NCBI GenBank assembly: GCA_963804645.1
Contig: CAWDRG010000002.1
Coordinates: 32,001-96,000 of the forward strand
DNA length: 64,000 nucleotides
From: an uncultured Bacillota bacterium
Lineage (GTDB): Bacteria > Sysuimicrobiota > Sysuimicrobiia > Sysuimicrobiales > Segetimicrobiaceae
Direction: 5' to 3'
Part shown: piece by piece, positions 1 through 64,000 of the stretch
Numbering within the stretch: the stretch's first letter is position 1
Layout: every line of letters starts with the position of its first letter
The notes under the pieces: model-generated
Databases searched by the model: none
What the model was told of the DNA's origin: nothing
Seen by the model: the letters and a program-made list of their open reading frames with translations, nothing else
Translations under genes and position numbers: made by a program

Positions 1-653
1 CCTGATCGACCGCCCCGGCGGGGTGATCCTGCTCTTGACCCCGCCGTTCGACAGATCGGCGCAAGACCCCCGGGTACATCAAGCAGTATCTCCCCGGTAT
101 TCGCGAGAACGGCGGTCAGTATACGCACGCCGCGATCTGGACGGCCATGGCGATCGCGAAGCTCGGCAACGGAGACGAAGCCGTGGAGTTGTTTCACATG
201 CTCAACCCGATCAACCACGCGCGATCGCGGCAGGATGTCGAGCGGTACAAGGTGGAGCCGTACGTGGTCGCGGCAGATGTCTACGCTCACCGCCGTCACG
301 TAGGCCGAGGCGGCTGGACGTGGTACACTGGGTCGGCTGGCTGGTTGTATCGCCTCGGGCTTGAGAGCATCCTTGGGCTAACGCGCCACGGTGCGTCGTT
401 CGCGCTCGATCCCTGTATCCCCGCTTCGTGGCCCGCCTATTCGATCACGTGGCGCGTCGGGCGTACCCGATACGAAATCACCGTGACCAACCCGGAACAG
501 TGCTGCCGCGGCATCGCGAACGCGACCCTGGATGGCCACGCCGTTGCCCCCTCGGCCATCCCGCTGACGGACGACGGGGCGGTCCATGACGTCAACCTCG
601 TGATGGGCGTTCCGCAGGAGACCCCAACGACGACAGCGCCCCTCGCTCGATAG
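1..653 (+). CDS. C-terminal part of GH94 phosphorylase domain (cyclic beta-1,2-glucan synthase NdvB/Cgs-like or cellobiose phosphorylase-like); 5' truncated by window edge, frameshift at C-run 67-71
   Basis: Motifs LLTPPFD, (DPGYIKQYLPGI)RENGGQYTHAAIW, YKVEPYVVAADVY and GRGGWTWYTGSAGW; removing one C at 67-71 joins the two frames. Confidence 0.85.
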
Positions 654-847
654 CACAGCGAGACCGACGGCGCAGCATGCTCCGACGCGGCCCCCCACTC
701 TTCCGATCCGTCGGTTGGATGGTCTCGATCCCGTGAGAACGGTGTACAGCATCAACGGTCGGTGTGCGCCGGCACGCCTTCGGAGGCACGGTGGGACCTC
801 GCGCCGAAGCCGTACTCTGAGCCGAATGACCACGGGGGGTGACTAGC

Positions 848-2056
848 ATGGCGCCGACACCAGTGTCCGACACGACAGCGCTCAAGGCGCGGGCCCTCAA
901 GGCGCTCGACGGGCTCGAGGCCGAGGCCCGCGCGCTCGCGCTTCGGATTCACGACACGCCCGAGATCGGGTTTGAAGAGGAGCGCGCGGTCGCGTGGGTC
1001 AGCGAGCTGCTCGAGCAGCACGGCCTGCGGGTCGACCGCGGCGTCGCGGGGATCCCGACCGCCATCGTCGCCCGCGTCCCGGGCGGCCACGGGGGGCCGA
1101 CCGTCGGGTTGATCGCCGAGTACGATGCGCTCGCCGGCTTGGGCCACGCCTGCGGCCACAATTTGATGGCGGCCGGGATGGCGGCCGCCGCGGCGGCGCT
1201 CGGGACGGTCGCGCCGGAGCTGCGCGGGTCGATCGTGTACTATGGCACGCCGGCCGAAGAGGGCGGCGGCGGCAAGGTGCTCATGCTCGAAGGGCGGCGC
1301 CTTCCAAGGCTGCGACGCGGCGCTGCAGTATCACGCGGGGGACCACACGTCGGTCGCGACGGGGTGCCTGGCGGTCCAGATCTTGACGTTCCAGTTCCGG
1401 GGCGGCCGGCCCACTCGGCGGCCGGCCCGTGGAACGGCCTGAACGCGCTCGACGCGGTGATCCAGCTGTTCAACTCGGTCAACGCGCTGCGCCAGCAGCT
1501 GCGGCCGGAGACGCGCGTCCACGGGATCATCACGGACGGCGGGCAGGCCGTCAATATCATCCCGGAGCGCGCCGCCGCGTCCTTAGGCGTGCGCTCCCCC
1601 GACACCGCGTACCACCGCGACGTGGTCGCCCGCGTCGAGGCGTGCGCGCGCGGCGCGGCGGAGGCGACCGGCACGACCCTCGAGGTCACCAAGGGCCTCC
1701 TGATGGAGTCGCTCAAGTACAACGCCACGCTTGCCGGCGTCGTCAAGCGCAACTCCCAGGCGATCGGGTTTGAGATGGCGGAGCGGTTCGTCGGGGCGTC
1801 GACCGATCTCGGAAATCTGAGCCAGGCGCTCCCGACCGTGAGCTACACCCTGCCGACCTGCCCGCCAGGCGTCGGGATGCACACGCGGGCCGCCCTCGAG
1901 GCCGGCAAGGCGGAGATCGGTCTCGCGGGCATGATGAACGATGCGCGGGTCATGGTCCTGAGCGCGATCGACCTCCTCACGTCCCCCGACCTCATCGAAC
2001 GGGCGTGGGCGGACTTTCGGAGCGGCGGGAACCTTTCACGGGAGCCCGGCGCTTAG
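848..2056 (+). CDS. M20D family amidohydrolase (PM20D2/AbgB-like); two compensating frameshifts at ~1292 and ~1400
   Basis: IHDTPEIGFEE, EYDAL-GLGHACGHN, GTPAEEGGGGK, HSAAGPWNGLNALDA, HGIITDGG, ASTDLGNLS; segment GGAFQGCDAALQYH lies in an alternate frame. Confidence 0.88.
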   Translation: MAPTPVSDTTALKARALKALDGLEAEARALALRIHDTPEIGFEEERAVAWVSELLEQHGLRVDRGVAGIPTAIVARVPGGHGGPTVGLIAEYDALAGLGHACGHNLMAAGMAAAAAALGTVAPELRGSIVYYGTPAEEGGGGKVLMLEGRRLPRLRRGAAVSRGGPHVGRDGVPGGPDLDVPVPGRPAHSAAGPWNGLNALDAVIQLFNSVNALRQQLRPETRVHGIITDGGQAVNIIPERAAASLGVRSPDTAYHRDVVARVEACARGAAEATGTTLEVTKGLLMESLKYNATLAGVVKRNSQAIGFEMAERFVGASTDLGNLSQALPTVSYTLPTCPPGVGMHTRAALEAGKAEIGLAGMMNDARVMVLSAIDLLTSPDLIERAWADFRSGGNLSREPGA

Positions 2057-2088
2057 TGCGGAGATCGAACTGACGCAGGAGGTTCACG

Positions 2089-3486
2089 ATGCCCGTGGCC
2101 CTTGAGCCGTTCGTCCCGTCGTCCGGGGATCCGTGGGATTCCCAGAAGGCCGCGCATCTGCTGCGAAGGGCGGGCTTCGGCCCGCTGCCGCGCGAAATCG
2201 CCGCGGCCGCCGCCGTCGGGCCCGACCGCGCGGTCGACGCCCTGTTCGTGTTTCCGCCGGCGCTCCCCATTCCCCCCGTCGCCCTGGGGGACGCCCAGGC
2301 GGCGGAGATGCGGCTCGACGCCGAGCTGGAGCTCCTGCGGTCGACCCGCCAGCGCGCGCAGGACCATCCCGAGCTCCGCGAGTTTTACGAGCAGGTGAAT
2401 CAGGCGCACGGCCGTGCGATCGTCGAGACCACCTCGTGGTGGCTGGATCGGATGGCCTCGGGGCCCGCGCCGCTCCAGGAGAAGCTCGTCCTCTTCTGGC
2501 ACGGGCACTTCACGAGCTCGTTCGGGGACGTGCAGGACGCGATCGCGATGTACAATCAGAACCAGCTGTTCCGGCACTACGCCGCGGGGAACTTCGCGCG
2601 GCTCTTCGACGCCGTCGCCCGGGATCCCGCGATGCTGCGCTATTTGAACAACGACCAGAACCAGCGCGGCCGCCCGAACGAGAATTGGGCGCGCGAGGCG
2701 ATGGAACTGTTCACGATGGGGATCGGCCACTACACCGAGGACGACGTGCGTGAGGCCGCGCGCGCGTGGACCGGGTGGACCGTGGTGGACTACCGGTCGT
2801 TCCAGGACCGGCGGACGTTCGCGTTGAAACCGGCCGAGCACGACGGAGGCCAGAAGACGTTTCTCGGCCAGACCGGGCCGTGGGACGGCACCGACGTGAT
2901 GCGGATCATCCTCGCGACTCCCGCGGCGCCCCAGTGGGTGGCGGCGAGGCTGGCGAAGTTCTTTGTGGCGCCGCAGCCGCCCGCGGAGTTGGTCGACGGG
3001 CTCGCCGGCTTGCTGCGCCAAAACAACTACGAGCTCGCGCCCGTGCTGCGGGCGCTGTTCCGCTCGCGCGCGTTCTACCGGCCCGACGTGATGCACGCGC
3101 AGGTCAAGAGCCCGACGGAGTACGTCGTGGGAGCGGTGCGGCATCTCGGCATCCAGGACGCGGATTGGATCCGGCTTGGAGAGGCGATGACGCTGATGGG
3201 CCAGCGCCTGTTCTTCCCGCCGACCGTGGCCGGCTGGGACGGCGGCGCGGCGTGGATGAACTCCGGGACCGTGTTCACGCGCAGCGACGTCGCGGCGGCG
3301 CTGCTGGTCGGGCGCCTCGGCGTGCCGAATCTCGCGCCGCTCGGGTCGCCCGAGGCGATCAGCGCCCAGCTGCTCGCGCGTCCGCTGGCCCCGGCGCGCC
3401 AGGCGGTGCTGGCGCAGACGTCGGTCCCGTCGATGACCGGCGTGATCCACCTGGTGATGACGCTTCCTGAGTATCACGTAGCGTGA
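2089..3486 (+). CDS. DUF1800 family protein
   Basis: AAHLLRRAGFG, EKLVLFWHGHF, DPAMLRYLNN, NENWAREAMELFTMG, PPTVAGW, PEY C-terminus; AGGAGG RBS. Confidence 0.93.
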   Translation: MPVALEPFVPSSGDPWDSQKAAHLLRRAGFGPLPREIAAAAAVGPDRAVDALFVFPPALPIPPVALGDAQAAEMRLDAELELLRSTRQRAQDHPELREFYEQVNQAHGRAIVETTSWWLDRMASGPAPLQEKLVLFWHGHFTSSFGDVQDAIAMYNQNQLFRHYAAGNFARLFDAVARDPAMLRYLNNDQNQRGRPNENWAREAMELFTMGIGHYTEDDVREAARAWTGWTVVDYRSFQDRRTFALKPAEHDGGQKTFLGQTGPWDGTDVMRIILATPAAPQWVAARLAKFFVAPQPPAELVDGLAGLLRQNNYELAPVLRALFRSRAFYRPDVMHAQVKSPTEYVVGAVRHLGIQDADWIRLGEAMTLMGQRLFFPPTVAGWDGGAAWMNSGTVFTRSDVAAALLVGRLGVPNLAPLGSPEAISAQLLARPLAPARQAVLAQTSVPSMTGVIHLVMTLPEYHVA

Positions 3487-3499
3487 GGAGGACACCAGC

Positions 3500-4825
3500 A
3501 TGCGGCACATGATGACCCGGCGGGAGTTTCTGGCCAAGGGGCTGACGATCGTCTCCGCCGGCGTCACCGCCCCGATGTTCCTGACGAGGACCGCGCTCGC
3601 GCTCAACAACCCGTGGGACCAGTCGCTCACCGCGCAGGCCGCGGGCCAGCCGGACTGGCCGATTCTCGTCGTCGTCCAGATGGGCGGGGGCAACGATGGG
3701 CTCAACACGATCGTCCCGTTCGTGCACGACGAGTACTACCGGGCGCGCCCGCATCTCGCGGTCCCGCAGAATCAGCTGCTGCGGCTGAACGACGAGGTCG
3801 GCCTGAACCCCGAGCTCAAGCCGCTCAAGGAGCTGTTCGACGACGGCCAGCTGGGCATTATCCAGGGCGTGGGCTATCCCAATCCGAACCGCAGCCACTT
3901 CCGGTCCATGGAGATCTGGCATACGGCCGACCCGACCGGGACCGGGCCGAAGACCGGCTGGCTGGGACGGATGTTCGACAGCGAGTGCCCCGACTGCGGC
4001 GAGACTGCGGGCATCACGCTGTCTCCGGAGATGCCGCTCGCGATGCAGGGCACCGGCGGCCGGGTCGTCGCGATGGACAACCCCGCTCGGTTCGGGTTTC
4101 ACCCGGTCCCCGGCGCGGGCGCGCAGGAGGTCGAGGCGCTGCACGCGCTGCTCCGCCCCGTCGCCGGCGAGGAGCCGATGGTGGACTTCCTCACGCATAC
4201 GGAGATGAACGCGCTCGTCGCCGCCTCCGACGTCGGCAAGATCGCCAGCAAGATCGCGACCGACGCCGGCGCGGGGTATCCGAAAGACCCGTTCAGCCAG
4301 AAGCTGCGGATCGTCGCCGAGCTGATCGCGGCCGGCTCCCCGACGCGCGTCTACTACGTCGGCCTCGGCGGGTTCGATACCCACGCCGCTCAGGCCGGCC
4401 GCCAGGATCGGCTGCTCGCGACCCTCGGCGCCGGGCTCGGCGCGTTCGCGGGCGACCTCAAAGACAAGGGCCTCCAAGAGCGGGTGCTCACGATGACGTT
4501 CTCGGAGTTCGGACGCCGGGTCGCCGAGAACGACGCGGCCGGCACCGACCACGGCACTGCGGCGCCGATGTTCCTGATGGGCGGTCCCGTCACCCCGGGC
4601 GTGCACGGCGCCCACCCGAGCCTGACGGACCTCGACATGGGCGATCTCAAGTTCGGCACCGACTTCCGGAGCGTGTACGCGACGGTTCTCGAACAGTGGC
4701 TCGGCGTCAAGAGCGATACAATCCTGAACGGGCGGTTCCAGACCCTGGATATTGTGAAGCCGCACGTGGGGGCGGTGGCCGTCTCCGGCCTGATGCCCGG
4801 CGGGGCGCGCGTGCGCCGCGCCTAG
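3500..4825 (+). CDS. DUF1501 family protein with Tat signal
   Basis: TRREFL, GGGNDGLNT, YPNPNRSHFRSMEIW, GGFDTHA, FSEFGRR, GTDHG, DFRSVYA; canonical partner of DUF1800. Confidence 0.93.
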   Translation: MRHMMTRREFLAKGLTIVSAGVTAPMFLTRTALALNNPWDQSLTAQAAGQPDWPILVVVQMGGGNDGLNTIVPFVHDEYYRARPHLAVPQNQLLRLNDEVGLNPELKPLKELFDDGQLGIIQGVGYPNPNRSHFRSMEIWHTADPTGTGPKTGWLGRMFDSECPDCGETAGITLSPEMPLAMQGTGGRVVAMDNPARFGFHPVPGAGAQEVEALHALLRPVAGEEPMVDFLTHTEMNALVAASDVGKIASKIATDAGAGYPKDPFSQKLRIVAELIAAGSPTRVYYVGLGGFDTHAAQAGRQDRLLATLGAGLGAFAGDLKDKGLQERVLTMTFSEFGRRVAENDAAGTDHGTAAPMFLMGGPVTPGVHGAHPSLTDLDMGDLKFGTDFRSVYATVLEQWLGVKSDTILNGRFQTLDIVKPHVGAVAVSGLMPGGARVRRA

Positions 4826-4852
4826 TCTGCCCTCGGGGATTGACGCGCGGCG

Positions 4853-5368
4853 CTAGCCGCCCGCGGCGGCGTTGGCGCGGCTCAGCAGCGTGTTGTGCAC
4901 CGAGGCGACGATTTCCTCGAGCGCGTAGCTCAGGTACACCGCCTTGGACCCCGCCAGGTCGTGCCGAGGGGACTCAAGGACATACGGCGGCGCGTGCTTC
5001 GGCAGCGGCGGCAGCGGCTGGAACGCCTCAACCAGCAGGGTGTCAGTCAGCTTCGTGAGCATGTCGAGCCGCCTCTCGACGGCCGCCGGCGCTTCATCGG
5101 GAATGCCGCTTGCGGAATGCGTGCCGTTCGGCAGCGCGACGGGAAGCACGTTCCGAAGCTCGATCAGGGCGCTGCGGATCCCGTCGAGTGTCCGGCGCAG
5201 GTCGTCCGCGTGGGAGACCCGGATGCCGGGGGCCTGCGGATAGTCGGGTCTGGCCTGGAGGAGCGGTTCCTGCTGCGACAGCCGGCGGAGTGCCTCCGCG
5301 TACGTGCCCAGTCCCTCCACGCGCCGCCACAACGACAGCCACGGCTGCTGGTCACCTGCGTCGGTCAT
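4853..5368 (-). CDS. hypothetical alpha-helical protein (~171 aa)
   Basis: GGAGG RBS upstream of ATG 5368; protein-like composition; fills the gap between neighbours. Confidence 0.65.
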   Translation of the reverse strand: MTDAGDQQPWLSLWRRVEGLGTYAEALRRLSQQEPLLQARPDYPQAPGIRVSHADDLRRTLDGIRSALIELRNVLPVALPNGTHSASGIPDEAPAAVERRLDMLTKLTDTLLVEAFQPLPPLPKHAPPYVLESPRHDLAGSKAVYLSYALEEIVASVHNTLLSRANAAAGG

Positions 5369-5487
5369 GCCCGGTCCTCCCTGACGTCCTGATGCGATCC
5401 GCACGTCCCCGGCGTCCGTTCTCGCTATCATACGGTGCGGGCGTCGCGTCCGCCTGCCGCCGCCGCGGGGCGCGCACCCTGGGACTG

Positions 5488-5496
5488 TGCTATCAT
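5488..5496 (+). promoter_or_regulatory. candidate extended -10 promoter element (TGcTATCAT) for the RibD-like gene
   Basis: TG-N-TATCAT about 50 nt upstream of ATG 5547. Confidence 0.4.
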
Positions 5497-5546
5497 CGAC
5501 CCGTGCCGTCTCGAGTGAGCCGCTACCGACGCGCCCGGAGGCCTGC

Positions 5547-6428
5547 ATGAGCGGGCCCGGTTGGAAGCGCACCGTGCCGCTGCCGGCGGCCGTGCGCCTC
5601 GTCTGGCACGAGTCGGAACCGTTCCCGCGGGATGTGCCGATTGAGGCGCTCTACACCGACCTGCGGTTCCCGGCGGCGCTTGACGGCCTCCCCTATCTCA
5701 TCGCCAACATGGTCATGACCCAAAACGGCGAGGCGGCTGTCGACGGCAAGGCGTATCCGGTCGGGACGCCCGTGGACGGAGTGGCGCTGACGCGCCTGCG
5801 CGTCGCGACCGATGCGACGCTGACCGGCATCGGGACGGTGCTCGCCGAGGACGTGACCGCGGTCCTGTCCGAGGCGGAGGCCGCCCGGCGCGTGGCCGCG
5901 GGGCGCCCGCCGCACGTGCTGGTGGCCGTCCTGAGCACCGCGCTCGAGTTTCCGCCGGAGACGCTCTCCCGCCGTCTGTTCACCGACCCTCGGTTCGATC
6001 GGGTCGTGGTCACGACGGAGCGCGCGGCCGCCGGTGCCGCGGCCCACGTGGAGGCCCTCGGCATCGACGTGATCCGCGTCGCCGCATCGTCGGACGGCCG
6101 TCCGGACCCCGCCGCAGCCCTGCGCGCGCTCGGGCGGCGGGGCGTGCGCAGTGTGGTGACCGAGGGGGGTCCGGGACTCCTCACGAGCCTCTTCCGGGCG
6201 CGGCTCGTGCGCGAGTACTTCCTGACGACGAGCCCGTTTGTGCTCGGCGGCACCGCCGCGCCGCGGCCGGTCAGCGGCGCGCTGGACCCGTTCATCCTGG
6301 TGAGCCGGATCAGCCGGATCGAACACGCGTTTCGCGACCCCGCCACCGGCGCGCCGCTCGTGGAGGCGCTCGATCGCTTTCGCGTCGTGTATCCGGAGGC
6401 CTCCCCACCGGCCGGGGCGAATGCGTAG
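5547..6428 (+). CDS. RibD C-terminal domain / dihydrofolate reductase-fold pyrimidine reductase-like protein
   Basis: PYLIANMV, LRVATDATLTGIGTVLAED, SVVTEGGPGLL, EYFLTTSP. Confidence 0.8.
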   Translation: MSGPGWKRTVPLPAAVRLVWHESEPFPRDVPIEALYTDLRFPAALDGLPYLIANMVMTQNGEAAVDGKAYPVGTPVDGVALTRLRVATDATLTGIGTVLAEDVTAVLSEAEAARRVAAGRPPHVLVAVLSTALEFPPETLSRRLFTDPRFDRVVVTTERAAAGAAAHVEALGIDVIRVAASSDGRPDPAAALRALGRRGVRSVVTEGGPGLLTSLFRARLVREYFLTTSPFVLGGTAAPRPVSGALDPFILVSRISRIEHAFRDPATGAPLVEALDRFRVVYPEASPPAGANA

Positions 6429-6486
6429 CGAGGACCCGCCGCACGGCGCGGCTCCGATCACATCGGTTTGAGAGGGGTGAGCGTCC

Positions 6487-7596
6487 GTGGCTGACACCGC
6501 CGCGTACCTCGAGCGCACGCTCTGCGATCTCGTCAGCATCCGCAGCGTAACCGGCGAAGAGGCCGCGCTGTCGCAGTACATCTCCGACTCGCTGTCGCGC
6601 GCGGGCGTGGCGGTCGAGCGCGATGCGGAGGGGAACGTGACGGCGGAGCTCGGCGCGGGCGATCGGCTGCTCGTCGTCAACGGGCACATGGACACGGTCC
6701 CCCCGGTGGACGGCTGGACTACCGATCCCTTCTCGCCCCGCATCGACGGCGGCCGCGTGATCGGTCTCGGCGCCTCGGACATGAAGGCCGGGCTCGCCTG
6801 CATGATGTGGCTCGCGCAGCACGCGCGCCCGCGGGTGCGGACGTGGTTCGCGTTTACCAACAACGAGGAGGGCGGCTCGATCACGCCCCGCAACGGGGTG
6901 CGGCGGTTGATCGGCCGGGCGAAGCCGGACTACGCGATCACGACCGAGCCGTCGTACGACCCGGGCAGCCGGACGCTGCACGTCGGCATCGGCTGTCAGG
7001 GTCGCGCGGTCGGCTACCTCACGGTGCTCGGCCGCAGCGGCCACTCCTCCGACTGGCGCCGGGCCGACAACGCGATCTACCGCGGCGTCGACGTCATTCG
7101 GCGGATCGCGTCGGCCGCCGAGCGCCTCAAAGGGGTCGAGGTGGCGCCCGGCGTGCACAGCGTCCCGTCGCTGTCGGTCGTGGCGGCCCACGCCGGGTTG
7201 GCGGAAAACGTCATTCCCGACCGGCTGAAGCTGACCGTCGACCGCCGCCTCGCCGTCGGCGAGGACTACGGCACGTTCGAAGCGGAACTCCGGGCCGCGG
7301 CGGAGGGAGTGCCGCACGAGCTGGAGCTCGCCAAGCTGTGCCTGCCGACTCTGGCCGACCGCAACGGCCATACGCTGCGGGTCGTGCGCGAGACGGTCGC
7401 CAAGATCCAGGGCGCCGCGTCGCTGCAGTTCTCGCAGGGACGCCAGGACCTGTCGATCTTTGCGGAGCGGACCCACGACTTCTGCAATCTTGGTCCGGGC
7501 TCGATCGGCCAGGCCCACAACGCGGGCGAGTGCGCGACCGTGGCGGGCATGGTCGCCGCGACGGCGGCGCTGAAGGCCGTGATCGAGGCGATGTGA
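6487..7596 (+). CDS. M20A ArgE/DapE/LysK-family deacylase
   Basis: NGHMDTVP, GLGASDMKAG, NEEGG, TEP, GHSS, QAHNAGE metal-site motifs. Confidence 0.88.
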   Translation: MADTAAYLERTLCDLVSIRSVTGEEAALSQYISDSLSRAGVAVERDAEGNVTAELGAGDRLLVVNGHMDTVPPVDGWTTDPFSPRIDGGRVIGLGASDMKAGLACMMWLAQHARPRVRTWFAFTNNEEGGSITPRNGVRRLIGRAKPDYAITTEPSYDPGSRTLHVGIGCQGRAVGYLTVLGRSGHSSDWRRADNAIYRGVDVIRRIASAAERLKGVEVAPGVHSVPSLSVVAAHAGLAENVIPDRLKLTVDRRLAVGEDYGTFEAELRAAAEGVPHELELAKLCLPTLADRNGHTLRVVRETVAKIQGAASLQFSQGRQDLSIFAERTHDFCNLGPGSIGQAHNAGECATVAGMVAATAALKAVIEAM

Positions 7597-7689
7597 GGCG
7601 GCGGGACACCCTATCGCAGGAGACGCCATTCCTGAGGTCCCGACGGGTTCCGCGCCGCCCCCGGCCCTGTGCGGAGGCATTGCCATCGA

Positions 7690-8064
7690 CTACAAGGCCT
7701 TCGCGCGCTCGCTTCCGCCAGACCGACGCTCGCAAGCAGAGCGATGCTTAACCCCCAGAACAGCTGCCGACGACGAGGGACGCAATCGGCGATGAAGGTC
7801 GCGGCCAGCGCCACCGCCGCCCCGGCGGCCCCTTGGGCGGTGCGCGCCTGTCCGACCGCCGCCAGTGAGACGTGGCGTCGTGCCAAGCAGCCGCTTGGTC
7901 TCCGCGATCTCTCGCTCCCGGCCGATGAAGCTTGTGAGTTGAACAGGTAGGTTGTCAAGACGCTGGCGAGGCGGCGAAGACACGGGGCGTTGTTGACGCA
8001 GAGGCCTTGCCGGGCGCTTAGCAGCCGGTTTCTTCGCAACCCGCTTCCGTGACCGACGAGCCAT
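7690..8064 (-). pseudogene. remnant of an AfsR/LuxR-type STAND ATPase regulator
   Basis: NLPVQLTSFIGREREIAETKRLL is the typical pre-Walker-A segment, but the P-loop is lost and the frame degrades. Confidence 0.6.
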
Positions 8065-8197
8065 TCGTCAGCCCCGCGCGACCTGACATCGCGCTGTTGC
8101 GGTCGGGGTTCGGCAGGTCGGGAGTGTTGACCTCTGGGCGCCCTAGAGGGGGGCGGCACCCTACCCCAGAAACGCGGCGATCAAAAGATCCGCTGGG

Positions 8198-8632
8198 CTA
8201 CGCGACGGCCTCGACTCGCACCTGATGGCCGGACCGGCGGGCCAACCGAGCCCAGTGTTCCATCTGTCGCAGGTTGGCGGTGACCACGACCCCGCGTACC
8301 TGTGCGGCGCTCAACACGATCAGCACATCATTGGCATGCTCGGCAGGCTTGATCTGTCCATAAAGACGTTGGTATTGTTCAACGAGCCGACCCGCAAGGA
8401 TCCAGTCCTGATACGTCGGCGTCAAGACCGCTCCCAACCGCTCGAACCCTCTCAGGAGCAGCGCCAGCGCGTCGGCGTCTTCGCGATTGCGAGTCCCGGC
8501 CCAGAGTTCGTGCGCAACCACCGCACTTAGGTATCCTTGCCCCACGGTCAGAGGGCGCAGAATGGTGTCAGTTTCGAGACGCCCCCGAATTGCGAGAATG
8601 AATGTTGAGGTGTCGAAGACCCGAGGCCTCAT
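8198..8632 (-). CDS. vapC: VapC-family PIN-domain toxin
   Basis: VFDTSTFI, SAVVAHELWAG, NDVLIVLSA, VVTANLR; coupled to upstream small antitoxin by ATGA overlap. Confidence 0.88.
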   Translation of the reverse strand: MRPRVFDTSTFILAIRGRLETDTILRPLTVGQGYLSAVVAHELWAGTRNREDADALALLLRGFERLGAVLTPTYQDWILAGRLVEQYQRLYGQIKPAEHANDVLIVLSAAQVRGVVVTANLRQMEHWARLARRSGHQVRVEAVA

Positions 8633-8829
8633 CCCTTGGGAGCCCGACGGTATGCGTCGACGAACGTACCACGTTCCCGGAGACGACGGAGCCCCTCGAT
8701 CACATCCTCCCGGGCTAGCGCGAGATCCACAGCGCGGCGGACCGCCTCACTTTCACTCACCCCCAGCCGGGCGGCCAACTCCTGGACTCGGCCAGCCGAG
8801 ACGATTAGGTTTTTCCGTTGAAGCGCCAT
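8629..8829 (-). CDS. VapB-like ribbon-helix-helix antitoxin
   Basis: 66 aa with RKNLIV strand and LAARLGVSESEAVRRAV helices; 4-nt overlap with the PIN gene. Confidence 0.8.
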   Translation of the reverse strand: MALQRKNLIVSAGRVQELAARLGVSESEAVRRAVDLALAREDVIEGLRRLRERGTFVDAYRRAPKG

Positions 8830-8848
8830 GGGCGTCCCTTACCGTGAG

Positions 8849-8879
8849 ATGTGTAATAAACTAGGGATATTATACACAT
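8849..8879 (-). promoter_or_regulatory. vapBC promoter/operator: TATAAT (-) at 8869-8874 inside inverted repeat ATGTGTA-N17-TACACAT
   Basis: Consensus -10 overlapped by an AT-rich inverted repeat, typical of TA autorepression. Confidence 0.6.
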
Positions 8880-9313
8880 TCGAGCGCACCAAGGGAATCT
8901 CCGCTCACCGGGTTGTCCTAGGTCAGGCTTCAAGTACATGCCCCAGGAACGCACGGCCGCTCACAAGCGCCCGCGCCAGGATCGCTCGCAACTCGTGGAG
9001 TTTCGTCTCACCATCCGGCGCAATGGTGAGCGCAGCGGAACTGAGCGCTCTCACCGCGGTCAGCGACAAGGGCCCCGTCCTCCCGCAGACTTCGGAGGGT
9101 TTGAGCGATCAGCGCGTTACCCGCCCCCCGAGCGCCCCGGGCCGCGCCGCGAGCATCTCCGCGATCCCCCATTTGGCTCTATTTCTTGGATTTGTAAAGT
9201 CCCGGAACAGGATCCCGGCGGCCGCGACCAGCAACTCCAGGGCTGTTGAGATGGGCGCGCCACACGGGGGACGTCACGCGAGCGCTCGACGTCCCCTCTG
9301 CGTCGCGGCGTGT

Positions 9314-10105
9314 CTAGAGGGTACGCAGGTCCGGACGGTCGACAAGTTCCACCCTGACGCCGTCGGGATCAGGAACGATGCCGACGTTGCCGAGTCCGGT
9401 GCCCGCGCGCTTGGGGCTGCCGGCCTCCGGGGTCGCCCCCAGGGCCGCCAGGCTCTTCAGCGCGCTCTCCACGCTGTCGACCCGCAGCGCGAAGTGGCCA
9501 AAGAACGGGCCGGGCGCCGGCTCCGGTCGGTGCAGGAGCTCGAGGACGTCGTAGTCGTAGTTGAGGTACTCCATGTCGAGCTGCCGCTGCTCGACGCGCT
9601 GCGTCTTGAGCGACTTCATCCCCAGCTTCCCGTGGTAGAACTCCATGGCCGCCTTCAGGTTGTTCGCGTTCAGCGAGTAGTGGTCGAACGACTTGATCAG
9701 CGAGTTCGGGACCGCCGCCGTTCGGTAATCCGGGCTGCGCTGTAGCAGTTCCACGCGCGCGCCGTTCGGGTCCAACACAAAGGCGATCCGGCCCACGCCG
9801 GACCCGGCAACCTTCGGCTTCACCACTCCCTCGACGCCGGAGTCCACCAGCCTCTGGTAGTCGCCGTCGAGATCGTGGGTCATGAACCCGATGTGCGTGA
9901 TCCCGTACACCTCGTTGCCGGCCGGCTCGCGCCGGTGCAGGAGCTCGATCATGCCCCCGGTGATCTGCAGGTAGACCACGTCGGTCTGGGTCGACGGGAT
10001 GATATTCCGGGACACGACTTTCGCGCCGAGGACCCCCTCGTAGAAGGCGAGCGATTTGTCCAAGTTCCGAATCACGATGCCGACATGATTCAGTTCGTAG
10101 ATCAT
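9314..10105 (-). CDS. tandem VOC (glyoxalase / methylmalonyl-CoA epimerase-like) protein
   Basis: Two repeats: NHVGI/IELL/THIGF/DPNGARVELL and DHYSL/LELL/GHFAL/DPDGVRVELV; GAGGAG RBS. Confidence 0.85.
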   Translation of the reverse strand: MIYELNHVGIVIRNLDKSLAFYEGVLGAKVVSRNIIPSTQTDVVYLQITGGMIELLHRREPAGNEVYGITHIGFMTHDLDGDYQRLVDSGVEGVVKPKVAGSGVGRIAFVLDPNGARVELLQRSPDYRTAAVPNSLIKSFDHYSLNANNLKAAMEFYHGKLGMKSLKTQRVEQRQLDMEYLNYDYDVLELLHRPEPAPGPFFGHFALRVDSVESALKSLAALGATPEAGSPKRAGTGLGNVGIVPDPDGVRVELVDRPDLRTL

Positions 10106-10304
10106 TGCGGCTCCTCTCTGCTCGTTTCTGCCGGTGCCGTGTGTAACGGCCTCGCGGGCGGTCGGCCGGTCACGTCGACCGCAGGCCGCCGCCGCGCGGC
10201 GCACCGGGCGCTGGGGCGGCGGGACGGACGTCCCGAACAGGATCGCGCATCGAGGCCGGGATACCCTCACTCTTCCCGCCCGCGCGGGTGCCTCCCTGCC
10301 GGTC

Positions 10305-11066
10305 TCAGCGTGCGCCGGGCCACGGCGTTACCGTGATGTTGGTGACGTGGAGGTAGCTCGGACGATCCAAGAGCCAGAGGAAGATGTCTGCGATGTCCGA
10401 GGGACGCAGCATCCGCGCCCGCTCTTCCTTGGAGGGGGGCTCGAGCTTGCGGTCCCACGTGCTCGTATCGACCGGGCCCGGGCTGACCGAGGTGATGCGG
10501 ATGTTCGTGTCGCGGTACTCGTCGATGAGCGCTTCGGTGAGCGCCCTCGCCCCGAACTTGGACGCGGCGTAGAGGCTGGTCCCCGGATTCGCCTTGAACG
10601 AGGCGGTGGACAGCACGTTGAGCACGTAGCCGCCGCCGCCCGCCACGAGGTGCGGCAGCACCGACCGGCACATCAGGTACGTGCCGGTCAGGTTCGTGGC
10701 GATGAGCCGCTCCCACTCCGGGGTGGTGGTGTCCACGAGGCGCCGGCGCGCGTTCATGCTGACACCGGCGCAGTTGACCAGGACGTCGATGCGGCCGAAC
10801 CGGTCCATTACCTCGGCGACCGCCGCGTCCACGTCGCGCTCCTGTCCCACGTCGGCACCGATGCCCACGATCCGGTCGCGCGCGGGTGCGTCGAGCGTCC
10901 GGATCGCGGAGTCGAGCCGCGCGCGGTCCCGGGCCACCGCGGCCACGCCCATCCCTCGGGCGGCGAGCGCGCCGACGGTCGCGAACCCAATGCCCAGGCT
11001 GCCCCCCGTGACAACCGCGACCTGCTCCGACACGCGCGTGGCGGGTGTGTGTTTCGGTGCCGTCAT
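10305..11066 (-). CDS. SDR family NAD(P)-dependent oxidoreductase
   Basis: TGGSLGIG, LVNCAG, YAASK, SPGPVDT. Confidence 0.92.
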   Translation of the reverse strand: MTAPKHTPATRVSEQVAVVTGGSLGIGFATVGALAARGMGVAAVARDRARLDSAIRTLDAPARDRIVGIGADVGQERDVDAAVAEVMDRFGRIDVLVNCAGVSMNARRRLVDTTTPEWERLIATNLTGTYLMCRSVLPHLVAGGGGYVLNVLSTASFKANPGTSLYAASKFGARALTEALIDEYRDTNIRITSVSPGPVDTSTWDRKLEPPSKEERARMLRPSDIADIFLWLLDRPSYLHVTNITVTPWPGAR

Positions 11067-11956
11067 CCCTTGAGCGCCCCCTCGCTGAGGCCCCGCACCA
11101 GCAGCCGCTGTGAGAACGTAAAGACGATGATGGCCGGGATGCTCATCAGCAGCGACGCGGCCATGAGATCGCCCCACCGGATCCCGTTCTCATCGATGAA
11201 AAAGGCGAGCGCGACCGACAGCGGTCGCTTATCCAACCCCTGCGTGAACACCAGCGCGAACAGAAACTCGTTCCAGGCAAGGATGAACGCGTACATCGCC
11301 GCCGCGATCAGCGCGGGCTTTGCCACCGGCAGCACGATCTGCCACAGCAGCCGCGGGATGGAGCACCCGTCGACGACCGCGGCCTCCTCGATCTCGACGG
11401 GGATCTTGTCAAAGAATCCCTTGATCAGCCAGATGGAGACGGGGAAGACCACCATCAGATACACGAGGATGAGGCCCGGCAGCGTATTCATCAGGTAGAG
11501 GTGCCGGAGCGTGATGAAGAACGGCACGATCACGACCACGCGGGGGAACAGCTGTGTGAAGAGGACCGACCACAGCAGCGTGGTGCGGCCCGGAAACTGG
11601 AACCGGGAGAACCCGTAGCCGCCGAGCACCCCGACCAGCAGCGCGATCGCGGTGGTGGAACTCGCGATGATCAGCGTATTGAGGAACCCGCGGATGACCG
11701 CATGGTTGTGGGAGATCGCGACGAAGTGCTCGAACGTCAGCGGCGACGGGATCCACTGCGGCGGAAACGAGTACTGGTCGACCTCCGGTTTGAGTGCGGT
11801 GCTCAGGCCCCAGAGCAGCGGGCCGACGCTGAACCAGACGAAGAGCAGCCCGAGCGCGTACACGAGCACGTGCTGCCCGGCGCGAGACTTCCGCGTCCGC
11901 GTCTCCGGGACGGTCGCCGTCCGCGGCGCGCCCCCCTGCGTCTCGAGCAGCGTCAT
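11063..11956 (-). CDS. carbohydrate ABC transporter permease (MalG-like)
   Basis: IPVEIEEAAVVDGCS EAA loop, AWNEFLFA, TM pattern. Confidence 0.93.
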   Translation of the reverse strand: MTLLETQGGAPRTATVPETRTRKSRAGQHVLVYALGLLFVWFSVGPLLWGLSTALKPEVDQYSFPPQWIPSPLTFEHFVAISHNHAVIRGFLNTLIIASSTTAIALLVGVLGGYGFSRFQFPGRTTLLWSVLFTQLFPRVVVIVPFFITLRHLYLMNTLPGLILVYLMVVFPVSIWLIKGFFDKIPVEIEEAAVVDGCSIPRLLWQIVLPVAKPALIAAAMYAFILAWNEFLFALVFTQGLDKRPLSVALAFFIDENGIRWGDLMAASLLMSIPAIIVFTFSQRLLVRGLSEGALKG

Positions 11957-12951
11957 CGCGGGGCCTGCTGGGCCTGACTGGCCCGGTTGGCGGCGCTGTA
12001 GATCACGAGCAGCGTCACCGCGGCGAGAAACATCAGCACGCTGAGCGCGGAGGCGGCGCCGAAGTTGTAGTCGGTGAATCCTGCCCGGTAGATCGCGAGG
12101 CTCCAGGTCTGGGTGGCGTTCGCGGGACCCCCGCCGGTCATGACGGTCAGCGTGTCGAAGGAGTTGACGGCTTGGACCGTTTCCAGGATCAGGGCGATGG
12201 CCAGCACGCCCCGCACCGCCGGGACGGTGATGAAGCGGAACAGTTGCCACCAGTTGGCCCCGTCGACCGCGCCGGCCTCGTACTGCTCCACCGGCACGCC
12301 CTGGAGGCCGGCGAGAATCAGCAGCATGATGAAGGGGAAGCCCGCCCAGGAGTACGCCACCATCACGGCCGGCAGCGCGGTGTGGGGATCGCCGAGCCAG
12401 TTGTGGGCGAGCCTCGTGAGGCCCCAGCCCTTGAGGGTCTGGTCGAGGACGCCGACGTCGCTCTGGAGGATCCACCGCCAGAGATTGGCGGAGACCACCG
12501 ACGGCATCGTCCAGGGCAGCACGACCAACACGCGCATCCAGGCCGTCCCGCGGACCTTGGCGTTGAACACCAGGGCGGCGACGAAGCCGAGCGCGAAGCG
12601 CAGGAGGACGGTGCCCGCCACCCACTCGATCGTGCGCTGCACCAGCTGGCCGGCACCGATGGCGGGGTCGGTCAGGATGCTGGCGAAGTTGGCGAGCCCC
12701 ACGAACGTCGTCTGGAATGTCGGGAGCCGCACCGTGGACAGGCTGAACCACACGGTCTGGAGCGTCGGATAGACCATCATGAGCGCGATCAGCACCGTGG
12801 CCGGCAGCACCAGCACATAGCCGGGCCTCCATCTCCGCAGCGCCGCGCGCCGCCGACGCTCCCGAACCAGCGCGGTGCGCCGTCGAACGTCGCCCGCAGC
12901 GCCGTCGTGGCCGGCGCCCGCCGCCTCGCCGTCGGGAGGGGGGGCGATCAC
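11953..12951 (-). CDS. carbohydrate ABC transporter permease (MalF-like)
   Basis: FVGLANF, LAGLQGVPVEQYEAGAVDGAN, MTGGGPA; probable GTG start overlapping the upstream stop. Confidence 0.92.
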   Translation of the reverse strand: MIAPPPDGEAAGAGHDGAAGDVRRRTALVRERRRRAALRRWRPGYVLVLPATVLIALMMVYPTLQTVWFSLSTVRLPTFQTTFVGLANFASILTDPAIGAGQLVQRTIEWVAGTVLLRFALGFVAALVFNAKVRGTAWMRVLVVLPWTMPSVVSANLWRWILQSDVGVLDQTLKGWGLTRLAHNWLGDPHTALPAVMVAYSWAGFPFIMLLILAGLQGVPVEQYEAGAVDGANWWQLFRFITVPAVRGVLAIALILETVQAVNSFDTLTVMTGGGPANATQTWSLAIYRAGFTDYNFGAASALSVLMFLAAVTLLVIYSAANRASQAQQAPR

Positions 12952-13763
12952 ATCCTCCCCGACATGTAGCGGGCGAACTGCGGGATGGCCACCTCCGGCT
13001 CCTCGATCTCGGGGTGCCACGCTTTCTCCCACTCGAAGTCCACGTAGCCGTTGTAGTTCGCTCCCTTCAGCACCTCGAGGAAGGAGGGAATGGGAGCCGT
13101 GCCCGTGCCGGTCAGAACGAGATCGAAGCCCTGCGCGGAGGACTTGGCCGAGTCTTTCAGGTGCACGAGCTTGATGCGGTCGCCCAGTTGGGCCCACGTG
13201 TCCGCCGCCTTCTCGCCGTGCCGATAGGTGTGCAGCGTGTCCCAGAGCACCCCCAGGTTCTTGCTCGCGCCGCGCGCGAAGAGATCGAGGATGCTGGTCG
13301 ACGTGGAGAACGCGTCGTGGGTCTCGAGCAGGGCCGTCACGCCGCGCGCGCTGGCTTCGTCCGCCACCTGGCTGAGTCCCGTCGCGATGGCGCGCAGGGT
13401 GGCGGCCCGATCCTGGCCTTCCGGGATCGGGCCGCCGAAGACACGGAGGTACCGCGCTCCCAGCCCTACGGCGATCGCCGTGTTGGCCCGCGACGCCTCG
13501 AGTTGCTTCCGGCGCACGCCTTCGTCGAGGGAGTTCATGCGGACACCGGTGTCGATGGAGACGACGTCGATGCCGTTCTCTTCGAACCGCCGCCGCGTCG
13601 CGCCGATCGTGGCGGGCGCGAGTTCATCGAGCGTCGGCAGATCGACCTCGCCGCGGAGGAAGCGAATCTCCACGCCGGAGTAGTGGTTGTCCTTGGCCAT
13701 CGCGATGACCTGGTCCACGCTGTACTTGGGACAGCCGAGCGTGCTGAATCCGAGTTTGAACAA
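12948..13763 (-). CDS. sugar phosphate isomerase/epimerase (xylose-isomerase-like TIM barrel)
   Basis: FSTLGCP, LLETHD, LWDTLH, VHLKD, FEWEK metal motifs. Confidence 0.9.
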   Translation of the reverse strand: MFKLGFSTLGCPKYSVDQVIAMAKDNHYSGVEIRFLRGEVDLPTLDELAPATIGATRRRFEENGIDVVSIDTGVRMNSLDEGVRRKQLEASRANTAIAVGLGARYLRVFGGPIPEGQDRAATLRAIATGLSQVADEASARGVTALLETHDAFSTSTSILDLFARGASKNLGVLWDTLHTYRHGEKAADTWAQLGDRIKLVHLKDSAKSSAQGFDLVLTGTGTAPIPSFLEVLKGANYNGYVDFEWEKAWHPEIEEPEVAIPQFARYMSGRM

Positions 13764-13791
13764 CGCCGTGAGTCCCCTTCCCCTCGTGCGC

Positions 13792-15027
13792 TTATTTCTT
13801 TGCTAGGATCGCGTCGATCTGCTGCGCCATCGCGTCCGCTGCCGCCTGCGGGGTCGACTGCCCGACCAAGATCTTCTGCGCGTTCGTGATGATCACGGTC
13901 TGGATGCCGGCCCAGTCGCCGACGGTCGGCAGGGACCTCGCGTCGCGCAGCGCCTGACCGAAGATGGCCCACTCCGGGTTATTCCACGGCGCGATCTTGT
14001 AGGCCGAGATGCGCGCCGGGGTGCGGTTCATGATCTTGGCCAGGTTCTCCGGCTTGGCGAACCACGTCAGGAAGACCCGGGCGCCCGCGGCGTTCTGGGC
14101 GCCGACCGGCACGCCCATCGTCCAGCCGCCGGACCGGTTGACTTTGCTCGGCGAGAGTACCACGCCCCACTTGAGGTCCTTGTGCGACGTGAACTCGTCG
14201 AAGTCGTTTGACGATCCCGTGATCAGCCCGACTTTGTTCGCCTCAAACAGCGGAATCAGATCGCGGGTCGTCGTGAAGTTCGGCGTGCCGTCCGGGGCGA
14301 CGTGATACTTGGTGTAGAGCTCCGCCCAGTAGGTCAGGCCGGCGACCGCCTTCGGGGAGTTGATCGTGGCTTTGGTGCCGTCCTTGGTGAGGAAATCGCC
14401 GCCAAACGCCCAGATCGTCGCAGACAGGAGGTCCATCGCGTTGGACGGATCGCTCAGGTCGGCGGCGACGCCGACGCCGAACTGTCCCGGGATCGTCAGC
14501 TTCTGCGCGACCCGCAGCATGTCGGTGTAATTCCAGTTGTCCGTGGGATACGGGACGCCCGCCTTGTCGAACACGGTCTTGTTGTAGTAGAAGACGTTGG
14601 CCGACGCCCGGTTGGGGATCGCGTACTGATGGCCGTTGAACTGACTCGACGCCCACACCGACGGCGAGTAGTCTTTCACGTCCAGGGTCTTGGCGACGTC
14701 GTCGAGGGGCTGCAGGAGCCCCTTGGCGGCGGCGGTGGAGACCCAGGTCGTATCGAGGTCGATCACGTCCGGTGGGGTGCCGCCAAGCGCGGAGGCGGTG
14801 AACTTATCGAGGTACCCGTTGATCGGCAGCGGCTCGATCTTGAGCGTGATGTCGGGGTTGTCTTTGGTCCACATCCCCATCGCGATGGGGATCTGAGGCT
14901 CCCACCAACTCCCCACCCAGACGGTCACGGTACCGCTCGCGGTGGCCGCGAACGTCGAGACGTTGACCGTGAGCATTCCGGCGAGGGCGAGTAGGACGGC
15001 GACCCGCACAACCGCTTTCACCCGCAT
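13792..15027 (-). CDS. carbohydrate ABC transporter substrate-binding protein
   Basis: Signal peptide, GGTPPDVI, FYYNKTVFDKAGV; AAGGAG RBS. Confidence 0.92.
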   Translation of the reverse strand: MRVKAVVRVAVLLALAGMLTVNVSTFAATASGTVTVWVGSWWEPQIPIAMGMWTKDNPDITLKIEPLPINGYLDKFTASALGGTPPDVIDLDTTWVSTAAAKGLLQPLDDVAKTLDVKDYSPSVWASSQFNGHQYAIPNRASANVFYYNKTVFDKAGVPYPTDNWNYTDMLRVAQKLTIPGQFGVGVAADLSDPSNAMDLLSATIWAFGGDFLTKDGTKATINSPKAVAGLTYWAELYTKYHVAPDGTPNFTTTRDLIPLFEANKVGLITGSSNDFDEFTSHKDLKWGVVLSPSKVNRSGGWTMGVPVGAQNAAGARVFLTWFAKPENLAKIMNRTPARISAYKIAPWNNPEWAIFGQALRDARSLPTVGDWAGIQTVIITNAQKILVGQSTPQAAADAMAQQIDAILAKK

Positions 15028-15354
15028 GCGCAGTCTCCTTTCGAGTGGACGCCACATGGCCAGCCGCGCAGGCGGTATTCCCTTCGCGTCGCGGCGTCAG
15101 GTAATGGTGCGCCCATTTTCGAGTCCCTGCGGAGAATTTCCTGGTACCGGGGCCCACCGCACGAGTGTGTAACCAAGGGGTCACGCGAGGGGCCCCTCTG
15201 GGGCGGCGGTTCCGCCGGTCCGGCGCCCACCCCGCTCCACCTGCGTGTGCCGTCGGAGGATCGGTGACCGAGCGGGCGCGATTGTAGACCGTCGCCAGTG
15301 GCACCGCAGCCAAAATCCTGAGACAGTAGGAGGGACTTCCGGGGGGGTGCGATC

Positions 15355-15705
15355 ATGAGCAGCCGCGTAACGGGGGCGCGCGTCCGCCGCGGCACCGGCG
15401 ATCGGTCCTCATTCTTCGCCCGGGTGTACGAGCTCGTGCGCCAGATCCCGCGCGGCCGGGTGACGAGCTACGGAGCGATCGCCCGCGCGCTCGGTGTTCC
15501 GCGGGGCGCGCGCACGGTCGGCTGGGCGCTCAGCGCCTGCCCGGGTGACGTGCCCTGGCACCGCGTCGTCAACGCGCAGGGGAGAATCAGCTGGCGGCCC
15601 ACCGGCGGATACGTCCGTCAGCGGACGCTGCTCCGGCGCGAGGGCGTCCGGTTCAGCCGGGCAGGGCGAATTGACTTTGAGCAGTTCGGGTGGAAGGCTC
15701 TGTAA
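15355..15705 (+). CDS. atl: alkyltransferase-like protein (Atl/YbaZ, MGMT family)
   Basis: IPRGRVTSYGAIA, ARTVGWAL, PWHRVVN (Trp replaces the active Cys of MGMT). Confidence 0.88.
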   Translation: MSSRVTGARVRRGTGDRSSFFARVYELVRQIPRGRVTSYGAIARALGVPRGARTVGWALSACPGDVPWHRVVNAQGRISWRPTGGYVRQRTLLRREGVRFSRAGRIDFEQFGWKAL

Positions 15706-15898
15706 GTCAGTCTCACCGTCACGGCAGCGGAATCGGCGCGACGGCGACCGGAGATGACAGACGTCGCCGCACCGAGGTCACTTGTGGGCGTGTGCCTGCT
15801 ACGCAGCGCACGAGCTCCGCGCACGAAGCGCCGCACGGCCGCCCCCCCGATGGCCGGAACGTCTGGGCGTCATGACGGGGTGATGGATCGCCGGGATC

Positions 15899-16230
15899 TC
15901 AGGGACGCGGGGTTCCCGCGCACAGCCACGCACTGTTGTGCACTGGAACGTTATTGGCGTCGAACCCTCCGGCGAACACCGTGCCATCGGGATCTTGCGT
16001 AAATGGCGACACACTCAGAGTCCTGGTGGACACTAGCATGGGAGACGGGTGAATCGGGAGTGATCGCCGCCACGTGAAGTCCGGCACGCTTTGCGCATCG
16101 CCGGTGCCGACGGCGCGGGGAGGCGCCGCCGAACTCCCCCCACGTCCGAGACCGGTGCCCGCATGGAACCGACGGCTCCGGTCGTCAGTCCAAGCGCCAA
16201 CACGAGACAGAGAAGCCGTCGGGCGTGCAT
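15899..16230 (-). pseudogene. fragmented remnant of a secreted protein gene
   Basis: GGAGGGGG RBS and signal-like MHARRLLCLVLALGL in one frame; protein-like FAGGFDANNVPVHNSAWL tail in another frame. Confidence 0.4.
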
Positions 16231-16420
16231 TGTCCCCCCTTCCCTCCCCCCACCGGACGAGGGCACCGAGACGCGTCTTTGGGTGTCCTCACCATCTCTT
16301 TGCCACCAACGCCGACACCTTACCGCTGGTGGCCATCCGCGGTTCCCGGTCTGCCCCGGTGCGAACCTGTTCGACGAAGATGCGTCAATGGGACGGCCGC
16401 CGGACTCCGGCGGCGGTGCA

Positions 16421-17131
16421 CTAGCATCGCAGTCGTCGGGCCAGATCGACAAAATCCGCCGCGACGACGTCCCACGCGCCTTGGGGCGCGTCATCCGCGC
16501 GTCCCCCGGGTCCGAACTCGAGCGGCCGGGCGACGAACCCGGTCCGCAGCCCGCACGCCCGTGCCGCGGCAAGATCTCGCTCGTGGGCGGCGACCATCAT
16601 CGCCTCGGGCGGCGTAAGCCCGAGGAGCGCGACGTTTTTCAGGTAGGCGTCAGGCATTGGCTTATAGGCCTGCGCGGTCTCGGCCCCGAGAATCACATCC
16701 CACGGAATGCCGGCCCGCTTGGCCATGTTCACCATCAGCGCCACGTTCCCGTTCGAGTTGGGCGCGACAATGTACTTGGTCCGCAGCCGCCGCAGCCCCT
16801 CGATGGTGTCGGGCCACGGGTCAAGACGGTGCCAGGCACGGTTCAGATCGTCGAGGTCCGCCGCGGACACGTCCGCCATCCCGAAGTCGCGGCAGACGGC
16901 CTCAAGGCTCTCGCGGTGCAGCGCGTCCAGGTTGGTCCAGGGGCGCCGACCGCTGCGCACGGTCTCCATCTGCGGTTGGTACCGGGCGCGCCACGCGTCC
17001 GCGAACGTCGCCCAATCCACGCCGCTCACGTGATGCGCGCGCCCGAACGCCTCGCCCTCGCGGGCGACCGATGTGCGCCAGTCGACGCAGGTGCCAAACA
17101 CGTCAAACAGGAGTGCCCTGACCTCCGCCAT
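16421..17131 (-). CDS. haloacid dehalogenase type II (HAD superfamily)
   Basis: FDVFGTCVDWR, AWHRLDPWPD, SNGN, YKP, MVAAH-DL. Confidence 0.92.
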   Translation of the reverse strand: MAEVRALLFDVFGTCVDWRTSVAREGEAFGRAHHVSGVDWATFADAWRARYQPQMETVRSGRRPWTNLDALHRESLEAVCRDFGMADVSAADLDDLNRAWHRLDPWPDTIEGLRRLRTKYIVAPNSNGNVALMVNMAKRAGIPWDVILGAETAQAYKPMPDAYLKNVALLGLTPPEAMMVAAHERDLAAARACGLRTGFVARPLEFGPGGRADDAPQGAWDVVAADFVDLARRLRC

Positions 17132-17408
17132 CCCGACACCATCCTCCCAATATCCATCCGGCGGTGTCCCGGACGATCTCGTCCACCGCGGCGGCCGTGG
17201 ATCCGGTCCCGCGAACCGGACGCGCCGGCTATGGGTTCGAGCGGACGCGTCCCTCTCCCTCGCTCGGAGACGTCGAAGGAGACGGGCAGACGTGAGGACC
17301 CGCGTGCGTTATCCTGAACAAGAGCGGACCGACCATGCCCGTGGTGGGTGGTCACGTGGAGAGCGCCAGCCAACGCGTCGATCAGTGGCGGCGGGAGGGA
17401 GTGTGTAC

Positions 17409-18413
17409 ATGCGACACCGTCAACTCGGCGCGGCCGGCCCGCGCGTCTCGATCCTCGGGTTGGGGTGCATGGCCATGTCGGGGGTGTACGGACCCGCCGA
17501 CCGGGCGGAAAGCATCGCCACCATCCACGCCGCCCTCGACGCCGGCATCACGCTGCTCGACACCGGCGATTTCTACGGCATGGGGCACAACGAGCTCCTG
17601 ATCGGAGAAGCCCTGCGAGGGAGCCCGCGGAACGGCGTGTTGATCAGCTGCAAGTTCGGCGCGCTGCGCGACCCCGCCGGCCGGTGGGTCGGCTACGACG
17701 CACGGCCCGCAGCGGTGAAGACCTTCTTGGCCTATTCCCTCCGGCGGCTTGGGCGGGATCACATCGATATCTATCGCCCGGCCCGCCTCGATCCGACCGT
17801 GCCGGTTGAGGACACGATCGGCGCGATCGCCGAGATGGTGAAGGCGGGATACGTGCGGTTTATCGGCCTGTCCGAAGTCGGGCCCGACACCCTCCGACGG
17901 GCGGCGGCCGTCCATCCGATCTGCGACCTGCAGATAGAGTATTCGCTGCTCTCCCGCGGGATCGAAGACGGCATCCTAGCGGCGTGCCGCGCGCTGGGGA
18001 TCGGGCTGACCGCCTACGGCGTGTACTCACGCGGCCTGCTCGGGGGCTCGTGGCGGAAGGAGGGCGGCGGCCCCGGCGATATGCGGACGCAGATGCCTCG
18101 GTTCGAACGCGAGAACATCGACAGGAACTTGGCGCTCGTCGAGGCGCTTCGGACGATCGCCGCGGCGAAGGGCGTCACCGTCTCGCAACTCGCCATGGCG
18201 TGGGTGGCGGCGCGCGGCGACGACATCGTGCCGCTCGTCGGCGCCCGGCGCCGCGAGCAGCTGCAAGACGCGCTGGGCGCGCTCGACGTGGCGCTGACCG
18301 GGGGCGACGTGGCGAACATAGAGCGCGCCGTCCCCAAGGATGCCGCGGCCGGCGGTCGATACGCGCCGGCCCAGATGGCCCATCTCGACAGCGAGGCGGC
18401 GCATCGGGGATAG
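17409..18413 (+). CDS. aldo/keto reductase
   Basis: LGLGCMAMS, LDTGDFYGMGHNE, SLRRLG-DHIDIY, IGLSE, QIEYSL. Confidence 0.94.
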   Translation: MRHRQLGAAGPRVSILGLGCMAMSGVYGPADRAESIATIHAALDAGITLLDTGDFYGMGHNELLIGEALRGSPRNGVLISCKFGALRDPAGRWVGYDARPAAVKTFLAYSLRRLGRDHIDIYRPARLDPTVPVEDTIGAIAEMVKAGYVRFIGLSEVGPDTLRRAAAVHPICDLQIEYSLLSRGIEDGILAACRALGIGLTAYGVYSRGLLGGSWRKEGGGPGDMRTQMPRFERENIDRNLALVEALRTIAAAKGVTVSQLAMAWVAARGDDIVPLVGARRREQLQDALGALDVALTGGDVANIERAVPKDAAAGGRYAPAQMAHLDSEAAHRG

Positions 18414-18425
18414 CCGCGCCCGGCC

Positions 18426-18959
18426 TCACACCCGGGTCGTTTCTCCCATCACGAGGGCGTAGTCCAGGTTTTCCGCGGCGACGCCGATCTGCTTGAGCAT
18501 CGCCATCACCTGGGCGCGGTGGTGGACTTCATGGAACAGCAGATGCCCGACGAGGACGTCGGCGGTGACCCGCACCCGGACCGGCGGGGTGACGACCTTC
18601 GGGAAGAAATCGAAGTGACGCCCGGGATCGCCGAGTTCGGCAAACGCGCGGCGCGTATCCGGATTGACTCGCGTCCACGCCTCGACCAACTGCTCGAACG
18701 GCGGCTGCGCGTCGAGCCTGAACGGATTGTTCGTGTACTGGCCGTTCGCGGCGTCGGGTTCCCTTCCGAGCAGCCGCTGTGTGTGCCCCCACTGGACGCT
18801 GGCGACGTGCACGAGCGTCGTGCTGATCGACCCGAGGCCGATCGGAAATGACCGCCGATATACTTCCGCGGGCTGCGTCCGCACCCACCCGAAAAGCTTC
18901 TCCCTCGCCACACAGAGATACTCGAAATACCGGACACGATCGCTGTCGGTTGTCGTCAT
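18426..18959 (-). CDS. DinB family protein
   Basis: GSISTTLVH and HLLFHEVHHRAQ His-triad motif. Confidence 0.85.
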   Translation of the reverse strand: MTTTDSDRVRYFEYLCVAREKLFGWVRTQPAEVYRRSFPIGLGSISTTLVHVASVQWGHTQRLLGREPDAANGQYTNNPFRLDAQPPFEQLVEAWTRVNPDTRRAFAELGDPGRHFDFFPKVVTPPVRVRVTADVLVGHLLFHEVHHRAQVMAMLKQIGVAAENLDYALVMGETTRV

Positions 18960-19008
18960 CGCACGCACCCCCTGTGCCCGGCTCGGCGTTGCTCGCGCTC
19001 CGCTGCCG

Positions 19009-19605
19009 CTACCACAGAAACAGGATGACCGACGCGGCGAGCAGCCCTCCCATGGCAACGTTGAAGGCACGGAAGGCGCGCTCGGACCGCAGGACGCGCT
19101 GCAGGGCCGCCCCGAAGGCGAGCCACGGGAGACAGCTCGGGAGGCACGCCACGAAAAACACGAGCCCCAGGCCGGTGGACTGCTCCAGCGCGCCGCCCGC
19201 CCCCGCGTCAAGAAAGGTGGCCGCGGCGCTGGCGCAGACAAGCCACGACTTTGGGTTCACCCATTGGAAGGCCGCCGCGCCGAGGAAGCCGACCGGCTTG
19301 GCCCCCGCTGCGGCCCCGCCGCTGCGTGCGGTCGCGATCTTCCACGCGAGCCAGCAGAGCATCACGGCGCCGCACCACTTCACCCCTTGGAGGACCAGGG
19401 GGTTGGAGAGGAGCAGTCTGCCGAGGCCGAGCGTGACGAGGAACATCATGCATGCCATGCCGACGGCGACCCCGAGGAGGCTGGGGAGGCCGCGTAGCAC
19501 GCCGACGTTGGCCCCGGTGGCGGTCAGCAGCACGTTGCTGGGACCGGGGGTGCCCGCGGCGGCGACCGAGAACGCGAAGAACGTGAGCGCCTGCTCCCGC
19601 GTCAC
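19009..19605 (-). CDS. LysE family exporter
   Basis: TPGPSNVLL, FQWVNPK, hydrophobic TM pattern. Confidence 0.92.
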   Translation of the reverse strand: MTREQALTFFAFSVAAAGTPGPSNVLLTATGANVGVLRGLPSLLGVAVGMACMMFLVTLGLGRLLLSNPLVLQGVKWCGAVMLCWLAWKIATARSGGAAAGAKPVGFLGAAAFQWVNPKSWLVCASAAATFLDAGAGGALEQSTGLGLVFFVACLPSCLPWLAFGAALQRVLRSERAFRAFNVAMGGLLAASVILFLW

Positions 19606-19640
19606 TTCAACTCGCCGCCGTGTCCCGGTATACTAGCCGC

Positions 19641-20525
19641 ATGGCGTCCATGGTAGCGGGATCGATCGGCGCGGGTCTTGTACGTTCGTGCGGCGGTGGA
19701 GACTGGGTGCGCACGTCCAAGCCCGGAGAAGGCGTCGAGCTGCTGCGCGCCTGGTTTGGCGGGCGCGCGTTCGCCAAGCACCGCCACGACACATACGCCG
19801 TCGCCGTAACCGACGTCGGGGTGATGACATTCGACTACCGCGGGCGGGTCGAACGCAGCACGCCGGGCCAGGTCATCGTGCTCCACCCGGATGAGACGCA
19901 CGACGGCCGCGCGGGCAGCGAGGTCGGGTTCGGCTATCGCATCGTCTACGTGGAGCCGGCGCGGATCGCCGCCGCCGTCGGCACGATCACGGAACACACG
20001 GCGGTCCTGCCGTTCGTGCGCGAGCCGGTGTCCGGCAACCCCACGCTCGTGCGGGCGGTCACGGCCGCGTTTCGGCCTGCCCTGGAACCACTGGCGCTCG
20101 ACGCACTGATCCTGCGCCTCGCGGAAGGCTTGATCGAAGGGGATCCTCACTGCCGCGCGGCTCGCGCGCCCCGCCGCGTCGACCACGCGGCGATTGGGCG
20201 GGCTCGGGCGTTCCTCGACGGCCGGCGCGCCGTGGTGCGGTCCGTGGAACTCGAGGCGGTGACCGGTCTGAGCCGGTACGAGCTTGCCCGTCAGTTCCGG
20301 AGCTTCTACGGGACCAGCCCGTACCGGTACTCGGTCATCCGGCGCATTGACTTCGCGCGCAGCCGGCTCGACGCCGGGCTGACGTTGGCCGAGGTCGCGC
20401 TGGCGGCCGGGTTTGCCGACCAGGCACACTTCACGCGGATGTTCAGGTCGGTCTACGGCGTCACGCCGGGACGCTATGTCAGGCTGCGTGATGCGGACGC
20501 GGCCGGGCAGCGCGGGCGCGCGTAG
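19641..20525 (+). CDS. AraC family transcriptional regulator (possibly leaderless)
   Basis: HRHDTY cupin, LHPDETHDG, GFADQAHFTRMF-YGVTPGRY; TATACT at 19629-19634, 6 nt before ATG; divergent from LysE. Confidence 0.92.
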   Translation: MASMVAGSIGAGLVRSCGGGDWVRTSKPGEGVELLRAWFGGRAFAKHRHDTYAVAVTDVGVMTFDYRGRVERSTPGQVIVLHPDETHDGRAGSEVGFGYRIVYVEPARIAAAVGTITEHTAVLPFVREPVSGNPTLVRAVTAAFRPALEPLALDALILRLAEGLIEGDPHCRAARAPRRVDHAAIGRARAFLDGRRAVVRSVELEAVTGLSRYELARQFRSFYGTSPYRYSVIRRIDFARSRLDAGLTLAEVALAAGFADQAHFTRMFRSVYGVTPGRYVRLRDADAAGQRGRA

Positions 20526-20673
20526 CCGGCCCACTGACGAGATTCGCCTTTCCACACGATCTCCACAGTGGATCCACGGCCCGTCCATTCGCGTGCCTCA
20601 GACTGGGTCGCGTGCGGGCGGGGACGCGCTCCCGCGAAGGAGCGAGCGAACGCAGTCGTGGAGGAGGAGCCGC

Positions 20674-21038
20674 GTGAACATCCACCGTGTCGACCTGCAC
20701 GTCTCGGACGTCGATGGCGCGCGCGAATTCTTTGAGCGGTGGTTCGGCCTGCGCTGCGTCTATCAGCGCGCGAAGGAAATCGCGCTGCTCGAGGACGGCG
20801 CCGGCTTCTTGCTCGGCGTGAGCAACCTGCGCGGCTCGCCCCGCCGCCGTATCCGCCGGATTTCCACGTTGGATTTAGACTGAACCGTATGGCGGACGTG
20901 CGCGCGCTGTACGAGGCCGTGAACGCCGGCGGAATCGGCATGAAGTTCGAGCTCGCGGAGGCCGGTCCGGTTCTGGTGTTTCAGTGCCTTGGGCCCGATG
21001 GGATTCCGGTCGAAGTGCAGGCGCTCCTCGGCACGTGA
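20674..21038 (+). CDS. VOC/glyoxalase family protein, frameshift at ~20840
   Basis: GGAGGAG RBS; MNIHRVDLHVSDV in one frame, YPPDFHVGF...GPDGIPVEV in the next; break in a C-run. Confidence 0.8.
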
Positions 21039-21075
21039 CGGCCCTGCCCCCGGAGGGACCTTGCTCAGCGACCGG

Positions 21076-21561
21076 TCAGGCTTCGGCGGGGGGCTTGAAC
21101 CGTTCGAACGGGTTGCGGCAGCTCCGGCACAGATACATCGCCCGGCACAGCGTCGGGCCGAACAGGCTCTCCGCGGCCACGTCGTGGGACCCGCAGTACG
21201 GGCAGACCGGCGGCTCCGCGAAGCGGCAGCGGGGCACCGACAGGCCGTGGGCCGTGAGCTGCGCGCGGCCCCGCGGCGTCATGCGCTCGAGCGTCCACGG
21301 CTCGTCGAACGTGTACTCCACGACGGCGTCGGACACGCCCGGCAGCGCCAGCAGCGCGCGACGCACCCGGGTCCGGATCACGTCGAGCGCGGGACAGGCG
21401 ATCCACGTCGGCACGAGGCGCACGTTCACCCGCGCGCCGTCCACGCGGACGTCGCGCACCAGCCCCATGTCGGTGATCGTGATCGGGAGCTCGGGATCCT
21501 CGACGGTGGCAAGCGCATCCCAGACCGCCGCATCCATCGTGTTCGTGACGTTCGTCACCAC
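21076..21561 (-). CDS. paaD: phenylacetyl-CoA epoxidase subunit D
   Basis: V-DPELP-ITITDMGLVR, PTWIACPA, CPYCGS, FGPTLCRAMYLCRSCRNPFERFK. Confidence 0.93.
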   Translation of the reverse strand: MVTNVTNTMDAAVWDALATVEDPELPITITDMGLVRDVRVDGARVNVRLVPTWIACPALDVIRTRVRRALLALPGVSDAVVEYTFDEPWTLERMTPRGRAQLTAHGLSVPRCRFAEPPVCPYCGSHDVAAESLFGPTLCRAMYLCRSCRNPFERFKPPAEA

Positions 21562-22340
21562 CGTGCCTCCGGATCCGACCGCCAGACCTCGGTCATCTCG
21601 CTGTGCAGCTGTTGGAACGCGGCCGTGCGGACGCCGCGCCGGCCGCCCTCACGCGCGGCGGCGGACGCCGGAACGCGGAGCCCGCAGCCTTCGAGCGTGG
21701 GCTGCACCGTCTCCAGCCAGGATGCCCGCTGCGCGTCCGGCGCGGTGACCAGGACGCCCGCGCGCAGGAGGATCTCGTCGGCCTCGGTCGCCTCGAACAG
21801 CCCGAGCGCGTCGGGCCACGCGCTGTCGAGCGCGGCCTGCACACGGCCGGGGCCGTCGGCGGCGCCGCGGGCGAGGCGCGTCAGCCAGGTCTCCGCGAAA
21901 AGTGTGTGGTACCGTTCCTCCCGCACGAGGAGGTGGGCGAGGTCGGCGACCGGCTGCTGGCCGCTCGCGGCGAGGCGCTCGAGCCGTGCCGTCTCGAATG
22001 GTTCATAGAGGGTGAGGCGGACGATCGTCTCTTCCCATCCGCCGTTCGGCAGTTCGACGAAGGCCGCGTGCCGGTATTCCCCGGGCGCGCGGCCGAACGC
22101 GAGCCGGTCGACGTCGAGTCCCTCGTCCTGGGCGATCTGCTCGTAGAACGCGCGGGCGTGGCCGATCTCCTCCTGGGCGATGCTGCTCATCGCGACGTCG
22201 CTTTCGATGTCGGGCCCCACCCCGGTCCATTCCGAGTGCCGGTGGCCGATGATCAACTCGTCGTCCGCGATGCGCAGCAGCCAGTCGCGGAACGCCGCCC
22301 GCACCGCGGGATCGCCGATCGCGGTCAGCGCGCCGGGCAC
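21555..22340 (-). CDS. paaC: phenylacetyl-CoA epoxidase subunit C
   Basis: ADDELIIGHRHSEWTG, EEIGHAR, EERYH; operon position. Confidence 0.92.
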   Translation of the reverse strand: MPGALTAIGDPAVRAAFRDWLLRIADDELIIGHRHSEWTGVGPDIESDVAMSSIAQEEIGHARAFYEQIAQDEGLDVDRLAFGRAPGEYRHAAFVELPNGGWEETIVRLTLYEPFETARLERLAASGQQPVADLAHLLVREERYHTLFAETWLTRLARGAADGPGRVQAALDSAWPDALGLFEATEADEILLRAGVLVTAPDAQRASWLETVQPTLEGCGLRVPASAAAREGGRRGVRTAAFQQLHSEMTEVWRSDPEARW

Positions 22341-22341
22341 G

Positions 22342-22728
22342 TTAGGCCTCGTCCTCTCGGTAGTCGGTGCCGTAGGATCCCTGCAGGATCTTGCGCTGGC
22401 GTCGGTACGAGCCCCCGAACCGGTAGCTTTTGTCCGTGGCGGGCACGAACATCTCGGAGGCGGACTGCGTGGTCGCGTGGATCTGGTCGGCGCGCACGAC
22501 CCACAGGCTGACGCACGGATCGCGGCGCGTGTAGTTTTCCTTGGCGAGCACGAGCGCCATCTCGGCGTCCGGAGCGTGCACGTCGCCCGCGTAGACGTGC
22601 GCATCGCGCCGCCGTCCCTGGACAAACACCGCCCAGACGTCGTCGGCGGCGCCGAGCGGTCCCTCCCAGGATTCGTTCGACCGTCCGGGGGTCACACCCG
22701 GTCCCCTATCCGTCCGCGGCGCCGCCAT
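22342..22728 (-). CDS. paaB: phenylacetyl-CoA epoxidase subunit B
   Basis: VHAPDAEMAL, YTRR, SLWVV, DKSYR; alternative GTG start at 22695. Confidence 0.9.
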   Translation of the reverse strand: MAAPRTDRGPGVTPGRSNESWEGPLGAADDVWAVFVQGRRRDAHVYAGDVHAPDAEMALVLAKENYTRRDPCVSLWVVRADQIHATTQSASEMFVPATDKSYRFGGSYRRQRKILQGSYGTDYREDEA

Positions 22729-22729
22729 G

Positions 22730-23674
22730 TCACGCCGCGGCGGCCCACCGGCCGACGGCCTCGCGCACCCACGCGTGCTGCGCATGGAAGCGCTGCCGCA
22801 ATGCGAGCCGCTCCATGCTCTTCGGGCCGCCGTTCCGGCCGACCCGCTTCAATTCGTCCCAGTCGGGCTCGGTGTAGATGTAGCGCTGCTCGTCCTCGAC
22901 CCAGCGCAGTCCCGGGTCCGGCACCTCCAGCCCGTACTCGAGGATGACCGGGATGAACCGCCGCAGGAACTGCTGGCGCAGCTCCTCGTTCGACTTCACC
23001 TTGATGCGCCACGCGAGCATCTTCTCGGTGTGCGGCGAGATCCGGTCGGGCATGCCGAAGAAGTGGATGATCGGGGTCCACCAGCGCCGGAGCGCGTCCT
23101 GCAGCATCGCCCGCTGAGTCGGTGTGCCCTCCGCGAGCGACCGCCACACGTCGAGGCCGAGCTGGATGTGGAAGTCCTCTTCGTAGCAGATGCGCTTCAG
23201 CACCCGCGAGTACGGCGCGTACGAGCACGACCGCAACGCGCCCTGGGTCTGCATCGCGGCCCCGTCGACGAACACCTGGATGATCGCGACGTCGGCCCAG
23301 GTCTCCGCCGGGTAGTGGAAGACATTGTGGAAGCGCGCCCTCCCGGCGACCAGCTCGTCGATCATCTCGCTGCGCGAGCGGCCGAGGGTCTCCGCCACCC
23401 GATACAGGAGCATCCCGTGGCCCACCTCGTCCTGGACCTTGGCGGTCAGCGCCATCTTGCGGGCCAGGCTCGGCGCCCGGGGAATCCATTCACGTTCGGG
23501 GAGCGCGCCCATGATCTCGGAGTTCGCGTGCATGTTGATGAGGCGCAGCGCCTCGAACCGATACTCTTCGGGCATCCACTCTCCCGCTTCGAGCTGCTCT
23601 CCGGCCTGAATGCGCTCGGTAAAGCGCGCGAGCTGCTCCGGGTCTTCGGGGGTGCCCTGTGGATCGATCGGCAT
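22730..23674 (-). CDS. paaA: phenylacetyl-CoA epoxidase subunit A
   Basis: WMPEEYR, HANSEIMGALPE-WIPRAP, KVQDEVGHG, CYEEDFH di-iron motifs. Confidence 0.95.
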   Translation of the reverse strand: MPIDPQGTPEDPEQLARFTERIQAGEQLEAGEWMPEEYRFEALRLINMHANSEIMGALPEREWIPRAPSLARKMALTAKVQDEVGHGMLLYRVAETLGRSRSEMIDELVAGRARFHNVFHYPAETWADVAIIQVFVDGAAMQTQGALRSCSYAPYSRVLKRICYEEDFHIQLGLDVWRSLAEGTPTQRAMLQDALRRWWTPIIHFFGMPDRISPHTEKMLAWRIKVKSNEELRQQFLRRFIPVILEYGLEVPDPGLRWVEDEQRYIYTEPDWDELKRVGRNGGPKSMERLALRQRFHAQHAWVREAVGRWAAAA

Positions 23675-23691
23675 GCTCGCGCTCCAGGACG

Positions 23692-23729
23692 TATGACGTT
23701 TTTCGGTCAGACTGCACGAAGTTGTCATA
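23692..23729. promoter_or_regulatory. candidate PaaX-type operator TATGAC-N26-GTCATA
   Basis: Perfect 6-bp inverted repeat with 26-nt spacer between the paa promoter and the paaA start. Confidence 0.55.
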
Positions 23730-23732
23730 TCT

Positions 23733-24168
<436 letters not shown>

Positions 24169-24558
24169 TCACCACGCTGGCACCTTGCGACCGAGTAGAT
24201 GGTGAGGCTACCAACGAGGACGCTCGTTGGCTGCGCAACCAGACCACGACGATCAGCGCGTGATTGCGGGCGGCGATGTGGCACCCGCTCCGCCTCACTC
24301 CCTAGCGTCGAAGCGCCCTCCTCAACGCGCACGATCGAATCAGGTGCTGGCGTCTGATCGTAGAGGGTGAGTTCGTTGAACTGCGCCCGGATGCGGGCAC
24401 AGGGGGTGTCGTGGGATGCATTGGAACGTGCCGTTCGGACTCCCAGCGAATCGCTGGAAACTGGCGCGCCTCGTTGGGAGCCCAGGGAGAAGCCAGCTCG
24501 TGGGGGGGCCGGTACGCAGCCCCCCTACGAACAGCACGGCGTGCGGTCGCGGGTGTGG

Positions 24559-25119
24559 TTAGTCCCCGTACTTCTCCCGCAGGCGCTTGGATAGGCGGAG
24601 CATGAGCTGGTTGCGCTCGAACTGGCCGACCCACTCGGCCGTCACCGCAGACAGCAGCTCCGCGCCGGGCGGCACGATGCCGGTCGGGCACGCCGGACCC
24701 AACCGGTCGGCGGCCATCTGTCGGTACCCGGCGAGGGTCCGGTCGCCGTAACGGCCGCACTCTTGATCGTCCTCGCTGAGGAACACGACCCCTGGGACCC
24801 GGTGGCCGGCGTTCATCGCGAGCGCCTTCTGCGCCTCGGGCTGGGCGTCACGGTCGACGAAGCGGACCACGATCCGCTTGTTCTGCTCCGCGATCCGGCC
24901 CATGATCGGGCACTGGTTCACGCAGTCCCCGCACCACGCGCCGGCGACGCAGAGCACGTGCATCTCCCGGACAAACCCGCCGAGAAGCTCCCGCTGCTCC
25001 GGCGTGAGCGCGACGCGATCGTAGACCGCCTTCCAGCGTGCCTGCTGCTCGGCTGTGGCGTGGCGCTGCAAGAACTCCGCGTAATCAAAGGCCCCGCTGA
25101 ATGTCTGTGCCCAGTCCAT
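24559..25119 (-). CDS. thioredoxin family protein
   Basis: AGAWCGDC active site, HRVP cis-Pro region, ACPTG; GGAGG RBS. Confidence 0.88.
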   Translation of the reverse strand: MDWAQTFSGAFDYAEFLQRHATAEQQARWKAVYDRVALTPEQRELLGGFVREMHVLCVAGAWCGDCVNQCPIMGRIAEQNKRIVVRFVDRDAQPEAQKALAMNAGHRVPGVVFLSEDDQECGRYGDRTLAGYRQMAADRLGPACPTGIVPPGAELLSAVTAEWVGQFERNQLMLRLSKRLREKYGD

Positions 25120-25280
25120 GCGTGTCCTCCCAGGATGTATCGCATGTCGCACCACGGTCGGGAACGTCTAGCGTAACGCGCCCGGTGAGACCCGGCATTC
25201 CCGGTCGCGGCCGCCGCCGGGCCGCCCTGCCCGGCGCCGCGGTTCGAGGACTTGCCCGGAACCGACCCGAAGACGCCAGT

Positions 25281-26414
25281 ATGAAAATTGCCTCGATTAC
25301 CTGTGTCCCATTGGCCGCACGCGCGCCCCGCCCGGTCGAATTTTCGATCGGCACGTTTCCGACGTTCTATGCGGTGCTCGTCCGCGTCACAACCGACACC
25401 GGTCTCGTGGGCGTGGGTGAGTGCATCGCACGGCGCACGCCGGAAGTCGCGGCGATGATCGTGGACCGGCTGCTGGCTCCGCTGGTCATCGGGCGAGATC
25501 CGTGGGACGTCGAGGGGCTGTGGGACGAGATGCTCGCGCTGCTGCGGCGGTGGGGGCACTCCCGCGGGTTTGTCGTGGAGGCGATGAGCGGCATCGACAT
25601 CGCGCTGTGGGACCTGCTGGCACGCTCGGTGGATCAGCCCTTGTATAAGTTCCTCGGCGGCGCGGGCCGCGAGCGCGTCAATTGCTACGTGTCCAAGGTG
25701 TACTTCGACGACATTCCCGCGATGGCCGACGAGGCGCGGGCGCAGGTGGCGCGCGGGTTTCGCGCGATCAAGGTGCAGCTCGGCTGGCCGGCGTCCCGCG
25801 GTGGAGACCGCGCCGACGTGCGGACGGTGCGGGCGATCCGTGACGCGGTGGGCCCGGACATCGAGTTGATGTTTGACGCGAACGGCGCCTACGACATCGG
25901 CACGGCGGTGCGGGTCGGCCGGCAGATCGAGGAGTGCGACGTCGCGTTTCTTGAGGAGCCCCTCCCCCCCGACGACCTCGACGGGTACGCGCACCTGCGG
26001 CGGTCGGTGCGCGTGCCGCTCGCCGCCGGCGAGACCGAATTCGGGATCTTCGGGTTCCGGGATCTGATTGCGCGCGGCTGCCTCGACGTGCTCCAGCCGG
26101 AGGTCGCGCGGATCGGCGGGATCACGGCGGCGCGGCGGCTGTGGGCGCTCGCGCACGCCCACAATCTTCAGTACGCCCCGCACACGGGATTCAGCGGCGG
26201 CGTCGCCCACCTGGCGTCGCTGCACCTTGCCGCGGCGGCGCCCAACTTCTCCACGTACGAATACATGGGGACGCAGTACATCCAGAACCCGCTGCGGGAC
26301 ATCTTTACGACGCCGTTTCCGGTGCCCGAGGACGGTCAGCTGCGCGTGCCCACCGGCCCCGGGCTCGGGCTGGACGTGGATCCCGAGGTGATCCGACGCT
26401 ACGAGGTGCGCTGA
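25281..26414 (+). CDS. mandelate racemase/muconate lactonizing enzyme family protein
   Basis: SGIDIALWDL, AIKVQ, MFDAN, FLEEP, AGE, LQPEVARIGGIT, APH, PTGPGLG. Confidence 0.92.
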   Translation: MKIASITCVPLAARAPRPVEFSIGTFPTFYAVLVRVTTDTGLVGVGECIARRTPEVAAMIVDRLLAPLVIGRDPWDVEGLWDEMLALLRRWGHSRGFVVEAMSGIDIALWDLLARSVDQPLYKFLGGAGRERVNCYVSKVYFDDIPAMADEARAQVARGFRAIKVQLGWPASRGGDRADVRTVRAIRDAVGPDIELMFDANGAYDIGTAVRVGRQIEECDVAFLEEPLPPDDLDGYAHLRRSVRVPLAAGETEFGIFGFRDLIARGCLDVLQPEVARIGGITAARRLWALAHAHNLQYAPHTGFSGGVAHLASLHLAAAAPNFSTYEYMGTQYIQNPLRDIFTTPFPVPEDGQLRVPTGPGLGLDVDPEVIRRYEVR

Positions 26415-26463
26415 GCCGCGCCGTCTGGGGGAACGATCCCGCGCACCGACGGGCGCGGGCGCC

Positions 26464-26755
26464 TCAGCGGACCGCCGCGGGCTCCTGGTCAAGCGCCGCG
26501 CAGAGCGCGTCGACGGAGTCCCCGTCGTCCGGGATACACGGCGATGCGCAGCGGCAGCGTGAGGGACGGGTGGCGCAGCGTAATCTCTCCGAGGCGGCGC
26601 GCGAGCGTCTCGGCGCCCGACGGCCCGGCGCCGAGCTCGGCGAGGACCCACATCCGGTGTTCGTCGGGCTGCAGCACGCAGTCTGATCCGCGCAGGTTCT
26701 CGCGCACCTCGCGGGCGAGCGTGTTGATCTCCTGGTAGAAGTCGGCGGCGTCCAT
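26464..26755 (-). CDS. small degenerate GGDEF-like protein, apparent frameshift at ~26532
   Basis: NLRGSDCV...GAETLARRL...IAVYP then DDGDSVDAL after removing one base; pattern of the GGDEF C-terminal half without the GGDEF motif. Confidence 0.5.
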
Positions 26756-26803
26756 CACTTCCCGCACGGTCGCTGGGGACCGAAAGGGGTCGTCCCCGCG
26801 GGC

Positions 26804-27148
26804 CTACGACTTCGCCGACCGCTCGCGCACGCACGCCTCGCACTCGCACAGCCCCCGGAGCAGCGGGAAGGGATAGATGCCGGTGCTGTGCCCGTCCGAC
26901 CACGTGAACCGCAGCGCGTACGCCCCAACCCGCGCAACCTCTTTCGGGCGTACGTCCGGCGCCACGTTGGAAGGGTCGAGCAGCCGCTCCCCCGTCCACT
27001 CGTGGACGCACATCGCGCACGGGCAGCGCTGTCGCAGGAGCCGGTAGGCGTACCGGCTGACATGGTTGTCGGTCCAGGTGACGACCAACTCGTGCGCCGC
27101 GTCGTCCTGGTCGACCGACAGGGGTGTGGGCATGCGTCCGCGTGGCAT
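26804..27148 (-). CDS. DUF971 (gamma-butyrobetaine hydroxylase N-terminal-like) protein
   Basis: LRQRCPCAMC, VGAYALRFTWSDGHSTGIY, extra C-terminal CECEAC. Confidence 0.9.
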   Translation of the reverse strand: MPRGRMPTPLSVDQDDAAHELVVTWTDNHVSRYAYRLLRQRCPCAMCVHEWTGERLLDPSNVAPDVRPKEVARVGAYALRFTWSDGHSTGIYPFPLLRGLCECEACVRERSAKS

Positions 27149-27158
27149 CGCGTCTCAT

Positions 27159-27187
27159 ACTGTAGGCGGTGGCCGCGATCGTGTCAA
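27159..27187 (-). promoter_or_regulatory. sigma70-type promoter (TTGACA-N17-TACAGT) for the DUF971 gene
   Basis: -35 at 27187-27182, -10 at 27164-27159. Confidence 0.6.
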
Positions 27188-27404
27188 AGCAGGCGGCCGG
27201 GGCGTGCGGGTGCGCCTCGCTCGGGAAGCACCCCTCCGGTCGGTCGTGCGTGATCGTGGGACCGCAGGCGCAGGGGGCTGCTGCCTGCGCGTGAGCGCCC
27301 AGGAGGCCGGACGCCCACAAGGACCGGCGAGCGTGCGGACCGAACATTAAGGGTAAGCCGCTCGCATCACCACGCACCATAATGCCCTGTGCCTGGAGGC
27401 CGTC

Positions 27405-27911
27405 ATGAACGCACCGACCCATCTCGAACCCACCACCGTCGTCACCGTCACGGTGAACGGGCAATCTGAAGAGCTGCGCGTCTCCTCCCGGCGCACGCTG
27501 CTGGGGTGCCTGCGTGAAGACCTGCACCTCACCGGGACCAAGGAGGGCTGCGGAGTCGGAACCTGCGGCGCGTGCACCGTCCTGGTGGACGGCAAGGCGG
27601 TGCTGTCGTGCCTGATGCTCGCGGTCCAGGCGGACGGGCGCACGATCGAAACGATCGAGGGCCTCGCGCCGGACGGCGTCCTCGATCCGCTGCAGCGCGC
27701 GTTCATCGCGCAGGACGCGTTCCAGTGCGGGTTCTGCACGCCGGGCCAGATCATGGCGATGCGGGGGCTGCTGCGCCGCAACGCGCATCCCACGCTCGAC
27801 GAGGTGCGGCACGCGACCGAGGGCAACGTCTGTCGGTGCGGCGCGTATCTCCGGATCCAGGCCGCCGCGCTTGAGGTGGCCAAGTCGGCCGAGACCGCGC
27901 GCAAGCGCTGA
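27405..27911 (+). CDS. molybdo-hydroxylase small (2x[2Fe-2S]) subunit, CoxS/PaoA-like
   Basis: GTKEGCGVGTCGACTV, QCGFCTPG, GNVCRCGAY. Confidence 0.94.
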   Translation: MNAPTHLEPTTVVTVTVNGQSEELRVSSRRTLLGCLREDLHLTGTKEGCGVGTCGACTVLVDGKAVLSCLMLAVQADGRTIETIEGLAPDGVLDPLQRAFIAQDAFQCGFCTPGQIMAMRGLLRRNAHPTLDEVRHATEGNVCRCGAYLRIQAAALEVAKSAETARKR

Positions 27912-27983
27912 CGCCGGGCGCGCGCCGGCGCACCCGCGTGCACACGTACCGCATGCTGCTGAGCGACATCTAAGGAGGCTCCG

Positions 27984-30285
27984 ATGCCCCGGATTATCAA
28001 ACAGAAGATCGAGTTCGAAGGCCGCATCGAAGAGCGCGAGGTCGTCATCGAAGGCGACGACCTGCCGGTCTGGTCGGCCGCCGAAGTCTTCAAGGTGATC
28101 GGCACCCCGGTGCCGCGCGTCGACGGCGCGGACCGCGTGAGCGGGGCGGCGCGGTACACCGCCGACCTCTATCCCGCGGGCCTGCTGCACGGCGCGATGC
28201 TGCGCAGCCCGCATGCCCACGCGCGCATCACGCGCTTCGATGCCGCCCGGGCGGAGGCCGCGTCGGGGGTGCGCCTCGTGCTGTCCGCGGCCAACGGGCC
28301 GAAACTGCCGTGGTACAACGGGAAAAGCTCGCTGTTCGATCCGGAGCTGCGGTACGTCGGCGATGAGGTCGCGCTCGTGATCGCCGAAACCCCGGACCAG
28401 GCCCGCGACGCGCTGGACCTGATCGAGGTGGAGTACGAGGCGCTGCCCCATGTGATCGACGCCGAGGCAGCGCTGCGGCCGGGCGCGGTGCGGGTCCATG
28501 CCGACGGCCCGGAGCTGGGCGGCACGCCGGACGCGTACGAGCGCGGCGATGTCGCGCGGGGGTTTGCCGAGGCGGACGTCACGGTCGAGCTCGCGGTCGA
28601 TACCCCGGACGTGCTGCACCACAGCATGGAGACGCACGGGTCGGTCGCGCATTGGGACGGCGACCAGCTGACGATCTGGGACTCGACGCAGCACATCTTC
28701 GGCGTGCGCCGGCAGGTCTCAGGCGCCCTCAAGATCCCGCTCGACCGGGTGCGGGTCGTCAGCCCGTTCATGGGCGGCGGGTTCGGCAGCAAGAACGGCG
28801 CCGGGAAGTACACGATCATGGCCGCGCTCGCCTCGAAGCGGCTGCGGCGACCGGTGAAGATCATGTTCACGCGCGCGGAGGAGAGCCAGGCGCGCCGGCA
28901 AGCGGCCCCGCAGCGTGCAGCGGATCCGGATCGGCGCGAAGCGGGACGGCACCCTGACCGCGATCGAGCACTGGGGCGCCTCCAACGTTGGGGCGTACCG
29001 CGCGATGGGCTCGTCGATCAGCGGCCCGACGAAGGAACTGTATCTGTGTCCGAACATGCGGACCGAGATCCACAACGTGTTCACCCACACGGGGCCCGCG
29101 GCGGCGTTCCGGGCGCCGGGGTACGTCGAGGGTACGGTCGCGCTCGACGGCGCGATGGAGATGCTCGCCGACGCGCTGAAGATGGACCCCCTCGCCCTGC
29201 GCCTCAAGAACTACGTGGAGACCGATCAGGTGCAGGGGCGCAGCTACTCGAGCAAGTTTCTGCGCGAGGCGTACGAGCTCGCGGCCAAGGCCGCGGGCTG
29301 GGACCAGCGCGCCCCCACCCCGCCCGGGCCCGTCACCGGGCACGGCAAGCGGCGCGGGCTTGGGATGGCGAGTCAGATGTGGGGCGGCGCCGGCTCGCCC
29401 CCCGCGTACGCCGAGCTGCGGTTGAACCCCGACGGCAGCGCCGAGATCCGGATCGGCACGCAGGAGATCGGCACCGGGGCGAAGACCGCCCTCACGCAGA
29501 TCGCCGCGGAGGTCCTCGGGCTCCCCATCGAGCGGGTAGTGCTCTACCTCGGCGACACGGCGTTTCCCTACAGCCCCCTCTCCGCGGGCAGCCAGACGAT
29601 CACGTCGTGCGGTCCCGCGGTCCGGATGGCCGCCGAGGACGCCCGCCGGCACCTCCTGGACGCCGCGGCGTCGGTGCTCGAGGCCGCGCCGAACGACATG
29701 CGGCTCGAGGACGGACGCCTGTTTGTCGCGGGGACGCCCGAGCGCGGCCTGACGGTCGCCGAGCTCACGGGACGGATGAATAACTTCACGATCATGGGCC
29801 GGGGGTTTCGGGGTCCGAACCCCGATGGGGTCACGATCCGCACGTTCGGGGTCCAGATCGCGGATGTCGAGGTGGATCTCGACACCGGCGAGGTGACCGT
29901 GCGCAAGATCGTCGCGTGCCACGACGTCGGCCGGGTCATCAACCCGATGCAGTACGCCAGCCAGATCGAAGGCGGCGTGATTCAGGGGCTCGGGATGGCG
30001 CTGTGGGAGGATCATCTGACCGATCCGGACACCGGAACTGTGCTGGATCTCGGGTTCGACAGCTACGCGGTGCCGCGCACCTCCTGGATTCCCGAGATCG
30101 TGTCGCTGGCGGTCAACAAGCCGGACCCGATCGCCAACAACCTGGGCGCGAAAGGCGTCGGCGAGCCGCCGATCATTCCGACCCCCGCGGCGGTCGCGAA
30201 CGCGGTGGCGAACGCGATCGGCGTGCGCGTGAACTCGATGCCGATTACCCCGGCCAAGGTGCTGAAGGCGCTCGGCCGGATCTAG
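27984..30285 (+). CDS. xanthine dehydrogenase-family molybdopterin-binding subunit, frameshift at ~28890
   Basis: LRSPHAHARI, MGGGFGSK (ORF 27984), then FRAPG, QEIGTG, QIEGG, GAKGVGEPP (ORF 28915); one-base correction gives ESQAAGKRPRSVQ. Confidence 0.92.
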
Positions 30286-30403
30286 CGCGCGCGGGACGGG
30301 CCGCAGCCGGCGCCGGGCGCGACGTGGTGTGTCGTGCCCGCGCGGGTAGGCCGCCGCCGGGCCGCTCGACCACACGAAACCGTCAACGAAGGGGGAGGCG
30401 AGT

Positions 30404-31447
30404 GTGCCGGTCGTAGTGGGAGAGTACGTGGATCGACTCGTGACCGTGAACATGAAGCCGAAGCGGCGGATCACGGGCAGCGGCACGACGGTGAACCCGC
30501 GAGACAACACGCACCGCCTGTACGAGGCCGCGCGCGCGAAGCAGCGGGAGCCGCTCACCTACCTGGCGGCGAAGCTGCTGCTCGATCGGCTCGGTCCCGG
30601 GGACGCGCTCTTCATCACGTGCGGAGCCGGCGGCCCGCCGGTGCGCAAAGTGGGAGAAGTGGACGGCTATCTCGGCGCCGCCGCGATCTCGCGAGCGCTG
30701 ATGCGCGGGCGGCACGCCAAGGTGGTGGTCGCGACGGACGACTGGGCCTTCGCCCCGCTCGCGGCCGCGTTCCGGGGCGCCGGCGCGATCCTGAGGCGGC
30801 CGGGCGACGACTATCGCGCCGTCACGGGGACGTTCGAGGCGATGCCGCTCGAGCACGATGCGTCCCGGACGCGCGCCGCCGAGCTGATCGACCGCTACCA
30901 TCCCAAGGTGGTGCTGGCGATCGAGCGCCTGGGCCCAAATCGCAAAGGCGTCACGCACGGCGCCACCGGCATCAGCCGCGACCCCGAGCAGAGCAAGACG
31001 CAGTATTTGTTCGAGCACGCCGCGGCGCGGAACATCGCGACCATCGGGATCGGCGACGGCGGCAACGAGATCGGCTTCGGGCTCATCCTCGACGACGTGC
31101 GCCGCGTGCTGGCGCACGGCGACCAGTGCCAGTGCCCTTGTCAGGGCGGGACGGCGTGCCAGGTGGCGACCGACGTGCTCGTGGTCGGCGCGATCTCGAA
31201 CTGGGCCGGCTACGGGGTGGCCGCGAACATCGCCTATCAGCTCGAGAAGCCGGAGCTGTTCATCAACGCCGACACGCTTGAGCGCATGCTCACCAACTGC
31301 GTGGAGGCCGGCGCGGTCGACGGCCTCTCGAACCTGCCGGAGCTCGCCGACGACGGCGTGCCGCTGCTGGCCCACCGGGCCTGCGTCGACATCCTGACGA
31401 CGCTGATCACCATCGCGGGGTCGACGGTCGACGACCCCGCGCACTAG
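30404..31447 (+). CDS. DUF4392 / glutamate cyclase domain-containing protein
   Basis: GEVDG, AIERLG, TIGIGDGGNEIGFG, ISNWAGYG, GAVDG. Confidence 0.82.
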   Translation: MPVVVGEYVDRLVTVNMKPKRRITGSGTTVNPRDNTHRLYEAARAKQREPLTYLAAKLLLDRLGPGDALFITCGAGGPPVRKVGEVDGYLGAAAISRALMRGRHAKVVVATDDWAFAPLAAAFRGAGAILRRPGDDYRAVTGTFEAMPLEHDASRTRAAELIDRYHPKVVLAIERLGPNRKGVTHGATGISRDPEQSKTQYLFEHAAARNIATIGIGDGGNEIGFGLILDDVRRVLAHGDQCQCPCQGGTACQVATDVLVVGAISNWAGYGVAANIAYQLEKPELFINADTLERMLTNCVEAGAVDGLSNLPELADDGVPLLAHRACVDILTTLITIAGSTVDDPAH

Positions 31448-31494
31448 CGGGGCGGGGCGCGGCGCGGCGGCTTGCCGCACTCGGGCGGTCGGTT

Positions 31495-32092
31495 CTACCG
31501 TGCACGGCGCGCCAGCCAGTCGTCTTCCCCGCCGATGTCCGGCCGCGCCGCCCTGACCTGGAAGAACTCCCGGAGGGGCTTGTACACGTCATAGAGGCGC
31601 CGCAGCTCGCCGATGGGCTCCGCGTGTGCGTCGACGCGGAGGTCGACCCACGCGTAGGGATCATCGGCGTAGACGAGCAGCCCGGACGATCGCTGCCCGT
31701 TCGGCTGCCCGCCGGCATCCCGCCCGGCCTCGATCGCCCGGAGCAGGCGCTCGTCAAGGTCCTCCCCGTCCGCGTGCTGAAACGCGGCCAGCATCTGCGG
31801 TACCACCCCGTCGTTGGTCAGGGCGTTGCCCATGGCGACGACGCCCGGCGGAGAACCCCTGCGCGAGCAGGCGGATGGCGAGCTGCCCGAGGCGCGGGTC
31901 GGTATGCGCCTGCGTGGCGACGGCGCCGACGTGGGGCCGGACGTGCGGGCACCGCGCCCCGACGGCGATCGCATGGGTCGCGATGCCGACCCCGAGGCGT
32001 CCGGTGCGCGCGCAGCGGGCAATCACGCTGAACGTGGTAAAGAGCGGTCCCAGCTCGGAGGCGCGCTCGGGCGCTCCGCCATCGTTCGGCAT
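31495..32092 (-). pseudogene. DUF1028 (Ntn-hydrolase) gene with internal deletion and frameshift at ~31848
   Basis: TFSVIARC, AVGARCP, GAVATQA in one frame joined directly to VVAMGNAL...AGG...DLRVDAHAEP in another; the central RQ/HTG segment is absent. Confidence 0.75.
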
Positions 32093-32115
32093 GTCGTGTC
32101 CCCCCAACGGGCGTG

Positions 32116-33903
32116 CTAGACAGCCTGCGCGTACGATTCACCGCGGATGTCCGCGCCCGCCTCGAGCACGCCGTTTGCCAGCATGCGAACGACGCACATC
32201 GACGACTTGCGCGGGAGCTTCGGCCACAGCCGGACCTTATGCCCGCGGCGCTCCAATGCCGCGATAACCTCCGGCGACAGCGTTTCCTCGACGGTCACCC
32301 ACCCCGGGTTTGCGCGGTGGGGATAGAACGAGATCGGCATGCTGTAGGTCGTGACGCGCGGCGCCTCGACGGCCGCCTGCGCGTCGAGGCCGTACACGAG
32401 CAGATTCAGGAGCGTCTGAAAGATCGCCTGCACCTGCACGTCACCGCCCGGCGTCCCGAGTCCCATGACGGGGCGCCCGTCGCGCATCACGAGCGCGGGA
32501 TTCGGGGTCAGGCGCGGCCGCTTGTGCGGTGCCACGGCGCTCGGGTGGCCCGGCTCCAGGCGCGACTGACGGCCGCGGTGGGACACCGAGATCCCGAGCG
32601 CCGGAACGAAGTCGCCGGACCCGCTCGGCGTCGACGAGAAGATCGTCCCGCGGCGGTCCATGACCGTGAGGTACGTCGTGTCGCCGGCGACTTCGTTGGC
32701 GCGCGGCACTTCAGGATCGGCGGCGTAGTCGCGTTCCCATCCCATGCGGCCGTCCGGGCGCCCGGGAGGCGGGAGATGCGGCCACGCGCGGTCCAGCGTC
32801 AGCATGGCGCGGCGGGAGGCGACGTACGGCTGCGCGAGGAGGGCGTCCATCGGCACGTCGGTAAACACGGGATCCCCGTAGAACGCCTCGCGGTCGGCAA
32901 ACGCGAGCTTCAGGGTCTCGAGCACCAGATGCAGGTGGTCGGGTCCGTTGTGGGGCAAGGCGGCGAGGTCGAACCCCTCGATCAGCCGCAGCGCCTGCGC
33001 GATGACGGGGCCCTGTGACCACGGACCGCAGACGTGCACGGCGTAGCCGAAGACGTTCGCGATGACCGGGGGCTCGAGGCGGACGTGGTACTCGGCGAGA
33101 TCCTCGTACGTCATCAACCCCCCGGTCTCGGCGCAATATCGTGCGATGTCGTGCGCCGGGGCGCCCGTGTAGAAGTAGTCGCGCGCCGCCCGAATGCTGG
33201 CCTCGCGTCCGCGGGACCGGTGGCGCGCCGCTTCGGCGACGAGCGTGTCCAGCAGGGCCGCGAGCGCGGGCTGCCGCACGAGGTCGCCCGGCTGCGGGAC
33301 GCGGCGGTTCGGCGTCAGGACGGCCGCCGTGGTCGGCTGGTCGTCGAAAAAGTCGGGGCCGAACCCGGCGTGGTAGTCGGTGAACGCCTCGTAGGCAGGG
33401 AACCCGTCCGCCGCGGCCCGCCGGGCGGGCGCGACCACGTCCGCGAGTTCCATGGTGCCCGCGCGCGCGAGCGCCGTCAGCCAGGCGTCGAGCGCCGCCG
33501 GCACGACCGACCCCGCGGTCCCGCGCGGCGGCAGCTTGCCGCCATGGTGCTGTTGGAAGTACTCGACGGTGGCGCGGGCCGGCCACCAGCCCAGGCCGTC
33601 GATGTTGTCCACGACGCGGCGCACGGGGTCGTACAGGATGATCGGCGCCTCGCCCCCGAGGTTGGCCATGTGCGGTTTGACCACGTTGAGGACCAGCCCG
33701 GCGGCCACGCCCGCGTCGACCGCGTTGCCGCCGGCGCGCAAGATCTCGTATCCGGCCTGCGAGGCCAGGTAGTGGCCGGCCGCGATCGCGCCCTCGGCGC
33801 CGCGCACCACGGGTCGGTAGGTGTGATTGCCGTCGGGCGGCCGCGCGACCATGTTGTGGATCGCGTAGGCGGCATGCTCGTCGTTCGTCGTCGACCGGTT
33901 CAT
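32116..33903 (-). CDS. gamma-glutamyltransferase-family (Ntn) acylase, non-canonical
   Basis: GGNAVDAGVA, AFADRE, GDTTYL nucleophile, GTPGGD, GADIRG; AGGAGG RBS. Confidence 0.9.
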   Translation of the reverse strand: MNRSTTNDEHAAYAIHNMVARPPDGNHTYRPVVRGAEGAIAAGHYLASQAGYEILRAGGNAVDAGVAAGLVLNVVKPHMANLGGEAPIILYDPVRRVVDNIDGLGWWPARATVEYFQQHHGGKLPPRGTAGSVVPAALDAWLTALARAGTMELADVVAPARRAAADGFPAYEAFTDYHAGFGPDFFDDQPTTAAVLTPNRRVPQPGDLVRQPALAALLDTLVAEAARHRSRGREASIRAARDYFYTGAPAHDIARYCAETGGLMTYEDLAEYHVRLEPPVIANVFGYAVHVCGPWSQGPVIAQALRLIEGFDLAALPHNGPDHLHLVLETLKLAFADREAFYGDPVFTDVPMDALLAQPYVASRRAMLTLDRAWPHLPPPGRPDGRMGWERDYAADPEVPRANEVAGDTTYLTVMDRRGTIFSSTPSGSGDFVPALGISVSHRGRQSRLEPGHPSAVAPHKRPRLTPNPALVMRDGRPVMGLGTPGGDVQVQAIFQTLLNLLVYGLDAQAAVEAPRVTTYSMPISFYPHRANPGWVTVEETLSPEVIAALERRGHKVRLWPKLPRKSSMCVVRMLANGVLEAGADIRGESYAQAV

Positions 33904-33952
33904 CGCCCGTCCTCCTGTTCGTGTGTCCCCATCGCCGCGGTGGCCGGTTGGG

Positions 33953-34831
33953 TTAGACGTTGCCGCGCAGCCTCGGATCGAACGCATCGCGCAGGCCGTC
34001 TCCCAACAGGTTGGAGCCGAGCACCAGCAGCGCGATCGCGAGCCCCGGACCCAGGCTCACCCACGGGGCCGTGGTCAGGACGACCATCCCGTCGTTCACC
34101 ATCAGTCCCCACGACGGCGTGGGCGGGGGCGGCCCCAGGCCGAGGAAGCTCAGGCCCGCTTCGACGAGGATCGCATCGCCGACCGTGAGGCTGGCCAGGA
34201 CGAGGAGCGGCGCCAGCACGTTGGGGAGAATGTGGACGGCGATGACCCGTCGGTTCGTGTTCCCGACGACGCGCGCCGCGAGCACGTATTCTTTCTCGCG
34301 CTCCTCGAGGACCTGCCCGCGCGTCAGGCGCGCGAACACCGGCGTGACGGCCAGGCCGACGGCGAGCACGACGCCGATCTGGGACGGGCCGAGCGTCGCG
34401 ATGACGAAGATCGCCGACAGATACAGTGGAAACGCCAGCATCGTGTCGACTACGCGGCCGATCACCCCGTCGACCCAGCCGCGGTAATACCCCGCGGCCA
34501 ATCCCAACAGCGCTCCCTGGACGGCGCCGACGAGCACCGCGCCGAGCCCCGTGACCAGCGACAGCCGCGCGCCCCACACCGTGCGGCTCAGCAGGTCACG
34601 GCCCAGCCGGTCGGTGCCGAGCCAGTGTGCGATCGTCGGCGGCTGATTCTGATCGAGCAGGTGCTGCTGCAGGGGGTCGTACGGGGCCAGCGCCGGCGCG
34701 AGCAGCGCCACCAGGACGATCCCGAGCGTCACCGCGAGCCCGAACACCGCCCCGCGCGAGCGCAGCAGGGTGCGCGCGGCCAGGCGAAGCGGCGAGGACG
34801 CCGCGCGGCGCGAGCCGGCGTCGCTACGCAT
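33953..34831 (-). CDS. peptide ABC transporter permease (DppC/OppC-like)
   Basis: HWLGTDRLGRD, EYVLAARVVG, HILPN, EAGLSFLGLG, GDGLRDAFDPR. Confidence 0.94.
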   Translation of the reverse strand: MRSDAGSRRAASSPLRLAARTLLRSRGAVFGLAVTLGIVLVALLAPALAPYDPLQQHLLDQNQPPTIAHWLGTDRLGRDLLSRTVWGARLSLVTGLGAVLVGAVQGALLGLAAGYYRGWVDGVIGRVVDTMLAFPLYLSAIFVIATLGPSQIGVVLAVGLAVTPVFARLTRGQVLEEREKEYVLAARVVGNTNRRVIAVHILPNVLAPLLVLASLTVGDAILVEAGLSFLGLGPPPPTPSWGLMVNDGMVVLTTAPWVSLGPGLAIALLVLGSNLLGDGLRDAFDPRLRGNV

Positions 34832-35762
34832 AGGCGATGCGGGGATCGACCAGACTGTACGCGATGTCGACGAGCGCGTTCACGACGATGACGATCACGA
34901 GGAACACGACGAGCGTGCCTTGGATCTGCGGCAGGTCGCGCGCCAGCACGGCATCGACCAGGAGCTTCCCGATGCCGGGCCGGCTGAACACCACCTCGAC
35001 GATCGCGGTTCCGGCGAGCAGGTGCCCGATTGTCACCCCGAGGATCGTGATCACGGGCAGCAGACTGTTGCGGAGGGCATGCCGGTACAGGACCGCTCGC
35101 CGCGTGGCGCCCTTCGCGCGGGCCGTCCGGACGAAGTCGAGCCCGAGGACGTTGAGCAGCGACGATCGTGAGATGCGCGAGAGGAGCGCACCGGTCCGCA
35201 GGCCCAGGACGAGCGCCGGCAGGACCAGACCGCGCAGCGTCTCGAGCGGGCCCCCCGCCCCGCCCCCGATCATCGGAAACCACCCGAGCTCGAAGGAAAA
35301 CACCAGCAGCAGAGCGAGCCCCAGCACAAAGCTCGGCACACAGATCGCGAGCAGCGCTCCCCCCATCGTCAGGAAGTCGAGGGCGCGTCCGCGGTGGAGC
35401 GCAGCGGCCATGCCGAGCGGGATCCCGAGCCCCACGGAGACGATCGTGGCAGCCGCCGCGAGCTGCGCCGTGGCCGGGAACTGTCCGGCGATGATGTGCG
35501 CGACGGGCTGCTCGGAGCGAAACGACGTGCCGAGCCGTCCGGTCGCGAGGTTGCCCATAAAGCCGAGATACTGGGCCACGAGCGGGTGGTTGAGTCCGAG
35601 CCGGATCCGCATCGCGGCGGCCGTCTCGGGCGTAAACTGGTCTTGGAGCAGCGCGGCGACCGGATCGCCCGGCATGAGGTGCACCATGAAAAAGATCACG
35701 GTCGCACCGGCCAACACCGTCGCGAGCGACGCCGCCAGCCGGTAGGTGCAGTAGCGCAGCAC
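34824..35762 (-). CDS. peptide ABC transporter permease (DppB/OppB-like)
   Basis: MPGDP, DFVRTARAKG, HALRNS, VEVVFSRPGIG, DPRI. Confidence 0.94.
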   Translation of the reverse strand: MLRYCTYRLAASLATVLAGATVIFFMVHLMPGDPVAALLQDQFTPETAAAMRIRLGLNHPLVAQYLGFMGNLATGRLGTSFRSEQPVAHIIAGQFPATAQLAAAATIVSVGLGIPLGMAAALHRGRALDFLTMGGALLAICVPSFVLGLALLLVFSFELGWFPMIGGGAGGPLETLRGLVLPALVLGLRTGALLSRISRSSLLNVLGLDFVRTARAKGATRRAVLYRHALRNSLLPVITILGVTIGHLLAGTAIVEVVFSRPGIGKLLVDAVLARDLPQIQGTLVVFLVIVIVVNALVDIAYSLVDPRIAYA

Positions 35763-35780
35763 GGGCGGCCGCTCCTCAGC

Positions 35781-37355
35781 TTACCGCGACACGGACCACT
35801 GCCAGGCGTTGAAGATGAGCAACTGCAGCTGCACCCCCGACAGGCGCGGGGCGTAGGCCAGCATCAGCGTCGGGTTCAGCACCGGGATGTTCGGCGCATC
35901 CTGCTCGAGCTGGCGTTGCGCGACCTGCGCGTACCGGATGCGCTCGGCGGGGTCCGTCGCGTACCGCATGCTGTCGAGCGGCGCGTCGGCCCGGTCGTAG
36001 CGGCTGAAGTTGTTCGAGCCGATGCTCTTGGAGTAGAAGGGGTCGACAAGAAACTGCTCGGGCTCCGTGCGCAGCAAGGCGAACACCAGCGCGTCGAAGT
36101 TGCCCGCGCGCGCGCGCTGGAGAAACACCGGCGTGTCGACGACGTCGACATTGAAGGTCACGCCGAGCGCCTTCCAGTTTTCCTGCGCGACCGCCGCAAG
36201 GTCCGTCTGGTCCTGGAGGCCGAGCGCCATCAGCGAGAACGTCTTTCCCGGGAACCCCGCGTCAGCCCCGGCGCTCTTGAGCAGCTGCTTCGCCTGATCC
36301 GGATTGTAATTGTAGGTGACGCCGGGCAGCGACCCCGTCACGGTCGGCGGCACCATCGTGTCGCTGAACGTGCCGAGGCCCTTGAACAGCGAATCCAAGA
36401 TCCCCAGACGGTTCAATCCGTACCACAGGGCCTGGCGGACGCGCACGTCGTTAAACGGCGCACGCGTGGTGTTGAAGGAGAAGAAGTAGGTCCGGGGCAT
36501 CGGGGCGCGCAGCACGCGGACGCCCTGCGCCGTGATCGCCTGCCGCTGCACCTCGGGAATCTGCAGGTAGCGCGCGTCGATCTCGCCGCGCCTAAGCGCC
36601 AGCAGCGCCGTCTGATCGTCTTTGACGACGCGCACGTCGATCTCGGCAATCGCGGGCGCCCCGCCGTAGTAGTCGGGGTTCGCCGTCAGCACCACCTGGG
36701 CGCCCTGCTGCCACGACGTGAACACGTACGGGCCGGAGCCGACCGGGGTCGTCTTGAGCGAGTCGGGATTCGTATCGAGAATCTTCTTGGGCACGATCAG
36801 CCCGGGTCGATAGGCCACGATCGCGGTCAGGAACGACAGCGACGGACGGTCGAGGGTAAACCGGACGGTGTACGGGTCCGGCGCGTCGATCCGCTTGACC
36901 TCCGCCAGGTCGGCGAAGAAGATCGACCCGCTCGTGCGGCTGGCGGCGCGCTGAAAGTGCGCCACCACGTCCGCGGCGGTGACCTCGCCGAGGCCGCGCT
37001 GCCACTTGACGCCGTGCCGGAGGTGGAAGGTATACACGAGCCCGTCGCTCGAAACGTCCCACTGCTGGGCGAGGTCCGGTTCGATCGTCATCGTCCCGGG
37101 CTGCACGCGCACGAGCCCGCTGAAAACGAGCGAGGCGACGGAGTAGTCGGCCGGCGCCGAGATCGCGATGGGGTCGACGTTGATGATGTCGCGGTCGTTG
37201 GAGACCACAACCCGAGTCGGCTGCGCCGGCCGGGCCGTCCCGAGGCCGGCCCCCAGCGTCGCGACGACCGCCAGGCCCGCAAGCCAGGCCCACGCGGCCC
37301 GGCGGCCGCGCCGCCCGCCGGTGTGCGGCCGAGGGTGCTCGGCGCCGCTGCTCAT
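35781..37355 (-). CDS. peptide ABC transporter substrate-binding protein (family 5)
   Basis: PDLAQQW-VS-DGLVYTFHLR-GVKW, PVGSGPY, PFNDVRVRQAL. Confidence 0.92.
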   Translation of the reverse strand: MSSGAEHPRPHTGGRRGRRAAWAWLAGLAVVATLGAGLGTARPAQPTRVVVSNDRDIINVDPIAISAPADYSVASLVFSGLVRVQPGTMTIEPDLAQQWDVSSDGLVYTFHLRHGVKWQRGLGEVTAADVVAHFQRAASRTSGSIFFADLAEVKRIDAPDPYTVRFTLDRPSLSFLTAIVAYRPGLIVPKKILDTNPDSLKTTPVGSGPYVFTSWQQGAQVVLTANPDYYGGAPAIAEIDVRVVKDDQTALLALRRGEIDARYLQIPEVQRQAITAQGVRVLRAPMPRTYFFSFNTTRAPFNDVRVRQALWYGLNRLGILDSLFKGLGTFSDTMVPPTVTGSLPGVTYNYNPDQAKQLLKSAGADAGFPGKTFSLMALGLQDQTDLAAVAQENWKALGVTFNVDVVDTPVFLQRARAGNFDALVFALLRTEPEQFLVDPFYSKSIGSNNFSRYDRADAPLDSMRYATDPAERIRYAQVAQRQLEQDAPNIPVLNPTLMLAYAPRLSGVQLQLLIFNAWQWSVSR

Positions 37356-38506
37356 CGTGAATGCCCCACTTCCCACAAAGTTTCGTGCCGGGAAGTGTCG
37401 GTGAGATACCGTGCCCCGCGGTCCGTGACGAGGATCAGATCCTCGACGTGGAAGCTGTCGCGCGGCGCATCGTTGTACCCGGTTTCGATCATCATCGTCA
37501 TGCCCTCGAGCACGGGATCTTCGACCCAGGAGTAGAGCTGGGGCGTTTCGTGGGCGCCGGTGCCGATGCCGTGGCCGAGAATCGACCACTTGTACTCCAG
37601 CCCCAGGTCGCGGTACGCGCCCTGCCCCACCCGGCTGACCTCGGAAGCGGTGACGCCCGGGCGGATCGCGGCCACGATGCGCCGGTTGACCTCCGAGAGC
37701 TTCGCGTGCACATCCTTCTGATGCGGGGTCGCGGGCCCGAGCACCACCTCGCGGGCGAGGTCCGAGTAGTATCCGTCGAGCATCCCGCCGAAGTCCACCT
37801 TGAGAATGCGGCTGGGCGGCACCGGCGCGTCCGTCGCTACCCCGTGAAAGCGCCCGGAGCGCTCCGCGGAGCCGAGGAAGCAGAACGCCACATAATCCGC
37901 GCCGCGCGTCAGCGTCTCGTAGCACATCTGCGCCGCGATCTTGCGCTCCGTGTCCCCGGGCCGCGCCGCCGCGAACGCCGCGTCGATCGCGTCGGCCGTG
38001 AGATTGGCGAACCGTGAGAGCAACTCGACCTCCGCCGGCGTCCGGACGGCCCGCAGGCGCTCGACGAACGGCAGGGCGTCTTCAAATTCGATCTCGGGAA
38101 ACATGGCCGCGAGCGCGCGGAGATGGTTCCCGGGAAAATGGCGCGCTTCAATACCGACCCGGCCGCGCGTGACGCGCTTCGCGCGCAGCGCGTCCGCGAC
38201 GGCGCGCACGCAGTCCGGCCCCTCGCCCTGATAGTCGCGCACGTCCGTGATGAACGTGTCGTCCGACGCTAGCGCGGCTTTACGGCGGTCCAGCACGATC
38301 AGGGCCGGGTCCCCGTCCTTCGGCCACACGACGAAATGGAACCGTTCGACCAGAAACCGCATGTCGGGATTATAGAATCCCGAGAAGTACGGGACCGAGT
38401 CTGGCGACAGCAGAATCAGCGCGTCATACGGTCCGTGCGCGATGAGATCGTAGACCCGCGCGATGTTGGTGTACTTGCCGCGCCGCGCCTTGCTGACGTC
38501 GAGCAT
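37352..38506 (-). CDS. M24 family Xaa-Pro peptidase-like protein
   Basis: RAVRTPAEV, VDFGG-DGYYSD, GHGIG-HE, IETG, HVEDL metal ligands. Confidence 0.9.
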   Translation of the reverse strand: MLDVSKARRGKYTNIARVYDLIAHGPYDALILLSPDSVPYFSGFYNPDMRFLVERFHFVVWPKDGDPALIVLDRRKAALASDDTFITDVRDYQGEGPDCVRAVADALRAKRVTRGRVGIEARHFPGNHLRALAAMFPEIEFEDALPFVERLRAVRTPAEVELLSRFANLTADAIDAAFAAARPGDTERKIAAQMCYETLTRGADYVAFCFLGSAERSGRFHGVATDAPVPPSRILKVDFGGMLDGYYSDLAREVVLGPATPHQKDVHAKLSEVNRRIVAAIRPGVTASEVSRVGQGAYRDLGLEYKWSILGHGIGTGAHETPQLYSWVEDPVLEGMTMMIETGYNDAPRDSFHVEDLILVTDRGARYLTDTSRHETLWEVGHSR

Positions 38507-38774
38507 CAAGCATCCCTCCCGACCGTGGTGCGTTCCGCGTGCCGGTGCGCGCGGCATCGGGTCCCCCGCTCCTGTCCGCACGTGTTCCCGACGGCATGCC
38601 GCGCGGCGGAGACGCGTCCGCGAGGATGGCGACAATGGCTGGCGGCGAAACGCTGCTGAGTTATGGTAAACGGGACGCCGCGTCGAACTGAGGGGCGTGC
38701 CGGGCGATGTCCGCGCACGTATCACACGTGTATTGGCGGACCGCGCGTCGGTTTCCTTTCGCCGCGATCCGCGG

Positions 38775-38798
38775 GGGCCGCCGCCTCGGCGGCGGCCC
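38775..38798. terminator. GC hairpin GGGCCGCCGC-CTCG-GCGGCGGCCC (possible terminator)
   Basis: Perfect 10-bp stem downstream of the 38931-39362 gene; no clear U-tract. Confidence 0.35.
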
Positions 38799-38930
38799 AT
38801 CACAGGGGCTCGGGACCGCGCCGCGGAAGCACCCGTCGATCTGCGTAACGCCGCGCGCGGCCACCATACGCGGCGCGAACGCGCCGGGCTCGTGAGCGGA
38901 CGGCCGGTCCGCGGGACGGCGCCTGCGGAT

Positions 38931-39362
38931 TTACTTGATATTCCCGACGATCGCGTTGTTTGTATCGGTCACACTCTTTTCGATGTCCGACGCGGTCTGA
39001 AGAAGTTTCGACCGCAGATCCATCAGCATCTGCAGCTGCATGGAAGCCATCTCAGATATTTCGTTGTCGCTGTCCAGGTCATTTTGGAGCGTCGAGATCG
39101 CGCTCTGGACCTGAATCACAGCCAGCGGCGCAGACTCGCCGGTGAGTTGAACCGAGACCGGCGAGTTGCCCGCGGCCACCGGCACCGTGGCGCCGTCTTG
39201 GTCCTCGTAAAAGCCGGACGTGACCGACAGCCCCGACGCGGTCTCGCCATTACTGCGCACGAGGATCGCGACGCGCCCGGTTAGTTTTCGCGATGGTGCG
39301 CCCGTTCGCTTTGCCCCTGCGGCCGTCCTCCGGTCCGGTGGTGCCGTCCGTCTCGCGGTCAT
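38931..39362 (-). CDS. hypothetical protein (143 aa) with needle/axial-protein-like C-terminal helix
   Basis: AGGAGGA RBS; basic disordered N-terminus; amphipathic C-terminus LQMLMDLRSKLLQTASDIEKSVTDTNNAIVGNIK. Confidence 0.7.
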   Translation of the reverse strand: MTARRTAPPDRRTAAGAKRTGAPSRKLTGRVAILVRSNGETASGLSVTSGFYEDQDGATVPVAAGNSPVSVQLTGESAPLAVIQVQSAISTLQNDLDSDNEISEMASMQLQMLMDLRSKLLQTASDIEKSVTDTNNAIVGNIK

Positions 39363-39522
39363 CGGCGTCCTCCTGGATCGTGCGTGACGCGGGCCGCGCG
39401 GCGCGTCCCCGCGGCCGGCCCGCACCTCGTACCAGCGTAGGGTCTTCGTTCAGGTCGAGCTGTTCCCCCCTCGTCGGGGCGATGCGGCGAGGCACCTGGC
39501 GCGTCGAGTGTCCGGCCACGGC

Positions 39523-39551
39523 TTGACAGGCCCGACACACCGGCGTATTTT
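39523..39551 (+). promoter_or_regulatory. sigma70-type promoter TTGACA-N17-TATTTT for the ankyrin gene
   Basis: -35 at 39523-39528, -10 at 39546-39551, optimal spacing. Confidence 0.65.
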
Positions 39552-39557
39552 CTGCAT

Positions 39558-39684
39558 GGCTGGGCAAGCAGCCGCCGGACCCGCGGGAAGGGCTAAGCCC
39601 ACTTGCGCACACCGAAGACCGCTTCAGCCTCTGTGCAGCCGGAGTTGCGGGTCGTCGGCGTCGATACGCATGGAGGTGCGTATG
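39558..39684 (+). ncRNA. candidate structured cis-regulatory 5' leader RNA
   Basis: Nested stems 39558-62/39569-73, 39573-84/39647-60, 39590-93/39597-600, 39607-11/39632-36, 39614-17/39622-25, and SD/ATG hairpin 39664-70/39677-83. Confidence 0.5.
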
Positions 39685-41253
39685 CCGTCTCTGCCCGACC
39701 GTCCCAATCTTTCCCACCTCAAGAGGCAGGCGAGAAACCTGCTGCGCGGGTACCGGCGAGGAGATCCGTCCGCGGCGGCCCGCCTGCGGCAGTGGCTTCC
39801 CGCCGCGCGGGGCAAGGATGACGCCGCGCTCCGCGCCCTCGATCTCCGGCTCCACGACGCGCAGTCGTGCGTCGCTCGCGAATACGGCTTCGCGTCTTGG
39901 ACGGATCTCAAAGCGTTCGTCGATGCCCGCGCCGCGGCGCGGGCGCCGCGTGAGGAACTCCTGCGGGCGTGGCTCCCGCTGGTGTACGGGGACGGGTTTC
40001 TCCGTCCGAACCCCGTCGCCGCGGCGCGCCTGCTGGAACGCCGCCCCGATCTGATCGACACGGATCCCCTCCTCGCTTGTGCGACCGGCGATGTGCCTCG
40101 GGTGCGCGCCGCGATCGACCGCGACGCGTCCTGGGTCAACCGGCCGGGTGGCCCGCTCAACATGCCGCCCCTCGTTGCGGTGACGCACTCGGGGTTGGCG
40201 CGGCTCGCGGGATGGTCGGCCCGTCTCCTGCGCTGCACCGAGCTGCTGCTCGGCGCGGGCGCGGATCCGAATCAGTCGTGGGTCGACCCCGCGTTTCCGG
40301 CGCACCCCCTCAGCGCTCTGTACGGGGCCGCCGGTAAACTGCATCACGACGCGATGACGCGGGCGCTGCTCGATGCCGGCGCCACGCCCAACGACGGCGA
40401 ATCGCTCTACCACGCGGTGGAAAGCGCCGATCCCACCTGCGCCCGGCTGCTGCTCGACGCGGGCGCGGAGATCGAGGGCACCAACGCGCTGTTTCGCGCG
40501 CTGGACTTCGAGCCGCTCGCGCCGCTCGCGCTGCTGCTGTCCCGAGGCGCCGACCCCAACACGCGCCTGAACGGACACGCGCCGCTCCACCACGCGATTT
40601 GGCGCGGGCGGTCCGCGGACCACGTCGCCGCGCTGCTCGCCGCGGGGGCCGATCCGACCGCGTCGAACGCGGACGGCCTGACCCCGTACCGCCTCGCGCT
40701 GCGCTACGGCCACCTCGCGGTCGCGGCGCTGCTGCGGCCGCGCGGGCTCGAGGAATCGGTCGCGCCCGAGGAGGCGTTTGTCGCCGCCTGCGCGTGCGCG
40801 GACCGCGCGGCGGCGGCGGGGCTGCTCCGCCGCGACCCCGCCCTGCTCCGCCGCCTTTCCCCGGACCAACTGCGCGTGCTGCCCGACTGTGCCGCACACG
40901 GACGAGGGGACGCGGTCCGGGTCATGGTCGAACTCGGGTGGCCGGTGGACGTCCGCGGCGGTGATTGGGACGCGAGCGCCCTGAACCTCGCGGTGTTTCG
41001 GGGCGACGCCGACCTGACGGCGTGGCTGCTCGGGCACGGCGCCGACTGGCGCGCGGAACACGGGTACCACGACAACGTGATGGGCACGCTGAGCTTCGCG
41101 TCGACCACCGAGCCCGTCGAGGGCGGGGATTGGCTCGGGTGCGCCCGCGCCCTCGTGGCCGCGGGCATGCCCCGTCCACCCGCGGTCTATCGCTTTTCGG
41201 AGGAGGTCGCCGACTGTTTCGCGGACGCGGCACATGCGTCCGGACGGGGCTGA
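39682..41253 (+). CDS. ankyrin repeat protein with N-terminal helical LPxRPNLxxLKRQA...AREYGFASW domain
   Basis: LLLGAGADPN, LSALYGAAG, LLDAGATPND, APLHHAI, GLTPYRLA repeats; GGAGG RBS. Confidence 0.9.
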   Translation: MPSLPDRPNLSHLKRQARNLLRGYRRGDPSAAARLRQWLPAARGKDDAALRALDLRLHDAQSCVAREYGFASWTDLKAFVDARAAARAPREELLRAWLPLVYGDGFLRPNPVAAARLLERRPDLIDTDPLLACATGDVPRVRAAIDRDASWVNRPGGPLNMPPLVAVTHSGLARLAGWSARLLRCTELLLGAGADPNQSWVDPAFPAHPLSALYGAAGKLHHDAMTRALLDAGATPNDGESLYHAVESADPTCARLLLDAGAEIEGTNALFRALDFEPLAPLALLLSRGADPNTRLNGHAPLHHAIWRGRSADHVAALLAAGADPTASNADGLTPYRLALRYGHLAVAALLRPRGLEESVAPEEAFVAACACADRAAAAGLLRRDPALLRRLSPDQLRVLPDCAAHGRGDAVRVMVELGWPVDVRGGDWDASALNLAVFRGDADLTAWLLGHGADWRAEHGYHDNVMGTLSFASTTEPVEGGDWLGCARALVAAGMPRPPAVYRFSEEVADCFADAAHASGRG

Positions 41254-41357
41254 CCGGACCGTCGGGTGCGCGGATCCGACTCAGGCCACATGCGGGCAAG
41301 TGGACGTCATGCGCCGGCGACGGCGAACACTCCGACACCGATTGCTCCCCGGTCTTC

Positions 41358-41807
41358 CTAGCTTGCCAGCATCACACGCACATGTTCCGTCTCGGCACGT
41401 GCATGCTCCTCACCGGCGACCAGGACCGAGCACGATACCTTCGCTCGACCATCGTGCATTGCGGTTACCTTCGCTCGAAAGGTGAGGATGCCGTCGATCG
41501 GCACAGGTTTGACGAGATCGAGCTGCAACGAGGTTGTGCTGTAGGTGAAGTCGAGCGGCTCACGAAGCTCTCGTCCGTCAATCTTGTGTGCAGCGGCGGT
41601 CGCGGCCCACACGCCGTGACAGACCGCAATCGTGGCGATCAACCCGCCCTGCAATCGCCCGGGATGTCCGACATGGTACGGTTTCGGGCGCCACATGCAG
41701 ACGATTTCGTCACCTTGCCAATAGCTCTTGATGTGCAGCCCGTGTTCATTCAGTCGTCCGCATCCGTAACACTGCCAGTCGACCAGGTCTTGAAACGCAG
41801 GCTCCAT
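41358..41807 (-). CDS. hotdog-fold thioesterase (PaaI-like)
   Basis: CYGCG-NEHGL, GHPGRLQGGLIAT, KPVPI; lower GC than flanks. Confidence 0.82.
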   Translation of the reverse strand: MEPAFQDLVDWQCYGCGRLNEHGLHIKSYWQGDEIVCMWRPKPYHVGHPGRLQGGLIATIAVCHGVWAATAAAHKIDGRELREPLDFTYSTTSLQLDLVKPVPIDGILTFRAKVTAMHDGRAKVSCSVLVAGEEHARAETEHVRVMLAS

Positions 41808-41956
41808 CGTTGGGGCCCCTTTCAACGTTCGACCTCAATCGCAGCGGCGAATCCTCGGCGTTGCGAGTTGGAGAGCGCTTCGCCACGCATACATCACAAG
41901 CCTCGTGGTGTATCGCCTCCATGGGGGGGTTCGGACGATCGGCACACGATCTCAAT

Positions 41957-43895
41957 CTAGGGTGTCTCTCCGGTCGCCTTGAGCGTCCGCTCCGCGGCGG
42001 CCAGCCGCGCGGCCGACGCGGCGTACCGGTCTCCGCGTCCCTCGTGGTGCTCGATCGTCAAGAGCTCCACGGGGTACAAGCGGATGGCCTCGCGCAGCTG
42101 CTCGGCCGCACCCCGTCGGTCGCCCGTGAGCAGCAGCACTTCGCCGAGCCACTGCCGGTAGCGCGGCGTGTAGGGATCGAGGCGCACCGCTTCGCGGAGC
42201 CACGCCGCCGCCTCCGGGTACACCTTTTCCCGCTGTTCCAGGCGGCCGAGTTCCGCGCGCGGATACGGATCCCACCGATTCAGGCGCATCGCAAGCAGGT
42301 AGAGTTCGGCCGCGCGGGCGCGCATTGACGGCCACGGGCCCATCGGATTGTCGAGCCGGCGGTCATACAGATCGGCGAGCAGATCGCCGAAGTACGAGGG
42401 CGTCACGCTGTCGAGCGGATCCGCGGCGAGCGCGGCTTGAAACGTGCGCACCGCCTGCACGAACTGGCCGTCGGTGACTTCCTGCGACGCCTGGGCGTGC
42501 AGGGCGGCGGCCGCCGCGGGCGCCGGCAGGGTCGGCGGCAGCCAGACGGCCGCGGCGATGCAGCGGCAGCGCCCACCAGCGCTCCCACCACCGCGTCCAC
42601 CGGCGATCCCGGAGGGACACCTGCGCGGCGGCCGCCGCGCTGAACAGCAGCAGCACCGACGACGTTCGTGATGATGAACAGGTTCTCGTCCACCACGCTG
42701 ACGGCGCCGATGCCGGCGGCGCCGGCCGCCCACCCGGCGACCCAGACCCGGTCCACGCTCCCGCCGCGCCAGTAGCGCCGGCCGCCGAGCCACAGCCCCC
42801 ACAGCACCGCCGCGGCGAGCGAGGCCGACCCCGACCTCGCCCGTCGTCGCCAGGATCTGCAGGTAATCGTTGTGCGCCGACCCGGGGACGGCGATCATCG
42901 CGTACGTCTCGAGCACGTCCGGCGCGCGGTACGCCGAGTACACGTCGTTGAACGTGTCGATCCCGGTGCCCCAGGTGCGGTGCGCCCGCCACACCGCGAG
43001 CCCGGTGTGCCAGATGTACAGCCGGCTCGTGGCGGTGTCCTCCTGCTCCTGCTCCGGATTGATGCTCTGCGCCCGCGCCTCGACGCTCGGCAGCCGCACC
43101 GCCGCGACGGCCGCCACGACGATGAGCAGCAGCAGCACCGGCCAGGCCCGGCGGCGGATCGGCCAGGACAGCGCTGCGGCGACGACGGTGAAGACCGCGA
43201 GCCCGACGTAGCCCCCGCGGGAGTAGGTCACGATGAGGGCCAGCACGTCGACGATCAGCGCCGACGCTGGCACCCACCGCCAGCCCAGCGGGAGCGACAT
43301 CGACGAGGACGGCGGCCGCGGCGATGCCGAGCACCAGAAACCCCGCGAGGACGTTCGGGCTGCCGAGGGTGCCGTAGGCCCGGGTGTGGATCGTCGCCGC
43401 GAACGCGCGGCTCAGCCAGTATGCGGGCGTCGGCGTGCCGCTGGCGTACTGGCCGAGCGCGACGAGGGCCTCCCCGAGGGCGATCGCCGCGAGACCGCCG
43501 ACGAACACGTGGATCTTCGTCGTGCTCGTGAGCGCGATCACGGTCGCGAGGACGAGCACCGACAGCGCGATGATCAGGCCCGCGCCTTCGCGGGAGTCGT
43601 AGAGGTACGTCGTGTGCGCGAGCGACAGCAGGGCCATCCCGGCGGCGGCCGCCACGCCCCACAGCGGCGCCGCCGGCAGCAGGCGCCCGCCGAGCAGCTG
43701 CCGCAGCGCGGCCGCGGCGCCGAGGGTGACCGCCGCCCGGTCGAACAGGGCGAGCCCGGGGGCGTGCTCCACGAAGCCGGCCGACGGCAGCAGGGTGAGG
43801 CCGTGCGCGACCGCCCAGCCCACGAGCGCGAGCACGCCGAGCAGGATCAGCCAGTCAAGCAGCTCCTCCGGGAGCGTGCGCAGCGAGATCCGCAC
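41957..43895 (-). CDS. O-antigen ligase/OTase-family membrane protein with C-terminal TPR repeats; about 4 frameshifts
   Basis: RAYGTLGSPNVLAGFL, TYSRGG, SRLYIW, GTGIDTF, AHNDYLQ, TPR tail; coding path switches frame near 43300, 42825, 42660 and 42560. Confidence 0.8.
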
Positions 43896-43917
43896 GGGTG
43901 CGACGGGAGCGCGTCCG

Positions 43918-45512
43918 TCAGGCGTCGAGCCACGCCGAGTGGAACCGCATCATCCCGTCGGGCTGGTCCACGAACCCCTCGAGCTTCGGGGAGACCAGCT
44001 TGTACTCTTTCGGGAAGTACAGCGGGATGTACGGCGCGTCGGCCGCGAGGATCGTGGTGACCTGGCTGTACAGGGCGCGGCGCTTGGCGATGTCGTACTC
44101 GGCGCGCGCGTCGTCGAGGAGCGACTGCACCTTGGGGTTGGCGTACCCGGAGTAGTTCAGCGCGCCGATCCCCGACTGCGTGACGAACGGGTAGACGTCG
44201 AAGTCCGGGTCCGGCCGGCCGCTCCAGTCGACCCAGGAGGCCTGGATCTGCAGATTGACGAGCCGCTGGACGAGTGCCGCGCCCTCGACCACCTCGATCT
44301 TGAACTGGATCCCGGCGTCGGCGGCCATCGACTGGATCGCCTGGAGACTCGATAGATGCGCCTGCCCGGGCGGCGTGGTGACCGTAAAGGCAAAGCCGTT
44401 GGCCGAGCCGCCCTCCGCGAGCTTGGCCTTCGCGGTGGCGAGGTTGCGGGGCGGGAGCGTCCACGCCCGGTCGTAGGCCGGCGTGCCGTTCGGGAAGAAG
44501 CCGTACGCCGGGATAGGCCGCGCCCTGCAGCACCTGGCCGGCGAGGACCCGCTGGTCGATCGTCGCGACGAACGCCTGCCGGAGCGCGGCGTTGTTGAAC
44601 GGCGCCGCGGTGACGTTGAGCGCCAGCGTCGCCCAGGCGATCGGGCTGCGCTCGATCAGGCGGAACGTCGCCCCCGGCCGCGCCGCCTCCTGGGCGAGGG
44701 TCTTGACCTGCGGCAGCGGGACGAGGCTGACGATGTCGATGTCGCCGGACTTCATGTTCGTGACCCGCGCGTTGTCGTCCGTGAACACCTTGAACAGCAC
44801 GCCGTCGAGGTACGGTTTGCCCTGCTGCCAGTACGTGGGGTTGCGCCGGAGGAGGATGCTGTCCCCGGTGACCCGCTGGGCGTACAGGAACGGGCCGGTG
44901 CCGACCGGGTTGAGGCCGTAGTCGAGCCCGGCCTGCTCGGCGGCCGCGGGCGAGACCATCATGCCGGCCCGGTCGGTCAGCGCGTACAGCAGCGGGCTGT
45001 ACGGCTGGCTCATGACGAGCTGAATCGTGTAGGCGTCCACGACGACCACTTTCGTCACGGGCCGCAGTTCGCTCTTGCGGAACGAGGGAAACTTCGGGTC
45101 GAACAGCATCCGGGTGAAGTTGTAGGAGGCGGCGTCCGCGTTGAACGGCGTGCCGTCGTGAAACCGCACGCCCTGGCGCAGCTTGAACGTGGCGGTCTTG
45201 CCGTCGGCGCTGATCGTCCACGAGGTCGCGAGCATCGGCACGATCCGGAGGTTCTCGTCGGTGTCGACGAGCTTGTCGTACAGGCTCTGGTACACTTGGC
45301 GGTCGACGAACGCCGCGGACCGGTGCGGGTCCATCGACGGCGGATCCCCGTCCACGCCCGACCCGGAGCGTGCCGCCGCGGCGGATGGACTGGGCGGACG
45401 CGGGACCGCCGAGCGCGTCCCCGAGTGCCCAAGCCCCGGCGGCCCCGAGTCCGGCGGACAGCAGCCGCCGCCGCGTCGTCCGCCCTCCGATCGCATCGCC
45501 CGCGTTGTGCAT
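43918..45512 (-). CDS. Tat-exported peptide ABC substrate-binding protein; frameshifts at ~45358 and ~44510
   Basis: TTRRRLL Tat motif, RRGGTLRVG, LRQGVRFHDGTPFNA, PVGTGPF, NYSGYANP. Confidence 0.88.
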
Positions 45513-45571
45513 AGCGTCCCTCCCTGTGAAGTTGATGTGCGGCGTGCGGCGTGCGTGCCGGCCGCCGCGCG

Positions 45572-46341
45572 CTACCGGCCGAGCCAGCCGCCGTCGACGG
45601 CCAGCAGGTGCCCCTGGATGTAGTCCGACGCCGAGGAGGCGAGAAACACCGCGGCCCCGCCGAGATCTTCGGGACGGCCCCAGCGTCCCGCCGGGATGCG
45701 GGCCAAGATCGCCGGGCCCCGCACCGGGTCGTCGCTGCAGCTCGCGCGTGAGCTCCGTCGCGACGTATCCCGGCACGATGGCGTTCACGTTGATGCCGTG
45801 GGGCGCCCACTCATTGGCGAGCAGCTTGGTCAGCTGTCCCACCGCGCCTTTGCTGGCCGTATAGGCCGCGATCAGGATCCCGCCCTGCACGCTCATCAAC
45901 GACGCGATGTTGACGATCTTGCCGCGGCCCTGCCGCATCATGACGCGGCCCGGCGTCCTGGCAGAGGCGAAAGACCGCGTGCAGGTTCACCTGCAGGACC
46001 CCGTGCCATTCCTCGGGCGTCACCTCGAGCGCCGAATGTCGGATGCCGATCTCCCCGGCGTTGTTGACCAGGATGTCGACGCGTCCAAACGCCCCGACGG
46101 CGTCGGGGATCACCCGGTCGACCTGGGCCGGATCGCTCAGGTCCGCGTGGATCGGCACGCACCGGCGCCCGAGGCGCTCCACGTCCCGGACCAGGTCGGT
46201 CGGAGGCGTGCGGCCGACCGCCGCGATGTCCGCGCCGGCCGCGGCCAGTGCCAGGGCCAGCCCCCGCCCGATCCCGCGCCGCGCCCCGGTGACGACCGCG
46301 ACCTTGCCGGTGAGATCGAATGGAGTCCCGTCAGCCGCCAT
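45572..46341 (-). CDS. kduD: KduD-like 2-dehydro-3-deoxy-D-gluconate 5-dehydrogenase (SDR); frameshifts at ~45950 and ~45735
   Basis: [63 protein letters not shown]. Confidence 0.82.
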
Positions 46342-46506
46342 GCCGCCTCCCCGCCGCCGCGTTCCGGCCCGCGGGAACACTCTTCGCACGCGCGCCGCGT
46401 TCCTCCCCCTTGCGGGCGGACCGGCCGCGGGACAAGGAGCGGCTTGGGCCCCCGGCGAACTCGCATGTCTGGCGCCGGGACCGGGAAGGCGCCGTGGAGT
46501 CGGACC

Positions 46507-47748
46507 ATGAGACGCAGCCTCGCCGCCGTAGCATTGGTGTTCCTCCTCAGCGCCGGGCCCGCCAGCGCGGGCGCGCCCGCGCCGCTGGAGTTCTGGACGA
46601 TCTCGCTGCAGCCGCTGTTCACGGCGTATATGCAGCAGACCCTCGCCGCGTACAGCCGCCTCCACCCCGACGTGACGATCCGGTGGATCGACGTCCAGCC
46701 CCAGGCGGTCGACCAGAAGCTGCTCGCGTCGATCGCGGGCGGCGTGCCCCCCGACGTCGTGAACCTCAACACCGAGAGCACGCTGCGCATGGCGGAAGCC
46801 GGCGCCCTCGTGGACATGGACGCGGCGGTGCCGGCCGACGCGCGCGCGCGCTATTTCCCCAACATCTGGGCGTCGCTCCGCTACCAGGGCCGGAGTTACG
46901 GCGTGCCGTGGTACGTGGTGCCAGACGTCCTCGCGTACAACCGCGGCCTGTTCCAGCGCGCGGGCCTCGATCCGGCGCATCCGCCGGCGACGACGGCGGC
47001 GTTCGCGGCCGACGCGGTGACGATCAAGCAGCGCACGGGCGTGTACGGGTTCATGCCGAACGTGGACGGGACCCGGATGCTGGCGATGTTCCAGGAGGAA
47101 GGCCTGCCGATCCTCAGCCCGGACCGCAAGCACGCGCTGTTCGCGGGGCCGGCGTACGTGGCGGTGCTGGCCACGTACGTCGATCTCTACAAGCGCGCCA
47201 TGTTTCCGGACGACACCCTCCTGCACGGCTATCTCGGGGCCACGGAGCGGTACGCCGGGGCCCAGCTCGGGATGCTGACGACGGGCCCGCAGTTTCTGCT
47301 GCGCGTCAAGACCGACAGCCCGGACGTGTATCGCGACACGCTAGTCGCGCCGGCTCCCCTGGGGAAGGGCCACGTCCTGGACCTGCCGACGATGGCGCTC
47401 ACGGTCCCCGTGGCCAGCCGCCACCGCGATCAGGCGGTCGCGTTCGCGCTGTACATGACGGACGACGAGAACCAACTCGCGTTCGACCACCAGGTGGTGA
47501 TCTTCCCCTCGACGCGCCGGGCCGCGGCCGATCCGTTCTTTGCCCGCGGCGGAGCGTCGCCGGAGGACCAGGCACGGGTGATCGCCGCCCGCGAGCTCGG
47601 CATCGCGCGGGACCTGACCGTGGTCGTCCCCCACAGCGACGAGCTCTTTCGCGCGTTCCAGGACGCCGTGGAGAACGCGTTCTACGGCCGGATGACGCCC
47701 GCCCAGGCGCTCGCCGAGGCGGCCCGGGAGTGGGATGCGCGGCTGTAG
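46507..47748 (+). CDS. carbohydrate ABC transporter substrate-binding protein
   Basis: Signal peptide, EFWTISLQPLF, PPDVVNLN, VPWY, YNRGLFQRAGL. Confidence 0.92.
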   Translation: MRRSLAAVALVFLLSAGPASAGAPAPLEFWTISLQPLFTAYMQQTLAAYSRLHPDVTIRWIDVQPQAVDQKLLASIAGGVPPDVVNLNTESTLRMAEAGALVDMDAAVPADARARYFPNIWASLRYQGRSYGVPWYVVPDVLAYNRGLFQRAGLDPAHPPATTAAFAADAVTIKQRTGVYGFMPNVDGTRMLAMFQEEGLPILSPDRKHALFAGPAYVAVLATYVDLYKRAMFPDDTLLHGYLGATERYAGAQLGMLTTGPQFLLRVKTDSPDVYRDTLVAPAPLGKGHVLDLPTMALTVPVASRHRDQAVAFALYMTDDENQLAFDHQVVIFPSTRRAAADPFFARGGASPEDQARVIAARELGIARDLTVVVPHSDELFRAFQDAVENAFYGRMTPAQALAEAAREWDARL

Positions 47749-47756
47749 CCGCCTCG

Positions 47757-48629
47757 ATGGACGCCCGCCGGACGTACACCGCGTACCTGTTCCTCGCGCC
47801 CGCGCTCCTCTTGCTCGGCGTGTTCACGTTCTACCCCGTGGTGTTCGGCACGGCGCTCAGCCTCTTCGAGTACAACGTGATCTCCCCGCCCCGCTACGTC
47901 GGCATGGCGAACTTTTCGCAGCTGTGGTCCGACCGGTATTTCTGGATCGCGCTCGAGAACAGCGTCAAGTACCTGGCGGTCGTGCCGGTGCTCCAGTTCT
48001 GCTCGATCGTGCTCGCGCTGTGGGTGCGCCGGCCCGTGCGAGGGATCGCGTGGTTCCGCGCGGCGTACTACCTGCCGGTGGTGACCTCGATCGTCGTCGT
48101 GGGCCTGCTGTGGCGGTGGCTCCTCGACGAGTCGGGCCTGGTAAACTACGTGCTGCTCCGCCTGGGCCTGATCGGCGCGCCGATCCACTGGCTGACGAAC
48201 CCGTCGATCGCGCTGTACGCGGTGATGTTTGTCACCCTGTGGAAGGGGCTCGGCTATTACATGGTGATCTACCTCGCGGGCCTCGGGGCGATCCCGGTGG
48301 AGTACGAGGAGGCGGCGTCCCTCGACGGCGCCGGGCCGCTGACGCGCCTCTGGCATGTCACGATTCCGCTGCTGCGTCCGAGCGTGCTGCTCGCGAGCAC
48401 CCTCTCGGCGATCGCGGCGCTGCGGGTGTTCGAGGAAGTCTACGTGATGACCGGGGGCGGCCCGGTGTACTCGACGTACACGCTGTTCTACTATATGTTT
48501 GATCAGGCGTTCGGCGCGCTGCACCTCGGCTACGCCGCGGCGATCGGGGTCGCGCTCGCCGTCATCACGATCCTGCTGTCGATCGTGAACTTCCGGCTGC
48601 TTCGGCAGGGAGGGCTGTCGTATTATTGA
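47757..48629 (+). CDS. carbohydrate ABC transporter permease (MalF-like)
   Basis: AYLFLAP, WKGLGYYMVIYLAGL, EEAASLDGA, MTGGGP. Confidence 0.93.
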   Translation: MDARRTYTAYLFLAPALLLLGVFTFYPVVFGTALSLFEYNVISPPRYVGMANFSQLWSDRYFWIALENSVKYLAVVPVLQFCSIVLALWVRRPVRGIAWFRAAYYLPVVTSIVVVGLLWRWLLDESGLVNYVLLRLGLIGAPIHWLTNPSIALYAVMFVTLWKGLGYYMVIYLAGLGAIPVEYEEAASLDGAGPLTRLWHVTIPLLRPSVLLASTLSAIAALRVFEEVYVMTGGGPVYSTYTLFYYMFDQAFGALHLGYAAAIGVALAVITILLSIVNFRLLRQGGLSYY

Positions 48630-49479
48630 CCCGGCACGCGAGGCGGTCCGACCGGCGGAGCGGAGGCGCGCGCTCGGGACCGCCGGGCACTATCTCGGAC
48701 TGTCGGCGCTCGCCGTGGTCACCGTGTTTCCGTTCGTCTGGCTGCTCGCGACGTCGCTCCGGGCGAGCGGGACGATCTTCGCGTTTCCGCCGGTCCTCAT
48801 CCCCCACCCGCCGACGCTCGCCAACTTCGTCGGCGTGTGGAACACGATGCCGCTCGGCCGCTTCTTCGCGAACACCGTGTACATCACCGCGGTCGGCATC
48901 GGGCTCACGCTCGCCGTGAGCGCCCTCGCCGGGTATCCCCTGGCGCGCATGCGGTTTCCCGGCCGGGACGCGATCTTCTACGCGATCATCGCCAGCCTGA
49001 TGCTGCCCCAGCACGTCGGGCTGATCCTGAACTTCGTGACCCTGATGCGCCTGCGCCTCATCGACACCTACGCCGCGGTCTACCTCCCGAGCGCGGCCAG
49101 CATCTTCGGGATCTTCCTGCTGCGCCAGGCGTATCTCGTGATCCCGCAGGAGCTGGAGGACGCGGCGCGGATCGACGGCGCGAGCGAGGGGCGCCTCTTT
49201 CTCCAAGTCATGCTGCCGCTCGTGGCGCCGGCGCTGGCGACGCTCGCGATCGTCGAGTTCACCGGGTACTGGAACGCGTTTCTCTGGCCGCTGATCGTCC
49301 TCAAGTCGCCCGACCGCTATCCGCTGGGCGTGGGCCTGCTCTACCTCTCGGGGCAGTTCGCGACGAACACGCGGTACATCGCCGCGGGCGCCGTGCTGAT
49401 GACCGTGCCGGTGATCGCGGTGTTCCTCGCCCTGCAGCGGTACTTCCTCCGCGGCATCATGCTCGGGGCGGTCAAATGA
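48626..49479 (+). CDS. carbohydrate ABC transporter permease (MalG-like), probable frameshift near 48650
   Basis: GYPLARMRFPGR, ELEDAARIDGA, WNAFLWP, GAVK; a TTG at 48626 overlaps the upstream stop but is out of frame with the body. Confidence 0.9.
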
Positions 49480-50951
49480 AGATCGCGTTCCTCCCGGCCG
49501 ACGGGCGTCCGATCACCCGGGACGCGTTTCTGGCCCTCGCCGGGATCGGCGGGATCGAGGTGCTCACCCCGCCCCGCGAGTGGCTCGGCCACCTCAAGAC
49601 GCCCGCGAACGTCGACCGCCTGTGGCAGTGGGTCGACGGTCCGGCCCGGGAGGCGGACGCGCTGATCGCGTCGGCCGAGCTGCTGCTCTACGGCGGGCTC
49701 GTACCGTCGCGGATCGGGCACGAGCCCCTCGACCGGCTGCTCTCCTTTACCGGCCGGTTCGAGGAGATCCGGCGGCGGGCGCCGCACCGGCGCGTTCTGC
49801 TCGCCGCGAGCAACATGCGGCTGCCGTCGATCTCGGACGCCACCGAGGAGCCCACGTATTGGGCGAGCCACGGGGCCGAGATCTTTACCTACAGTTTTCA
49901 CTCCGACCGGTACGCACAGACCCAGAACCTCGCGTCGCGCGGCGAGGCCGATGCGGCGAAGGCGAAGATTCCGCCGACGGTGCTCGGGGACGTGCGGTCG
50001 CGCCGCGCCCGCAACCTCACCGTGCTGCTGAGCCTCGTGGATCTCGCCGCGGCCGGGGTGCTCGACGCGCTGCTGATCGGCCAGGACGACGCCGCGGAGT
50101 ACGGGTGGACGCGCCGCGACCTCCAGGCCGTGCACACGGCGATTCGCGAGCGGGGCGCGGGCCGCCGGGCGTGGGTGACGTACGGGACCGACGAGCTCAC
50201 GGCGCGGCTGCTCGGGCGCGTGGTGGTCGCGGCCCGCGGCGGCTCACCCAGAGTCCGCGTCTTGTACTCGTATCCGGACAACCGCGGGGGCATTCCGCGC
50301 TACGAAGGCCAGGGGCTGGATCAGACGGTGACCTCCCACATCGAGACCGCCGGCTGCCGGCGCACCGAGGAGGAGGCCGACCTGACCCTGTTCGTTCACA
50401 ACTTCCCGGGGGCGCAGGACGAGGCGCCGCGCCAGCGCATTCAGGACGCGCGCGAGCTGGACGGATTCTTCCAGCGCATCACCGAGGCGGCGATGCGCGG
50501 ACCGTGCGGGCTCGCGGACGTCCGGTACGCGAACGGCGCCGACCGCACCCTCATCACGCGCCTTCTCGCCGCGGCGTGGGTGGATGAGCCGCGGGCGTAC
50601 GGCGGCTGGAACACGGCCAGCAACACGCTCGGCATGGTCCTGACGCAGACGCTGCTGCCCCTGAATCCGCAGAGCCGGGCGTTTACGATCCTGCGCCTCC
50701 TCGAGGACTGGGCGTACCAGACGGAGATCCGCCAACGACTCGCGGCGGAAGTGCTGCCGAAGTTCCCTGCGGCGGCGCCCGATGACCTCGGGGAGGCCTA
50801 CGGTGCGTGTCAGACCGCGACGCTGGACTGGCTGGCGCGCGTCTTTGTCCCGCCGGTGGAGCGGAGCTTCCATCGAAAGATCACGATCGAGCGGGTCGAG
50901 TTCCCGTGGCGGCGCCTGTTCAACGTCGATCTCGGGGTGCGGGTCGAGTGA
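49476..50951 (+). CDS. DUF4127 family protein
   Basis: LPADGRP, LLYGGLVPSR, IGQDD, GTDE, ADVRYANGAD, YGGWNTASNTLG, FPWRRLF; ATGA coupling to the permease. Confidence 0.82.
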   Translation: MKIAFLPADGRPITRDAFLALAGIGGIEVLTPPREWLGHLKTPANVDRLWQWVDGPAREADALIASAELLLYGGLVPSRIGHEPLDRLLSFTGRFEEIRRRAPHRRVLLAASNMRLPSISDATEEPTYWASHGAEIFTYSFHSDRYAQTQNLASRGEADAAKAKIPPTVLGDVRSRRARNLTVLLSLVDLAAAGVLDALLIGQDDAAEYGWTRRDLQAVHTAIRERGAGRRAWVTYGTDELTARLLGRVVVAARGGSPRVRVLYSYPDNRGGIPRYEGQGLDQTVTSHIETAGCRRTEEEADLTLFVHNFPGAQDEAPRQRIQDARELDGFFQRITEAAMRGPCGLADVRYANGADRTLITRLLAAAWVDEPRAYGGWNTASNTLGMVLTQTLLPLNPQSRAFTILRLLEDWAYQTEIRQRLAAEVLPKFPAAAPDDLGEAYGACQTATLDWLARVFVPPVERSFHRKITIERVEFPWRRLFNVDLGVRVE

Positions 50952-50979
50952 GGCGCGGGCCGGGCGGCCGGCCGCGGTG

Positions 50980-51966
50980 ATGGCCGGGCCCGACGTCCGC
51001 GTCACCCCGCTCACCTCGGAGCCGCTCCGCGACTTAGTCGATATCTGGAACGCCGCGGCCGGCGAGGCGTTTCCGCTCCGCGAAGCGGTGTTCCGGCAGA
51101 ACACGGTGGACGATCCCAACTTCGACCCCGCCGGCTGTGCGATCGCGCGGGCCGGCCCCGACGGCCGGGTCGTCGGGTTCTGCGTCGCCAAAGTCGCGCG
51201 CGTGCCGATCGGCGCGGACGGCCTGACGCCCGAAGACGGCTGGATCAGCATCCTCGCCGTGCATCCCGCGTCCCAGCGTCGGGGCGCCGCCGCCGCACTG
51301 CTCGAGGCGGGCGAGACGTTCCTGCGCGGCCGCCGATGCCGCCACATCCTGCTCGGCGGCGATCCTGGGCACTTCTTCCCCGGGGTGCCCGCCGGCACCG
51401 CCGCGGTACACTTCTTTGAGCGGGCCGGCTACCGGCTTCGCGGCGAGGCGTACGACCTGCGCCGTTCCCTCGGAGGCTACCAGACGCCCGACGCCGTGTC
51501 CGCCGCCCTCGTCGCGCACCCGGATCTCGAGATCCGGCCGCTGACCCCGCAGGACCGCGGCGGCCTGCTCGCGTTTCTCGACGAGACCTTTCCCGGCCGC
51601 TGGCGCTACACGGTCGCGCGGTGTCTCGAGCGGGGCGGCTCGATCGGCGACGTCATGGGTGTGGTGCGGGGCGAGGACGTGCTCGGGTTCGCGCAGCTGT
51701 TCCATCCCGGATCGGCCTGGATCGGGCCCAGCATCGCGTGGGCCGCGGCGCGGTCGGGCGCGACCGGCGGCCTCGGTCCGATGGGGCTTTCCCCCGAGCT
51801 CCGGGGACGCCGCCTCGGGCTGGCGCTGCTCGACCGGGCCGTGCTGCACCTCGCCGGTCTCGGACTGGACGAGATGGTGGTGGATTGGACGATCCTGCTC
51901 GACTTTTACGGCGCGCTCGGATTCGAGCCGTGCCGCGAGTACCGGCACGGCGAGCGCCGCGCGTAG
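50980..51966 (+). CDS. tandem GNAT N-acetyltransferase (GlmA-like)
   Basis: Two acetyl-CoA motifs AVHPASQRRG and GLSPELRGRRLG; HFFPGVP, VDWTILLDFYGALGF. Confidence 0.85.
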   Translation: MAGPDVRVTPLTSEPLRDLVDIWNAAAGEAFPLREAVFRQNTVDDPNFDPAGCAIARAGPDGRVVGFCVAKVARVPIGADGLTPEDGWISILAVHPASQRRGAAAALLEAGETFLRGRRCRHILLGGDPGHFFPGVPAGTAAVHFFERAGYRLRGEAYDLRRSLGGYQTPDAVSAALVAHPDLEIRPLTPQDRGGLLAFLDETFPGRWRYTVARCLERGGSIGDVMGVVRGEDVLGFAQLFHPGSAWIGPSIAWAAARSGATGGLGPMGLSPELRGRRLGLALLDRAVLHLAGLGLDEMVVDWTILLDFYGALGFEPCREYRHGERRA

Positions 51967-51979
51967 GACCGTCCTCGGG

Positions 51980-52288
51980 TCAGCCGAGGTCGACGAGGAC
52001 GTCGTTCCCTTCGACCCGCGTCGGGTAGGTGGCGACGGGCCGGCGCGCGGGCCCCTTCACCACTTGTCCTGTCGTCACGTCGAACTCGCTCCCGTGCCAC
52101 GGGCAGGTGACCACCGTACCCTGGACGTGTCCCTCGCCAAGCGGCCCGCCCACATGCGTGCAGGCGTTGTCGATCGCGTGGAAGACGCCGTTCAGGTTGA
52201 AGATGGCGAGCGTCTTCCCGCCCGTGGAGGCGACCTTGCCCGTGCCCGGTGCAATCTCGCTGACCTGCGCGACTTTTACCGCCGGCAT
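51980..52288 (-). CDS. Rieske [2Fe-2S] ferredoxin
   Basis: CTH...CPWHGSEF. Confidence 0.93.
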   Translation of the reverse strand: MPAVKVAQVSEIAPGTGKVASTGGKTLAIFNLNGVFHAIDNACTHVGGPLGEGHVQGTVVTCPWHGSEFDVTTGQVVKGPARRPVATYPTRVEGNDVLVDLG

Positions 52289-52395
52289 CTCCTCACCCCT
52301 CGATGGTCGCGCGCGTGTGGCGTTCGCCACCGCGCGTCGGTCTCTTGTGCCTCGATCCGGCCGTCTCCCCTGTTGTGCGCGTGCGATCCGGAACG

Positions 52396-53499
52396 CTACG
52401 CCCGTCCCGCGAGACGTCCCCGCAGCTCTTCCTCGAGGCCGTGGGTGAACGCGGCGGTGCCGAGCGGGCCGCCGAGATCGCGCGTCCGCCGGGCCGGCTC
52501 ACGCAGCACCGCGTCCACCGCGTCCTCGATCGCCCACGCCGCCACGGCGCACCGGTCGGCCCCGCGCGTGCGCGCGAGCCAGCGCAGCAGCAGCGCCGCG
52601 GACAGCACGAGCGACGTCGGATTCGCGAGGCCGCGGCCGGCGATATCCGGCGCGGATCCGTGCTGGGCTTGGGCCATGCAGTGGGCATCCCCGGCGTTGA
52701 TTGAGGCCGCGAGGCCGAGCCCACCCGCCAGCTCGGACGCTTCGTCGGAGAGGATGTCGCCGAACATGTTCGTCGTCACCACGACGTCGAACCGCGCGGC
52801 GTCCCGGACGAGCCAGGCCGCCATCGAGTCGACGAGCTGCTCGTCGTACGCGACGTCGGGGTGGGAGGCCGCGACGGCGTGCACCTCGCGCAGGAACAGG
52901 CCTTCGGACACCCGCAGGACGTTGACCTTGTGCACCGCGGTGACCTTCCGCCGGCGCGTCCGCGCCAGTTCGAAGGCGATCCGCGCGATCCGCCGGGAGC
53001 CCTCGGCGGTGACCTTCCGCACCGACAGCGCGAGGTCCGGGGTGGGCATGAACTCACCGGATCCGAGGTGCATGTTGCGATCGGCGTAAAACCCTTCCGT
53101 GTTCTCGCGAACGATCACGAGATCGATCGGCGTGCGGCCCCACGACGCCACGCCCTCGCGGGAGCGCGCCGGTCGAATGTTGGCGAACAGATCCAGGGCC
53201 CGGCGCAGCTCGGCCGAGAGGTTGATGCCGCCCTCGGCGCGGGGCGGATACTCGGCGGTGGAGGCCGGGCCCACCACAATCCCGTCCGCGGCGCGCGCCG
53301 CGTCCAGGACCTCGTCCGGCAGCGTCGTCCCGTCGCGCCGCAGGCGGGCGAGCCCCACCTCGTGCGTCTCGAACCGGAGGCCGAGGGCCAGGGCGTCGTT
53401 GACGAGCGTGAGGATCGCCACGGTGGCCGCGGTAATCTCGGGACCGATGCCGTCTCCAGGCAGGACGACCAGGCGCACGGAGCCGCCTCCACGGGTCAC
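52396..53499 (-). CDS. isocitrate/isopropylmalate dehydrogenase family protein
   Basis: GDGIGPEI, RENTEG, VHKVNVL, NMFGDILSD, HGSAPDIAG. Confidence 0.93.
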   Translation of the reverse strand: MTRGGGSVRLVVLPGDGIGPEITAATVAILTLVNDALALGLRFETHEVGLARLRRDGTTLPDEVLDAARAADGIVVGPASTAEYPPRAEGGINLSAELRRALDLFANIRPARSREGVASWGRTPIDLVIVRENTEGFYADRNMHLGSGEFMPTPDLALSVRKVTAEGSRRIARIAFELARTRRRKVTAVHKVNVLRVSEGLFLREVHAVAASHPDVAYDEQLVDSMAAWLVRDAARFDVVVTTNMFGDILSDEASELAGGLGLAASINAGDAHCMAQAQHGSAPDIAGRGLANPTSLVLSAALLLRWLARTRGADRCAVAAWAIEDAVDAVLREPARRTRDLGGPLGTAAFTHGLEEELRGRLAGRA

Positions 53500-53821
53500 G
53501 CGTCGCGCGCACCCCGCCGGCGCCTCGACGTCCGGGAAGGATCAGGCGCGCCACCGGATCGAAGTGGCCCGCAAGCGGCGCCTGCGGTGCGGGGAGCGCG
53601 TCGAGATGCGTGACGCCTGCATCAATTCGTTCTCGCAGGGGTTGGCGACCTTCTTCGACTACCTGATCCTGGCGCGACCTCCCCGCTCTTGGCGTGGGTG
53701 CGTCAGGCCGGGCCGGCGGTGTACACGCAGGCGTTTCCGTTCGGCCGTGGATTCGACTACTCCCTGCGGACGATGGTACGCCTGCCGTTCGAGTCGGCAG
53801 GCTCCGGCCCGTGTGCCGGTC

Positions 53822-54955
53822 TCACTCGGGACCGATCAGCGCGCGCCAGACCGGGGCGTAGACTGGACGGCCGCGGGCATCGAGCGGAGTTCGCAGATCT
53901 GTGGCGACGCTGCCGTGGACCGCGGAGGCAATGGCCGGCATCACGGGCTCCTCGGGACCGCCGCGAGGCGGCAGCGTGACCATGAATTGGTGGGTGTCTC
54001 GAGGGACGGACGTGTCGGCGACGGCCGGGGTGCCGGGAATCCCGAGCGCCCCGTAGGCGGCCAGGAAGACGCGCGATCCCGCCTCGTCGCGGTGGACCAG
54101 CGCGTACCACCGATCGGACGGGGTGGCGCTTGCCGCGCGCAGCCACGAGGCAAACCCGTGCGAGGCCGGCATGTAGTCCGTCGGACCCGACCAGAGCGCG
54201 ACCCGGGCCACGGCGAAGCGCTTGGCGAGAAACGCCGCCATTCCGGCGCCCTGCGAATGGCCGCCGACGGCCACGAGGCTCCACTGTACCCGGCCCGCGG
54301 CGAGAAACGTGCCCCACCCTTCGGACGGGTGTGCGGCGGCGAGATAGGCGAGCAGCCGCGCGAGCCGGTTCTCGAGTCCGTTCGCGGGAGAGACGGTGAC
54401 GCCATCGGCCGTGCCGCCCCAAATTCTGATCGAGCGGACCTGGGCGGCGCAGTCGAGGTCCGTGTTGCCCGCGCAGATCTGTTCGACGGCGCTCGCTTTC
54501 CGGTCGGCTGCATCGTCCGGGTACTCGAGCCCGATCGCTTTGTACCCCGCACGCGCGGCCTCGGCCACGACGAACTGGTACACCGCCGGCCAGCCCCACG
54601 TCCCGGGCAAGAACACAAACAGCTTCCCGTTCTGGGGCACCGCGCGATCGTACATGACGTAGTGGTCTTTCAGAAAATGATCGATCCGCGCGTCCGTGTC
54701 GGACGGCCTGACGAGATACACGACGCGTGAGGCATCGGCCGGCAACGGACTGGATGCGCGCTCCGCGGGCGTCGAGGGAGTGTCCTGTTCCGTCGCGAGA
54801 CGGGCCAGCAGATCCCACGCACTCTGCGGTACTTGGGCGTGCGACGGTGTCGATAGAAGGCCGGCCGCGAGCAGCGCGCACGCGATCGCCATGAGGCCGC
54901 GCGCACGCGTCGAGCTCGGCCGTCCCGCGTTCGCGCCCCGCGTGTGACAAGGCAT
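53822..54955 (-). CDS. secreted alpha/beta-hydrolase-fold protein
   Basis: Signal peptide ending SHA, VFLPGT, GHSQGAG nucleophile elbow, late His (AVHGS); GGAGG RBS. Confidence 0.75.
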   Translation of the reverse strand: MPCHTRGANAGRPSSTRARGLMAIACALLAAGLLSTPSHAQVPQSAWDLLARLATEQDTPSTPAERASSPLPADASRVVYLVRPSDTDARIDHFLKDHYVMYDRAVPQNGKLFVFLPGTWGWPAVYQFVVAEAARAGYKAIGLEYPDDAADRKASAVEQICAGNTDLDCAAQVRSIRIWGGTADGVTVSPANGLENRLARLLAYLAAAHPSEGWGTFLAAGRVQWSLVAVGGHSQGAGMAAFLAKRFAVARVALWSGPTDYMPASHGFASWLRAASATPSDRWYALVHRDEAGSRVFLAAYGALGIPGTPAVADTSVPRDTHQFMVTLPPRGGPEEPVMPAIASAVHGSVATDLRTPLDARGRPVYAPVWRALIGPE

Positions 54956-55023
54956 TCGATCCACCTCCCAATAATACAGGGTCAGCGGATGGAAACCGCA
55001 ATCAGTTCCGGGAGGCGTGGTCG

Positions 55024-56634
55024 ATGACGAGCGGTGCGACCGGCATGGTGGCGTGTCCCGAGCCCCTCGCCGCCGAGATCGGCGCCGGGATCCTGGCCCG
55101 CGGAGGCAACGCGGTGGACGCGGGGGTCGCGACCGCCTTCGCGCAGACAGTCGCCAACCCGATGATGGCGAGTCTCGGCGGCTGCGGGCACCTGCTCGTC
55201 TACCGCGCCGACACCGCCGCGGTCGAGCTGATCCAAGCCTCGCCGATGTCGGGGTCGCGGGCGGTGCCCGGCGTCTACGAGCCGGTCGCCAGCGGGGCGA
55301 TTCCAGGCGTCGTCGGGTCCGGCCGGCGCGTGGCGGGCGACCGCAACCTTCGAACGCACGCCGCGTCGGTCATCCCCACCCTGGTCCGCGGCCTCGAGGA
55401 GGTTCACCGGCGCTGCGGGACGATGCCGTGGGCGGCGCTGCTTGAGCCGTCGATCGCGCTCGCCCGCGACGGCCTCGTGGTGACCCCGTATCTGTACGAG
55501 ACCTGGGATCCGTTCCTGCCGCACCCAATGGGCGTGCAGCCGTCAGACAAGATCGAGGCCGAGCCCGGCGCGCGGGCGATCTTCATGCCCGAGGGACGGC
55601 TCCTCCGGGTCGGCGAGCGGCTCGTCCAGCGCGACCTTGCCCGCACCCTCGAGCGCGTGGCGCGCGACGGTGCGCGCGTGTTCTACGACGGCGAGATCGG
55701 CGAACAGATCGGCCGCGACTTCGAGGCGCACGGCGGGCTGTTCACCACGGACGACCTGCGGGACGCGGCGGCGACGCTGGGGACGCCCACGTCCGCCCGG
55801 TACCGGGACTGCACGTTCGTGACCGACGCCCCGCCCGGGCTCGGCGTCATCCTGCTGCTGATCATGCAGGTGCTCGAAGGCATCGACGTCCGCTCCCTCG
55901 GCTGGAACTCTCCGGCCTACCTCGACGTGGTCGCACGCACGATGCAGTGGGCGCTCGCCGAGGCCGCCGGGGTGCTGACCGCGGGATCTCCGAACGGGGC
56001 GGCGGCCCTGCTCGACCCGGCGCGCGTCGCATCCGTGCGGGACCGCGTGAAGCGCGGGGAATTCTCGGCCGCCAGCGGCGCCGCGCCGGCGCGCGAAGGG
56101 ACGACCCACCTCGCGATCGTGGACCGTGCGCGGAACGCCGTCTCGTGGGTGCACAGCAGCGGGAGCGGGTCGGGCATCGTCACGCCGGGCCTCGGGTTTG
56201 TGCACAACGACCACATGATCATGTTCGATCCGCACCCGGGCCGGCTCGCGTCGCTCGCGCCCCGGACGGTGCCGGTGCACGGAGGCGGTCCCGTCATCAT
56301 TCTGCGGAGCGGCCGTCCGTGGATGGCGATCGGGTCGCCGGCCGGGGCGCTGAAGACCACCGCGCTGACGCAGGTGCTGCTCGCCGTGCTCGAGTTCGGA
56401 CTGCCGCTCCAGGCCGCGATCTCATCGCCCCGCATCCACACGCAGCACGAGTCCCGGACCGTGATGGTGGAGTCCAACTTCCCGTCGGGCCTGGCGCGCG
56501 CGCTCGGCCGCCTGGGGCATCGGGTGGTGGTCAGCGATTATCGGGCCCGCGTGTCGGCCGTTATGCTGTCTCAGGACGGCGATCTCGTGGGAGGCGCCGA
56601 CCCGCGCGGCGGCGGCGGACTGGAGTGGATCTGA
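55024..56634 (+). CDS. gamma-glutamyltransferase-family protein, divergent
   Basis: GGNAVDA, EGTTHL nucleophile, GSGIVTPG-GF--N, GGADPRG. Confidence 0.9.
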   Translation: MTSGATGMVACPEPLAAEIGAGILARGGNAVDAGVATAFAQTVANPMMASLGGCGHLLVYRADTAAVELIQASPMSGSRAVPGVYEPVASGAIPGVVGSGRRVAGDRNLRTHAASVIPTLVRGLEEVHRRCGTMPWAALLEPSIALARDGLVVTPYLYETWDPFLPHPMGVQPSDKIEAEPGARAIFMPEGRLLRVGERLVQRDLARTLERVARDGARVFYDGEIGEQIGRDFEAHGGLFTTDDLRDAAATLGTPTSARYRDCTFVTDAPPGLGVILLLIMQVLEGIDVRSLGWNSPAYLDVVARTMQWALAEAAGVLTAGSPNGAAALLDPARVASVRDRVKRGEFSAASGAAPAREGTTHLAIVDRARNAVSWVHSSGSGSGIVTPGLGFVHNDHMIMFDPHPGRLASLAPRTVPVHGGGPVIILRSGRPWMAIGSPAGALKTTALTQVLLAVLEFGLPLQAAISSPRIHTQHESRTVMVESNFPSGLARALGRLGHRVVVSDYRARVSAVMLSQDGDLVGGADPRGGGGLEWI

Positions 56635-56644
56635 GATCGACGCG

Positions 56645-56677
56645 AGTTCCCGCCGGGACCCGGTCCCGGCGGGAACT
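56645..56677. terminator. perfect 16-bp inverted repeat, possible bidirectional terminator
   Basis: AGTTCCCGCCGGGACC-C-GGTCCCGGCGGGAACT 10 nt after the GGT stop, between convergent genes. Confidence 0.6.
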
Positions 56678-56882
56678 GTCCGCACAACATCGTGGCAGGT
56701 GCGTCGACACGCTTCCGTGCGCGGGGTGGTACGGCACGTACCGGCGGCACCCCACGACGCCGTGTAGCATGACACGCGTGGCGTCCGACGCTGACCGGCC
56801 TTCGCAGAGCCCCCCGTTGTGTGCGGATCTCTGAGCGGCTACCCTCACTCACGATCGTACCCGCAATCACGGCGCCTGGTGT

Positions 56883-57683
56883 TCAGTCGGCCTGCGATTG
56901 CGTTACCGATTGGTCCCAGTATCCCCGGCGATCATAATGGCGATACAGCCCCGTCTCATACTCACGAGTGGGCGGCGAGCCGTCCGCGTACTCCGGCGAC
57001 CGCCTAATGGCCTCTCGGGTGAGATTGACGAAGACTTTCGACTCGTCCCAACTCACACGCTCGATCCATTGCGGCGCAACCAGGACCTTTTTCCCCGGCC
57101 ACCAGTTCTGTGTATCGATGATGAGATACCGAATCGCCCACGTCGCGTCATCGATGACAAAGTCCGCGATGTGGCCGATCTCGCCATCGGTCGCCTGGAT
57201 GTGGTAGCCGCTCACGGCGTGAGTGCTCCGCAGATGGGGGTCCCACGCTTTCTCGGCTCGGGTCGGCGCTCTCCATAGTGCAGGGTCCGGCATGATCGTG
57301 GGGTACGAGCCCCACATGTCCGGGCCGCTCCAATACGCCGGCCATCCATAATACCCATAATAGTCCTGCTCGAATTGGCGCGAGACCGGTTTGTCACTGT
57401 CCAAGGATGGGCTGCCCTCGATCTGCTTCTTCGTGAGCGTGACGGCGATGTGCCGCTCGTCTTTGCTCACGCTGCCCAGTGCATGTGGAGAGATCAGCAC
57501 CTGCCGGCTCGCCAGCCAGGTGCCCGTGTCGGCGATCAGATACCGAACCGCCCAGTACCGGTCATCGAAGTAGAAGTCTTTGACCTTCCCGATTTCCCCG
57601 TCGAGGCTGTCCAATCGGTATCCCTGCAGTGTCTTCGCTTGGTTGAGCGTCCCAGCACTCCGCGCTCCTACCATACGAGCCAT
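56883..57683 (-). CDS. tandem PRC-barrel domain protein
   Basis: Two repeats DGEIG-V/I-DF--DD--W--RYLI-DT--W; DPHLRS; AGGAGG RBS; lower GC. Confidence 0.9.
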   Translation of the reverse strand: MARMVGARSAGTLNQAKTLQGYRLDSLDGEIGKVKDFYFDDRYWAVRYLIADTGTWLASRQVLISPHALGSVSKDERHIAVTLTKKQIEGSPSLDSDKPVSRQFEQDYYGYYGWPAYWSGPDMWGSYPTIMPDPALWRAPTRAEKAWDPHLRSTHAVSGYHIQATDGEIGHIADFVIDDATWAIRYLIIDTQNWWPGKKVLVAPQWIERVSWDESKVFVNLTREAIRRSPEYADGSPPTREYETGLYRHYDRRGYWDQSVTQSQAD

Positions 57684-58162
57684 GGTGGACCTCCTGATTC
57701 TTACGAGCAAGTTCTATACGGATAAATAACACACCAGCGCGTGACCCATCTGTTCAAAACCGTACACACGCGGTCGGCGGCAGACCCTGTCGGCCGGGCG
57801 GCGCACAGCGCGGGAACACTCGTGGGCGACGCGCAAGTTGGCTTGCAAAGAGAAATTTGGGTCCGTCGTTCAGGGGCGCGCTGACGACGATCGAGGTTCC
57901 CGCAGACGAGGTGTCGTGCTCATGGACGTTGTTTACACACAGCGATGGGGCTGCAGGTATCCATAGTGCTGGCCACATCGTTGGATCGTGTTCCTGAGCC
58001 TGATGGGATGATCCCCGGCGCCATGGCGGTCTGGCGATCCCACGATGACGACGAATTGGATCACGGGCGGCAGGGAATGACCGGCATTCGTCCCAAACTG
58101 GCGCGCAGGCGGCCTGTTCCCGGCCTTCTACCCGTGTCGAGTGTCGTCGATCGGACGGACCG

Positions 58163-58867
58163 CTACCCCGGCGCGGGATGCTGGCGCAGATCCCACCCTG
58201 CGAGCACGGCGATGACCGCGGTGGGGAGCAGCGCAGCCCCGAAGCCGGCGGCGTACTGCGCGGTGCCCCCGACCAGCGCGCCCGCGAGATACGACGCCCA
58301 CACGGCGAACAAGATGGGCGCGCCCTGCCCCGTCCGCGCCGGCGTTCCGCCGCGCGCGCCGTCGATCTTCTCCGCGAACAGGCCAGCCGCGTCGACCGCG
58401 AGGCTGATTAGATTGCCCGTGACGTACGTGGTGGACAGCCGGTACTCCCCGACCTGCCGCACCGCCGACCCTTGCATTCCCATCGCCGCGCCGAGGAGGG
58501 CGATGATCGGCAGGGCCGCCGCCTGCGGCAAGGCGGTGGGCGGGTGCGGGCGCGCGATCACCCAGACGGCGGCCGCGGCGAGCAGGAACACCGTCTCCGT
58601 GCCGAGCACCTCGGCGAGCCGACGGCGGCGGCGCATCACCACGGCGCTGAGGATCGCCCCGGCGAAGAACGTGACGAGGACCAGCAGGGCCCGGCCGGCC
58701 GCGCCCCACTCGGCGTGGCCGGTAAACACGCCCAACAGCACCGTGTTTCCGGTCATGTTCGCCACAAAGAGCCCGAACGTCAGGTAGCCGACGGCGTCGA
58801 GACATCCGGCGCAGCCGCCGAGCAGAAACGCCATACGGCGGCGCGGGTACAGCGATGTGGTGGCCAT
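58163..58867 (-). CDS. YoaK/DUF1275 family membrane protein
   Basis: AGCLDA-GY, FVANMTGN, AMGMQ, TTYVTG. Confidence 0.9.
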   Translation of the reverse strand: MATTSLYPRRRMAFLLGGCAGCLDAVGYLTFGLFVANMTGNTVLLGVFTGHAEWGAAGRALLVLVTFFAGAILSAVVMRRRRRLAEVLGTETVFLLAAAAVWVIARPHPPTALPQAAALPIIALLGAAMGMQGSAVRQVGEYRLSTTYVTGNLISLAVDAAGLFAEKIDGARGGTPARTGQGAPILFAVWASYLAGALVGGTAQYAAGFGAALLPTAVIAVLAGWDLRQHPAPG

Positions 58868-59021
58868 GGGGACCTCCATGTGCGCTCGACCGCGGCCGGC
58901 CGTGCGGCCGCGTACTCTTCGCGGGCGGGCGCGAGCCGGTCCTGCCCCGCTCGGCGCGCGGCGGACCCTGGACGGCGTCCACGGAAGGGCCGCCGAAGTC
59001 CGGGGTGGAACCTCGAGAGCG

Positions 59022-59576
59022 ATGACGGACGTCCACGCGCCGGAGCCGCCGCTCTTTCCCGTCGGGCCGTACTCCGTGGAGGAGGCGCCCGACGGTCAGC
59101 TGCGCGGAGCCTGGATCGACGAACTCGAGGTCGCGCCGGCGCGGCTCAGGGCGGCGGTCGGCGGGGCCTCGGGCCGCGCGCTCGACACCGCGTACCGGAA
59201 CTGGACGATCCGCCAGATCGTGCACCACGTCGCGGACAGCCACCTCAACAGCTACGTGCGGTTCAAGCTCGCGCTGACGGAAGACCGTCCGACGATCAAA
59301 CCTTACGACGAGAGCCGGTGGTCGGATCTCCCCGACGCGCAGCGCGCGGACGTCGAGCTCTCGCTGCGGCTGCTGGACGCGCTGCACGGCCGGTGGATCT
59401 ACCTGCTGCGATCGCTCGCGCCGGAGGCGTTCGCCCGGTCGTTTTACCACCCCGGGACCGGCGAGGTCATGCCCCTGTGGCGCGCGGTGGGCTACTACGC
59501 GTGGCATGCCCGCCATCACACGGCGCAGGTCGAGTGGGTGCGGGCGCACAAGCTTCGGGCCCGGGACCGCGGATGA
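59022..59576 (+). CDS. YfiT/BstA-like bacillithiol transferase (DinB superfamily)
   Basis: WTIRQIVHHVADSH, RFKLALTED-PTIKPYDE, YAWHARHH. Confidence 0.9.
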   Translation: MTDVHAPEPPLFPVGPYSVEEAPDGQLRGAWIDELEVAPARLRAAVGGASGRALDTAYRNWTIRQIVHHVADSHLNSYVRFKLALTEDRPTIKPYDESRWSDLPDAQRADVELSLRLLDALHGRWIYLLRSLAPEAFARSFYHPGTGEVMPLWRAVGYYAWHARHHTAQVEWVRAHKLRARDRG

Positions 59577-59592
59577 TCGGCGAGGCATCGTG

Positions 59593-61149
59593 ATGAGCCG
59601 TGACGCGGTGGCCGCCCTCGCGGCGCAGCTGTTCATGGTGGACTTTACGGGCCACGTGCCCGCGCCGGACGTCGTCCGATTGATCGAGGACGACGGGATC
59701 GGCGGCGTCATCCTCTTCGTGAAGAACATCGCATCGCCGCGGCAGGTCGCCGTCCTCACGAACAGCCTCCAGGAGATCGCCGCGGCCGCAGGGCGCCCTC
59801 CCCTCCTGATCAGCGCGGACCAGGAAGGCGGGACCGTGGTCCGGCTGCGGGAGGGCGCAACGCACTTCCCGAGTGCGATGGCGTTCGGAGCGGCGCGCAG
59901 CGAGGCGCTCGCCGCGTCGGCCGCCGGGGTCGCCGCCCGGGAACTGGCGGCCGTCGGCATCCGGATGAATCTCGCGCCCGACGTGGACGTGAACAACAAC
60001 CCCGCGAACCCGGTCATCGGCATTCGCTCGTTCGGCGAGGACCCGGCGCTCGTGGGCCGGCTCGGCGCCGCGGTGATCGGCGCCACGCAGGCCGCCGGCG
60101 TGCTCGCGACCGCGAAACACTTCCCCGGGCACGGTGATACCTCGGTCGACTCACACCTCGACCTGCCGGTCGTGCCGCATGCGCGTGCGCGGTTGGAGGC
60201 GGTCGAGCTGCCGCCGTTTCGCGAGGCCGTCCGCGCGGGGGTGGGCGCCGTGATGACCGCGCACGCGGTCTATCCCGCGTTCGACCCGGAGCGGCCCGCG
60301 ACGCTGTCCCCGGTGCTCCTCGGCCTGCTGCGCGTCCAGTGGGGATTCTCGGGGCTGATCGTCACGGACTCCATGGCGATGCGGGCGATCACGGATCGGT
60401 TTTCCGCGGGCGAGGCCGCGGTCCTGGCCATTCTCGCGGGCGCGGACGTGATCCTCGCGTGCGGCGAGCTCGCGGCCCAGCGCGACGCGCTGGACGCGGT
60501 GCGCTACGCGGTGTCGACCGGGCGCATCCCCCGCGCGCGGATCGAAGTGTCGGCCGCCCGGATTCGCGCCGCCCGGGAGCGGCTCGGGCTTTTCCGACGG
60601 GCCACGGTCGCGGTGGACCGCGTCGCCGACGATGTCGGCGTTCCGGCCCACCTGGAGGTCGCGGAGCGCGTCGCCGAGGCCGCGGTCACGCTGACGCGTC
60701 CGGCGCGCGGGGTAATTCCGCTCCCGCCGGGTCCCGTCGCGGTCGTGGGAGTGACCGACGACGCGCGCGACGCCGCCGAGCGGCTGGCGGCGGTGCTGCG
60801 CGATGTCGGCCGGGACGCCGCGGCCGCAGCTCCGGCGCGCCTCGACGGGCTGCAGGCCGGCTCGGTGGTGGTCGTGCTCGGCGGCCGGGGCGGGCGCGAG
60901 GCCGCAGACCCGCCCGCGGCCGACCTGATGCGCATCACCGTGCCGGTTGCCGCGGTGTCGGTGGGCGCACCGTACGCCCTCGCGCGGCTCCCGCACGCGG
61001 TGGCGTGTCTCGCCGTGTACGGGGACGATCCCCCGTCCCTGCGGGCCGCGGCGCGGGTGCTGATCGGAGCGCTAGAGGCCCGCGGCCGCCTGCCGGTGAC
61101 GCTCGGTGAGTCTGGCGAGACGGTCGCGGAGACGCTCGGCGAGCCGTGA
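59593..61149 (+). CDS. nagZ: beta-N-acetylhexosaminidase (GH3, two-domain)
   Basis: ADQEGG, RSFG, KHFPGHG-TSVDSH, VTDSMAM. Confidence 0.92.
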   Translation: MSRDAVAALAAQLFMVDFTGHVPAPDVVRLIEDDGIGGVILFVKNIASPRQVAVLTNSLQEIAAAAGRPPLLISADQEGGTVVRLREGATHFPSAMAFGAARSEALAASAAGVAARELAAVGIRMNLAPDVDVNNNPANPVIGIRSFGEDPALVGRLGAAVIGATQAAGVLATAKHFPGHGDTSVDSHLDLPVVPHARARLEAVELPPFREAVRAGVGAVMTAHAVYPAFDPERPATLSPVLLGLLRVQWGFSGLIVTDSMAMRAITDRFSAGEAAVLAILAGADVILACGELAAQRDALDAVRYAVSTGRIPRARIEVSAARIRAARERLGLFRRATVAVDRVADDVGVPAHLEVAERVAEAAVTLTRPARGVIPLPPGPVAVVGVTDDARDAAERLAAVLRDVGRDAAAAAPARLDGLQAGSVVVVLGGRGGREAADPPAADLMRITVPVAAVSVGAPYALARLPHAVACLAVYGDDPPSLRAAARVLIGALEARGRLPVTLGESGETVAETLGEP

Positions 61150-62295
61150 CACCCCGGGCGGCGTGAACCCGCCCCCGTGCAGCGCGCCCGCGATCGACAG
61201 CGCCTCTTCGACCGAGGCCGCGGCTCCTGAGACATCGCCCCGTCCCGCGCGGATCTTCGCGACCTCCTCGAGCAGGTGGGCCCGCAGCCGGTCGCGCCGC
61301 GTCCATGCCGCGGCCTCGGCCTCCCAGCGCGCGCGGGCGGCTGCGGGATCGCCGGCGACCCGGTACGCTCGTGCGAGGCGCCGCAGGACCCGCCACCGAT
61401 CCCCGGGATCGAGCGCCTCGCGGGCGGCCCGCTCGAAGCACTCGACCGCGAGCGCGCAGCGTCCCTCCCGGCTCAGCAGGACGCCGGTCCCCTCCCAGTC
61501 CAGCGGCACGCCGGCGGCGTGCGGGGTGCGGAGGACGCGGGCCACTTCACCGTGCAGCAGGACGAGCGCGAGCAGATCGGCGCGGTTGTGGGCGATTACC
61601 GGGTCGAGCGCCGCCCGGTCCGTGCTGCGGAGGTACTCCACGTAGATCATCGGGATCTCCCACCCCGGGACGTCGCCGTGCCGGGGTGCGCCCAGCACCT
61701 CCGCCTCGAGGATGCTCAGCCGGTGGGTCCCGAACACGCGGTGCCACAGCCGCCGCGCGGGATGGATCAAGTCCGTGTGCACCTCGAGCGTCGCGGGGCG
61801 CCGCCGCGCGAGTACGAAGCGCGCCTCGAGGATCGGCCAGTCGAATCGCTGGCCGTTGAAGGTCACGAGGCGCCGCGCCCGCTCGAGGCGCTGCGCCAGC
61901 ACGGTCAGCAGCTGCGGCTCACCGCTCAACCGCCTGAGCAGCAGCTGCTCCGTGACGAGCCGCTCCCCCTCGAGATACGCGAGCCCCACCAGAAACGCGT
62001 ACGTCCCGGTGCCCCCGGCCAGGCCCGTCGTCTCGGTATCGAGCCAGACGGTGGCCGAGAGATCCGGGGCGTCCGCGCCGCCGAGCGAGCGGAGCGCGTC
62101 GCCGAGCACGCACCGGCCGTGGCGGTGGTTCAGCGCATAGGTGGCGCGCACGACTTCCAGGCCGTCGCCCGACGCGGCCGGACGCTCGCGGAGGGCGGGC
62201 GCCGGTGCGCGGCCCACGCCCCCGGCGCCGAGGCGCCGCAGGCGGTCCCTCAGCGCGCCGGACACGGCCCCCGGCGACGGATCAGGCGGGCACAC
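61072..62295 (-). CDS. YprB/MrfB-like DEDDh exonuclease (RNase H-like) with TPR-like tail
   Basis: LDTETTGL-GGTGT, TFNGQRFDWP, HNRADL; directly downstream of the DUF1998 helicase. Confidence 0.88.
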   Translation of the reverse strand: MCPPDPSPGAVSGALRDRLRRLGAGGVGRAPAPALRERPAASGDGLEVVRATYALNHRHGRCVLGDALRSLGGADAPDLSATVWLDTETTGLAGGTGTYAFLVGLAYLEGERLVTEQLLLRRLSGEPQLLTVLAQRLERARRLVTFNGQRFDWPILEARFVLARRRPATLEVHTDLIHPARRLWHRVFGTHRLSILEAEVLGAPRHGDVPGWEIPMIYVEYLRSTDRAALDPVIAHNRADLLALVLLHGEVARVLRTPHAAGVPLDWEGTGVLLSREGRCALAVECFERAAREALDPGDRWRVLRRLARAYRVAGDPAAARARWEAEAAAWTRRDRLRAHLLEEVAKIRAGRGDVSGAAASVEEALSIAGALHGGGFTPPGVSRLAERLRDRLARLTERHRQAAAGL

Positions 62296-64000
62296 AGACG
62301 TCTCGCAGCAGGCGCAGCGTCTGCCGCTTCGCCTCCGGGCCGAGCTCCAGCACCGGGCCGACGCACGACGGACATCCCTGCTCGCACGCGCAGCCGTCGA
62401 CGAGCCGCACCGCGGCGTCCAGCAGGTCGCGGCGCAGCGCGAACAGCCGCTCCGCGTGGCCGACGCCGCCCGGGATGTGCTCGAAGAGCGTGACCGTCGG
62501 GGCGCCGGTGTGCGGCGAGCGCACCTCGACGGTGGAGCCGAGGTCCCGGGGGTCGCTCATCAGGTACAGCGGCGCGATGTTCTGAAGGGCGTGGGCCACC
62601 CCGAGCAGCGCGCCCTGCAGGGCGTCCGTGTCAAGCTCGGGCATCCGATCGCGCGGAAACACCCACCACGCCGCCGTGGTATGCAGCGTCGTTTCGGGCA
62701 GGTGGATCGACCCGAACCCCACATTCTCGTGGGTCGCGAGCCGGAGCTTCTTATAGATCGTGGGTCGGAACGTGACGACGGCCTCCCCGTGCGCCGCGCC
62801 GGCGCTCCCGACAAACTCCTCCAGGACCCGGACGTTGACCGCGATCTGCGCGTCAGTATAGTAATCGACGTCGACCTTCCGCACGTACGCCTTGCGCTCG
62901 TCCCAGTCGAGCCGGTCGACGTGATACTGCTGACCGAGGTGCATGTAGATCGCGTGCTCGTGCACGAAGGCCGGCGCCGACGGGAGGTCGATCTCGCCGA
63001 TCACGCGCGGGCGCGGCTCCGTGGTGTCGACGATCACGACGTTCTCCTGGCTCGCGCTGCGCAGGCTGATCTCCTCGGCGGGGTATGCTTCGGCGACGTA
63101 GTGCCAGGCGTCGCCGTCGTGGTGCAGCACGCGCTCTTCCTCGAGATACGCGAGGATCTCCGGGAGCGTGTTCGGACCGAACTCCTCGCCGTCGCGCACC
63201 GGCAGTTCGAACGCAGCGCACTTCACGTGGCTCGCCAGCACGAGCAGGTTGTCGGGGTTGATGCGGGCCTCCTCGACGGGCTGCTCGAACAGGTACGCCG
63301 GATGGGTCGCGATGAACTGATCCAGCGCCCCGCTGGTCGCGACCAGCACGGCGAACGACGTCCCGGCCCGCCGGCCCGCCCGGCCCATCTGCTGCCAGGT
63401 GCTCGCGATCGTGCCCGGGTAGCCAACGAGCACCGACGCGGAGAGCTGCCCGATGTCGATGCCGAGTTCCAGCGCGTTCGTCGCCGCGACCGCGCGCACG
63501 GTCCCGCTGCGCAGCCCCGCCTCGATGCGCCGCCGCTCGGTCGGGAGATAGCCCGCCCGATACCCAACGATCGCGTCGGGGTCGAGATGGTGACGCCGCC
63601 CGAGGTCGCGCAGGTATGTGGTCAAGAGCTCCGCGCGCAGGCGTGTCCGCGCGAAGTAGATCGTCTGAATGCGCCCCTTCAGCAGTTCCTCGGTGAGCCT
63701 GACCGACTCCCGGACGGCGTCGCGCCGGATGCCGAGTTCCTGATTGACGACCGGCGGGTTGTACACCGCGATCGTTCGCTCGCCGGTCGGCGCGCCGCTC
63801 TCGTCGATCACGGTCACGGGCCGGCCGATAAGGCGCGCGGCGTGCTCTCCGGGATTGCCGATCGTGGCCGAACAGCAAATGAACTGCGGGGTGCTGCCGT
63901 AGAACCGGCAGATGCGGAGCAGGCGGCGCAGCACATTCGCCAAATGAGAGCCGAATACGCCCCGGTAGTGGTGCAGTTCGTCCAGCACGATGTACTGGAG
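62282..64000 (-). CDS. YprA/MrfA-like DExH helicase with DUF1998 domain (5' truncated by window edge)
   Basis: DELHHYRGVFGSH, SATIGNP, TNALELGIDIG, QQMGRAGRR, CACEQGCPSC. Confidence 0.93.
   Translation of the reverse strand, partial: LQYIVLDELHHYRGVFGSHLANVLRRLLRICRFYGSTPQFICCSATIGNPGEHAARLIGRPVTVIDESGAPTGERTIAVYNPPVVNQELGIRRDAVRESVRLTEELLKGRIQTIYFARTRLRAELLTTYLRDLGRRHHLDPDAIVGYRAGYLPTERRRIEAGLRSGTVRAVAATNALELGIDIGQLSASVLVGYPGTIASTWQQMGRAGRRAGTSFAVLVATSGALDQFIATHPAYLFEQPVEEARINPDNLLVLASHVKCAAFELPVRDGEEFGPNTLPEILAYLEEERVLHHDGDAWHYVAEAYPAEEISLRSASQENVVIVDTTEPRPRVIGEIDLPSAPAFVHEHAIYMHLGQQYHVDRLDWDERKAYVRKVDVDYYTDAQIAVNVRVLEEFVGSAGAAHGEAVVTFRPTIYKKLRLATHENVGFGSIHLPETTLHTTAAWWVFPRDRMPELDTDALQGALLGVAHALQNIAPLYLMSDPRDLGSTVEVRSPHTGAPTVTLFEHIPGGVGHAERLFALRRDLLDAAVRLVDGCACEQGCPSCVGPVLELGPEAKRQTLRLLRDVCVPA

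Follow-up and report, generated by a model that had tools for sequence, protein, structure and literature searches.

A conserved leader RNA predicted to sequester the Shine-Dalgarno sequence of an ankyrin-repeat gene in bacteria of at least two phyla

The 64,000-nt stretch of DNA analysed here (the window) carries, upstream of an ankyrin-repeat gene, one copy of a conserved RNA of about 125 nt. From the comparison of 98 distinct sequences it looks like a new family of structured leader that sequesters the Shine-Dalgarno (SD) sequence, and it is a riboswitch candidate. Coordinates are given as positions in this stretch, and the copy of the leader that it contains is named the window copy; its features are listed in Table 1. 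The leader is very probably a cis-acting control RNA that hides the SD sequence of the gene that follows. Two elements are central to this reading: a pseudoknot formed by the loop of the first hairpin (P1) and a long-range helix between the SD and an anti-SD strand. Both are conserved, and both were missing from the structure drawn in an earlier note on this DNA. The note had described the segment as a riboswitch-like or protein-bound cis-regulatory RNA, a general description that conservation, covariation and the absence of the leader from Rfam now support.

Table 1. Predicted features of the window copy of the leader, of its promoter and of the downstream gene.
Feature	Position	Strand	Remarks
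Putative sigma-70-type promoter	39523..39551	+	TTGACA 39523-39528, 17 nt, TATTTT 39546-39551
Leader RNA (5′ UTR), one copy of the conserved family, ~125 nt	39558..39681	+	Model R1, 129.6 bits
P1 hairpin, GGCUG (39558-39562) / CAGCC (39569-39573), loop GGCAAG	39558..39573	+	4 of 5 pairs change on both sides
Pseudoknot PK1, 5′ strand GCAAG (P1 loop)	39564..39568	+	Pairs with 39602-39606
Closing stem, 5′ strand, CCG (39575-39577) and GACCCGCG (39578-39585)	39575..39585	+	Pairs with 39656-39658 and 39646-39653 across a 2-nt bulge
P2a hairpin, GGGC-UAA-GCCC	39590..39600	+	100% of cells paired, 3 of 4 pairs change on both sides
Pseudoknot PK1, 3′ strand CUUGC, ~35 nt downstream of the P1 loop	39602..39606	+	Pairs with 39564-39568
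Variable region, with window-specific GCACA arm and GAAG/CUUC hairpin	39607..39627	+	20-35 nt across the family
Anti-SD strand, CCUCUGUGC(A)	39628..39637	+	Pairs with 39668-39676
Linker GCCGGAGU from the anti-SD strand to the closing stem, GCCG invariant	39638..39645	+	Exactly 8 nt in 98 of 98 leaders
Closing stem, 3′ strand, UGCGGGUC, GU bulge, CGG	39646..39658	+	Alignment of 98 leaders
Clade-specific local hairpin around the SD, AUACGCA / UGCGUAU	39664..39683	+	Paired in 41% of cells family-wide
SD strand GCAUGGAGG, SD core GGAGG 39672-39676	39668..39676	+	Pairs with the anti-SD strand
Gene putatively regulated by the leader, 523-aa protein, helical N-terminal domain and ankyrin repeats	39682..41253	+	Pfam: only Ank families

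Close homologues of the window gene were found in G004 and G005, two genomes of the same genus, and also within the assembly from which the window comes, on a second, short contig (G000:C7). In all three cases the upstream DNA aligns with the window from position 39558 on, and its conservation there exceeds that of both the promoter and the coding region. A covariance model (R1) built from these four copies matched only the same four in the window's genome and family. Within the genus, R1 or R2, a second model that draws on all copies, thus detected the RNA in G000 (two copies), G004 and G005, and R2 gave no match beyond these three in 94 genomes of the window's phylum, the unpublished genome G034 being among those without a match. 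When one genome per species was scanned with a sequence pattern, six loci emerged, three of them true; the other three (L021, L023 and L025) are chance matches. The betaproteobacterium Variovorax sp. OK212 carries the RNA (76.6 bits) ahead of a gene that starts with MKRIPARPDLGHLKKQAK and has the same N-terminal motif as the window gene. The RNA is present, always in one copy, in 44 of the 148 Variovorax species genomes, and R2 had no match in 150 other sampled Burkholderiales. A search of PLSDB returned one match, on a 2.48-Mb replicon of Variovorax paradoxus. Metagenomes contributed at least 119 pattern matches; R1 recognized 79 of the 80 loci examined, with 51-123 bits, the remaining one (L115, 7.1 bits) being a chance match. 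The distribution thus appears patchy among the genomes searched and reaches at least two phyla, over which the conservation of sequence and structure that the earlier note expected upstream of homologous LPxRPNLxxLKxQA-ankyrin genes holds.

The second leader and gene copy of the window's assembly (G000:C7, about 2692-4388, loci L011 and L017) lies close to a contig end near position 4486. Its leader region has 88% DNA identity to the window and an identical pair of promoter hexamers, and its gene is split into a 90-aa ORF followed by pieces with internal TGA and TAG codons. This copy could be a binned strain variant (assembly contamination is 4.17%) or a decaying paralogue.

The promoter upstream of the window copy is the sole promoter-like site between 38800 and 39900, with 10 of 12 matches where 0.1 such sites are expected by chance, so that the TTGACA-N17-TATTTT element of the earlier note is retained. 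When the 98 distinct upstream regions were scanned, 56 loci scored at least 8/12. In all 56 the TANNNT box ends 5-8 nt before P1 (6 nt in 46 of them), and in most the −35 sequence is TTGACC or TTGACA, spaced by 17-18 nt from the −10. Because the position of the −10 box ahead of P1 is conserved, transcription is predicted to start at the first base of P1, near 39558, where the earlier note had also placed it. The leader would then have the 5′ UTR location expected of a riboswitch, with a −10 box at a fixed distance before P1, and an expression platform that overlaps the aptamer, as the anti-SD strand inside the closing stem pairs with the SD. Contigs assembled from RNA libraries of a relative (small shares of public RNA runs) span the leader and the coding sequence but also include the promoter, and are uninformative both on the start site and on transcription of the leader. 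Neither a T-run nor a terminator was found in the leader, so that control is most likely exerted on translation. On the opposite strand, a divergent ORF (38931-39425) of at most 164 aa and without Pfam family shares with the ankyrin gene the intergenic region that contains the leader promoter.

The fold was evaluated on an alignment (A6) of 98 distinct leaders made with MAFFT. From 113 model matches six were dropped, either for a match shorter than 105 nt (L053, L055, L060, L104 and L122) or for a locus ending before the SD (L081), leaving 107 sequences, of which 98 are distinct. The structure tested comprises P1, the loop pseudoknot (PK1), the closing stem, the P2a hairpin and the anti-SD helix, with a total of 36 pairs, and 95.0% of its 3525 cells are paired. 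Changes on both sides occur in 12 of the 36 pairs, where shuffled alignments give 4.1±1.3 (none of 500 reaches 12), a control that overstates significance as the sequences are related; sliding the partners by 1-3 columns left just 0-5 such pairs. The compensatory changes are spread over five separate helices. The covariation that the earlier note had proposed to look for upstream of homologues is therefore found, and a conserved structured element with covariation is what a riboswitch aptamer would present. In 19 loci compared over both regions, the core columns have a median identity of 83.5% to the window and the first 450 coding nucleotides are 58.2% identical, with the reservation that the metagenome copies were selected by pattern. 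More generally, a scan with a pattern of about 25 fixed core letters supplied 64 of the 98 leaders, which inflates invariance and core identity; the covarying columns lie outside these fixed letters, except for Y and R positions.

Individual helices contribute differently to this result. Two hairpins drawn in the earlier note, the 5′ one (GGCTG/CAGCC, here P1) and GGGC-TAA-GCCC (P2a), proved conserved and covarying in the 98 leaders. The arms of P1 occur as GGCUG/CAGCC, CGCGG/CCGCG and GACUG/CAGUC; about 24 seeming mismatches in one of its pairs are read as the placement by MAFFT of a loop one base longer. The loop-closing pair of P2a is UA in 90 leaders, CG in 7 and UG in 1. PK1 is paired in 99.8% of 490 cells, and both its covariation score and its number of compensated cells are above those of 500 out of 500 shuffles. 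Its end pair is GC in 88 leaders, GU in 5, CG in 2, AU in 1, UA in 1 and unpaired in one, while an inner pair is AU in 94, GU in 3 and GC in 1. RNAalifold proposed a competing partner for CUUGC, the segment GCGGG (39583-39587). This alternative is complementary but shows no covariation, and its end pair is broken in 3 sequences; PK1, whose end pair is intact in all but one of the 98 leaders, was preferred. CAGCC recurs at 39625 and 39636, as the earlier note had observed. Its suggestion that these repeats are alternative partners of GGCUG was abandoned: the pairing is not conserved, since the 5′ arm is CGCGG in Variovorax while GCAGCCG is invariant.

The long closing stem of the earlier note is conserved in the part listed in Table 1; the outermost pair drawn there is kept in just 3 of the 98 leaders. 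One pair of the stem covaries (GC 49, GU 29, AU 20, unpaired 0), and the other seven of its eight upper pairs are invariant, as are five of the ten pairs of the anti-SD helix; for these the evidence is complementarity. The segment GCCG (39638-39641) is also complementary to CGGC (39656-39659); both are invariant and show no covariation, and this pairing is neither supported nor excluded relative to the lower part of the closing stem. The family further has near-invariant unpaired blocks, GGGAAG and GCAGCCG. The region between PK1 and the anti-SD strand is variable in sequence as well as in length, with about 27% column identity to the window.

The helix that would bury the SD, first proposed by RNAalifold, has 9-10 bp and joins CCUCUGUGC (39628-39636) to GCAUGGAGG. 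It is paired in 97.6% of 980 cells. One pair covaries (GC 86, AU 6, GU 5), and its covariation score and compensated cells exceed those of 500 out of 500 shuffles. The linkers that frame it are constrained: besides the one of 8 nt given in Table 1, the linker before the SD measures 6-9 nt in 97 of 98 leaders. The lone exception (L064:1147-1299, minus strand) has a 25-nt linker, whose additional bases can be read as an inserted hairpin, GUGGGC/GCCCAC, complete in itself; with it the two linker ends would stay near each other. GGAGG is separated from the start codon by 5 nt in the window and by 3-7 nt across the family.

The earlier note had instead hidden the SD in the loop of a local hairpin, ATACGCA-TGGAGG-TGCGTAT. 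This hairpin is part of the minimum free energy fold of the window, and a short form (ACGCAU/GUGCGU) folds in 5 of 7 sequences of the window's own clade, but it is not a feature of the family. The stem GCACA/UGUGC with its inner GAAG/CUUC, also drawn in the note, had a similar outcome: it belongs to the window's minimum free energy fold, and GCACA/UGUGC is paired in 45% of cells family-wide. Taken jointly, GCACA/UGUGC and the local SD hairpin are paired in 43.0% of cells versus 42.7% in shuffles, and 110 of 500 shuffles do as well; both were rejected as family features. The comparison of the 98 leaders thus points to the long-range anti-SD helix, and not to the local hairpin, as the conserved means of hiding the SD.

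Folding energy contributes less. The minimum free energy fold of 39558-39690 is identical to the drawing of the earlier note, with all its hairpins including the one around the SD. Its energy is −56.8 kcal/mol against −56.77±4.01 for 200 dinucleotide shuffles (z = −0.01), 98 of which are at least as stable, an outcome that the earlier note had listed as speaking against its reading. This test is weak for a pseudoknotted RNA of 69% G+C, and the comparative evidence outweighs it.

The energy result nonetheless belongs with two other observations that would fit a reading of the region as something other than a functional RNA, be it a DNA-level operator, an N-terminal coding extension or a by-product of folding at high G+C: CCCGCGGG is palindromic, and in the window a reading frame is open from 39508 through the whole leader into the ankyrin gene (GTG at 39508, ATG at 39556 and 39670). 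Note that gene callers may annotate an N-terminal extension over 39508-39681. A coding extension from 39508 was rejected upon inspection of the family: 67 of the 98 leaders have an in-frame stop, their lengths fall in all three classes modulo 3, and their indels are not multiples of 3. The leader is thus most simply taken as non-coding and the open frame of the window as incidental. A DNA operator or a folding by-product would also have to account for the compensatory changes in all of the helices tested, and for a conserved span of about 100 nt that starts at the predicted transcription start while the promoter sequence itself varies among the relatives compared. These observations largely refute the reading without a functional RNA, which we regard as very improbable.

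The preferred reading, a leader RNA that controls initiation of translation, leads to the following model. Transcription would start at the first base of P1, whose loop sequence GCAAG would pair with CUUGC to form the first pseudoknot. The closing stem, CCG-GACCCGCG with UGCGGGUC-NN-CGG, would enclose P2a, the 3′ strand of that pseudoknot, the variable region and CCUCUGUGC. The latter would act as anti-SD and pair with the ribosome binding site (RBS) GCAUGGAGG just outside the stem. Because the anti-SD strand lies within the closing stem and the SD just outside it, the anti-SD helix would be a second pseudoknot relative to this stem. The RNA would act in cis, governing the initiation of translation through burial or exposure of the RBS, and the compact, doubly knotted fold would be the sensor: an effector stabilizing it would keep the RBS buried (OFF), and loss of the effector would let ribosomes enter. 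That the SD helix controls translation is inferred from the pairing, and both an effector and the sense in which it switches the gene are likewise predictions.

As the linker lengths are fixed, the closing stem and the anti-SD helix would both be part of one compact SD-burying fold, and an effector stabilizing that fold would turn the gene OFF. We lean towards this direction. In an ON switch, the closing stem and pseudoknot (the aptamer) would be mutually exclusive with the anti-SD helix, and the effector would free the RBS by stabilizing the aptamer. Such an arrangement would give a use to the two possible partners of CGG (39656-39658), namely CCG (39575-39577) and GCCG (39638-39641), both invariant, the second of which would extend the anti-SD hairpin. 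It would also suit the invariance of C39659, whose closing-stem partner fits in 3 of 98 leaders, as a base with a role in an alternative helix. Nested folding models are compatible with alternation as well: the closing-stem and anti-SD folds differ by no more than a few kcal/mol, the latter being the more stable one in 81 of the 98 leaders and the less stable one in the window (−53.6 versus −56.6 kcal/mol), energies which do not settle whether the two helices coexist or alternate. On the other hand, the fixed linkers of 8 and 6-9 nt and the distance-preserving hairpin insert of L064 suggest one fold, and covariation does not discriminate between the two partners of CGG. We consider an ON switch unlikely.

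The identity of the downstream gene bears on what the effector might be. Every copy of the RNA with readable downstream sequence precedes an ORF whose product starts with [LI]PxRPxLxHLKKQAK...YR..D...RFR..LPAA. Pfam ankyrin cut-offs are passed by 17 of 19 representative products, the exceptions being a 173-aa product without ankyrin match (L059) and one just under the cut-off (L074). In Variovorax a strong match to the N-terminal domain (N-domain) occurs in 44 genomes and the RNA lies directly upstream in 43 of them; weaker N-domain paralogues in four Variovorax genomes are located away from the single RNA match of each genome. Residues 1-150 of the 523-aa window protein have no Pfam family above cut-off, and no family for the protein beyond its ankyrin repeats was found in Pfam or NCBIfam. 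AlphaFold2 models these residues as all-helical (mean pLDDT 88.8). A Foldseek search of the PDB with this model gave no match at E up to 0.001, VIA-align gave a best Z of 4.6 to a TPR-like fold over residues 88-148, and neither the ESM Atlas nor PADLOC provided a functional lead for the domain or the gene. In the GenBank record of V. paradoxus VAI-C the gene is annotated as "hypothetical protein" and the leader is unannotated.

Several loci depart from the usual arrangement of intact leader and intact gene. In one Variovorax genome (L179, G156:C31:144900-145800) the ankyrin-family gene has no leader (best score 3.3 bits) and starts 9 nt after the stop codon of the upstream ORF, as if captured into an operon; the leader would be dispensable there. 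Two loci (L038 and L079) have an intact leader, but the gene behind it departs from the usual reading frame after 9 codons and ends as an 80-aa ORF, and in another (L037, genome G116) the leader is intact while the gene is damaged, with an N-domain match ending at residue 35. The RNA can, on this sequence evidence, outlast its gene.

The exclusive association of the RNA with one gene family is the pattern expected of an autogenous operator, in which the encoded protein, most likely through its conserved basic helical N-domain, would bind the leader, stabilize the SD-burying fold and so exert negative feedback on its own translation. Among the readable copies no other kind of gene follows the RNA, and the N-domain is the part of the protein common to all copies, including the L059 product. 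The gene also looks monocistronic, in the window as well as in V. paradoxus VAI-C; in the window the next ORF downstream (41358-41825, minus strand, 155 aa, without Pfam family at E up to 0.01) is convergent. However, the searches assigned the N-domain to no RNA-binding fold or family, the best Pfam hit being a sub-threshold OST-HTH match (E 0.12) in one of three proteins. This match falls on the most conserved block of the protein, LRLHDAQSC.AREYGF.SW.DL (residues 53-76, window 39838-39909). OST-HTH/LOTUS is a family of RNA-binding domains, and we treat the match as no more than a hint towards autoregulation. Moreover, co-evolving RNA-protein pairs usually drift together, whereas here the RNA core is near-invariant and the N-domain is 45-58% identical to that of the window across copies; and about 100 nt of conserved knotted RNA exceeds what most protein operators need. 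Binding by the gene's own protein ranks, in our view, as an unlikely explanation, both as an account of the whole system and when only SD-sequestering RNAs are considered.

A small-molecule effector could quite well be at work if the RNA sequesters the SD as proposed, although we stop short of expecting one. In its favour are the extended unpaired blocks that do not vary and the near-invariance of the RNA between phyla. Riboswitches typically go with genes that make, transport or use the ligand, as a rule from several gene families, while all readable copies here precede a single family of N-domain and ankyrin proteins; such restriction, to a family with no assigned function, is unusual for a metabolite riboswitch. 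With this reservation we tentatively propose that the RNA is a riboswitch of a new class: its aptamer, about 125 nt long and with two pseudoknots, would sense a small molecule and switch translation of this one protein family. The RNA is patchily distributed in soil bacteria of at least two phyla. That an SD-sequestering RNA of this family would have no effector, or one of another kind, is rather doubtful.

A simpler device, an effector-free attenuator or thermometer, would use the fold to keep translation low, or would melt with temperature or co-transcriptionally, with no ligand involved. RNA thermometers such as ROSE and fourU are short and poorly conserved in sequence, and their SD helix is rich in G·U pairs. 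The leader is like them in holding its SD in a G·U-rich helix, UG being found at two positions of the anti-SD helix in 91 and 98 of the 98 leaders, and the greater stability of the SD-paired nested fold in most leaders would fit as well. It differs in its long invariant unpaired stretches, its loop pseudoknot and its fixed linkers. Such a device needs the SD helix alone, and the GGGAAG and GCAGCCG blocks, the compensated pseudoknot and the linkers would remain unexplained by it. The architecture thus goes well beyond a simple SD hairpin, and no thermometer family of Rfam matched the leader. We judge this explanation improbable.

The known regulatory RNAs closest to the leader differ from it in several respects. 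SAM-II (RF00521), preQ1-II (RF01054) and preQ1-III are riboswitches in which a pseudoknot sequesters the SD. They share with the leader a fold in the 5′ UTR that places the RBS or adjacent bases in a pseudoknot helix, and a control of translation without terminator. The leader is larger (about 125 nt), combines two pseudoknots with a closing stem, stays below the Rfam gathering scores, and precedes a single protein family instead of metabolic or transport genes. The ZTP riboswitch (pfl motif, RF01750) is built of two conserved blocks joined by a variable linker and tied by a pseudoknot, an organization also seen in the leader, both RNAs being G+C-rich. RF01750 has, however, no match here even at E up to 10, its gene context differs, and in the leader the SD is part of the conserved pairing. 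The leader of Escherichia coli rpsO (S15) is an autogenous translational operator with a pseudoknot. Like it and other leaders of ribosomal protein genes, the present RNA is dedicated to one gene family and has a pseudoknot at the ribosome-binding region, and feedback control of the rpsO type would explain its strict gene association. It differs in that its gene encodes an ankyrin-repeat protein, neither ribosomal nor a known RNA binder, for which no RNA-binding fold was found, and in being near-invariant across two phyla.

Searches of databases and literature are in agreement with a new family. The 4227 covariance models of Rfam 15 gave no match on the leader in window positions 38800-40200 at E up to 10, and over 39545-39700 the best hit was sX5, whose 17.4 bits fall short of its gathering score of 50. 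Four other copies (L026, L082, L110 and L064) had no Rfam match on the motif either. Nothing on the leader thus reaches a gathering score, in line with the earlier note, which did not recognize the RNA as a named family. Full-text literature searches found no paper on a leader RNA of ankyrin genes. The words "ankyrin", "Variovorax" and "Burkholderiales" are absent from the main texts of three large motif-discovery papers (PMC11109978, PMC8632094 and PMC5737381), although a motif of this kind might be listed in their supplements.

Outside host-associated pathogens, hardly any function has been assigned to bacterial ankyrin-repeat proteins. That the RNA core is better conserved than its gene suggests tight gating of the protein's expression by some signal. 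If the signal were a metabolite, the leader would represent a new class of orphan riboswitch, and the ligand would give a clue to the role of the protein; if it were the protein itself, the N-domain would be a new RNA-binding fold. The leader is a candidate for a new Rfam family, and its presence in culturable, harmless Variovorax strains makes these possibilities directly testable.
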